Of a DNA stretch of 59,589 bases, positions 1 through 59,589 are shown piece after piece. This stretch comes from Folioceros fuciformis (lineage: Eukaryota): contig JBNGIO010005407.1 in assembly GCA_049999805.1 (NCBI GenBank), forward strand, positions 1 through 59,589, given 5' to 3'. A model generated the notes under the pieces. It ran no database searches and was not told the origin of the DNA. It saw nothing but the letters and a program-made list of their open reading frames with translations. Both the position numbers and the translations under genes were made by a program. Position 1 is the stretch's first letter; each line of letters opens with the position of its first letter.

Positions 1-469
1 AGGGAGACGAATGAGTGGAACCTCTGCTGAGTAGAAGGTCACCTTCCCCTATCCCCCAAGTTGTACGTTGTGATCCACAGTGTGGAGTAAGGGGGACGAA
101 TCCGCCCGTCGCGCGGAGTGGAAGAGAGTTACTCCTTCCCTTATTCCCTGAACAACTGCCTGTGGAGTGTAGCCGAGGCAAGGGGAAAAAATCTGCCAGT
201 GCGCAGAGTGGAAGGGGAATGCCCACTCCCCTTATTCCCTGATCCTCTGGTTGCGTTTACAATTTGCCGGTGAGAAGTGTGTGAGAAGCGAGTGTGAAGA
301 AGAACGTGTGTGTGAGAAGTGAGAGTGAAGAAGAGCATGTGTAAGGAGGAGGAGGGTGAAGGAGTGAGTGTGTGAGAGGGAGGCCTACTGACCGTGAGTT
401 GAGAAGAGGGGAACGAATCCTCCCGCTGCGCAGAGTGGAGGGGGAATTCCTCCCTCCCTTATTCCCTGA
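1..469. repeat. Degenerate ~60-bp repeat unit (copies near 1, 91, 181, 407), probably transposon-derived
   Basis: Recurring GGGGAnGAATC...GCGCrGAGTGGA...CCCTTATTCCCTGA at 91-150, 181-242 and 407-469. A more diverged copy lies at 1-60. The first three copies are spaced 90 bp apart. Confidence 0.75.
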
Positions 470-2254
470 TCTGTAATTGCGGAAGGGTGAGCTGAGAGAC
501 GGAGAAGAACACTGGGAAATTGCTGAAGGTTACTGAAAATTGCTAAGGATTGAAGTGAATTGCTGAGAACTGGCTAGGCGATTGAGAAAGTTGGCTGAAG
601 ATTAAGTGTGATTTGTGGAGAATTTCTAAGAGATTTTGGGACATTGTGAAAGTTCGTTGGGGCTGTAGAAGATTATGGACGATTGCTGGGGAATTGTTGG
701 GTATTGCTGGACATTGCTGGGCGTTGGAGCGGAAACCCGCGTGGGAACTTGTGGCGGTGCCTGCGTCGGAAGATACTTAGTTAGGGTTTTGGGTGGGACC
801 CACCACAGTCGTGGAAGCTACTAGTGGTCGCGGAGACCACAACCGCAGTAATGGAGTAGGGACCAGAGTCGTAGAGTAGGGTCCGTGGTAGCTAAGCTAA
901 CTGAGGGGAAGTGGTAGGGCGTAGTCAGTAGTAGAACTGGAAGTAGATAAGGTTTGACCTAGGTAAGAGTCGATAGTAGAAGAACCTGTGTTACTTGGCA
1001 CAAATCATTCCCTTGGGATCGAATCCCATGGCTACAACGACATAGAGGGTTTGTGTGGGCCTCGCGGTGTCCCCGGACACAACATTTTACTCCACAGATG
1101 CGCATGGCACAACTAGGCACACCATGGTGCGTCGGAGGAACCATTTTGGTACAAGCAATCAAACACATGGAAAGGGAAAGAACAGACAAGTGACACATGA
1201 TTCACGAAGAAGAGTCTAGTGGCTCCTCACATAGCTCGTTTTTAGAAGGCAAGTAGCCATTTCTCTCCCATCGATTGCGCGCGAACCTGGCTTCCAAGTA
1301 CTCTACTTGTTCCCAATGAGTGAGGGCTCGTGAAAATACTAGCTTGCGACCCCGTCTTCATAGTACTCAACTTCATCCCAATGAGTGAGTGCTTGTGAAA
1401 CTACCATTATCTAAAAGGTGTGTGGAGAGGTTCCTCGGATAGTTCTCAGGGGAGTTGTACAGGCTTCCCGTTTACACTATTAGAAACTTCAAGACTCTTG
1501 ATGCTCATACTCTACTCTTGGATTCCAGTCATAGATTCCTAGCGTGCTTTCTTGAGGTCATGGCACTCATAGTTGAGCAGGCTAGTAATAGGGTGCTAAT
1601 TTTGGACAAGGTAAGAGAAGATGGGGAGAAGTGGAGATGGTCTACCAACAGCCAAGTAGTCTTGCACTGCACTGGTGAACACAAGCTTTGGCATGTAAGC
1701 AAATTATAACAAACATTAATCAAATACATTGTTTTAGAGTCACAATCAATTTAAGCCTAAGAGATTATTTAAAGACAATGAAAAAGCACCAACCTCCCTA
1801 TGTTAAGGGTACACAATATTTGTGTGTTTGTTGATTATTAATGATAAAAATTTAATCAAAGACCATGAGAATCTAAAGTCTCTTAAATTGTCAAGTTGAC
1901 TAAATTGGGCCTACAAGATACTAGGATAATCTTCATGAAGTCCATGAAAATCCATCTACGTGGTGCAGACTTTTTATGACAAAAATTAATCAAATTCGAA
2001 AGTAGGAGTGTTTCCTGAAGATTAAGATAATTAGCACCTATTCAAGTTCCAATTGCAAATCACAAGGGTATGTATAACAATGGGCAGTCAAAAGAGACAA
2101 TTGAAAGAATTTTAACTTGGAAGTTGGCACAAACTCTTCCCTATCATGGTGAAGGTAACTTGATTCTACATCTTTAGTTAGAAAATTGGTGTGGTGCTAG
2201 TAGGAATTCGGCGGGGTACTAGTAGAGGTTAGTAGTATGTTCTCCATTTCATAC

Positions 2255-3139
2255 TTAGTCTTTATCAAAGGAATTCGATGGGGTAGTACTACTAGTACTA
2301 CTAGTAGAGTCAGGTGATATATTCTCTGTTTCACACTTAGTCCTGATTAAAGGATGGTAGTGGAAACCATTGTACAAAACGTCAAGTGTCATAGAGCATT
2401 CGACATACACATCGATAGCCTTACTACACTTGTTTTCACTCGTATCAGCATCTTTTTCACTATGATCACTTAAGACATCATTCTTACCATACTCTTGGAT
2501 CATAATGAACTTATTTTTTGAAGCTCTTTGCCATATGCAAATATGTCTTTGTAAGCCAATGCTTAACCATAGAGTGGCAAGTGCATCTCCCCATAAGCCA
2601 ATTTCATTTTGGGATGCTTTATTCTTACCTTTGCCTTCATTGTTATCTTCAGTAGGTAGAACTTGTACAAGATCTTCAGTAGATAGGACTTGTACAACAT
2701 CTTCAATAGGTAGGACTTGTGCAAGATCTTCAGTAGGTAGGACTTGTGCAAGATCTTCAGTAGGTAGGACTTGTACAAGATGTTCAGTAGGTAGGACTTT
2801 TACAACATCTTCAGTAGGTAGGATTTGTACAACATCTTCAATAGGTAGGACTTGTACAAGATCTTCTTTCGCTGCTGATAACCTCATTTTTCGTATATAA
2901 GTTAGCATATCATTTACATCATGCATTTCTTGTAAGATTTCTGGAATATAGAGTTCCACATTATCAACTGCAATAGGGTCTTTCATTTGAATCCTTCTTT
3001 CAAACTCGTCCATCGCTAAATTTCTTAATTCCATGGAGGAGAGTTTTTCTTGTAACAAATATGATATTGCGTCAAACAAACAATTTCCAATCTTATAGTC
3101 AAAATCTTCAGGTATGACAAAGTTTATGAATTTAGACAT
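2255..3139 (-). CDS. OTU-family cysteine protease/deubiquitinase-like protein with internal 9-aa tandem repeat; single exon, probably transposon-associated
   Basis: 294-aa ORF with OTU hallmarks: IPED..GNCLFDAIS (catalytic Cys), LWGD, and LYNGFHYHPL (catalytic His). AT-rich and flanked by repeat DNA. Confidence 0.7.
   Translation of the reverse strand: MSKFINFVIPEDFDYKIGNCLFDAISYLLQEKLSSMELRNLAMDEFERRIQMKDPIAVDNVELYIPEILQEMHDVNDMLTYIRKMRLSAAKEDLVQVLPIEDVVQILPTEDVVKVLPTEHLVQVLPTEDLAQVLPTEDLAQVLPIEDVVQVLSTEDLVQVLPTEDNNEGKGKNKASQNEIGLWGDALATLWLSIGLQRHICIWQRASKNKFIMIQEYGKNDVLSDHSEKDADTSENKCSKAIDVYVECSMTLDVLYNGFHYHPLIRTKCETENISPDSTSSTSSTTPSNSFDKD
2645..2866 (-). repeat. 27-bp coding tandem repeat, ~8 copies (EDLVQVLPT)
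   Basis: Plus-strand unit TCTTCAGTAGGTAGGACTTGTACAAGA repeated in frame inside the OTU ORF. Confidence 0.95.
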
Positions 3140-3522
3140 TATATAACCTACTTAGCACACTTGGTACAAGCTAGACCCTTGTGAATATGAAAGGCTTGTA
3201 TATCACATATATAGTACCCGAAAGACAAAACCTTAAAATGAATCTCAATTAAAATCCTAAACCCTAAATCTCAGTACAATTCAACATGCTTTGTGCAAGC
3301 TATATGGCTGGTGTCTAAGTTCTTCTTCATCACATATATAGTACTCGAAATATAAAATTATTGGATAAATCTTGATATAATATTAGATTAAACATCTTAA
3401 GTGATATACATATATAGGGGGCTAATATCCTTTTGGACTTTGGGCCCCCGGTTGTTCTCCAAATGGGACAGACCAGGGGCACATCAGAGAATCTTCCGGA
3501 TAGAGGGCTAGAGTCAAATAGT

Positions 3523-7014
<3,492 letters not shown>

Positions 7015-7394
7015 TCACAAGATAGGAGCACGGCACGAGTATATATGTATCACCTTATCTACTGCCGACTTCGAGGTTCGAACTCGTGTTTGCCCAACGT
7101 CATGCCGTCACGACGCTGGGCTTGAATCGAAGAACCAAGGCAGAGCTCCTCTCAATCGGAGGAAGTGTGTTCCCTGAAATGGAGGGGCATTGCAGACTCC
7201 TCCTCTCGGCCTCTCTCTCTGCTTCTACCAAGTGGACACAGCCTCTCAAGTGAGGGCATCGTGCATGCACACAGGAAGCGATTTCACAGGAGCCGGAATT
7301 CGAGCCGGCGCCAGATGTGGACACAGAAACTTGCGTGTTAGACCAACCAAGAGGGCGTCCTCAGAGGAACATGAGCAACGGACAGCCGGTAATG

Positions 7395-10300
7395 TCAAGA
7401 CGTGACGCCCAGTTGAGCAGAAAGCCTGTCATGCATGTCCTTCAGGCCCCTGACGTACTCCACGGGCTCCGCAGACTTGACCACGAGATAGTGCCGCTTC
7501 CCGCTGGGCTGGGTGGATGTCTGCTTTGACAATCGGAGCTCGCACGAGAGGTCCCAAGGTCGGTTGTGGCAGGCCTGTAGAACCAGAGCTTTGAGGATGG
7601 CCTGCTCATGGTGGCTGGTTACTGGATGCCGTCCTCCTCCAGTTATGGTAAGACACGCGGCTCCTGCATCCACTTCCCACCCATCGCTGTGGATGATGAT
7701 CTGGCCGTGCTTTTGAACTATGCAAGCTGTTTCCAACGAGATGGAAGTCGGTATTCTGGATAAGGCTGGGCCCTGTCCTGCGAAGGTGGAGTAGAAGGTG
7801 CCATTAGGTTGGAGGTGGTGTGTACCAACTCCTGGAAGCCCTAGTAGGCTGGCTGCTGCGTACCCTGTGGCCCAGCAGATGATGTTCCTGCTCCCGTCGT
7901 CGATGGTGAAGCAGGCTGAGATGGGCGCAATGGAGGAGCCGAGGGTGTTGGGCTTCAGGTCCCTCCACAGGCTTGCAACGCCGCTTTGCCACTGTAACAC
8001 TAGTTTCCGGACACGTACTACCCTTCCTCGGATTTCACACTTGGGAGGAAGATCTTTACCTGGGTGGTATGGTTGTAGGAGTCTTAGACCTGGGATTGCA
8101 TCGTCGGCAAACAGGCTGGAGACTGGGACTTCAGGAATGTTGTGCACGGCCAGAACAGTGGCTGATGTACACCTGTAGCAACAGGTAGAGTCTGATGATG
8201 CATGTCGCAAAACACGGAAGCAGGTAAGAGCTGCCTCTTCCCCAAGGCCGGCAGGAAGGCTGGTGCGTGTGACGCTGAGAAGAACCTTCGCCGTTTCTGG
8301 CCCCTGTAAGTCCTGGACAACAATTTCCACCCATTCGCTTCGCCATGGACAGGACCACGAGCTGCCTTCCGCCTTGGGGCATTGTAGCAAGCTTATCTTC
8401 CTTACCCTGCCTGTAAATGATACCAGGTTGCCCGAAAACACGTTCGTTGAAGGGGTGCCAAGAGAAGCAGCCAGTTCCCTGGGGTACATCTCTGTCTCGT
8501 GATGATCGGATTGCTGGTGAAGGGCATCCTTGAGGCTTAACACTCCAAGGACCATTCGATCTGATACCAGCTTCTTGAAACAAGCGACGCCCTCTGCAGG
8601 AAGGTGCAATATGACATCAGCTTCTCCTGAAGATGGCATAGCCGACAATCCATTGCGGCAGAGGGCGGACGGAGCGTGATCTGCTGCCTTCTGAGGTGAC
8701 ACAGTCACACAACTTGTGCTTGGAACACCCTGCAAGGTGGCAACTTTCAAGCTCCATACATGCATCCCAGCACCAATGTCAGCTTTCCGCCCTTTCGTCT
8801 GTGACCTCTGAGCATGATGAGTCTCTAGCAGGTAGCATTCTCCGACCCGCAAGGCTGTGTGACATTCCACAGCTTCCAAGCTGAACTCCAAGAGAATCTT
8901 CCTCTTTTCCCTTTCTTCTGAGCTGTCACTTATCTTCAGCATCCCAGACTTACTGGCATGAACAGCACAGCTTTCTTGGGCAACACGGTAGTTGTTTGAC
9001 AATCCCGAAGCTCTATGATAGGAGACGGGAGGAAAACAGACCGAGCACCCAAAGCTTTCAGAGCCACGTCTACCTCCAGTGCCATCTGGCAACAGGCTAA
9101 GGCCGGTACTCTGGAAACGATCGTCGCCTTTGTGTAAGAGCACAACGATGCAGGGAAGAAAAAAGACCTCTGCCATCCACCGAGCTTTGCCGATCCCCTT
9201 CCCCATCACTGGGTGCTTGTAGGTGACCATCAGGACGCTGAAGGTGCAACCACCATCTGTGCAGATAAGTTGCTCCAATGCCTGAAGAGTATCCTCTTTT
9301 CGAGGACTTGGAGGCCGCGGCAATTGCCTGATCCAAGTTGCTTCCACCAGATGAAAATGCAAGAAAATGGTCATGGAGTCTTCTGTGGAAGATCTGCTGT
9401 ACAGTTTTCGCTTCAAAATGGTTGTCCACGACAAGGGCTGCCCATCTTCATCACAACTATCAAGTGCCTCTTTCGATTTGCCAAAGTGGAAACCCTCTAC
9501 AACCAACAGATAGTTGCGAACCTCGTACAATTTGTACAAGCTCAAGACTGAAGAAAAATCTGGGACAACTACATCAATTGCCCCCGTCGCGTCAACCAGC
9601 TGTAGCATCCCTGTAAGTCCAGATACTTGCAAATATCCCACAATAATGACGCCAAGATCTGAGCCTGACAGTGTTCTGCGCAAGTATCTTCCATTCATGC
9701 CATCCATCTGATTCTCGTTCTGACCAAACTTTGGGCTCACCATACCGTTATGCCACAACTCAGATGTAGCGTCATGCCAGAAAATTCTCACTTGTTCGAG
9801 CACATTGGAAATTGGCGGAATCTGCAAGCCAGAGCTGGTCGGGAACGACTCGCTTAATTTGCAAGCTTCGTCATGGTGCATGAACTCCTTCAGATGATTC
9901 CGCTTCTTGACCGTCGGAGGGCAAATTGCACCGAGAGAGAGGTACTCCTGGGTAAGGCCGAAACCTTTCTTAGTGCCGAAAAGCTCCTCCCGGTTGTAGA
10001 TGCCCTGAAATTTCAAGCAAAAACTTGCCATGACGAGCAAGTACCAAAGTGTTGAGGCATATGAAAGATGTTCGAGGAGCTTGCTAAGGCTGCTCTGGAC
10101 GGGCTCATGGACATGATGGAGGATGTTGGGAGCAGAGATGCTTTCCACTGCTAGATGAGATCGTGCACAAGCACCCAACAGGACAGACTCCGTGTTGTGA
10201 TTGTTGATGACAAGTTTGTGTACATTGTGTGCAATGATGGTGGCTCCAGCTCGAAGGTTGCGTAGCCCAATGTTCCTATAATGTGTCAGCAATAGCAACA

Positions 10301-11462
10301 CACTCCCCTCAATCTCTACCAGGGAGCCCTGCTCGAACAGACCCGTGACAGTCCCTTTGTAAGATGTCACCGCACCATCATCTACTGCCACCAACTCTTT
10401 AGGCCCCCGAGTCCAGGAGCTTCCATCATGAAAACACACACAGCTGCTGCCCTCAACCCTTGTGACCTTTCTCCTCCTACGATCATCGTCATCCTCCACA
10501 CCTTTCAATCGGCGTTCAGCGTCAGCAATGGTTGAAGGCAGAATCATAGAGGTCCTAGTTGCTACGTAAAATCTATACATGACTCCATCGGCCTTGAGAC
10601 TCTTCCTGCGAAGTCCAGTTATACCAACGCATTGGCCCAATGATCCCGACAGAACTGGCCACCAACAAGAGACGGCCTCAGAAAAGTACACATGCCACAA
10701 ATTGCTCTTCTGCCCCTTGGACAGACCATCATCAGACAGCACAGCCCCCGATCCTGTCGTCTTCCCCGGACACCCACAGCTACAAACCAGGCTGGCATCT
10801 CCCCCGCTCACTGTGCGGTTGTCAACCTGTGCCCCACAACCCTCCTGCTCATCTAGGAGGCACTGACACCGGGGATCATGCCTGCAAGCTCCTAATTCCA
10901 CCATAAACCCTAGCATCGACTCGTGGGACTGCTTCCCCAGCCCGTACTGCCTCGATGGGCGAACAACAGGTTCCGATCCCTCAGCTCTGTATCCTTGGGG
11001 AAGGAAAAACGGAGGGCTCATGCACTGCAGACATCCCTGTATCTCCAACCGGTTGCCCGTACCACGCTTCCCCAGGGGACTCTCCAGCAAAGGATGCCTG
11101 GCATCCGCAGAGATGGGATCGACGCAAAGAGAAGGAAAGCTCTCCCGGGCATAGCTGAAACACAGGCTTCCCGCAAGCTCCAGGCTCAGAACCTCAAGCA
11201 ATCCTCTGCTCTGCTCCAGAACCCCTCCCGCTGTGTACTTCCAGGCCTTGATTCGCACCGTCTGGTTTAAGAGCCGGCAATCAAAGCAGGGAATGTGACA
11301 ACAAACACTTCCAGAAGAATCCGACAGGGCCAGACACTCTTCCAAGATTCCGCTGCCCTTGTGACGATTGCAGAGCAGCAGCTTTCCGACAATCCAGCTC
11401 TCGGCCTCGCATGAGGAAGAACAAGCCGTGCTGCTCTCTTCCAGAACCGACACGGTGACCAT
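7395..11462 (-). CDS. CTC1: CST complex subunit CTC1 (telomere maintenance, OB folds), intronless, 1355 aa
   Basis: Long uninterrupted ORF with plant CTC1-like blocks: SYKGTVTG, LLLTH...LRAGATIIAHNVH, LLGACARSHLAVES, GYLQVSGLTGMLQLVDATGAIDVVVPD, and C-terminal FTIDDGS..CWA. Confidence 0.85.
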   Translation of the reverse strand: MVTVSVLEESSTACSSSCEAESWIVGKLLLCNRHKGSGILEECLALSDSSGSVCCHIPCFDCRLLNQTVRIKAWKYTAGGVLEQSRGLLEVLSLELAGSLCFSYARESFPSLCVDPISADARHPLLESPLGKRGTGNRLEIQGCLQCMSPPFFLPQGYRAEGSEPVVRPSRQYGLGKQSHESMLGFMVELGACRHDPRCQCLLDEQEGCGAQVDNRTVSGGDASLVCSCGCPGKTTGSGAVLSDDGLSKGQKSNLWHVYFSEAVSCWWPVLSGSLGQCVGITGLRRKSLKADGVMYRFYVATRTSMILPSTIADAERRLKGVEDDDDRRRRKVTRVEGSSCVCFHDGSSWTRGPKELVAVDDGAVTSYKGTVTGLFEQGSLVEIEGSVLLLLTHYRNIGLRNLRAGATIIAHNVHKLVINNHNTESVLLGACARSHLAVESISAPNILHHVHEPVQSSLSKLLEHLSYASTLWYLLVMASFCLKFQGIYNREELFGTKKGFGLTQEYLSLGAICPPTVKKRNHLKEFMHHDEACKLSESFPTSSGLQIPPISNVLEQVRIFWHDATSELWHNGMVSPKFGQNENQMDGMNGRYLRRTLSGSDLGVIIVGYLQVSGLTGMLQLVDATGAIDVVVPDFSSVLSLYKLYEVRNYLLVVEGFHFGKSKEALDSCDEDGQPLSWTTILKRKLYSRSSTEDSMTIFLHFHLVEATWIRQLPRPPSPRKEDTLQALEQLICTDGGCTFSVLMVTYKHPVMGKGIGKARWMAEVFFLPCIVVLLHKGDDRFQSTGLSLLPDGTGGRRGSESFGCSVCFPPVSYHRASGLSNNYRVAQESCAVHASKSGMLKISDSSEEREKRKILLEFSLEAVECHTALRVGECYLLETHHAQRSQTKGRKADIGAGMHVWSLKVATLQGVPSTSCVTVSPQKAADHAPSALCRNGLSAMPSSGEADVILHLPAEGVACFKKLVSDRMVLGVLSLKDALHQQSDHHETEMYPRELAASLGTPSTNVFSGNLVSFTGRVRKISLLQCPKAEGSSWSCPWRSEWVEIVVQDLQGPETAKVLLSVTRTSLPAGLGEEAALTCFRVLRHASSDSTCCYRCTSATVLAVHNIPEVPVSSLFADDAIPGLRLLQPYHPGKDLPPKCEIRGRVVRVRKLVLQWQSGVASLWRDLKPNTLGSSIAPISACFTIDDGSRNIICWATGYAAASLLGLPGVGTHHLQPNGTFYSTFAGQGPALSRIPTSISLETACIVQKHGQIIIHSDGWEVDAGAACLTITGGGRHPVTSHHEQAILKALVLQACHNRPWDLSCELRLSKQTSTQPSGKRHYLVVKSAEPVEYVRGLKDMHDRLSAQLGVTS

Positions 11463-11664
11463 GGCGGGCCTGGTGGGCGATACGCGCGATTCATGATGAT
11501 AAAAAAGGGCTTTGGCGTTGCCCTTTTACATACATGCGTTTAGCTCGTCCGTCGACAAGAATCCTCCTAAAGTAGTCCGGCTTCGAAGGCGCGACTTAGG
11601 AAGGACTCAGACGCGAGTCGGAAGCGAACCGAAGAGCGAGGTTTTTGCTCGAGGGTGTTCGATC
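11463..11664. promoter_or_regulatory. Probable bidirectional promoter between CTC1 and RPT3
   Basis: Head-to-head start codons only ~200 bp apart. Confidence 0.5.
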
Positions 11665-13514
<1,850 letters not shown>

Positions 13515-14099
13515 GGGAAGTGTGATATAACCGGGATGTAGGTTGTCACATGTCAACTCACCCTTGTTAATGCGTACTCATTTTAGCCCGAAAGCCTTGG
13601 CCTAGCCCCAAGCCAACGCAACCCCGGTGATGAAACTCTAATTTTCTGCGGACAAAATCGGCACAAGCCTTTTTACGATATGGCTTTCGGCCTTATTCGT
13701 TGAAGGATGGGAATGTCCGAAGCAAAGATAGCCCAGGGTCTCGTGAACACGCAGCCCCATCCACATTACGTTACTTAAGGTACCTAAAACACATGACTCG
13801 TCGTTCAAAGGTCTCCATCGTAGCTTGCACCCATGATGAGGGGCACATACACAAGTAGCATCATTTTTAAACCCCAATAAAAAAGGTTAGGCATTACTTA
13901 CTCAAGTTAATTCGAAAATTAGGATAAAGAAAGGATAATTTAAATAGTAATTATTATAATTGACATAAGAACAATAGACTTAAAAATCCTTGCCTGAAAC
14001 AAGTATGGTTTATTACTAGTGGTTATTACATGTTTATCTGAATTGTTTATAGAAATGTAAGTGAGGTATATATTATTGAAGGATTAATAATGGCCTTTG

Positions 14100-14405
14100 G
14101 CCTTGCTCAGGTTGTTCTTCCATTAATCCAATTTGGCACTGGTTATTTCTCTATTCCTCCAATTTGGCACTGCTCAGGTTGTTCCTCCATTCCTCCAATN
14201 NNNNNNNNNCCATTCCTCCAATTTGGCACTGCTCAGGTTGTTCCTCCATTCCTCCATTCCTCCAATTTGGCACTGCTCAGGTTGTTCTTCCATTCCTCCA
14301 CCCTGCTCAGGTTCTTTCTCCATTCCTCCAATTTGGTACTGCTCAGGTTGTTCCTCCATCCCTCCAATTTAGCCCACTCAAGTTGTTCCTCCATTCCTCT
14401 AATCT
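14100..14405. repeat. 36-bp tandem repeat (minisatellite) containing an assembly gap
   Basis: Unit CCATTCCTCCAATTTGGCACTGCTCAGGTTGTTCCT, about 7-8 degenerate copies. Ten Ns at 14200-14209. Confidence 0.9.
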
Positions 14406-15274
14406 TTGGAGTACATTGGAACTTTTTATCTTTTTTTAATAAAAAAATTGACATTATTAAAAAGATGAAGTGGAGGTTGTATAAGCTACCAATTGTAACC
14501 CGGCGTGAATTGACCTTGCATTGAAAATCCTGAATAAACCAAGGTCACCTTGTTCCGAGAATCCCTTGGAGCCTTGCACCAAGAATCCCCAATAAACCAA
14601 ACCAAGAGGAGGCATTTACCCTTATCAACAATACAATATCGGTACCAGACAAATTTGGCCGCCATTGTCATACATGCAGATGAGCTACATTAAAGATGAT
14701 GAACTTATAGCATAAGATTCCAACATTCTAGTCCTCAAAAGCTAGGGGACTTGGAGGGCTTGATCTCAAAGAAATAAATTCAACATTGGTTGGAAACACT
14801 CCCAATTATCTTGTGCAATGGCGTCGGGGAGCTTTGGCCAAGAATGCTCAAGCATGTCCTAAGCACCTGCATGTGTTGGGCATGTCAACTCATTGAGACA
14901 ACATTAAAGAGAAAACCACCAAGTCGTTAACAATGTGCACACACAAAAGATCTAAACAAACTAGTCGTCGGTTAGAAAATGGAAACATGTAAGATGGACA
15001 CTGCTCTGCAATTTTTATCCATCCATGCCCAGCATCATCCACCATCCAAATACCATCACAACACAACAACAGCCTTCCCCTATACACTACCAAACGAGCT
15101 AGTGTATCTGGATACAGAATACCAAGATCTGTCTTGAGCTCACGAGGACCTTCCAAATTCCATAAAATCCATGGACCGGTTTCTGTGTTAAGTTGCACCA
15201 CTCTAGGATGTCTCGAACCAACTATCATAAGCGTTGGCGCGTACAAAACCTGTGAAGTCGTCAAACATTTCAGC

Positions 15275-17986
15275 TCACAAGTTGGTGAGCATAGACATGT
15301 CCCCCGATGACATGTCCAGATGTGGGACATACCCTTCTTCTTTCAACCTGGGGCCAAGCTGTTGTAGCCTTGCATATATACCTGCACTCTCGGGATGCTT
15401 GACATCCCCAACCACAAAAGTATGCACCAGTCCACCCAAATCTGTCCACCAGCTCTGGCCTGGTGGCTTCCGTGCCCCGATTCCTTTTCGCCAGGCTTGC
15501 ACCTTCTCTGCCTCCTCCCACATCTGGGCACCAGCATATATGTTTGACATCAACACATATGCTGCAGCATCACTTCCGTTCAGCTTCACTGTTTCTTCGA
15601 ATGCACGCCGCCCCATCTCCACATTGCTCCACTTTGCACAGGCGCCCAATAAAGTGTGCCATACTGCAGCGTCAGGCGGCATAGGCATCGTGCTCACCAC
15701 TGTTAGTGCTTCTTCAAGTTGGCCTGCACGACCCAGGAGATCCACCATGCACGTGTAGTGCTCCAGGGTAGGAGTAATGCCATGGAGTCTGCTCATAGCG
15801 TCAAAATGTTCCTGCCCCTCGTCGACTAGACCTGAATGACTGCACACCGTGAGTATACTGAGGAATGTGATGCCGTTCAGCGGTATGCCAGTCTCCTTCA
15901 TCCGGTGAATCAAGTCGAAGACCAGCTTATAATCTCCTTGACGGGTGTATCCAGCAATGAGGGAATTCCAGGCAACAATGTCTCTTACGGGCAATGCATC
16001 GAACACCTGCTGTGCATCACTCATGCTCCCAGCTTTTGCATACATGTTAACCAAACTGATGGCCACAAACACATCAGATTGGAGCCCTTGCTCTTGAATC
16101 TCAAGATGAAGCTCCCTTCCCTGATGCAGAGCCGACACATCTGCACATGCCTGCAGGAGGCATACAAATGTGACAGAATCCGCTATGGCTATGCCTTCTG
16201 CTGCTTGCATGAGACTGTAGAGATGAAGGGCTTCCTGACCCATGCCCTGCTGGGTATATCCTCCTATCAGAGTGGTCCATGTCACCACATTTTTTTGCTC
16301 AAGTCCCTCAAACACACGGTGGGCATCCTCTAGCCCGCCACACTTTGCATACATGTTCACTAAACTGTTGCTGAGAACCACGTCAGCCTGAAGTCCTTGT
16401 TCTCTAATCTGTCCATGAAGCTGCTTCCCCTTCTCCAAAGCCGGGTTACCCACACTTGCACATGCCTGCAGGAGGGAAACGAAGGTGGCAGAATCAGGTG
16501 CAGTCATGCCTTCTTGTTGCATAGCACCATAAAGATGAAGGGCCTCCTGTCCCATGCCCTGCTGGGAGTATCCTGCTATCATGGCATTCCACGTTACCAC
16601 ATTCTTCTGAGAAAGTTTGTCAAACACTCTCTGGGCATCCTTAAGGCTGCCACATTTTGCATACATGTTCACCAGGCTACAACCCACAACTAAGTCAGCC
16701 TGAAGACCTTGCTCGCCAAGCCGTGCATGAAGCTCCTTCCCCGTCTCCAAGCCTGCATTACCCACACTTGCACACGCTTGGAGGAGGGACACAAATGTCA
16801 CAGCATCGGGTGCCACTACGCCCTCTACTTGCATCGAACTGTAAAGATGAAGAGCCTTCTGACCCATGCCCTGCTGAGAATATCCTGTTATCAAACTGGT
16901 CCATGTCACCACATCCTTGTGGCCAAGTTCATCAAACACCCCCTGAGCATCCTCGAGGCTGCCACACTTAGCATACATGTCTACCAAACAACTAGAAAGG
17001 AACAGACTAGGCTCAACGTCACTGGCCAAGACATCAGCATGAACCTGTTGCCCCGTAGCCAAGTCTCCCACCCTGGCACACGCCTGAAGAGCTGCTACAA
17101 ACACATGGCCATCTGGTTTCACATTCGACCTGCCCATCTGGTGATACAGTTCTATGGCCCGTCTACTTTCCCCGTGCTGAACATGGGCAGAGATGATGGC
17201 GGACCACGTGAACGCGTCTGGGCTGGGCACCGTGGTGAACACATCCATCGCGTCTTGCAAACGGGCATGAGCAGCGTACATCCGCAGGACGTGGTTGCAC
17301 AGGAACGTGTCCGAATCATGCCCCTTTTTCACTATAAGAGCATGGACACGGCGACCCAAAACCAGATCCTTCTTCGAAATACATTTTTTCAGCACAGCAT
17401 AAAAAAGAGACTGGGAAATCCGACAGTCCGTCTCCACCAATACTCCCAGGGCCTCAACAGCCTCGCTGACCTGCCCCCCCTCACAGAGACTGCACACCGT
17501 CTGAGCAGTCATCGCACCTGAAGGCTCCCGAGGGTCAAAGTCATCTATCAAGCCCGACAGAGACGTAGGGCCACGACCACGACCACCCACCTGCTTATCC
17601 AGAGCAGCTACCTGAGCATCCACCAGAGATGGCTTGTCCCGAACTTTGTGTTCCGGCAACGACTCTGACAACAAGAACTTCTGGCGCCCACAGTCCCACC
17701 CCCAAACCACACATTCTCCCCGACGAAATGACTCGGTGGAAAGGCTGCTGCCACAAGAGGATTCCTTGTTTGCCAAGAGATCAGACCTTGAAGACAAGCC
17801 ACAGATAGCCTTTCCTAGAAGACCTGATATATTGTCACCAACTTGCATCTGACGGGTGCACAGAAGCTGCTGTAAGAAGAGGCCATGTCGTCCTCTGTGC
17901 CCAGCTCTCAGATTCGCACAGGCGTGCGCTATGGAGTTCAGCCTCAATCCTAAACCCAGCTCCAATCCGCCACGCGAAACTTCCAT
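15275..17986 (-). CDS. PLS-class pentatricopeptide repeat protein with E/E+ domains and truncated DYW (candidate organellar RNA-editing factor), intronless
   Basis: Repeating P-L-S triplets (VVTWTSLI.GYSQQG / PDAVTFVSLLQACA / SLVNMYAKCGSL.DA..VF), HYTCMVDLLGRAG, E motif VWHTLLGAC, and PG-box KPPGQSWWTD...VHTFVVGD.KHP...GYVP followed by a stop. The start codon is uncertain. Confidence 0.93.
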   Translation of the reverse strand: MEVSRGGLELGLGLRLNSIAHACANLRAGHRGRHGLFLQQLLCTRQMQVGDNISGLLGKAICGLSSRSDLLANKESSCGSSLSTESFRRGECVVWGWDCGRQKFLLSESLPEHKVRDKPSLVDAQVAALDKQVGGRGRGPTSLSGLIDDFDPREPSGAMTAQTVCSLCEGGQVSEAVEALGVLVETDCRISQSLFYAVLKKCISKKDLVLGRRVHALIVKKGHDSDTFLCNHVLRMYAAHARLQDAMDVFTTVPSPDAFTWSAIISAHVQHGESRRAIELYHQMGRSNVKPDGHVFVAALQACARVGDLATGQQVHADVLASDVEPSLFLSSCLVDMYAKCGSLEDAQGVFDELGHKDVVTWTSLITGYSQQGMGQKALHLYSSMQVEGVVAPDAVTFVSLLQACASVGNAGLETGKELHARLGEQGLQADLVVGCSLVNMYAKCGSLKDAQRVFDKLSQKNVVTWNAMIAGYSQQGMGQEALHLYGAMQQEGMTAPDSATFVSLLQACASVGNPALEKGKQLHGQIREQGLQADVVLSNSLVNMYAKCGGLEDAHRVFEGLEQKNVVTWTTLIGGYTQQGMGQEALHLYSLMQAAEGIAIADSVTFVCLLQACADVSALHQGRELHLEIQEQGLQSDVFVAISLVNMYAKAGSMSDAQQVFDALPVRDIVAWNSLIAGYTRQGDYKLVFDLIHRMKETGIPLNGITFLSILTVCSHSGLVDEGQEHFDAMSRLHGITPTLEHYTCMVDLLGRAGQLEEALTVVSTMPMPPDAAVWHTLLGACAKWSNVEMGRRAFEETVKLNGSDAAAYVLMSNIYAGAQMWEEAEKVQAWRKGIGARKPPGQSWWTDLGGLVHTFVVGDVKHPESAGIYARLQQLGPRLKEEGYVPHLDMSSGDMSMLTNL

Positions 17987-20223
17987 GGAAATGAAGCAGG
18001 GGACTCCATCATGCTCATACCATGGTCGTGGGCAAAGGTGGGACCTGTTCCTCCCTCTTCCTCAGTCATACTCTTTTGTCTTCCCCACGTCGTATCATCA
18101 GGTGTGTTACAGGGGGACCACAAATGCCTCTCGTTCTGCTCCTCGCCATTCTTTCACACTGTGTTCTATTACCTCGCTATATATATATATATCTTTAGAG
18201 TGTATCAACGAATCCTATGTTATATATAATTTACCAAGAAAAAATAATAATAAGAGCATATATTATTAATTGTTTAAAAATATAAAGAAAGCACTCCAAA
18301 TCTTTCGTCAGATTGGAATTGGGACATGGTATTCATTCGTACACTCTAAGAATATATTCGTTTTTATCTATTTTAAAAAAATAAAAAAGGGAAAACCCAC
18401 GCACCCATAGAGAAGGAGATCAACTAGGATAGCAACACTAGGGCTAACCCTCTTAATGTCGTATTCGGTAATCTACATCATTTCGTAGAATTGGAGAGCG
18501 CACGAGCACTAAAAGAGGCGCATAAGAATAACTGCTTTAAGTGATATTGAGTACGTCCACTTCCTGATCATGTTTTGCTTGACTCCTCCTCAAGCAGGAC
18601 CCCAACAATTTGTGCCACTATTGTTGCAGCACCAGCAGCACCTTGCCTGGTAATGGAAGTCTACATGCTAACAAAAGCCCTATAGTTGGGTGGAAGTTTT
18701 CAAATTTTCCAAAATAAGGCACCCAATTCCACTCAACTATAGGGCAGCTGTAGATTTCCAAAATAGAGCACTGTTTGTAAATAAGTCACTTGTGCTTTCT
18801 CTCAAAGGACTCCCATTTGCTTTGTGCCTACCAAAATTACTTGTGTGTTCTAATGTAGATCTTATTTTTTGCTCCTGTGTCAAGGGAACACTGATGATGG
18901 GTGACACCCATAAGGGGTGGTCTCTGGAGAGAGCGTTTGTCATATCCATCCCTATCAACATCAGGGAGAAAGATGCCTAATTGCGCTCCTGAGACATCGT
19001 AGAATGTTAAAAACAAGTGGCCGTTCCTGCTTCCTTGGGTCAATTAAAATTGCGAGCTTGATCCAATGACGTGGGGCATTACTAATATCAGAGAAATCTA
19101 TATGCATAAAAGAATAAAAGTGTACTCCACCTTAAATGCCTAATAAGAAACACCTAGTGCCATTATAAAACCTAGCAATCTTCTTCGCAAATAAGACCAC
19201 AAAATGAGGAAAAGACAGCCATAAGTAGCAAAAGAATGTGAGAATCCACGTTTTTGTAACTATGACATAGCTACAAACAAGCATCCTCAAAAATCTCCTA
19301 AACCACTAAGAACTAAATGAGGACTTCGATCCTTCTCATTCGGGCCCGTGCTCCAATAACCCTAGTTTTCATGTTCTTCATGCCAAGAGATGCTCATGCA
19401 TCCTAGAAGCTTCCATTACTTTTCCATCCATTGCATATTCCAACTGCAAGAGTTTAAGTACTTAGTCAGAAATATATAATTAAATATAGTATATGAAATT
19501 AATTCATAGATGTTTCACTTACCACGCATAGGAAAAACCTAGCTTGCTCTAAAGTAATTGTAATAGGCTCCTGGGCATTATACTTTGCGTCCATAAAGAC
19601 TTTGGACAGAGCTCCGTGCACAGCATTTGAGCCCCATGGGTTTATGTTGCCATTTGCAAACTCTTGAATACGCCATTTATTCCCAAGTTTCCATACTTTT
19701 AAATTTTCAAACCAAGACTCCAGCTCCTCTGCGTGACATCCAATCTTGGGCTTTGGTAAGCCTAGGAGCTCATACAAATGAGCTCTAGCAACCTGCAAGA
19801 ATTGATACAACTTTAGGTCTCAAAAGAAACGAAGATTAAAAAAGCTGAACTTGAAATTTAATAAATACCTTAGTATAGCTCCCTCTTCGATGACGTATGT
19901 TTGTAAAAACTATGTTCTTCACCCCCGTTCTCCCTTATTGGACCCCACGCTTTATAAAACTTATGTAATAGGGACTCAAACCTGAACAACGGCATGATTC
20001 AAAATGGTTCTAATACCAATTTTTGATATGATTCAATTTTTGATATAATTCAATTTTTGATATGAGCATCATACAAACAGAAGCATAAGGACTAGATGTA
20101 CCTTTTGAATCAATCAAAAGGTACATAAAGAAGAAGTGTAACCGTCTTTTTAAAGTAACCCAAATGATACTCTTAACTAGAGTTAGGTATGAACTAAACA
20201 ATATTATCCAAGAGGGAATACAA

Positions 20224-20775
20224 GTTTCGCAAAACCCCTAGAAAGCTGAGAGGGAGCGTGATTTCGCGAAACTCTTGTGAAGCTGTCCAACTGTGATTTT
20301 TCCCTTTCCTCACTCTGCTATCTAACTAGGTCGTGTTTAATCTCAAGGAGAGGTCTTTGTGGCCCATGAGGGAACTATGTGGTCTGTAAGGGAACTGTGT
20401 CCCAAGGAGGGGTCTACATGGGCCAAGGAGGGGTATGTGTGGCCCAAGGAGGGGCATGTGTGGCCCAAGGAGGGGCATGTGTGGCCCAAGGAGAGGCCTA
20501 TGTGGCTTGTGAGGGGATTGTGTGTCCCAAGGGCTAGGGCGGCTAGTCGAGAGGGTATCCTACACCGGGAGGAAGGGGAATTTCTATAGAAGGTTAGGGT
20601 GGGAACGCGAGTTTCGCGAAACCCCTGGAAAGCTGAGAGGGAGTGCGACTTCGCGAAACTCTTGTGGAGCCGTTCGGTTGTTATTTTTCCCTTTCTCACT
20701 CCATTGCCTAACCAGATCGTGTTTTATCTTGAGGGGAGGCCTATGTGGCATGTGAGGGGACTGTGTGTCCAAGGA
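20224..20775. repeat. Two ~160-190-bp direct repeats separated by a 21-bp minisatellite; transposon remnant
   Basis: GTTTCGCrAAACCCCTrGAAAGCTGAGAGGGAG... starts at ~20224 and ~20611. GTGGCCCAAGGAGGGGCATGT is repeated at ~20380-20530. Confidence 0.85.
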
Positions 20776-21164
20776 GGAGGATTGAGTGGAAATTTGGTGC
20801 ATGCTGAAGTGTGAGTGTATGAAATTGTGAAGTGTTGAGGAAGATAAGTGATTGATTGAGTGGAGAATCAGTGATGAGGTGAACTGTCGCGGTGTGGATG
20901 GTCCTAATCTGTAGCTTCCAGTGAGAACTGGGTGTAAAATAACATGAGTATGGCTTGGTGTGTAGGAGAATCAGCCTTCACAAGCCATAGCTCATTAACA
21001 GGTGTGGCCATAAACCTTGCGTTATCCAGGTGCCGCAATGTGCGCGTGCGCCAACGGGTGGGTCTCACCACGATGGCGGAATCCACTACTGCGGTGGCTA
21101 AATCCACTACCGTGGTGGTAGCCTAGTATGACAGTGGCAGACTCAAGCATGGCCAATAGTATAG

Positions 21165-22245
21165 AGTCTCGAAATCATAGATTTAGAACAATTTGACACA
21201 AACCATTCCCTTGTAATCAAATATGAGGATCATAACGACATAGAGGATGAATGTGGCCCTCATTGTGTCCCTAGACACAAAATACCGATATACAATACTC
21301 GAAGTCATAGATTTAGAACAATTTGACACAAACCATTCCCTTGTAATCAAATATGAGGATCATAATGAATCAAATATGAGGATCATAACGACATAGAGGA
21401 TGAATGTGGCCCTCATTGTGTCCCTAGACACAAAATACCGATGTACAATACTCGACTACATCATAGTGTTCCTAAGGGTCTAATAGCAAGTGTCCATACG
21501 GGACTACATCATAATGTTCCTAAGGATCTAATAGCGAGTGGCCGTACTATAAGTCATCTGGATCATAGTCTTCCGAGGGGTCATGCTATTTATCGAGACT
21601 ATTAAGCTAAAGATTAAAGTCATTCATAGTCATCCATACGGCTATTAGTTGTCTCGATCATAGTCATACTAGGGGGTCATACTATTCATTGAGACTATTA
21701 ACCCAAAGATTAAAGTTATCTATACGGCTATTAGTTGTCTTAATCATAGTCTTCCAAGGGCCTTACATTGGGTGTCCATAGTCGTGTGCATCATAGTTTT
21801 CCCAAGGGTGTGATAGCGAGTGATAGTTGTCTGCTTGGCCATTCTAACTCTTATATTTGGCTCATAGTCTCCCAAGGGTCTTATATTGGATGTCCATAGT
21901 CGTGTGCATCATAGTCATCCCAAGGGTGTGATAGCGAGTGATAGTTGTCTACTTGGCCATTCCAACTCCTATATTTGGCTCATAGTCTCCCAAGGATCTT
22001 ATATTGGGTGTCCACATGTGTGATAGCGAGTGTCCATAATTGTCTGCTTGGCCATTCCAACTCCTATATATATCAACTATAGCTGTACGACGCATTGGGA
22101 CAATGCCATATTGATGATGATAATAGAACATAGAGCATATTAGGCCAATATGTATGGCACGTGATTGTTCCTTTCTTGTTATGATGAAACTAGGACATAG
22201 ATCATATCACGCCAATATGTATGGCACGTGATTGTTCCTTTCTTC
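21165..22245. repeat. Cluster of tandem/local duplications (~130-bp, ~120-bp and 34-bp units); transposon remnant
   Basis: Duplicated block at ~21168-21297 and ~21298-21455. CATAGTCGTGTGCATCATAG... units at ~21776-22060. GCCAATATGTATGGCACGTGATTGTTCCTTTCTT at 22144 and 22211. Confidence 0.8.
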
Positions 22246-22931
22246 AAACCTGGCTTATCTCTGGTCAGTCGTTGGTCACCTTCCAAAGAGTCTTATAGCG
22301 CTGTAGATAACGCGATATCGCTTCCTCCCTCTCCTACTTCCGCATGTAGCTAATGCGTCCTATTAAAGCTTGCTCCTCCATGCTTCCCGTAACGCTTCCT
22401 CTTCCATGGCTGCAAGAAGCGGAACGGGAAAAGCAACGGCTCCTCTTCCTCTCACAGGAGGAGTACATACCCATGAATCCTTTTCCTTTTCCTATCCCAG
22501 TCTTCATGGGCGCCTCCCCTTTTCGGTCCAAAAGAGCTTTTGACTTGGCTGTGGTATGAGACAATACTCGTTTCTCAGTCACGCTGTCACTGCAGCCGTA
22601 ACTGCATCTCCATAAAAGACATCGAGTTCAGCCCGATTCCATTGCACGATTTGCTACACCCGCCACTCGATTTACAAGGGCGAAGTTATGCCACTGGCAA
22701 GGTGGTCTTGGTTCTCAGCAGAGTCAGAAGTAGGATACGACTGACCATGGACTCAACCCACGATTGATACTCACAGCACGAACTTCGTTCTGCTCCAGAA
22801 AAGATGGACGTCGCAAACTAGTCTCTAGAGCCAGCTCGGAAAACGACAGCAACTGATTCAGTCAGCTGCACAAGGCCAAATTACGCCGCAGGTAACTAAG
22901 ATAACAAGCAAAATCGTACATAGTCTGGCCC

Positions 22932-24289
22932 CTAGATGGGCTGACCCTTCGGAGTGATGAAATCCTTGATCCACATGTAGATTGGTACCAAGACGTAGTA
23001 AAACGCTGCCAGGTTCCCGAGCAAAAACCGGTAAAGGAACAACAGAGGATTGGAAGGGGCTTGCACATCCTCCACCTTCGGCCCCAGCTGCAAAAAGGGT
23101 TTCAAGTACAAGTGTGAGGACTTGCTACCCGATGCAACACATGATGCTGAAGAAAGTGATGCAACACATGATGATGTCACGTACCTGGAGTGGAGAAGGA
23201 CCGGGAGCTGGTTTCACGCCTGTCACAGAGCACCCCATGATGAGACCATGCCTTCTGACACCTCTATACCACTTGGGCCCAATTCTCTTCAGCTGCACAT
23301 CCTGAAAGCCAGCCTTGGTGAACCAGTCGATGTATTCTTCCTCCTTCGGGAAGAGCATCCACACGTCAGCAAAGAAACGAGATAGCCAGAACGTAGGATG
23401 AACTGGTCCGATCAGGCAAGCTTTCCCTCCAGGTTTCAGCACTCTGTAAGCTTCGGTTATTCCCCGTTGAGGATCGGGCCAGTACTCGATGCTGCAAATA
23501 ATAGACAAAATGTGAGCGGCAATTTTCGCAAACGCCTCGAGCAGCTGCCAACACTACCGGATCCACTTCACGATGCTCACTGCAGCACAAATTCCCTCAC
23601 CTCCCTGCAGAGACATAGCGATCAGCGTAGTCCGTCTCAAACGGCAAGTCCTCAGCATCCCCTTCTATAATTTTGCAATCCATAAGTGGCTCCTTCTCCT
23701 TCGCCTTGGCCAATTGGTGAGGGGACTGGTCCAAAATGGTGACGTTCTTGGCATCCACGTGCTTCACAACGCCGAGAGTGCAGAACCCCGTACCCCCACC
23801 GACGTCCACCACCACCAGGTCCCTGCTGTAGAGGTCCGCAGGCTCCAGCGCATCCTCGCGCATGTCTTCCGTCCAGTGGCCAGGGTTGATGATGTGGTCG
23901 TACACTATGGAGAGGAAGCGGTAGAACCAGAACGCCTCCTTCTTGTGCTGGATGAATCGCGGCTGCGAGGCAGGCCTAGCTGACAAACTGCACCTCACAC
24001 CAACCCGCTCAGGCGAGCTTGCTGCAGCTTCTTCCGTCGCTGCCAGCGCTCCCGCTTTGAATCCCTGCCACACAAACTCCGCCTCTGCTGCTCCCAGCCG
24101 CGGGTGTATCCGCTGCTCCTTCGGGCCATGGCGCCTGCTGCATTTTGCCACCAACTTCAAAGCAGCCACCGAGCACGCCCCGTTTGCAGGAGAGGCGCGC
24201 GCAGAGGAACAATGGGATGAGGCGTAGGAAGTCAAGGAGACGGCGGAGCCGCCCGGCCGTAACCTCGGATTCCCTGCTGCCACCGCCAT
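22932..24289 (-). CDS. VTE3: MPBQ/MSBQ methyltransferase (tocopherol/plastoquinone synthesis), chloroplast; 3 exons (24289-23601, 23491-23185, 23087-22932)
   Basis: RPASQPRFIQHKKEAFWFYRFLSIVYDHIINPGHWTEDMR, VVDVGGGTGF, SIEYWPDPQRGI, GPKWYRGVRRHGLIMGC, and C-terminal YYVLVPIYMWIKD..PKGQPI. Canonical splice sites. Confidence 0.96.
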
Positions 24290-24807
24290 CGCACTCGACC
24301 CTTGCTTGTACGCGCAGCGACCCTGCGAGGAACCTTGAGGAGAAATTGAGCGGCTGCACTAGCCAGGCCTGAGAGTAGACAGCTACCACTTTTGTGTAAT
24401 GAAGAGTTATGTGAGGGAACCAGCCGCAGCCTCACCGTGAAGTGTGGACAGCGCTGCTCCACAGGTCACCACCCCCGGTCAGGCTCTCGTCACCCGGGTT
24501 AGTTATAACAGATGCCGTCGAGTCCGAGAAGTCACATGAGCAACATGACAATTTGATGTTGCAGCTGCAGCAACACAGCATTTGAATACGAGATCAGTTC
24601 CCGCATGCCACGGACAACATTTGCGACAGGAGGCTACGAGCTGCTGATCTCTTGGAATCCTGACATGGTTCGGAAAAGTTGCAGACTGCAACGTAAACTA
24701 AAAGAGAATACCCCGCACTTTATCGACTAACTTGGATCTTATAGCAAAAACAAAAACTCTCCTCATTCGCTCCAACGCTGTCCTTCAGCTTAAGACTAGA
24801 CCAGCAA

Positions 24808-25625
24808 TCAGGCAGCCAACTTTCTGCGGCCCTTCAACAGTCTCCTAGCCAGAACTCTTCGTCCGCCGACAGTAGATTTCCTGCACCGAGGACATCAAAC
24901 TTGCATCTGAGAGCTTCGGACAACAACCAGCAAAACTGAAGGAGAGTTGTATGACAGACCTTGCCAAAACCCTACCTTGCCAGAAAACCATGCCTGCGCT
25001 TCCGAACAATCGTGCTCGGCTGGAACGTCCTCTTCGTGTGCATGAGCATTGGACTGATAAAGCGCCAACATTTAGACTCAGGCAATCAGCCACCAGAAAC
25101 AGCACACAAACTCCGGATTGCAGAAAACCTAATCCGAGCAATTACCTCGAGCTGTCATCATCCTGGCCGGGACATATCACTGCAAAGAGATCACGTCACA
25201 AATGTTAATCACACGCCATCCTCAGCTCCACTCACAAAGCATGGGCTTGAACTAGACCAAGACATACACTTGTCTATCTGCGCCTGCAACCAGGGATCCA
25301 CATCTCTCGGTCTGCTGCCCGGCCCTACCCCAGGTTCCCCTTCCAACTGGAGCACAGGCATCCGGAACAATTCGGCGGCTGCGAATCCTCGAAAAATTTC
25401 CTCGCGCCTTCCTCTGAAGGCGACCTGAGGCACCGAAAGAGAAGCCGCATTTCCAGCCCCATCCAAGCCTCTCCACGCATGAGCCTCTAGCGGCTGGGAC
25501 CGAACGAGCATGCAAACAGCTCCAGCTGCTGTAGTGCTTCCATGATGCTTTCCTCCCGTGCCACAATACAAAGAGAGACGAGACGCCGCTTCCACAGCCG
25601 TCGTGCGCGCACGATATGCCGCCAT
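24808..25625 (-). CDS. Ribosomal protein bL34, probably mitochondrial, multi-exon
   Basis: Manual splicing gives ...PMLMHTKRTFQPSTIVRKRRHGFLAR (exon ~25054-24976) joined to KSTVGGRRVLARRLLKGRRKLAA* (exon ~24880-24808). A long presequence starts at ATG 25625. The 5' exon boundaries are tentative. Confidence 0.88.
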
Positions 25626-25857
25626 CTCTTTTTGATTTTGTTTCAGCCCTTGGTGCTCATCGGAGATACCACCTCCGCACACAGGAGCGGTATGCTTGGT
25701 TGTGATACCACGCATGCAACAACAGCTCATGTGAAGTAAATTTTCAGGGGTTAGCCTACCTCGCCTTATTTCACGTTTTCTACGATTTCAACAGCGCTCT
25801 CCAAGTTTGTATATTTTGTTTCAGGACGCTGCACATCGAGCTAAATTCCTTAAGGCA

Positions 25858-27428
<1,571 letters not shown>

Positions 27429-28326
27429 GAACTGGTTCGCAGATGCATCTCATATTCGGCAGCCAGAAATACAAGCGTGGGAGCACAGCAGCGATACACA
27501 GATTTCAAGGACTGTAGTTTCATGGTCTGCATCGTGGCACATGTTGCGAGGCATGGCTGTGATGTGTATTCAAGGAGTCATGCAATCTGTGCACAGGTGT
27601 TAGAAACAGCAGGGTTGATAAGCGTTCCTTGCATAGAAGTGGCTGATGAGAGGTAGAACGAACGTCTGTCGGGCACAGTTCCAGTTGCTCGTGGGAAACC
27701 GGGGGTACTTGTGCGGGCATTACCAATCGAGCCGATGCGCAGACCCATGAGCTTCTGAGAGCTCTTCTCCTCAAGACACATGGGTGTGGGAATAATCAAG
27801 GATTCCCATGAAGAAAGACTTGGCTTGGTCGTTGCACGGAGTACAGCCGAGAAGTCATGCACCAAAACGGTGCAAGGTGCGGCAATTGGCTTTCAATTTG
27901 TTCAACTATGTAACAAGATTCTTGTCGCCAAAAGACACTAGAAATATCTTCTTACGTGGTCTTGGTGTGAGTCAAGTATGATGGGACGTGCGGCGTCCTG
28001 CACTTTCTGGGTTCCTACCTCCAGCACCAGTCTCCAGTGGCCATGGTTGAATGAGCCTATCCACTGAGAAGACCTGGTCAAAAAAAGACTCCACGCAACA
28101 AGGGGCGGCTTCAGCTTGTCCAGATATTGACTTACGTCAACCTTTTCTTCCAGGGACGCGCAAATCCCCATTCCCGGTCGCGTCGTCCCTTCCCTTGGCT
28201 TCAGTCCTGAGCTCGCCCCTCCGCGTTCTTTCTCCCAGCTTCACCTGCAGCTGCGGAGCGCACGTCTGGGCAGTCTCTTCCGGCGCGAAGCTGGATCGTG
28301 GATTTTGGGGATAGCTGCGGGCGGGG

Positions 28327-30805
28327 ATGGTGGGATCCGTCGTGTTTGGGGCAAAAATGAGCGCAATTGGTTTATGGCTTGTGATGGTTCTGGTGTTAGC
28401 TCCCGCTGGTATGCATGCAGTTCCGGCTAGGGTGTGTGAGGAATCATGTGGGGAAACGACGGTGAAGTATCCATTCGGATTGGAGTCTGGTTGCGGGGAT
28501 CAGCAGTTCGAGAAATTGCTTTCGTGCGTCGAAGAGGATCGTCTCGTCTTCAACGCTGGCTCTGACCAATATGACGTCCGCATCGACTACGAAACCCATA
28601 CCGTCAGCATCAACGACACCAGCCTTCTCAATTGCAGCACGTTGCAAGGTCCTCCTCCCCAGAACTTCAAGGTTCCTGCCAGCGCGTCCAACATTTTATT
28701 TATGACAACCAAATTCATCATCTTCTCCAACGAGGGATTCTCAGGAGGGGAGTGCGGTATTTATGGAGATGCGAACTTCACATCTCCTAGCTGTGGCGAC
28801 GACAGGGCTGTGAATTGGAACGCCACGGTCAAGAACAAAGATTCGAATTTCGGCAGCCTGGTTTCCCACAGCCCGCTGTGTTTGAGTAAGTCGGGTCCGT
28901 GGTCGGGAAAGTTCTGCATCACTTCAAACCTGCCTGATGGTGAGACGTGCTCTTGGATTCGAAGCATGGCGTGACAAGCTTAACATAGGAGTCGGAATTG
29001 TGCCACAGGTTGTTGACGAGCTGGATTTGAATTGGTGTCCAGGAACAGTAAGTGGATCATACTCGAGCATCATCCTCCAGCCGCTCAACGGCGAAGACGG
29101 TAAATCTCACGGTTTGAGCAAGGTTGTGTGCTCTCCGACGATTCAATTTTCGTACGATGCGGCATTCAATTCGCCCTCGCCCTCGCCCTCGCCCTCGCCC
29201 GCAAGCAAGCTAGGCGTTATACTGGCAGGTGAGCTGGAATCTTGGCGCTACCTACATTGTTTTGGAAAAGAGATTGTCCGTCACGATGATGAACTGACAG
29301 CATCATGGCTCTGGCTCGCCTCGCAAACAGGTGTGGCGGCAGGTGCAGCAGGCATTGCTTGTTCCGCCTTATGTTTCCTCATCCTCCGCCACCGAGGACT
29401 GAAATTCTGGAAAGGCAGGCGATCAAACGGCTATCCGAGGCGGAACCTCGCTATTATCATGAACGCAGGCTCCGGGTCGTCCTCAGGTGACTTGCCTCTA
29501 GCCTGGCCTTTTCTACCCTTAGGCTAGCTAGCTATAACTTTTCCTAACCAGGGGGGGGACCTCCATCCACTCACCTGTGGAGGCCGGACTGCACGCATTT
29601 ACAGGTCCAACGAGGTTCTCCTACAAGGAGCTGGCAACTGCAACCAAGAATTTCGCAGAAGAGGGGCGGATCGGAGGAGGCGGCTTCAGCGTGGTGTACA
29701 AAGGCAAGCTCAAAGATGGCCGCCAAGTGGCTGTGAAGAAGCTCCACCAGGCCAACCTTCAGGGCAGGCAACAATTCATGGCGGAGCTCATGGTGCTCTC
29801 TCAGGTGGATGCGCTCACACGCTCCACGCTCAGCCTGGGCTGGGCTGGGCTGGGCTGGGCTGGGCTGGCCTGGCCGAGGCCGTGCGTGGAGGCAGCTCAC
29901 CTTCTAGAAACACTTTGCTTTGTTTGCCTCTTCACAACATACATGCATGCCTGATTCGTGTCTGACTCGTACTTGGTGTTTTGCGGAATACCCTGCAGGC
30001 CAAACACGCCAACCTGGTGCGCCTCTACGGCTGCTGCCCGGAAGAGCGCATTCTGGTGTACGAGTACGTGAAAAACGGAACGCTGGCGGAGAGTCTCCAC
30101 GGGTCCCGTACCGTGCCGTTTCTCAACTGCCGCACGCGCTTGTCCATAGCGGTGGAAGTGGCGGAGGCGTTGGCCTACCTCCACTCCCTGCACCCGCCCA
30201 TAGTGCACCGTGACGTCAAGTCCAGCAACATTCTCTTGGACGAGGGATTCAGGGCCAAGGTGGGCGATTTCGGACTCAGTCGACTGCACGATGTTGAACG
30301 CACACATGTGTCGACTGCGCCGCAGGGTACACCGGGCTACCTGGACCCGGACTACCATCAGTCCTACCACCTCAGCGACAAGAGCGACGTCTACAGTTTA
30401 GGGGTGGTGCTGATGGAGCTCATTTCCGGGAAGAAGGCGGTGGACATGAACAGGGAGAGAGGGGAGGTGAACCTATCGGCCCTGGCCGCCTCCAGGATTC
30501 AGAGCGGGGCCGTCGAGGAGCTCCTACAGCCGAGGTTGGCTCGCACCGCGAGCGAGAAGGATGCCATCACGGAGCTGGCAGAGGTAGGCTTCCAATGCCT
30601 GGCAACGGAGAAAGATGACAGACCCAGCATGCAAGAGGTTGTGATGAAGATCAAGGCAATTCAGTACAGGGCATTTGCGTTTCCAACTCCCACGCTCTCT
30701 CCCTTGGTCTCGCACGAAACCATTGTGCTAATCAAATCCAAGTCCCAAGATTGGGTTCCTTCAGAATCGTATCCTGGGTTGGACGTTGAGCTTCAAGGGA
30801 GATGA
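28327..30805 (+). CDS. WAK/LRK10-like receptor-like kinase (Cys-rich GUB_WAK-type ectodomain, TM, Ser/Thr kinase); frame discontinuity near 28940-29020
   Basis: Signal peptide, C...CG...VKYPFG...GCG, SPSPSP linker, TM helix, [70 protein letters not shown]. Confidence 0.85.
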
Positions 30806-31234
30806 CGAGGGAGGGTACAAGGAAGGAGACCTACTTCTGACTCGTGAGGATCAGACGTTCATAAATTTACAGATGAAGAGGTGCTTGCGGCTTGCAAGAC
30901 GGAAGGGGGCTGTCTACTTACTTGCACATCGCTGCTTTGCTCTCATGGGGCTGGGTTACAGCCTGCATCTAGCCAGAGACAAACCTGAGCATGTTGAGGA
31001 AACACGTCCTTGGCTGGCAAAAGGGTGCCCTAACCTGCTTTTATAAAAGGTTGAGTGAGCCGGCCAGGAGAAAGCAGGCTAGACTGAGCGTTGCAGGAGT
31101 AATGAATGTAAATCCTAGGAGATCAGTGCCAGAATCTACGCGACGAAATAGAAATTAGTCCAAGGACGACGACAGTCTCGTGTCGACACTCCACAAATTC
31201 TCATTACAACAATGGAAAATCTCAAAACTTGGCG

Positions 31235-33737
31235 CTAGCAGTCCAGATCTTGGAAGTATTCCTCTGGCACAGGTCCCACGGCTGGCAAAGCTGAGACGCA
31301 TTTGAACTGATGGGCAGGGCAAGTAGACATGCGAATGAGAACCACAACTCAACCACAGAATGTAGGCGAGGGCAGAAGCAACAAAGTTGAACATTGCACT
31401 CACCTTATGCTGCTTGTACTTCTCTCGAATTGCAGGCAGTGTGCATTTCTTTGTGTTGTTCTGCAGCTCGTGGATGGCGTGCACGCATTCCCTCAGTTCT
31501 GAGGGCCGATAGCCAGTGTAATGCTGCAATGTGGCATTCTGTAGACGAGGAAATATGGGTGAGGCATACCGATAGAAAGAGAAACAAACTGCAGTAACTG
31601 CACGAGCGAACTGACAAACATACCCAGGGCCTGGTTGCAGGGTCGAGGGTCAGCTTGGCCACAAACACGGCAGAGGCTGCCACCAAAGATGGCAGGAAGT
31701 GCAGGAACGAATACTCTACTAGGGTAAGCTCAGCGAGGAAGTTCCCAAGAAACTCCAGCTGAAGAGTAGGCACCTGCAGAATTCCCAAGCTGATCAGAAC
31801 GAGAGGGTGCAGATGTGAAAGCAGTTAGCATTAAGATCCGAGCTTCGTAGAGGGCTTACCTTGAAGCCAGCTTGCGCTGCGCGGATGAACCGTCTAAGAT
31901 AACAGCAAAAGGACTATTAAACGGCGACGGACCATGAAGATCGCAGAAATACACAGCGCCGAAAGCACTAGATAAGCCCACGTACCGAAGGAAACTCTTG
32001 GTTGTGGGTGTGGTCAACTCAAACCGCAAATTATTGAGAACACGTCTTTCCATCTCCAAAACCTGAATTCATCAGGAGACCGTGTTCAGTGACGGCAAAA
32101 ACAAAGTTGCGATAGTTTCGAAAAGTAAACTACTCAGTTCACCAGCAACTCACTTCCTCTTTCGCGTAAGTATTATCCGTGATATAGCAGAACTCTTCAA
32201 CCTGGGGTGCACAGATCTCCTCGTATTTGCTGAACAGAAAAGGCTGATAAGAAACTGGATGGGAACGCGCTACGCGCTTCCTGAAAGACTGAGTGCAACA
32301 GCTAACACGACTCACGCAGCGATGAGCATGCAGGACACGCCGAGCAGTTGCAGACGTTGTCGATTCACAATATTGGAAGACAGGAAACGGTCGATGTAGG
32401 ACACCGTAAGGTAGAGTGTGTCTGGCACTAGTTTATACTCTTCAGCGACCTGGAGAATGAACCAGCCTCAGTTAAAATCAACAACAAGACCCGAGAAAGA
32501 TGGTTCGACCGTGTCTCCACACCCACCTCAACGAGCCAGTCTATGAGAATCCCTCTCATGCTGGAGTTGATGTCCTGCTGAATGTTCTCCATGAAGTCGG
32601 TGGCAGGTCTTCTCTTCAGCTGGAAAATGGAGGAGCGATCACGTCAGAAAATCTGATCGACTCCAGAAGCGTAAAGAAAAATTGAAACAACAAACTGTCT
32701 CTTGAAGGGCGACGAGGCAAGACCCGTCACCTCTGATAGGCGCAGGTGCTGGTAAATGTCTGTGGCATACACACTGCACATCTGAGGGTCCGCATTGTCG
32801 ATATCAATGTCGGTGTAGTTCAACCTATTCGACCAACCTACTCCTTCGGTTGCGTTTTCCACAAAGAGCCCTCCTGTGCCATCACAGGTATCCATGAGAT
32901 CCTGGAAGAACAAAAAAAATGCAGCAAGAAAATGAGAACGCTGGAAACAAAAAGAATCCTACCTGCTCTAACTCTTGGCTTTGATTCCCTCGAAATGTAG
33001 AGATTTTGGTTAGTTCTCCTCTCCAGCGAAGCTATGGTGGCAGCATTTACATTAACCGGAGGCTCCTGATCCGTTGAGCTCTGGCTTCCGACCACAAGAC
33101 TTTCAGCAGGCCTCTCCTCCTCCTTCATATCTATGTTCCCATCTGCTCCAGCAGGGGGAGCATTTTCATTGCTATGCGGCGAAGCAGCACTTGTGGCCGT
33201 GCTTCGTGTGGCATTATGCCCCACGTTGGAAGAGCTTTTCCTAGAAAGCGCGCTAGCACTCGCCGGATGTCCATTCTCCACCTCCCGGGCTGCCACTGCT
33301 CGCGTCTTTCCCTTAGCCGACTGCACCACAGCCTGGAGCTCACAACACCAAAACAAGCTCAGGCTGCATCCTTCACCGGCACACCGTCAGTCCAAGCACG
33401 GACCAAACCAGCACCTCACCTGAGCCTTGGACACGGTGCGGGTCGCAGGAATGTTGGAGTGATTGGAAAGATTGGCCAGCGCCGCACGTTTCTTGGCCTG
33501 CTGCACCGGAGCAGTGGACGCAGCCCGAGCGCTCTCATCCATGGCCGCACGCTTTGCGGCAGCTCTGGTCCGCCTCATGTCGTCTCCAGCTGCTCCCGGG
33601 CCGGCGCCAGCACCAGCACTGGCACCAGCACAAGCGCCGCTAGCTGCACCGCTTGCAGTCCCACTTGTACCAGAGTAGGACGCCCGGGTCCGCTGCCGGC
33701 GAGCAGCAGCCGCAGCAGGTTCCCCGGCTCCGGACAT
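31235..33737 (-). CDS. A-type cyclin, multi-exon
   Basis: D-box KKRAALANLSN, DPQMCSVYATDIYQHLR, MRGILIDWLVEVAEEYKLVPDTLYL, KYEEICAP, MERRVLNNLRFELTTPT, LEFLGNFLAELTLVEY, ending EEYFQDLDC*. Confidence 0.94.
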
Positions 33738-34149
33738 TGCCTCCGGGACTCCTCCTTCCGCACACACTAGATCCGGGAGGCCTCCACCACACTCCCCGCT
33801 TCACCTGTTGCTTCTCTGCAGCTTTTTCACTCTTTCCATGCCTTCTCCAGTCCCTGCTTGCATCGACCTCCCTTCTTGCATCTGCAACCTCAGCCTAGGC
33901 CGGAATTGCCTCCGCCGCGGGCGTCTCCCGCCTCCAATTCGTAGCAGCTCTCACAAAAACACAAGAATGCACCAAACCAGGAAAAAACCTAGGACCACCG
34001 CCGATGGAAGAGCTCCTCCGATTCCCACACCACACAAAGCTGCACCGCCGCAACCTCTATCGGCTGTGAGCACAGCACAGCAACCAGCAAATGCGACAGC
34101 GGTTGGCTCCACACCAGCAGGCCGCCCGGAGCGAGGGACCAGACCAGAC

Positions 34150-34485
34150 GGAGCAACGGAATGCGCACTGCGCCTTGCATTAGAAGCACAAGCAGTGCCC
34201 GAGCACTGCTGGCTGGGCGGGGAAACGGACACGAGGCAGGCAGACTGCGCGGGCCCGCGCATTTTGAAATGCGAACCGGCAAACGGGATGCCGGTAACCC
34301 GTTGCGCGGCGAAACTGGCGATGCAGTCGCTTCACTTTGAATTTGAACTTGCACCAGCAGGTTGCGCCGGTATTGCCTCGCGGTCACGTTGAAAAAGGGA
34401 GGCCTGGCGCCAATCGTGTGAGGCGCCAGAATTTGACGTTTGAAGCACGGTCTCGCCGACCCCGTTCCGTCTGGAGCCGTTATCT
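34150..34485 (-). promoter_or_regulatory. Cluster of MSA-core (AACGG) and E2F-like motifs upstream of cyclin A
   Basis: Six AACGG/CCGTT cores (34155, 34224, 34282, 34299, 34462, 34477). WTTSSCSS matches at 34307-34314 and 34407-34414. Confidence 0.5.
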
Positions 34486-34762
34486 TAACCGCGATCGTCC
34501 TGGGGACGTGCGGGTTCGAACTCTGTGTTCCAGCCTTGGGCAGCAAAGTTTTTAAACTGGACAACGCAGGACAAAAGGCGCACGTATCCATAACCACAAC
34601 GCACAAGCCAACAGAATGTGCCCGGCCCCGCTTCGAGGCACAGAGGCATCCAGGTACAGTAGGTGTACCCTAATTTTCTTGCAACCCGCTCGCAGCTAGG
34701 TCTTCTATGGTAGAAGCATGTTCCTTCCCCTTTGTTCTCTTCTGCACTTGGACAATGCCAAA

Positions 34763-35110
34763 GCGGAGTGTTCCGAGCTTAGCAACTTGTATCAGAGTGG
34801 AGTGATGCAAGCTTAACAACTGGTATCAAAGTGGAGTGTTCTGGAGTGATTCAAGCTTAACAACTGGTATGAGTGTGCAGTGTTTCGGAGTGATCCAAGC
34901 TTAACAATTGGTATCAAAGCGGAGTGTTCCAAAGTGATCCAAGCTTAACAACTGGTATGAGTGTGGAGTGTTTTGGAGTGATCCAAGCTTAACAATTGGT
35001 ATCAAAGTGGAGTGTTCCAGAGTGATCCAAGCTTAACAATTGGTATCCGAGCCTTCTACAACATTCAAAGCATGCAGTGTTGCAAGCTTAACAACGAGTA
35101 TCAGAGCCTT
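34763..35110 (+). repeat. 44-bp tandem array (~8 units), each carrying a PBS-like TGGTATC(A)RAG motif
   Basis: Unit GGAGTGTTCCAGAGTGATCCAAGCTTAACAATTGGTATCAAAGT, with GCTTAACAA recurring every 44 bp from 34811 to 35031. Variants alternate, giving an 88-bp higher-order period. Confidence 0.92.
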
Positions 35111-35866
35111 GTACACCACTCCAAACATGCAAGGAAGCTTGGTTGCAAGGCAAAGGATTTGGCAAAAAGGGATTATGGCCAAAGAGATTTAGTGTAAAGT
35201 TGTAGGGGGCATGGAGCAATCTAGTATGGATGCTTGGATGGAAGGATTGATCTCAATTGATTGCGTGTTACACACCTCAAACAAGCATTGCAAAAACCTT
35301 TAGAGATCCATGGGAATCCCATGTTAGCAAGAGGGCTGTCATGAAGTGTGGAGAAAGTGAAGGGACCAAAGCCTAAGAACTTTGATGGGAAGGAAGTACC
35401 AAGAGCAGTGACACATCTAGATTATCAAGTAAGGAGGTGTATGCGATTATAATATAATTGTATGAAAAATGCTTGTTAACAATACAATAATATAGATAAA
35501 TAGTATCACTAATTGTGTTAGAAACAAGTGTTAAGAGATAGAAAAAAAATATCTTCATATGTATGAAGTACTTCATGAAAACACTCTTCAATAAATGCAA
35601 AGGCACTTTAAAGACCTTGGTCCTGTCGTTGTTTTTTTTGTTGTTGTGAGGGAGGGATTGAGATTCATAGGGTAGGTTGTTCGTGTCTAAATTTCTCGCA
35701 ACTTGAACTTCAAGTCCTCCGCGCCTGGCCTAAATACATACATACATACTTCGGAAGGCTTAGGAACGTTGGTGACTGTATCATACAGTCTACACCGCGC
35801 AAGACTGTGTAATACAGTCCATTCCTCGCAAGTTTAGGGTGCCTGGAGCAAAGGAAGGCCGAAGGC

Positions 35867-38006
<2,140 letters not shown>

Positions 38007-38256
38007 AACTATGGACGGCTCAAAGCCATTGCCTTGGTTACCTGCACGGTGATGGCACACACGGGGTACTATGGATTCTGTATATTGTGAAGAATGCTAT
38101 TGCAAAAGTCTCCGGGCAGAAAGCCTCTTTTTAACTTCAGAATGAATATATAGAAGCCGGAGTCAATGACGCATGCGATATCACGCACGCGGACGCTGTG
38201 CGCGTCATAACAGTTTACGGCCTTTTCTGGACAAGAAAGGCATGGCACGCGGAGAA

Positions 38257-39800
38257 CTACCCTTCTACTAGCTTCACGAGTGATCCAAACACATTCTGCT
38301 TGATGCTCAGCAGCTCCACATTGAACTGCAGAGATCAAGGTTGGGTACAGACCCCAAACGTAAAACATAGGAAAGACGACCACGCACTACATAAAGCCTG
38401 TGAAGTCACTGCGACACAATTTTTGGAAGAGACAAAATACCTCTAGGGTGGAGTTTGGTGGAAGTTCCTGCACCGCCCTTTTGCCATACGCCAGGCCAGG
38501 AGGTACAATAAGAAGACGCTGCAATGCGAAAAGGAGACAAAACCTTCAACAACCATGCAACACCATGGGACAAGAAATCAGCCCATGACTTGTGATATGA
38601 GCGCACCTGGCCGCCTACTCTCATGCCCAGGACTCCCTCATCGAGACCCTTTAAGACCAGTCCTTGCTCAGAAGTTCCAACGTCGAATCCATACGGCTGG
38701 CATGACATGAGACTTCATGAAAACGTTGCATCACAAAACATGGCGTGCATTATGTGCAAATACTTACAGTGCCACCCGTGACACCCATGCCTTGCCTGCT
38801 TGTCATGAATGTTAACCCTTTCCACTTTGCGACGTAGTGAATCTGAGGAAGGGAGGAGAGAAGGGTCTGGTTGAGCTTGATATCCCTAACGTAACCAGCA
38901 AATGCTTTCAGAGCAGATGTGCGACACATCCCATCGTCTCTATCCTACTGAGGAGAATCACCAACCGCAACTCTTGACCCCTTCACCGCAGTCTCCCCAC
39001 CTCCAACTTTCAAATCATAGTATCTGGCAAGGATTAAAGGAGATAGGGCTGTGAGCAGACACCGGGGGTAAGCAGGCAGAGCATGCAGACGGAAATCACA
39101 ACACACGGCACTCGCAGATCATGTGTGTTGCATCTCACTTGAGGCCGCTGGGCAGAGTCTTGTACTCGCTCTCGGGAACCTGTTCACCCCTGAGCTGTAT
39201 ACAGCACCCAACAAGGCTGAGCTGTCTTCCAAAATAGGGAAGCCGCAAATGCAATTCTTACTTCAGAGTGTACAGCTTACGGCTCTTCTGCTTGTGGATA
39301 CTGCTTCAGCTGGGTCTTCAGTAGCAGCCCAGGATGCTGCGGGCATACGTACATACAGCGGCCAAAGGTCACACCAATCTACTCCTGCTGCAGCCCTCTC
39401 CCGTGCAGACATGGGACTTACCAAGAAACGTGCCCCCCACAAGCGTCTGGATAGCCAGGTCTCGTCTGGACCAGACTGGAGCATGTTGGGGAGCGCTGGC
39501 CTCGGAAGCCTCATCTCTTGCACACCTCACAACCGATGCATTTGCCCTGGGAGCTCGGGGAATCTGCCCACAACCATGAACCCATCCTGTACAACAATTT
39601 CCTCATAGCGTGACAACGCTGAAGCACATTTGAACTTCCTTGGTCGCTAAAGGAAGAAGTTGGGGCCAGTAGAAGCTCACGTGTCCACGCACTCAAACTT
39701 GTTCACCTGTCGCTATGGAAGCTGGCCAGCAACACACACGGCCAGCCTGCGCCGACGAGAAGCCTGCAAGGCCGACGCTGGAACTGTAGCCCATCGCCAT
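38257..39800 (-). CDS. FKBP16-4: Chloroplast lumenal FKBP-type peptidyl-prolyl isomerase, FKBP16-4-like, multi-exon
   Basis: Spliced exons give EYKTLPSGLK-YYDLKVGGG-IHYVAKWKGLTFMTSRQGMGVTGGT-PYGFDVG..VLKGLDEGVLGMRVGGQ-RLLIVPPGLAYG...ELLSIKQNVFGSLVKLVEG*. Confidence 0.88.
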
Positions 39801-40325
39801 CCTCCCCTTCCGCAGCCACTGTTAGTAATCTGGTAGCAGACATTTACACCAGACAGAATTTGGTTTGCAGGTGGGTGTACGGAGGGGTTAGTGGAGACCC
39901 ACCATGTGGTCGATTTCTCATTGATAAAAATTGGACATGGAGATGCAGAAAGTAGATGGTTCTCGCTCCCTCTTCACAAAACTGTTCTAACGCTAGTACA
40001 AAGTCCTGACTCGCAACGTAACGTGAGCCAGGATTACAATGCAACAATGTGGCAACAATGGAGGAGCCTGGGAGACAAGATGTCTCTGGAGTTCTTAGTA
40101 GAGCTGCTGACTCCATCCTGACAGGAGATAAAACTTGAATACTCTTGATGAATGTGTACACAACAAATAGGCAACCCTTCCTGTTGTTGTTCGACTTATG
40201 AGTCGCTTGCTCTGGCCTTGGTGAGGAGAAGTAGATCATGATGGAAACCCTATCAAGTACTTAGAGTAAGCATGATCTGGTGTTTAACGGAAATATGTTT
40301 CCAGTAAAAGGAGGCCCGCCCTCTG

Positions 40326-41354
40326 CTACGATCTCACACCGGCGAGGCGAGCACGCAATGCTTCAAGTTCAGCTGCTTCATCATCCTCTCCCACACCTTG
40401 TTGCTGCAATGGGGTCAACGAAACATCACAATGAAACTGGAGGAGAGCGAAAAGCTGGGAACCATGCGATATAGGGTAGTAACACAAACTAACCTCCTGT
40501 TCTGATGGTTCTTCTGCAGCCTGCTGCTTCTGCTTTTCCCTTCTCGCGGCCGTGGGCAGCTGCGCAGCTGTTTCCCCAGCTAATTCAGACAGAACCTTAT
40601 CGACCTCCACCTCAGTTTCCTCTTCGATGTCATCAGAATCGAGGGCTGATTCCAGAGACTCGTTCACCATCTCTTCCACAACCCCCGCCTGCAGAACAAC
40701 GCTACGGACCGTGACCCTCGAATGAATGCTTCGCAAACGCACTAACTGAGAAGCCCTACCTTCATCAATTCCTTGGATAATTCTTGCATGTTGTTGGCTA
40801 TTTCCGGTGCCTTGACAAGGCCGTTCACCAGCTTCATCACCTCTGTGCTCTTTGACAGGTGTCCTACGACCCTGACAGTTGCTGCAGACCATGGGATGAG
40901 ATCAGGCCGCATCCTCTCATGGCAGCACAGAATTGCGTCTCCACATGGTTGGTGCACCACTTACTTACCCACGCTTTCTCCAAGATGCATCGACAGAGAG
41001 TTCAATTGAGCCCTGTTTTCATACAGGCGTGCCACCACTCTCCTCGAGCCGACCAGCTCTCTTGCCAAAGACTGCAGCAAAACCGTGTGGCACTTTTAGA
41101 CATCCGTCGTGTCAGGAGGGACGAGCCTTAGGTTCCAGGAGCCAAGAGGACAAGAGGGGGATCACCTTGGCAGATGTCATGTCATTCCGCTTTGCTGCTT
41201 CTCGGATGGTCTTCTGGACATTCTTCTCTTCTCGTTGAATGTCTCGAATTTGCCGCTCGATGGTGCGTCCTTCTTGACGCAGCTTACGTTGCCATTCCCG
41301 CAGCTGCTCCTGGGGAGAGGGCTTGGGCTTGAGCAGGCTCTTAACCTTGTCCAT
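40326..41354 (-). CDS. VPS24: ESCRT-III subunit VPS24/CHMP3, multi-exon
   Basis: MDKVKSLLKPKPSPQEQLREWQRKLRQE..IERQIRDIQREEK, AQLNSLSMHLGE, GHLSKSTEVMKLVN, AGVVEEMVNESLESALD, ending LRARLAGVRS*. Confidence 0.94.
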
Positions 41355-41866
41355 GTCCGTCCCCCCGGCCCCTGCCCCGCCAAAGCCCCTCCTTTCTCAG
41401 CCTCTCTTCACCTTGCAAACGCTGCTGGAGTACGACAGTCTTCCACTTCCTGTAATCCCATTCAATTCCGGCACTACAGAACCTGTAGCAGATTTCAACC
41501 TATGCTTCACGCACTTCCAAGGTCATCTTTCGCCATACGCCGGATTCCTGAGGTTGGAGACGGCAAGTTGGCGCGCGTCCGGTGGTGGTATAAAATACAC
41601 GGCAATTGCTAAACTTGAACTTTCGCTGCAAGTTGAGAATGTTCTGTTTGCGACGCGCTGACGATAGCGAGATCAGGGAGGGAGGAGTTGTGGCGGATGT
41701 GCTGCTTAAACCAGATTGCTCTTTGCACTGCGAGCTGATTTGCTGAAAGTGAGTGACGCGGCTAGTGTTGTGTGAGATACCTATGTCTGGCGTCAAGTCT
41801 GATTCCTGTGAAGCCGGATCTAAGAATGGCCTGGTGCTGCCATCCGAGGATTGATGCTGCTGCTTT

Positions 41867-42859
41867 ATGGAGAGGCGATCTACATCCACTGGAGTGTCAT
41901 ATGGGTCTGTCCATGTGCTGGCAGAAAAGGAGGAAGCGGCGTGGAGCAAGGCCCGGAGAAAAGGCGGGGCACGGAGGATATCCAGTTTGCTTACCAGGCT
42001 GAAGGAGAGAATTCAGCTACGGCGACGATCCCCTGCTTCTGTGAACGATTTCGTGAGAGCCGCTGTGCAGCCTTCGGCGCCACCGATGCATCTCATGGTG
42101 CCAGAGCAGGGTCTGTCGTACACTACTTCGGTCTCACATGATATGAGGGTTGCCTCTCTCCCCGTGCAACACGTTGTGCACCAAGAGCCATGCCAGCAGC
42201 AGCTAAAGCAGCAGCACATCTCCGTAGAGCAGCAGCCCTCTGTGGTCCAGGCAGGCAGCTGCGGAGATCTGTCATGGTTGTGGGACTTTTACAGCATAGA
42301 TTGGAATCCAAAGGAGTACCATGTGAAGTTCCGGCAGCATTTGCAAGGGTACAGGATTGGAGCAAACTTGAGGATGACAGGTTTGGGAAAGGCAGACCCT
42401 GTTGGCTCTGGGAGTTCTCCGCTTGGTCTCGCTGTCCTTGGCTATCAGGTCCAGGGACTTGACACAAAGCTTGTGTTGAAACCGGCCGCAACAGATCGGA
42501 AGTGGAAGATTATATGGGAGCCTCAGTACACCGATGTCCGTTTGCTGACCAAGAAAATCCCACTGTGTCCCTGGGTGAACCTGCAAGTTGGGTTGGGTCA
42601 CAACTTCCAAGACGGTACAACAGGTTGGAAGTGGAAGCTCACCACATCTTTGTGGGGCTCGACCGTCAACCAGATCCAGCATAAAACATCATTTCCTACT
42701 TGTCCTGGTCTGGATTTCCGTGTGGGCTGGAATGCAGAGTACTCCTTGCCTGACATCCATGGTGGACTGGGCACTGGTGAGCCCATCCTCGGAATGAACA
42801 TTGGTCACCTACACGGTTCCCTGGAGAGGCTAGAGGCCATTTTTACCAGACGTAGCTGA
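41867..42859 (+). CDS. Uncharacterised protein with Trp/Gly-rich, probably beta-stranded C-terminal domain; single exon
   Basis: 330-aa ORF. The C-terminal half (KLVLKP..DRKWKIIWEP..DVRLLTKKIP..NLQVGLGHNF..GWKWKLT..PGLDFRVGWNAEY.LP..GGLGTGEP) resembles a conserved plant protein of unknown function, from recollection only. Confidence 0.72.
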   Translation: MERRSTSTGVSYGSVHVLAEKEEAAWSKARRKGGARRISSLLTRLKERIQLRRRSPASVNDFVRAAVQPSAPPMHLMVPEQGLSYTTSVSHDMRVASLPVQHVVHQEPCQQQLKQQHISVEQQPSVVQAGSCGDLSWLWDFYSIDWNPKEYHVKFRQHLQGYRIGANLRMTGLGKADPVGSGSSPLGLAVLGYQVQGLDTKLVLKPAATDRKWKIIWEPQYTDVRLLTKKIPLCPWVNLQVGLGHNFQDGTTGWKWKLTTSLWGSTVNQIQHKTSFPTCPGLDFRVGWNAEYSLPDIHGGLGTGEPILGMNIGHLHGSLERLEAIFTRRS

Positions 42860-43784
42860 TGACGTTGCCTGCAAAGCTAAACCGTACAACTTGACAGCTT
42901 TCGGCAATTAACAACATGCAGTAGGTCATTGGTAGCCCGTGTGCACCTGGATACCACAGTCAACCACACTATTCCAATCTAGGAGGAACAGATACCGTAA
43001 AAGAGGCAGAGGGGCGAGTTAGAAAATTTGAGAGACCCACAGCTGAAAAACGTACAAGAAGGTCCAGTTTCTGTGGTTCACCATTCTGACATGGATCCAA
43101 GACACGCGTCCCCTCGTCTCAGTGCATTCCACGTGTTGCTTTTTTATCCACAAAACTATGGCCTGTTCCTTGCCGCGTGATCTGATCACTAGGACATGTT
43201 GTTCAGTTATAGCACAGTCCCCTAACGGATTAGTTGGAGAGTTCGGAATGTCTGGGATTGATTAACGTTGTGGGGTTTTACAGGAGACCTTATCAACAAT
43301 TTTATCATACAAGAAGAAGTCTCTTGGTCTAGGTGCCCTACATATGCATGTTCAATCTCTACTTGCCATAGCAAGAACGAGGAAGCACTATCAGGTTAAT
43401 GGTCGCATCACAGATAGACCCTAATGCGAAAGAGATGAAAAATTAGAAGAAAAACGAGGAGATGGGAGGAATGGTCGTAATCCGAGGTGTTTGTGCTTTG
43501 CCCAGTAGCAGCGAGCCAGAATGTTGAGCGAGCCTAATTCCACGGAGCCTCATTTGTGAAATAACTGCCTTGGTTAAATGAATGGGTCCGTTTCGGGAAT
43601 TCTGACATGCAGCTCGAAGCGCATCTTTGTGGTGGATACGAAATACCTCTGTAGTGGGAGCGTGATATGCATTGACAAGTCCATCTGTGACAATAGCAAG
43701 CTGTTGAGGGACCAGGGAGAGCAGGATTTGAACTTGGTGTCGAACAGTAGCTGGGGGAGCCCGAGGTGCTATCGTCTTGGGAGG

Positions 43785-46700
43785 ATGGCCTGGACAGTGC
43801 CCAGACCGGCTGCCTCCACAGCAGCCTCGCATTGCGCCAGGGCGTCCCCCCTCTGTCCCTGCTCCTCCTCTTCCTCCTCAGCCAGAGCAGGTTTCAGACC
43901 CTCTTGCCCCCCGCCCAAGCTGCTCTCGACGTCCGGCAATTTCACGCCTCTTAGGAACAGATTAGCACCAGGAACCCGGTGCCTGGCAGCCCCTTGGGCC
44001 AGGATTGTACGGGCCGAGGCTTCGCCGGCTGACGCTGCGTCTGCGACTGTGGACGCTGCTGATGGGGTGGAGGAAACTGAGATAATCGCCCAGAAAATTC
44101 AGGTTTAGCCCAACTGGATATGGCGTCTTTCTGCTCTGTGTGATGCAATTGCGTGCCGCAGGGACTTGGGTCTGTAGTAACGTGTGAGAATGCACTTTGC
44201 TGGGCGTGTGCAGTCTCTGCGGGATGAGAACGAGAGATTGCGGCAGTCGATATCATACGTTGAGAGCCTGCCCACGGTGGTGCCCCCGCCGGGAGATGGC
44301 CAGAGGATTTACGAGATTGACCCTTATCTGAAGAATCACAAGGACCATCTGGATTACAGGTGCACAATTGTTTGCAGTTTGAATTTCTCTGGACAGAGGA
44401 GCACGATTTTGATGTGATCAGTTACATCGTGCCTTGTGCACTGACGCAGATATGCACAGTACAAGAAGACGAGGCACGCCATCGACCAACATGAAGGTGG
44501 ACTGGAGTCTTTTTCCAGGGGATATGAGAAACTGGGATTCACCGCAAGGTCGGCCTCACTTTCTGCTGTATGGAATTAGGGTGGTGGGGTCCAGCGGATT
44601 CTGATTGCATGTTGGTTGGCATGTGCAGTCCTGCGGGGATCACCTACAGGGAATGGGCACCTGGAGCATCGGTTGGTCCTGAATTATGAATTCTAAAGCA
44701 TATCGCTGCCTCTTGTACCTGATAGCTTGCGGCAACTTGTGGTATCTCAGTGGTTTCCACCTGTGACGCTGTCTTGGCTGTGTCCGTGCTATTTCTGCAG
44801 AGTGCCTCGGTAACCGGAGATTTCAACAATTGGAATGCATCGGCAGATCCGATGAAGAAGGTGCCACCTGGATCCTGTTTTTTACTTTGTAGGGAAGCTT
44901 GTTGCGATGTCTTAATGTTCCTTCCATCGGTGCATTCCTCAATCAGAGGAGTGTTGGTTTCTCTGCAGAATGAGTTCGGCATTTGGGAAGTATTCTTGCC
45001 GAACAATGCAGATGGATCACCTGCCATTCCCCATGGCTCTCGGGTGAAGGTACGAAGAGTCTTTTGTAGTTCACTCAATCTTTTGGTATGCAGACAACAG
45101 CGATGCATTGCGGCTAACCCTAAACCCTGTATGTCAACAGATTCACATGAGTACACCCTCTGGCCCAAAGGATGCCATTCCTGCGTGGATCAAATTTGCA
45201 GTACAAGCACCAGGCGAGATACCTTACAACGGGATATACTATGACCCACCACCTGAGGTACGCAAATCTGTACCTATGTTCGCAGATGCAGGGTAGCCCG
45301 GGCTTCCGTCGAAATATGCAAGGCTGATTTCATCATCTCTCGCCTGTGCACAGGAAAAGTACACCTTCCAGTATCCTCGACCTAGTCGGCCAACGTCTTT
45401 GCGTATCTATGAGGCCCATGTTGGTATGAGCAGTACGGTATGTACCCCAGTGGGCAGCACATCTGAAGCTCCATGCTCGGATGGGGAATAGTTGGTCATA
45501 ATTGTTCATACCAATGGGTTGTATCTTGTGCAGGAGCCCAAGGTCAATTCATATCTAGAGTTTAGGGATCATGTGCTACCACGTATCAAAAGACTTGGAT
45601 ATAATGCTGTTCAGCTCATGGCCATCCAGGAACATGCGTACTACGGCAGCTTCGGGTGAAGATCTTACCCTTCCTGTACTTCTTTGTGTTGTAGACCCGA
45701 AAGTCTGATATTTCCATGCTGGCTGACAAGAACATTGATGTGAATATTCCCATTTGTCTTTGTGAAAGTCGGCAGAACTTGTCTCCAGCACTGGAGATAG
45801 AGGGGATGAGCACGAAAGTGTAGAGCTTGCTTGTTTTTCTGGCATTCGCTTGATAGGTCAGCAGTCATACTGAGCCACGGTCTCGTATGAGGGCTGTCAC
45901 ATCTTGTGGCTGAAGATGAATCCGAGGTTGAGTAACCCGTTGATTGCCTTTTCATGTGCAGGTATCACGTGACAAACTTCTTTGCAGTGAGCAGTCGCTG
46001 TGGGACACCAGATGAGCTGAAGAGTCTCATTGATAAGGCCCATGAGCTGGGTATTGTTGTGCTGATGGATGTTGTTCACAGGTGCGCATTCTGTAACGTA
46101 TGATGTGTTGAAGAGAATGACTTAGCTGCTTCCATTTGGGTTGGTTTCCTCACAACATCACACGGCAGTCATGCTTCCAACAATGTGCTTGACGGTCTCA
46201 ACATGTTTGACGGGACGGACTCCCACTACTTTCACTCTGGAGCACGTGGCTATCATTGGATGTGGGATTCCCGTCTGTTCAACTACGGTAGCTGGGAGGT
46301 TGAATGTCTTGGCCTATCCTCAATTGATTGCTGACGTGGAAATTTCTGCAAGCTGCTTGCGCTCTAATGTTTTATGTGTTGCTTCGTTTTCCAGGTTATG
46401 AGGTTTTTGTTGTCCAATCTTCGTTGGTGGATGGAAGAGTATAGGTTTGACGGATTCCGTTTTGATGGAGTAACATCCATGATGTACACCCATCATGGGC
46501 TGCAGGCATGTAACTCTCTTGATCTTTTTGCCTGAAGAAAAGGTAGGCTGCACGGTCTAATGTTGCTTGTTTTCTGAATCAGATGGAATTCACAGGCAAC
46601 TACAAGGAGTATTTTGGACTATCAACTGATGTTGATGCCGTGGTGTACCTGATGCTTGCCAACGACCTGCTACACGGTCTCTACCCAGATTGCATCACAA

Positions 46701-48561
46701 TTGGTGAAGATGTATGTGTCTGATTGAAACACGGGGGCACCCTGCCTAGGCAACTCAGTAAAAGAGATTATTTGACAGCTAGAGTAGATGGAGTCCACCT
46801 TTGCGCCATTTCAGGTTTTTCAGTGGAATCATTCTGTGGCACGATGTGTTTCTGTGTGGCATGTTGTAGGTTAGTGGTATGCCCACGTTCTGTCGGCCAG
46901 TGAGCGAAGGTGGAGTGGGGTTTGACTATCGTTTGCAAATGGCGATTGCTGACAAATGGATCGAGCTGCTCTCCAAGTAAGCTTCAGATCTTGCCAATGC
47001 TCGCGTCATGAAAAACGTTTGAAGCTCGTTCTGAGCCTAAGTGTTCTTTAAGGCATTAAAGAGAAGCACTTCTATGGATCTCTTAAGTGTTTGCAATATC
47101 TGCAGGCAGAGGGACGAAGAATGGAAAATGGGTGATGTTGTGTACACATTGACCAACAGACGTTGGTTGGAAAAATGCGTGGCGTATGCTGAGAGCCATG
47201 ATCAAGCTCTTGTTGGAGATAAAACCCTAGCATTTTGGCTAATGGACAAGGTAAGGTATCAGATATGTTCGTCCACATTTGGACAGTCTCGTCACTGCAC
47301 TCAGCAGGATCCAGCAGCTCTAATAACTTCCTCGCTCATCGACGCTGTTGTTGTCTGTAGGACATGTACCACTTTATGGCAGTAGATGGTCCAAGTACTT
47401 CTGCGATTGACAGAGGCATGGCCCTCCATAAGATGATTCGACTGATAACTATGGCTCTGGGAGGTGAAGGTTATTTGAACTTCATGGGCAACGAATTTGG
47501 TCACCCCGGTACATACCCTCGAGCTTGACCATACCGTTGTCCAGCATTCCACCTTGTACCTTGTGTCTTACCACTGTCGTTTCCCTTCACAGAGTGGATT
47601 GATTTCCCCAGGTGGGACCAAGTATTGCCAACTGGGAAGTTCGTTCCTGGAAATGGTGGCAGCTACGATAAATGCAGACGTCGATTTGATCTGGTGACTT
47701 CCTTCTTTCCACCTGTTGTTTTCCTCTGACCTTTTTGTACGAGGAAGAGACTAACTGGAATCAAGTCGTCGATTGCATGCAGGGTGATGCAGCGTACCTC
47801 AGGTACAGCCGGCTACAGGAGTTCGATGCGAGCATGCAGAAGTTGGAGGAGATTTACAAGGTATTTGATGGACCTTTCTGAATTGCAATCGTCTCAAGCA
47901 ATAGTATTACCTTATCTGTTCAGTCTCGAGTTGTACCCTGGAATGGTCAATTTACACGTTGTCGTGTCCCAATGAACTCGCAGTTCATGGTGTCGGACCA
48001 TCAATACATTTCCCGCAAAGATGAGGGTGACAGGGTGATCATATTTGAAAAAGGAGAGCTTGTTTTCGTGTTCAACTTCCACTGGGAGAAGAGCTACACT
48101 AATTACCGAGTGGGCTGCATCAAGCCCGGTAAATACAAGGTACCGTCCCGTCCCGGGGTCTTTAATCTAAAATATGGCCATCTCCAGAAAGTGAATGTCA
48201 AGTTTTTGCTCATCCATCCACACGGAAGTGGATGGCTCTTGATGCGTCTCCTTGACGTGAAAGCTGTCCTGCGTGCAGATAGTATTAGACTCCGATGAAT
48301 CTCGGTTTGGTGGGTTTGCAAGAATAGACAGCAACGCTGATTACTTCTCCTCAGTAAGTTCTCTCCTTCAACTTACGTGTTCCCATTTTGGTTTGGTAAG
48401 AAGCCGATGATCCCCGTTTGTTCCAGTTGTAAGAAATGATCGGCCAACATTTGTGTGATGAGCAGGAAGGGTGGTATGACGATCGCCCACATTCATTCCA
48501 GGTGTACTCTCCATCGAGGACTGCTGTCGTATATGGCCATGTTTCTGGTGATGGCGAGTGA
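43785..48561 (+). CDS. SBE2: 1,4-alpha-glucan (starch) branching enzyme class II, chloroplast, ~22 exons
   Basis: Transit peptide, then [67 protein letters not shown] (nucleophile), [41 protein letters not shown], ending [10 protein letters not shown]. Confidence 0.97.
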
Positions 48562-49481
48562 AACATGGAAACGAGCTTGCTCCATTGAGCCGGAGAGCTG
48601 GTCGATGCTGTCGTAGTGTTTAGGACGTAGATCGTAGGTGTATCTTCCAAGTTGTCTTTCATTTTTCTCAGTGTAGTGATTGAACAGGGTGATCCACCCT
48701 CTTCAGTGTATAGCACATACCATTGTTTATTTTGCCAACATCTCAGCTGTTGTGGATGCCTGTGGACCTTCACCCATGTATTAAAAAAGGACAAGAGGTC
48801 ACCGAAAATGGCCACTGACGAGGCAAACCAGAACACACTTACTGGTTCCATTCAGCTTTCAAATGCTGTATGCTACCGCGGTCAACTCATGTCATCGTGC
48901 AAAAAGCCTCAACGAAATTAATGGATGAAAACAAACCTCTAATCACAGGAACTTCTGTCAAGTTCGGCCACATACGGCGGGTTGCAGCGCTCAAAGCTCA
49001 TAGTTTTCTCAGTTGGAAAAGTTTAGTGGTCGGGAGTCAGGTGCACGGGTGGGCAGTTGTAAGGAGACTCACGCAGTCCTCCCCATTCTCATGAAAGCTG
49101 ATCTGTCAGTATATAGACGAAGTGCCCACCAACTCCAATTATAAGCTGACTTATCAGGATACTCACGCAAAGCTCCCCAAATCAAAAGATGGCTACAGTC
49201 GCAGCAGGACGTTTACACGATCCCCAACCGCCTCCGACAAATTGTGTCAGAAGCAGCATGTCTAGCCTCCCGAGAGTGCCACATGGGTGATCTATGTATT
49301 TTCATTCTTTCCTATATGAGGATACTTAGATATTGATGCTAGTTATTCCCTAAGCCCCAGGTACATGAGCAAGGAGGTGTGGAGGATTCTCCACATGCAC
49401 ATATGTAAGTTTAATTTTCCTCTAATTAATCTCTTGACTCTTCATGCGGTTAAGCGCATCTTCAACCTTATTCTTCTTTCG

Positions 49482-49584
49482 TTGTTTATACTTCACAGTC
49501 ATATCATACATAGTTAGAAAAACACCATAATTTTGTTTATACTTCACAGTCATATCATACATAGTTAGAAAAACACCATAATTT
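49482..49584. repeat. 51-bp tandem duplication
   Basis: TTGTTTATACTTCACAGTCATATCATACATAGTTAGAAAAACACCATAATT twice. Confidence 0.9.
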
Positions 49585-49635
49585 TTGAATGGTTGGACTA
49601 CACCATAATTAGCTTCTTCTATGATTTTTCTCTTA

Positions 49636-51253
49636 TTTATTTATTTATTTATTTATCATTAGGCATATGCAGCCGTGAGACTATGACACCGGAACCTGAA
49701 TCAAAAACATGATTGAATGGACACTTTGGGAAAGCGCAAAAGAAAGAGGATTAGAGCAAACAAAATAGCAAATCTAGATAGCTATGTCAATAAGCCTAAG
49801 TTAAGTAATCACCAATTGCCTTGAAGTAAGAGAGAAGTTTTTCCCTGAGTTTGGGAACACTAAGAAGTTGGCGGATATCGTAGTAAGAGCCTTGAAACAT
49901 TTGGATCCAAGTGTTGCGAGTGGCCATACACTGGCCAAGGATGTGGTGACAAGTTTCTTCTGAAGACCTGCATTTCCGACAAAAAGGATCCTCTATAATG
50001 TTGAATCTCCTAAAGTAAGCCCCAATAGCCATATGCCCAGTCCGAAGCTGGGTAAGAAATGATGAGAGCTTACGGTCATGGAGACCAAGACGTTGTAGCA
50101 CCGAGGCCGAGGGGCCACCAAGCACCACACTCTTAAGCGCAAAAGCCTTGGTCGAGGAAACCCACCGTAAACGCCACTCCTGTAGACTTGCAGCATGAAT
50201 TTGCTGGCGAGCTCTGGACACTGATAGGATCCGGTCTTCGTGGGAAATGGGAAGAAGAGTGGCAGCCTTGGCGGTTACATCTGCATGCTCATTACCAACT
50301 ATATTGTGATGGCCCGGAATCCAGTGGAGATTAAGGGAAACCTCCGGATGAGCAACCGAGAAGGCATGGAGAGATGTCCTAGCTTGGAGAGATATGGCTT
50401 GGGCTGGGTAAGCCGAAGTGTCCGTTAAAGACATGATAGCTGCTTGAATATCAAGGAAAATTGTAATTGATGAAATCCTAGGGATGGAAGCAAGGAGGGT
50501 GGGCAGGCATGAAATTGCTTTGACCACAGAGAGGAGTTCTGCCTCATAAACCCCGTAGTATGTTTCTAAACCAAAAGATAATTGGTGGACAATATCCCCA
50601 TTGAAGTAGAAAACAGTCGCGCCCCCAGCATGACCATCCAGAAGAGAACCATCAGTGTAAATGGCAAGGGCATCAGGAGTCAAAAGATGTAGGGAATGTG
50701 AGGCAATAGCAGAAGTGGGAGATTGTAAAATTACGATGGTTGTGGGTAAAGAAAGAGGAGAGGCCCAGGGAGGCACGAGTCGAAGAAAAATAGTCTCAAT
50801 GGCAGTGGAGGTGGGCAGTCCCAAAGCGGAGTACAGAGTACTAGAGGAAAGGAGTGTGAGGCGACTGCGGATAGCATTGTGGTAGAATTTTTTGTAGTTA
50901 GTCGTAGGAAGAAAGACTTGATGGATGGGGTGAGAGGGAGGGCAGGAGACGTTGCGGAGGAGAGAACGGAGAGAATGGCGTTGGAGGCGCAACTCCGTGG
51001 GCAGAAGAAAAGCTTCAAATTCCAGGGCATCAGTGGAGGTAGTTCGAAACGCACCAGTAATGGCCCTACAGGTTGGGCCCGTTGGAGGTGTTGAATGTGT
51101 GTACGACCTCCGTTGAACCAGACATTGTAGCCGTAATCGAGCTTGGGCAGGACAACACTGATGTATAATTGTCGAAGAAGCTTGGCATTGAGGCCCCAAA
51201 CTAACTTCCCAAGAGAGGTTATAGCTGACAAAGTACACATTGCGGAAGCTGAA
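49636..51253 (-). mobile_element. 5'-truncated non-LTR retrotransposon (LINE; RT C-terminal region + RNase H + CCHC), Tad1/I-group-like, with 15-bp TSD
   Basis: ORF2 remnant WGL..LRQLYISVVLPKLDYG / RAITGAFRTTSTDALEFEA / IYTDGS..VYEAEL..FLD..WIPGH..GNEHAD / TQLRTGH / CRKC..EETCHHILGQC. (TAAA)n 3' tail at ~49636-49655. Identical ATGATTTTTCTCTTA flanks at 49621-49635 and 51254-51268. Confidence 0.93.
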
Positions 51254-51587
51254 ATGATTTTTCTCTTAAGCAATATCTTAATGGATGCTGAAAACGAGGA
51301 TGTCATCGAAGGTTTTGGGGTTAAGGGAAATAGACACAAAATCATAGTCTCTTGTCCTAAAAATTGCTTTTCTACATGTATGTCCTTACGAATAATGGTT
51401 GGACCATCTTGTTTTTTATAAATTTTTTGTGTTTTAGAAGCCATATACTATTGCTGCATGTTATACCTAGCCAAGAAGTGTGGTGTCTTCATTAAAGTCC
51501 TCTTTTAGTAATGGTCTAAGCGGCTTCAAGAAACCAAAGTCTCTAGCCCAATGCAAAAATATCTCGTTGGATTTTAGGAATGTAGAA

Positions 51588-51677
51588 CCATGGATGGTGC
51601 TTGCATGCCTTGGCCTTCACCTCCTCTTGCCTCCATGGATGGTGCTTGCATGCCTTGGCCTTCACCTCCTCTTGCCT
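51588..51677. repeat. 45-bp tandem duplication
   Basis: CCATGGATGGTGCTTGCATGCCTTGGCCTTCACCTCCTCTTGCCT twice. Confidence 0.9.
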
Positions 51678-52119
51678 CTACTTTATTCCTTTTGGATTGT
51701 GAACTTGCTGTGGTTGATGTGGTGTAATATTCAAGCTTCTTGCAATACCTTGTTCTCCAAATACAGAGTAAGATGAAAGAAAGATGGGATGCTAATGCCC
51801 ATCACACTTACTCAAACCAAGGGCCCTAACATGTGGGTGCGCACTTAGCCAACTCACCCTAAGGGTGCTGACATGCTAGTGCTGATATTGACCAAGCCTA
51901 GTCAACTCTTTGATCACTATGCTAGACTGGTGCTCACCTCTATCAATCATCTTAGGTGCATCCACAAGTCGGTGCCCAATCCTCCCAATCATGCCAAGAA
52001 TCACCACAAGGTTGCTTAGAGTGCTAACTTTGAGTAATAAAGACCAGTAGTTAGTACTTTAGGTGAGGAGGGTGGCTACTTGCAAGGTGTAGTGCTAGTG
52101 TCTAGAGTGTGTATTTTGC

Positions 52120-55100
52120 ATGACCTTAATGACAGAAGCTCATGGCCCGATGTGTCGGGTTGCCCGCAACATAGAGACTATACTGGAAATGGGCCTGAGT
52201 ATGGACAACTGGACGGAGCAAGCGTACTATCGGCCAGACTGGAAGCAAGGTGGAAGGAGGGTAGCACACTTACCCTTACGAGTGCATGGCATGGCAAAGG
52301 CTAACACCGCTACACTTGTGGAACGACAAGCATGTGCAGCAGGCTTGGACAACGGAGCAATTCTGCTGGCTAGCGACCATATGCATGATGACGATCACCT
52401 GGAGTCTGAGCAAGAGGAGCAGCACTATGACAGCTATTCTAGCGACACCACAGTCACCTGCAGGCTAGCGGATCTAATCAAGGCTGCCGATCACCCTACA
52501 CAAGTTGAGAGCGTGCTGCAGGATGCTCATGAGCATGCTCAGCAGGCGTAAGCTATGTTGCAACGGGGGCTCAAGGATCCCACACAGGAGCATATTCTTA
52601 GTGCTCAGGTGATTGCCTGGCCCATCCCAAGTGCAGGCCTCTTTCTCATCGGATTGTTCGGAGGTATTTGCATTGGCCTGGAGGCCTTGCTCAAATCAGG
52701 CCTCCTCATTCGGCGTTATGTATATTATGACAGCAGTGGGGAAGCACAACAGATGGCTGCTCATAGTTTACAGGAGCTCCGCAACAGGTTTCCCACACAA
52801 TTGCCAGAGTCAACATTGGCTGCCACATTCGCAGCATTGCCTCCAAATGTCATGTACATCCAACAAGGCCATATCCAGGCTTTGGGACCCATCGACATGC
52901 TGATTGCTGGTTGGGAATGCCAAGGGTTCTCGTAAATAGGCGTGGGAGCCGGGTTGGAGGACCAATGCACTGGGCTGTTCCAAGACTTGCACCAAATCTT
53001 GGCATGGGTGTAGCAGGACAACCCACGGTGTGGCTACCTTCTTAAGAACACCCCAGTGCAGCTTGACAAAAGGGACTCTGTCCGTGAGGACATGGCCGTT
53101 GTGTAGCACCATATTGGTGTTCCCTTTCTTATGGATGCTGTCCAAGTGGGCAGCTATGTGCATAGGCTGCCCAACTACTGGACCAACCTTATCCCTGGTT
53201 CAGTCTTGGAGCTTGCTCTTCGCAACACGAAGCGGGATCCCACCTTGCAGCTACAAGATGTATTGGACGCAGACCATGAGCCCAGACCCATGCTTGCTAC
53301 TGAGCAACCACCCTGGCATCCCACCAATACACCTGGTCAGCCTCGCAAGTGCCTTGACCTTCAAGGTAGATGTGAGCCAGGAGTCATCAGCCAAGGTGCG
53401 AGTAATTGCTAGAACATTCAACTGGCGCATGGGGGCATAGCTTATAGATGAGCAGCAGAGGCAGATCCAAGCGCTGATCTTCAAGTACGGCGACTACTTT
53501 GCGTTCTCCATGAAGGTACTGAAGCGGTGCAGTGTCACAACCGTCAAGATCAACCTTACCAGCTCAGAACCCATATATCACAAGAGGTATCGGTTAAGTC
53601 AATCCAAGTGGGAGATGGTGGATGCTAGATGCAAGGAGCTTTTTGAGGCAGGGCTGATCAAACCTTCTAGCTCTACTTACGTTGCCGCGACTGTCATGCC
53701 ACCCAAGAAGGACAACCAAGGCTTATGGACAGAAAAGAGGATGCGTGGTGACTACCGACCTATCAACGCTGTGACAGCCTAGGACATGTATCCTATGCCC
53801 ATGCTAGAGGAAATATTTGACAGCATTGGCACGTCTGCCTACTTTTCCATACTAGACCTCAGGCAAGGGTTCAATCAAGTGCTGGTTGCACCATAGGACA
53901 TCAAGAAGACAGCTGTTCACGGATCACAACAGTTGTGGGAATGGTTGGTGATGCCATTTGGCTTCAGGAATGCACCAGTCACGTTCCAGAGAGTGATGGA
54001 CATAGTCCTGGCTAGTTCAACAAACCTGTTATGCTGTATAGACGATTAACATAAATTTGGGACCATTTTTAGCCTTACCTTTATGGCCAGACATTTACGC
54101 TAGTAATAGAGCACTAGCCTCTCAAGTGGCTCATGGCCAACACGAAGCTAAGCGGCAAGTTGGCTCGCTAGGCCATGATCCTCCAAGATTACGATTTTTA
54201 GGTGGTCCATAGGCCAGGGCTGACACATCAAAATGTGGACTCTGTGTCCAGGAATCCAGACAACAGCTGTGAAGACATGACTGAAGCAAGGCAGGACTAT
54301 GAGCCTTATGTGCCATTTCCAGTCGCTGCCCTGGGGGCCATGGTATGTGTAGGCAGTCGCAGCACAGCTGCACCTGCTCGTCTGGCCCAGGACATATGGG
54401 AGGATCCCCACACATTGCAATACGTGCAAAATGGATAGCTGAAGGAAGCATTGCCACTGGCAACAACTGAATAGGTCAAGCATCGTGCTGCCACATATTA
54501 CTGGCGAGATGGGTATGTAATAAGGAAGCTGGCACACGGAGTGGAGCGCTTGGTGCCACCACCAGCTGATAGAGCTATGCTGATTAGCAGAGTGCACAAT
54601 GACATGGGCCACTTCGGAGTCAAGCGCACTTATAGCCTACTGACTCCCCATTTTTATTGGCATGGAATGCATGACCAAGTGCATCAGTGGGTTGCTTGCT
54701 ACGAGCCATGCAACAAGGTGCAGACATCCTTCACCATTCAGCATCCAGAGCTGTATCCCTTGCCCATCATGGGCCTCTTCTTTAAATGGTCGTGTGATTT
54801 GATTGGTGAGCTGCCCCAACTCCACGTGGAAATGTGTATGTGCTCGTCATGATAGAGCACTTCAGCAAGTGGGTTGAGGCTGTCGTGCTGCCGGTAAAAC
54901 ATCCAGGAGCACCTCTCAAGCTTTCCTTCAAAATGTGCTCAGTAGTTTTGGCAGGTGTGCCGAATGCTTGACCGACTAGGGGTCGGAATTTCAAGGTGAA
55001 TTCCAAGACTTGCTGGATGTAGCCGTGATCGACCACCGCAAGACAAGCTGAGACCACCCCCAGGTGGATGGTCTCGCCGAGCGGATGATCCAGACCATCA

Positions 55101-55543
55101 AGAAGGGCTTGAGGAAGCTCTATTTACAGATGCCCAAGATGGAGTGGGACTTGGCTTTGTAGTATATCGTCATGGGGTACAGGATGAGTAAGCGTGCTTC
55201 CTTAGCACACTTCTCACCATACTTCCTGCTCTTTGGTTGTGAGCCTCTGCTACCCAGCGCTATTGCTAAACAGCTGCAACAAGTCGTGAATTTGGACAGT
55301 CCAGCTGTATGGGTTAAGGTCGTTGAAGAGAGGGATCCCTTGTTCAGACAGGTAATGCCTATGGCTATGGCAAATCTGCATATAGCACAGCAGGGGGACA
55401 CTCTTAGGTATGCTTACACAAGGAGTGGGAGTTTTAGGCCGAAGCTCAAGAAGTTTCAATTTGGAGATTTTGTGTATCTACAATGGCAGGTTGGTGACAT
55501 ATTGGACGCCAACACCTATCGCCATGTGACTACGACTGCCTAG
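52120..55543 (+). mobile_element. Degenerate Ty3/Gypsy LTR-retrotransposon pol region: (protease tail)-DNA methyltransferase-RT-RNase H-integrase; LTRs not identified
   Basis: RT: PIYHKRYRLS..KELFEAGLIKPSSS.Y..KRMRGDYRPIN, FSILDLRQGFNQ, VMPFGFRNAPVTFQRVMD, CIDD. RNase H tail: HF*PYLYGQTFTLV.EH*PLKWL, VVHRPG..HQNVDSVSR. Integrase: H..MGHFGVKRT..C..C, WSCDL, TD*GSEF, DGLAERM, FSPYFLLFG. Many stops, frameshifts and deletions. Confidence 0.92.
52600..53355 (+). pseudogene. C5-cytosine DNA methyltransferase domain (DNMT3-like) embedded in the retrotransposon pol, interrupted by stops
   Basis: One reading frame with motif I LFGGIC.GLEA (52654), motif IV IDMLIAGWECQGFS (52891-52932), GLED..TGLF, motif VI GYLL(K)N, and motif VIII DAVQVGSYVHRLPNYWTNL. 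Motifs IX-X were not found. Confidence 0.85.
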
Positions 55544-57272
55544 GGGGTGTGCATGTTGGGCACCCTTCGCTTCCTAGGTCTTTGTTCATTTCTTTGTTTA
55601 AAGAAATGAACAATTCAATTGCTTAAATTCAAATCTTGTGGTTGTGTTAAATTTATCTCAAGGTTCTCTCATTACAAGACTTTAGTTGCAATAAAATGCA
55701 GTTAACTAATCTTATTGTATCATAATTGCAAAACTCAAGTTAAAATGAAATGCAGACTAATTTGGATGGACTCCGCTCCCTTATGGCATGCTTTCCTGTA
55801 TCCATCATCTCCAAATGCACGAGCAAGCATCAAGTACATACTTCAAAATAATGAAACACACATGGATTGTAAGTGGCATCAGAAAACCTTTTGCTTTGTT
55901 TTCATTTGTTGGCATGAAGTCAGGAAGCATGACTAAGGAAACCTTTCCTTTTCAATGAGTGTTGTTTTTTCGTATTTATTTTTGAAATTTTATTTAAAGC
56001 CCAGAAGATCCTTCTCACAAAGACCCTGGTTTATTACACAAGACATTGTTATGGATGAATTCTTGTGCAGGAGTAGTATCTACAACACAATGTAGATACG
56101 ACATGGCTATGATGGAATCAAACTATTGTCTCATTTGCAATCTATTGCAAGATTATAAAATTATTTTAATCATGATATCAATTCTACCTTACATATAAAT
56201 ATTTCTTCTTCAATGTAATATAATTTGATGATACAAATATACGGTGATATTTATATAAAAATAAATAAATAAAGTTTGGATTCCAAAATATGAGTATCTA
56301 CTACCTTTTGTAGTATAAGAGGTTCTCGGAGATATACTCTCAAGCAAACTATTTGTGAGTTTCTAGTCTAGAAAAAAAAATATTTTATTAAATTTTTTCC
56401 TATGAGAGAATCATCCTCCTTCCCAGGAGTTAGTGTATAGAGTGGACAACCAAGTGAACAAAGGCCAAGGTAACAAAGGCCAAGGTACTTACTTATTCTT
56501 CCCTTCTTCTACTATTGACAAGGGTTTTCTCCCACCTCCCATGGAATGTCAAGATTTAATTATATATATAATATGTAATATATATTTTGAGTGAGGGATG
56601 TTGAGAATGCGGCCACCCTAGTTTGTGCGAGAGGTTGGAGGAACGCCATAAGTTGTGTGAAGTCCCAAAAATGCAGCGAGGTTGCCCGTATATTCTCGTG
56701 TGTTAGAATCCGCTTTGGCAGTGCAAATCCCACAGCTGATGTGAGCGGTTGGTATTGGAATCGTGGCAGACCCACATTCCGCGCCCGATGTTGGTTGCTT
56801 CCACTGCAGTTGCTGTGGTGACGCATATCTCTACGTCGCCTGCGATGTCCCTGGTTCCGTGCCTGATGGACGGGGAGGACAAGGCAGAGGCCCACCATTC
56901 GTCCTCCTTCCCCCAGTTTTAGCTCATTTCAGTCCCAAGTCTCGTCTTCTCACGGGAGAAGGAAGCGTACTCCTTACCTCGAGCTCGCTGCCGCTCGTTT
57001 TCTTTCTTGTTTCCTGCTCTGCTCTCTTCTTGAGTTGAATCAATTCCTCTGGACCATTGTGGCAAACTCCCACCTCCCCGACATGGTACCGACGCTCTCA
57101 AATCTCATGGCTGCCGGCATTACTTCCACCAACAGCAGCCTCCTGCCTCCTTCTGGATGCAAGTGTCGCTGCGTGTCTATCCTGTGCACCGTTGCGGCCG
57201 TGGCGGCAGCCGGGCAGCACAGCAGGGTCTTGCGCAGGCCTGCAACGGTGCCTGTGGGGAGGATTGTGGGAA

Positions 57273-57297
57273 GCTGCTGCTGCTGCTGCTGCTGCTG
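57273..57297. repeat. (CTG)n microsatellite upstream of the WAK-like kinase
   Basis: About 8 perfect GCT/CTG units. Confidence 0.85.
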
Positions 57298-57341
57298 TAC
57301 CCAGTAGAGCCTGGCCTGTTTTGTGGCTCGTGGCTTCCGCC

Positions 57342-59535
57342 ATGAAGAAGCTGCTCCTGGCCGTGCTGCTGTCTGCGGTATTACTGATCCAGGTGCGGTC
57401 CCGTATCGAGTGCCCTGCCTGCGGGGACATGGACGTCCCATACCCGCTCAGCACCGATGCAGGCTGCGGGGTGCCGGCATACAGCCTGACTTGCGATGCG
57501 GAGCGCGGCGTCCTCGTCTTACCTGCCCTGTCTGGCAACCACGACGTCCTGAGCATCGACTCGAGGTCGCGTCAGCTCCAGCAGAAGCCCGGGAGCCTTG
57601 TCGCGAATACCTGCGTCTCCACCGAGTTCAGTAGCTTGGGTTTCCGCATCCATGACTCCTCCCCGTTCTTCCTGGGAACCGGCAACAGCATCCTCATGTT
57701 CAATTGCTCCCAGTTTCTCCTGTACTCTCCACTCAACTGCAGTCGTGCAGGGATTGGCAGTGAAGCCAGCCCTTGCCGCAAGTTCCTCGTCGAGCTGGTA
57801 ATAAGCTCCGCGCTCCGCCATTACATGTCTTTTTTTTTTTTTCTTCGTTTGTGTTTGTTTCGTTCGCTCCACCACGCTGTCCCCTTTTCCCGTCCCATGT
57901 TTTTCATTTCATCTTGTGCTCATCTCATGCTCATCTCATGCTCTCTCGTTCTCTCCCAGCAGGGGCCTGGAGCACCCGCGGAAGCAGCACTCAAGGCTGC
58001 TTGTTCTGCCCCAGCAGACAACATCTGCTGCAAGTACGAGACCAGGGGCCAGCGAAGTATCACTCTCAACTCTACGCAATGCTCTGCCTACACCAGCGTG
58101 GTGAATCTGGACGACAACGCCAAGCCCAACTCTTGGTCATATGGCATGCAAATCCAATGGGACCCTGATAATTGCACCCAAGATTGCGGCCCCGTTGCAG
58201 GTGGCACACACGAAACGGCCATCATCGCAGGTGCGGTAGAGAGGCAGTGAGTTTCCTGAGTTCCATCTCGCCGAGCGATATGGGGTAATTGGTGATTCTG
58301 AACGTGACCATCCCGCAGGCCTGAGCGCGGGGTTCGCCACGGTCATGGCGGCAGCGATGATCTTCGCGGTGCTGTACAGGAAGAAGCAGGCGCTGAGGCG
58401 AGCGGAATCCCTGCGGATCCAGGAGCTTTCGGACCTGCTGGCCATCGGCAGCAGCGGGCGATCGGCCAGGGTGTTCTCCGCGCGGGAGATGAAGCGCGCG
58501 ACCAGCGACTTCGCGGCCGACCAGCTGCTGGGCAGTGGAGGATTCGGAGATGTGTACCGCGGGATGCTGGATGACGGGACGGCGGTGGCAGTGAAGACGG
58601 CCAAGATCGGCAACACTAAGAGCACGGAGCAGGTGATCAACGAGGTGCGCATCCTGTCGCAGGTGAATCACCGCAACCTGGTGCGTCTCCTGGGCTGCTG
58701 CGTGGAGATGACCCAGCCGCTGCTGGTGTACGAGTAGCTGACTGGAGGAACTCTGCTGGAGCACCTGACCGGCGACCGAGGCAGCGTCCTGGACTGGCTC
58801 ACCCGCCTGCAGATCGCCCTGCAGACCGCCGAGGCCCTGGCGTACCTTCATTCCGCGGCCTACCCGCCCATCTACCACCGCGACGTCAAGTCCTCCAACA
58901 TCCTCCTCGACAACGACCTCAACGTCAAGGTGTCCGATTTCGGCCTCTCCCGTCTCGCCTCCCTCGACCTCACCCACGTTTCCACTTGCGCACAAGGGAC
59001 CTTGGGCTACCTCGACCCCGAGTACTACAGAAACTACCAGCTCACCGACAAGAGCGACGTCTACAGGTGTGCTCCCGCATCTTTGTAGCCCGCACAGCAT
59101 ATCCTTGCCAACTTTCCGTAATCCTTCACTCACTGGCTTGTGCTTCGGTGCCCATTCTCCTGTTTGCGCAGTTTTGGAGTTGTGTTGTTGGAGTTGGTGA
59201 CCTCACAGCGAGCAATAGATTTCGCCAGGGATGAAGATGATGTGAATTTGGCTATATTTGCATTCGGGCGTCAAGAAATGGGTCAGCTCTTAGATGTGGC
59301 TGATCCTTACCTCAAGGATACAACATGGCCTACCACGCTGGACACTATCTTGGCCACAGCACTGCTTGCATTGGGCTGCTTGCAGGAGACTAGAGTCGAC
59401 AGACCTCCTATGAAGGAGGTTGTGGAAGAGTTGCAAGTGATCATAGGAATCGAGGAGTCTGGTGAAAAGGTGATGGTTCAAGACATGCACAAGCCCACTT
59501 CATGGGCAGTATCAAATCTGTCCGATTGTGATTAA
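57342..59535 (+). pseudogene. Wall-associated kinase-like receptor kinase with in-frame TAG in the kinase domain (pseudogene/null allele or base error), multi-exon
   Basis: Signal peptide [82 protein letters not shown] (TAG at 58735-58737), [25 protein letters not shown]. Confidence 0.8.
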
Positions 59536-59589
59536 TATCTCGCCTCTTCCTTCCTTTTAATATCTAATGTATATATATATATATATATA

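Follow-up and report, generated by a model that had tools for sequence, protein, structure and literature searches.

We identified a dead Ty3/gypsy LTR retrotransposon fragment at positions 52108-55579 (+) of the window, the 59,589-nucleotide stretch of DNA analysed here. It is truncated at both ends and carries a DNMT3-like cytosine methyltransferase (DNMT) between protease (PR) and reverse transcriptase (RT). The Pol family to which it belongs probably bears the DNMT3 domain in this same position and is repeated in a land-plant genome. To this reading, taken jointly with the mechanism proposed below for intact members, we give a probability of about 0.8. Domain identity, domain order, collinearity with whole relatives, repeat status and the decay of the window copy are each established by the data that follow.

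Structure of the retrotransposon fragment

The fragment consists, in this order, of a protease tail, DNMT, RT, RNase H (RH) and integrase (IN). The integrase thus follows RT, which is the order of Ty3/gypsy Pol. Relatives from the database are designated P followed by a number, and the parts of the fragment are listed here.

52108-52278 (+), C-terminal tail of a retropepsin and start of the PR-DNMT linker; 5' truncation edge; tblastn match to P0175 residues 838-892, E 3.8e-5
52279-52629 (+), acidic PR-DNMT linker, poorly conserved; one stop at 52549-52551; low-similarity HSPs of P0010, P0011, P0017, P0105 and P0175
52630-53355 (+), DNMT3-like C5 cytosine methyltransferase with motifs I, IV, VI and VIII; three in-frame stops
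53356-53440 (+), junction of internal deletion 1; approximately 105 residues gone (P0175 1255-1360), including the motif IX-X block 'EP..ERE.aMGf...LG.aMD'
53441-54049 (+), N-terminal two thirds of reverse transcriptase; different frame from DNMT, two internal stops
54046-54064 (+), junction of internal deletion 2; approximately 198 residues gone, comprising the RT end and RNase H start (P0175 1608-1806, P0145 1527-1724)
54064-54300 (+), C-terminal part of RNase H; four stops; tblastn matches to P0007 450-525 and P0012 612-728
54313-55579 (+), integrase in three frames with several stops; H2C2 zinc finger at approximately 54556-54729, core from approximately 54810

The initial annotation had placed an element with co-oriented domains at 52120-55543, with a protease-tail-like segment upstream of DNMT and with RT, RH and IN downstream, and had proposed a retrotransposon carrying its own methyltransferase between protease and RT. 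All of this is borne out by our analysis, in which the fragment extends over approximately 52108-55579 (+) and is collinear with P0145 and P0175. At the 5' edge, 52108-52278 corresponds to the last part of the gag-asp_proteas match (Pfam) in P0175, which covers residues 765-860. P0105 also aligns from 52108, with the region 'YDVLLGMEAL', and P0017 from 52159 (tblastn). The RT piece at 53897-54049, taken as one ORF piece, matches RVT_1 with 27.7 bits, which is under the cut-off of 29.6. The best 18 blastp matches of the window RT are all type-B relatives (defined below) at 40-50% identity. The integrase is recognized by Integrase_H2C2 (Pfam, 56.2 bits) and by tblastn with P0175 residues 1806-2306 (E 8e-112). 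Homology ends at approximately 55579 with no LTR beyond, and contig depth falls to 0-7 after 55585.

No direct repeats of at least 40 nucleotides surround the fragment, and self-blastn of the window was empty; this self-comparison likewise revealed no second copy of the element in the window. A gag region with CCHC is absent, as tblastn matches of the whole of P0175 occur only inside 52180-55579 of the window, and neither gag nor any further part of PR was found anywhere in the window. Since the window holds neither LTRs nor gag, the label of LTR retrotransposon for the fragment is a putative one taken from its relatives. The fragment is depleted in CpG, with an observed/expected ratio of 0.42 compared with 0.64 for the window. 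A LINE fragment adjoins the element at 49796-51447.

Identity of the methyltransferase domain

The methyltransferase lies in frame 1 of 52552-53412, where three internal stops (52933 TAA, 53011 TAG and 53104 TAG) have to be read through before the terminal stop at 53410. As noted in the initial annotation, C5-methyltransferase motifs follow each other in catalytic order across these stops: LFGGI at 52654-52668, AGWECQGFS at 52906-52932, YLLKN at 53035-53049 and HRLPNYWTNL at 53161-53190. When the read-through translation was compared with the PDB (phmmer), the best match was DNMT3A (E 5.7e-6), followed by more chains of DNMT3A, 3B and 3C; M.HhaI reached only 0.15. Motif I is collinear in the DNMT3A alignment. 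A phmmer search of 1.84 billion representatives returned 981 matches at E<=1e-3, 440 at <=1e-10 and 84 at <=1e-30.

A check against the DNA_methylase profile (PF00145), proposed earlier for the read-through translation, succeeded in part. The profile matches the translation with an E value of 4.6e-4; however, the score of 20.2 bits remains under the gathering cut-off of 22. Single ORF pieces gave no PF00145 match in Pfam. Relatives exceed the cut-off, with 46.1 bits for P0145, 45.5 for P0011 and 46.9 for P0042.

The earlier assignment of the domain as DNMT3-like is upheld by a profile of 25 relatives and by structure prediction. Among solved structures, the profile finds DNMT3A at 5.6e-24, DNMT3B at 8e-22, DRM at 4e-11 and M.HhaI at 9.5e-9, with no match to DNMT1 or CMT at E<=0.01 in this set. 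We folded the Closterium relative P0081 (CAI5973665.1; pLDDT 86.3), whose DNMT part matches DNMT3A-3L (6f57_D) with an E value of 6.9e-16 and a TMt of 0.81. The leading matches of its methyltransferase fold are all DNMT3A, 3B or 3C, with TM of 0.81-0.83 on DNMT3 targets, and the best fold match of its RT part is Ty3 RT (4ol8, E 2.5e-23). The predicted DNMT3 catalytic fold of relatives is complete, with pLDDT above 90. The profile and the predicted fold thus confirm a DNMT3-like domain, nearer to DNMT3 than to DRM or the bacterial enzymes. As a lead, the best cluster for P0010 in the ESM Atlas is a PF00145 family that is commonest in Streptophyta (score 0.82).

Catalytic residues and decay of the window copy

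The window copy has 17 stops, four frame changes, two internal deletions and substitutions of E to K and R to P at catalytic positions. These lesions, together with the loss of LTRs, confirm the earlier statement that the copy is dead, and it is itself capable of nothing. The catalytic Cys is retained in the window and in 205 of 212 relatives. The Glu of the ENV motif, present in 204 relatives, is Lys in the window (YLLKN), and the motif VIII arginines are found in 198/212 and 196/212 relatives, the second being Pro in the window (HRLP). The motif IX-X residues, deleted in the window, are retained in relatives wherever that part of the protein exists. In this set of 212 sequences the catalytic residues appear to be under selection.

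Two unusual residues had been pointed out previously, E in place of the usual Pro in ECQ and K in YLLKN. Both are present, and they differ in meaning. The motif IV Pro before the catalytic Cys is replaced by Glu in 137/212 relatives, with the canonical Pro in 60, and the E is therefore the family norm rather than decay. In contrast, comparison with the relatives marks the K in YLLKN, like the P in HRLP, as decay.

Relatives and domain orders

Whole relatives place the DNMT within a single polyprotein. P0145 (2188 amino acids) contains zf-CCHC at 530-547, Asp_protease at 796-888, DNA_methylase at 978-1226 (46 bits), RVT_1 at 1421-1575, RNase H at 1638-1766 and IN at 1895-2061. P0175 and the Closterium protein P0171 have the same order, with CCHC to IN in one ORF, and the idea that PR-DNMT-RT-RH-IN might prove to be one ORF is thus realized in whole relatives. 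We term this predicted layout, gag(CCHC)-PR-DNMT-RT-RNaseH-IN, type B. Five proteins (P0175, P0171, P0169, P0172 and P0176) are collinear with the window across the DNMT-RT boundary (tblastn), and named relatives with the type-B order are all from Closterium, a zygnematophyte alga. Alignment of P0012 residues 678-728 both upstream of DNMT and after RNase H had raised a suspicion of two fragments, which was dropped given the collinearity of P0145, P0175 and the Closterium proteins.

The commonest architecture among database relatives is a different one, which we term type A (RT-RH-DNMT-IN-PHD). RT stands before DNMT in 92 of the 212 relatives and behind it in 18. Every one of the 150 closest homologues that is long enough to judge lies within a retroelement polyprotein. 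The window DNMT is 37-38% identical to type A proteins (E ~1e-40) and 29% identical to P0145; its nearest relatives are P0002, P0003, P0005, P0006 and P0021.

Trees were constructed from retroelement relatives. In the RT tree the window belongs to type B (SH-aLRT 87) and is separate from the type A clade (99), whose RT is sister to that of type B. One protein drawn in this tree, P0235, comes from Palaemon. In the DNMT tree the window and four short fragments form their own clade (98), which lies outside the type-B DNMTs in an intermediate position between these and type A. With midpoint rooting the window falls on the type A side; the joining branch is short (0.067) and this placement depends on the root. 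Because the window DNMT is not nested in the type-B DNMTs, the histories of DNMT and RT may differ.

Copies in the source genome

The family is present in multiple copies in the source organism, the DNMT part included. DNA contigs matching 51400-56200 at >=80% likeness number 299 in run X1 and 234 in run X2. Summed contig depth is 185-364 over the DNMT bins compared with 6-12 in the 5' flank, and the flanks of the fragment have single-copy depth. In the organism's DNA contigs, the degree of repetition is the same for the DNMT stretch as for RT and IN. Contigs of other copies diverge upstream of 52202, as seen from loose ends in X1, X2 and X4.

A 9251-nucleotide contig of X4, which comes from another study under the same species label, is collinear with 52202-54879. 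It spans PR tail, DNMT, RT and IN in the order of the window and has extra sequence at both deletion sites. None of the sequencing runs is recorded as RNA; X4 was labelled RNA by guess and may be DNA. Deletion 1 appears as a gap in the tblastn alignment of P0175, contig depth is 47 in bin 53332-53492 compared with 155-298 in flanking bins, and the X4 contig is longer by approximately 410 bases between 53186 and 53900. Deletion 2 is likewise visible as tblastn gaps, with a contig depth of 77 in bin 53976-54136; the region 54013-54727 comprises 713 letters in the window and 1287 in the X4 contig.

Host organism

PLS-class pentatricopeptide repeat (PPR) editing factors with an E motif are a land-plant trait. 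The contig carries a PLS-class PPR gene with an E motif (60 bits) and an E+ motif, as well as two GUB_WAK_bind receptor kinases. Among the 120 PPR matches listed, all named ones are embryophyte, though the database includes Closterium proteins. These genes support the land-plant host suggested in the initial annotation; a hornwort, which was considered probable there, is a candidate.

Proposed function and alternative explanations

In intact members of the family, the DNMT would be synthesized within Pol and packaged together with RT and IN. It could then methylate cytosines of the element's own new double-stranded cDNA, or of the DNA at the new insertion, and a new copy would thus enter the genome already marked. 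Self-methylation as an explanation for Pol-borne DNMT3 domains was proposed by de Mendoza et al. 2018 (PMC5890265), whose account of these elements includes one Pol-borne DNMT3 with CG activity in yeast.

The DNMT might instead be a one-off, part of a DNMT3 gene of the host that landed by chance through nested insertion or rearrangement in a gypsy remnant lacking a DNMT. The copy is heavily rearranged, with its two internal deletions, truncated ends and adjoining LINE fragment, and the window holds no second copy. However, in the organism's contigs the DNMT stretch recurs as often as RT and IN, and whole relatives encode the identical order within a single ORF; the closest 150 homologues, where long enough to judge, are all in retroelement polyproteins, and the sequence upstream of DNMT matches the PR-DNMT linker of relatives. 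A host-gene origin of this kind is largely refuted and scarcely credible, and the earlier view of the DNMT as part of the element stands on the one-ORF relatives and the repeated DNMT stretch. A second possibility, two fragments side by side, would consist of a type A DNMT piece and, behind it, RT-RH-IN from a different gypsy element. What precedes the DNMT is a protease tail and not RNase H, five relatives are collinear over the DNMT-RT boundary, and the 9.25-kb contig under the same species label has PR tail, DNMT, RT and IN in order. These observations make such a juxtaposition highly improbable, even though type A is the commonest order among relatives and the window DNMT scores better against type A than against P0145 and lies on the type A side of the midpoint-rooted tree; the branch leading from the window clade to type A is short and root-dependent.

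The remaining alternatives concern the host and the activity of the domain. All named element relatives come from Closterium, as would be expected if the window were streptophyte-algal or contaminant DNA and added nothing beyond the algal cases. We consider this very unlikely, given the PLS-class PPR gene with E and E+ motifs, the two GUB_WAK_bind kinases on the same contig and the embryophyte origin of all named proteins among the 120 listed PPR matches. It is also conceivable that the family domain is not an active DNA methyltransferase and instead binds DNA or SAM, methylates RNA or acts as a decoy for the silencing factors of the host. The widespread Glu in place of the motif IV Pro would be compatible with this, as would the SymbioLINE DNMT, which in the published yeast experiments gave no DNA methylation and for which a role on RNA was suggested (PMC5890265). 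In contrast, the catalytic Cys, the ENV Glu and the motif VIII arginines are each present in 196-205 of 212 relatives, motifs IX-X are retained where present, sixty relatives have the canonical Pro and a whole DNMT3 catalytic fold is predicted. An inactive domain is, on this basis, unlikely. We favor a gypsy family that encodes its own DNMT3 between protease and RT.

Implications

Cytosine methylation is the main weapon of plants against transposons, and a transposon with its own de novo methyltransferase would therefore reverse this relation. A broader and more doubtful proposal is that a Gypsy-DNMT3 lineage descends from the common ancestor of zygnematophytes and land plants and has persisted in an embryophyte, where it forms a multi-copy family that is possibly still transcribed. 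The 9.25-kb collinear contig, in which neither deletion is present, belongs to a run that may be RNA. If this is correct, a de novo cytosine methyltransferase encoded by a transposon is at work within the methylome of a land plant. The DNMT3-bearing gypsy elements of the green lineage would then be a single large group with two domain orders (type A in chlorophytes, type B in streptophytes) and not just a curiosity of Klebsormidium.

In the literature searched, the design has been described from dinoflagellates, from Klebsormidium as the single charophyte alga and, since 2026, from some chlorophyte and euglenid elements (PMC5890265; bioRxiv 10.64898/2026.05.21.726589). A repeated family in a land plant, closely related to elements of Closterium, suggests that it crossed the water-to-land transition, and would offer a land-plant system with methylome tools for asking what a transposon DNMT does. 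Transposon copies can also inflate the 'DNMT3 copy number' of plant genome surveys. The mostly unnamed diversity found here, 981 representative proteins with two domain orders, extends well beyond the description of these elements in the 2018 paper.

Comparison with known systems

A DNMT3 inside Gypsy Pol has already been published for Klebsormidium nitens, a streptophyte (de Mendoza et al. 2018, PMC5890265); the initial annotation had correctly cited this work for DNMT-bearing retrotransposons in Symbiodinium and Klebsormidium. By their published description, the KnitGypsy-Dnmt3 elements resemble the present family in having a non-rearranged DNMT3-type domain in the Gypsy Pol ORF and a streptophyte host; both are intronless, and catalytic residues are conserved. 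The location of the domain within a Gypsy Pol ORF is seen here in the whole relatives and the collinearity of the window with them. The elements differ in their host, a charophyte alga rather than a land plant, and in the DIRS-like repeats described for K. nitens, whereas the window copy has no remaining repeats. KnitGypsy-Dnmt3 copies are reported to be silent and methylated in K. nitens (PMC5890265). No K. nitens sequence occurs among our named matches. In the literature searched, including papers citing de Mendoza 2018, we found no report of a DNMT-bearing retrotransposon in a land plant. What the genome paper on Anthoceros angustus calls a 'DNA methyltransferase' is a repair gene of the O6-alkylguanine type (PF02870 and PF01035) and not a DNMT.

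Polyproteins of Closterium sp. (NIES-53, -54, -65, -68), for example P0171 and P0081, have the same order, CCHC-(PR)-DNMT-RT-RH-IN, and are collinear with the window, with an RT identity of 44-49%. However, they are algal, their DNMTs belong to another clade than that of the window, and they are deposited as unnamed gene models, for which no paper was found in the literature searched. Type A elements, RT-RH-DNMT-(G-patch)-IN-PHD (for example P0007 and P0012), have a homologous DNMT with 35-38% identity and the same ECQ variant. In contrast to type B, the DNMT of these elements is placed after RNase H and before the integrase, which is itself followed by a PHD finger. Their only named kin are chlorophytes, with the Pol polyproteins P0218 and P0220 of Tetrabaena socialis.

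Retroelements with a captured cytosine methyltransferase also include SymbioDIRS-Dnmt3 and SymbioLINE-Dnmt of Symbiodinium and the EpiLTRs of Cymbomonas and Euglena. As described in the 2026 preprint, these differ in backbone (DIRS, LINE and chromovirus) and in the origin of the DNMT, which in EpiLTRs is sister to DNMT4, and its authors regard the captures as independent (bioRxiv 10.64898/2026.05.21.726589). The catalytic domain of animal DNMT3A/3B/3C is the best match to the element domain by sequence and by fold, and the order of motifs I-X is the same. However, the element domain is without PWWP or ADD, has ECQ in motif IV where the animal enzymes have PCN/PCQ, and is embedded in a retroelement polyprotein.

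A DNMT3-like domain in a Ty3/gypsy fragment

We identified a cytosine methyltransferase domain (DNMT) within the Ty3/gypsy fragment of the window. Translating frame 1 of 52552-53412 past three internal stops (52933, 53011, and 53104) yields a sequence of 287 residues, P0001, from which all four C5-methyltransferase motifs of the initial annotation were recovered:

52654-52668, forward strand, motif LFGGI
52906-52932, forward strand, motif AGWECQGFS
53035-53049, forward strand, motif YLLKN
53161-53190, forward strand, motif HRLPNYWTNL

Among all PDB chains, the top match of P0001 is DNMT3A (E 5.7e-6, with motif I collinear in the alignment), followed by more DNMT3A, 3B, and 3C chains and then by M.HhaI (E 0.15). 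Pfam family PF00145 matches P0001 with an E-value of 4.6e-4 and 20.2 bits, slightly below the gathering score of 22, and was not found when the separate ORF pieces were compared with Pfam. In 1.84 billion representative proteins, phmmer detects 981 relatives with E<=1e-3; 440 of them have E<=1e-10 and 84 have E<=1e-30. The closest is 53% identical. Given the PDB, PF00145, and phmmer matches, the methyltransferase observation is therefore real and well above chance.

The domain had been called DNMT3-like from inspection, and a profile built from 25 short relatives agrees, preferring DNMT3A (5.6e-24), DNMT3B (8e-22), and DNMT3C (1.7e-21) over plant DRM (4e-11) and M.HhaI (9.5e-9), with no DNMT1 or CMT match at E<=0.01. 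We also predicted the structure of a 754-aa relative from Closterium sp. NIES-65 (P0081) using 36 aligned relatives. The model has a mean pLDDT of 86.3, and greater than 90 over the methyltransferase part. In Foldseek comparisons with the PDB, its first half matches DNMT3A-DNMT3L (6f57_D, E 6.9e-16), and the top match of its reverse transcriptase (RT) half is Ty3 reverse transcriptase (4ol8, E 2.5e-23). TM scores of 0.81-0.83 on DNMT3 targets correspond to the entire catalytic fold; intact relatives thus possess a full DNMT3-like domain. In the alignment, intact relatives carry a motif IX-X block (EP..ERE.aMGf ... LG.aMD) that is missing in the window.

Placement within the retrotransposon

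The commonest order in the best 150 relatives is RT-RNaseH-DNMT-IN-PHD (type A; 34 complete, many partial). The order in the window differs from this, and the first mapping cast doubt on a single element. A second order, type B, occurs in P0145, a related protein of 2188 aa in which Pfam places six domains within one ORF, collinear with the window:

530-547, zf-CCHC
796-888, aspartyl protease
978-1226, DNA_methylase (46 bits)
1421-1575, RVT_1
1638-1766, RNase H
1895-2061, integrase

A search seeded with P0145 yielded additional type B proteins (P0165-P0179), of which the named ones are entries titled 'unnamed protein product' from Closterium sp. NIES-53 and NIES-54; strains NIES-65 and NIES-68 are also represented among the relatives. 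Two type B proteins, P0175 and P0171 (Closterium), have the same Pfam order as P0145. Alignment of P0175 with the window gives five collinear pieces spanning 52180-55579; the end of its protease domain matches the stretch upstream of the DNMT (E 3.8e-5), where the protease tail YDVLLGMEAL of another relative, P0105, also aligns, starting at about 52108. The protease-tail-like segment proposed initially is thus borne out, as is a DNMT lying between protease and RT: P0145, P0175, and P0171 share this order, and the first two are collinear with the window.

The 18 best matches of the window RT are all type B, at 40-50% identity. A 53-row RT tree places the window among type B proteins (SH-aLRT 87) and type A in a clade of its own (99), with gypsy elements that lack a DNMT falling outside at weak support (74). 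The DNMT tree has 66 rows (all 17 type B proteins with usable domains, 22 type A, and 26 unclassified), with neither cellular DNMT3 or DRM as root nor Klebsormidium rows. In it the window clusters with four short fragments, P0002, P0003, P0005, and P0006 (clade support 98); type A has its own clade (99), and every type B and Closterium row falls elsewhere, on a side supported at 95. The window RT is therefore type B, whereas its DNMT belongs to a third lineage, a discord that reflects either uneven DNMT evolution or exchange of modules.

Copies in the source organism

Logan contigs from DNA runs of the source organism were mapped on window 51400-56200 at a likeness of at least 80%, giving 299 contigs in run X1 and 234 in X2. 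In X1, 61 contigs have a likeness of at least 99% and 142 are below 90%. Summed X1 depth is 6-12 in the 5' flank, 47-364 across 52205-55585 (185-364 across DNMT bins), and zero past 55585. Within the element, X1 depth is lowest at 53332-53492 (47) and 53976-54136 (77), and both minima fall on deletion junctions of the window copy. A 9251-nt contig from X4, a run from another study whose label 'RNA?' is no more than a guess, follows the window collinearly from 52202 to 54879, has about 410 extra bases between 53186 and 53900, and has 1287 letters versus 713 between 54013 and 54727; it is therefore a fuller copy of the element with the same order. The initial annotation would have been refuted by a one-off insertion of a host DNMT gene piece; the repeated contigs and this fuller collinear copy all but rule that reading out.

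In a further run, X3, C>T (147) and G>A (154) changes account for nearly all differences over 51400-56200, and loose ends are T-rich. X3 looks like bisulfite-type data of the same sample and, if so, could reveal the methylation state of the element family.

Decay of the window copy

As first described, this copy is dead. Relative to P0175 it has 17 in-frame stops over five HSPs, four frame changes, and two gaps, the first corresponding to P0175 1255-1360 (the C-terminal end of the DNMT, including motifs IX-X) and the second to 1608-1806 (the RT end and RNase H start). No gag, remaining protease, or LTRs of the element were found in the 59,589-nt window. A census of alignment columns across 212 relatives shows the catalytic Cys in 205 and the ENV Glu, which is Lys in the window, in 204; of the motif VIII arginines, the first is retained in 198 and the second, Pro in the window, in 196. 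Pro before the catalytic Cys of motif IV is almost universal. The Glu noted in its place (52915-52917) is present in 137/212 relatives and Pro in 60/212, so 'ECQ' is the family norm rather than decay. The CpG observed/expected ratio is 0.42 in the element versus 0.64 for the window, with TpG/CpA at 1.46, a depletion that fits decay of a methylated repeat, short of proof.

Neighbouring sequence

Other features of the window are as follows:

3523-7014, reverse strand, LacZ-type GH2 beta-galactosidase, uninterrupted ORF, 1163 aa
7395-11525, reverse strand, CTC1 telomere-complex homologue, uninterrupted ORF, 1376 aa
49796-51447, reverse strand, LINE-like non-LTR retrotransposon remnant (RNase_H 38.6 bits, zf-RVT sub-threshold)
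PLS-class PPR ORF, 928 aa (E motif 60 bits, E+ motif sub-threshold)
GUB_WAK_bind receptor kinases, two

Intron-free genes as long as the CTC1 and GH2 ORFs are unusual in plants. PLS-E PPR proteins are a land-plant marker, and the named proteins among the 120 matches listed for the PPR ORF are all from land plants (Diphasiastrum at 44-47% identity, and Cryptomeria, Adiantum, Ceratopteris, Ginkgo, Sphagnum, Calypogeia, and Ceratodon); the best match is 63% identical. No named match is close, which would fit the hornwort host suggested initially. The LINE remnant lies about 0.7 kb upstream of the gypsy fragment on the opposite strand, and around it are perfect intergenic tandem duplications at 49482-49583 (2 x 51 nt) and 51588-51677 (2 x 45 nt). 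A 10-N run at 14200-14209 is an assembly gap within a low-complexity stretch.

Possible function and relation to known systems

In intact members the DNMT would be translated inside Pol and carried along with RT and integrase. Its substrate may then be double-stranded cDNA or the DNA where the element inserts, so that new copies would arrive pre-methylated, a reading proposed for Pol-borne DNMT3 domains by de Mendoza et al. 2018 (PMC5890265), where one such domain methylated CG in yeast. The strong conservation of catalytic residues in the 212-relative census argues that methyltransferase activity matters to the element; given Glu for Pro in motif IV, a modified or non-catalytic role is also conceivable.

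The type A proteins (P0007, P0009, P0012, P0013, P0016, and about 90 more) are a large family of mostly metagenomic gypsy polyproteins, with a G-patch between DNMT and integrase in P0012. Among named proteins, their kin are limited to Pol polyproteins from the chlorophyte Tetrabaena socialis (P0218 and P0220), which match the DNMT profile in part. We found no description of the order RT-RNaseH-DNMT-(G-patch)-IN-PHD in the papers searched. A 1771-aa relative, P0150, pairs a C5 DNMT (36.8 bits for PF00145) with a weak, sub-threshold match to Dam adenine methylase (20.6 bits for PF05869), and in this recalls the dual-methylase 'EpiLTRs' of a 2026 preprint (bioRxiv 10.64898/2026.05.21.726589). That preprint describes EpiLTRs from chlorophytes and euglenids, with a different DNMT origin.

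Gypsy-DNMT3 elements have already been published from the charophyte Klebsormidium nitens (PMC5890265), and later work still names only 'streptophytes', in the Klebsormidium sense, and dinoflagellates (PMC12344493). No land-plant example was found in the literature searched, which covered few subscription journals; a mention in a genome-paper supplement is possible. The window copy is a wreck and the element brings no new principle; as a lead, it should be of use to plant epigenetics and transposon biology. New here are the embryophyte host for Gypsy-DNMT3 and the definition of the PR-DNMT-RT order, common to Closterium, and the unnamed diversity of Gypsy-DNMT3 elements far exceeds what is described.
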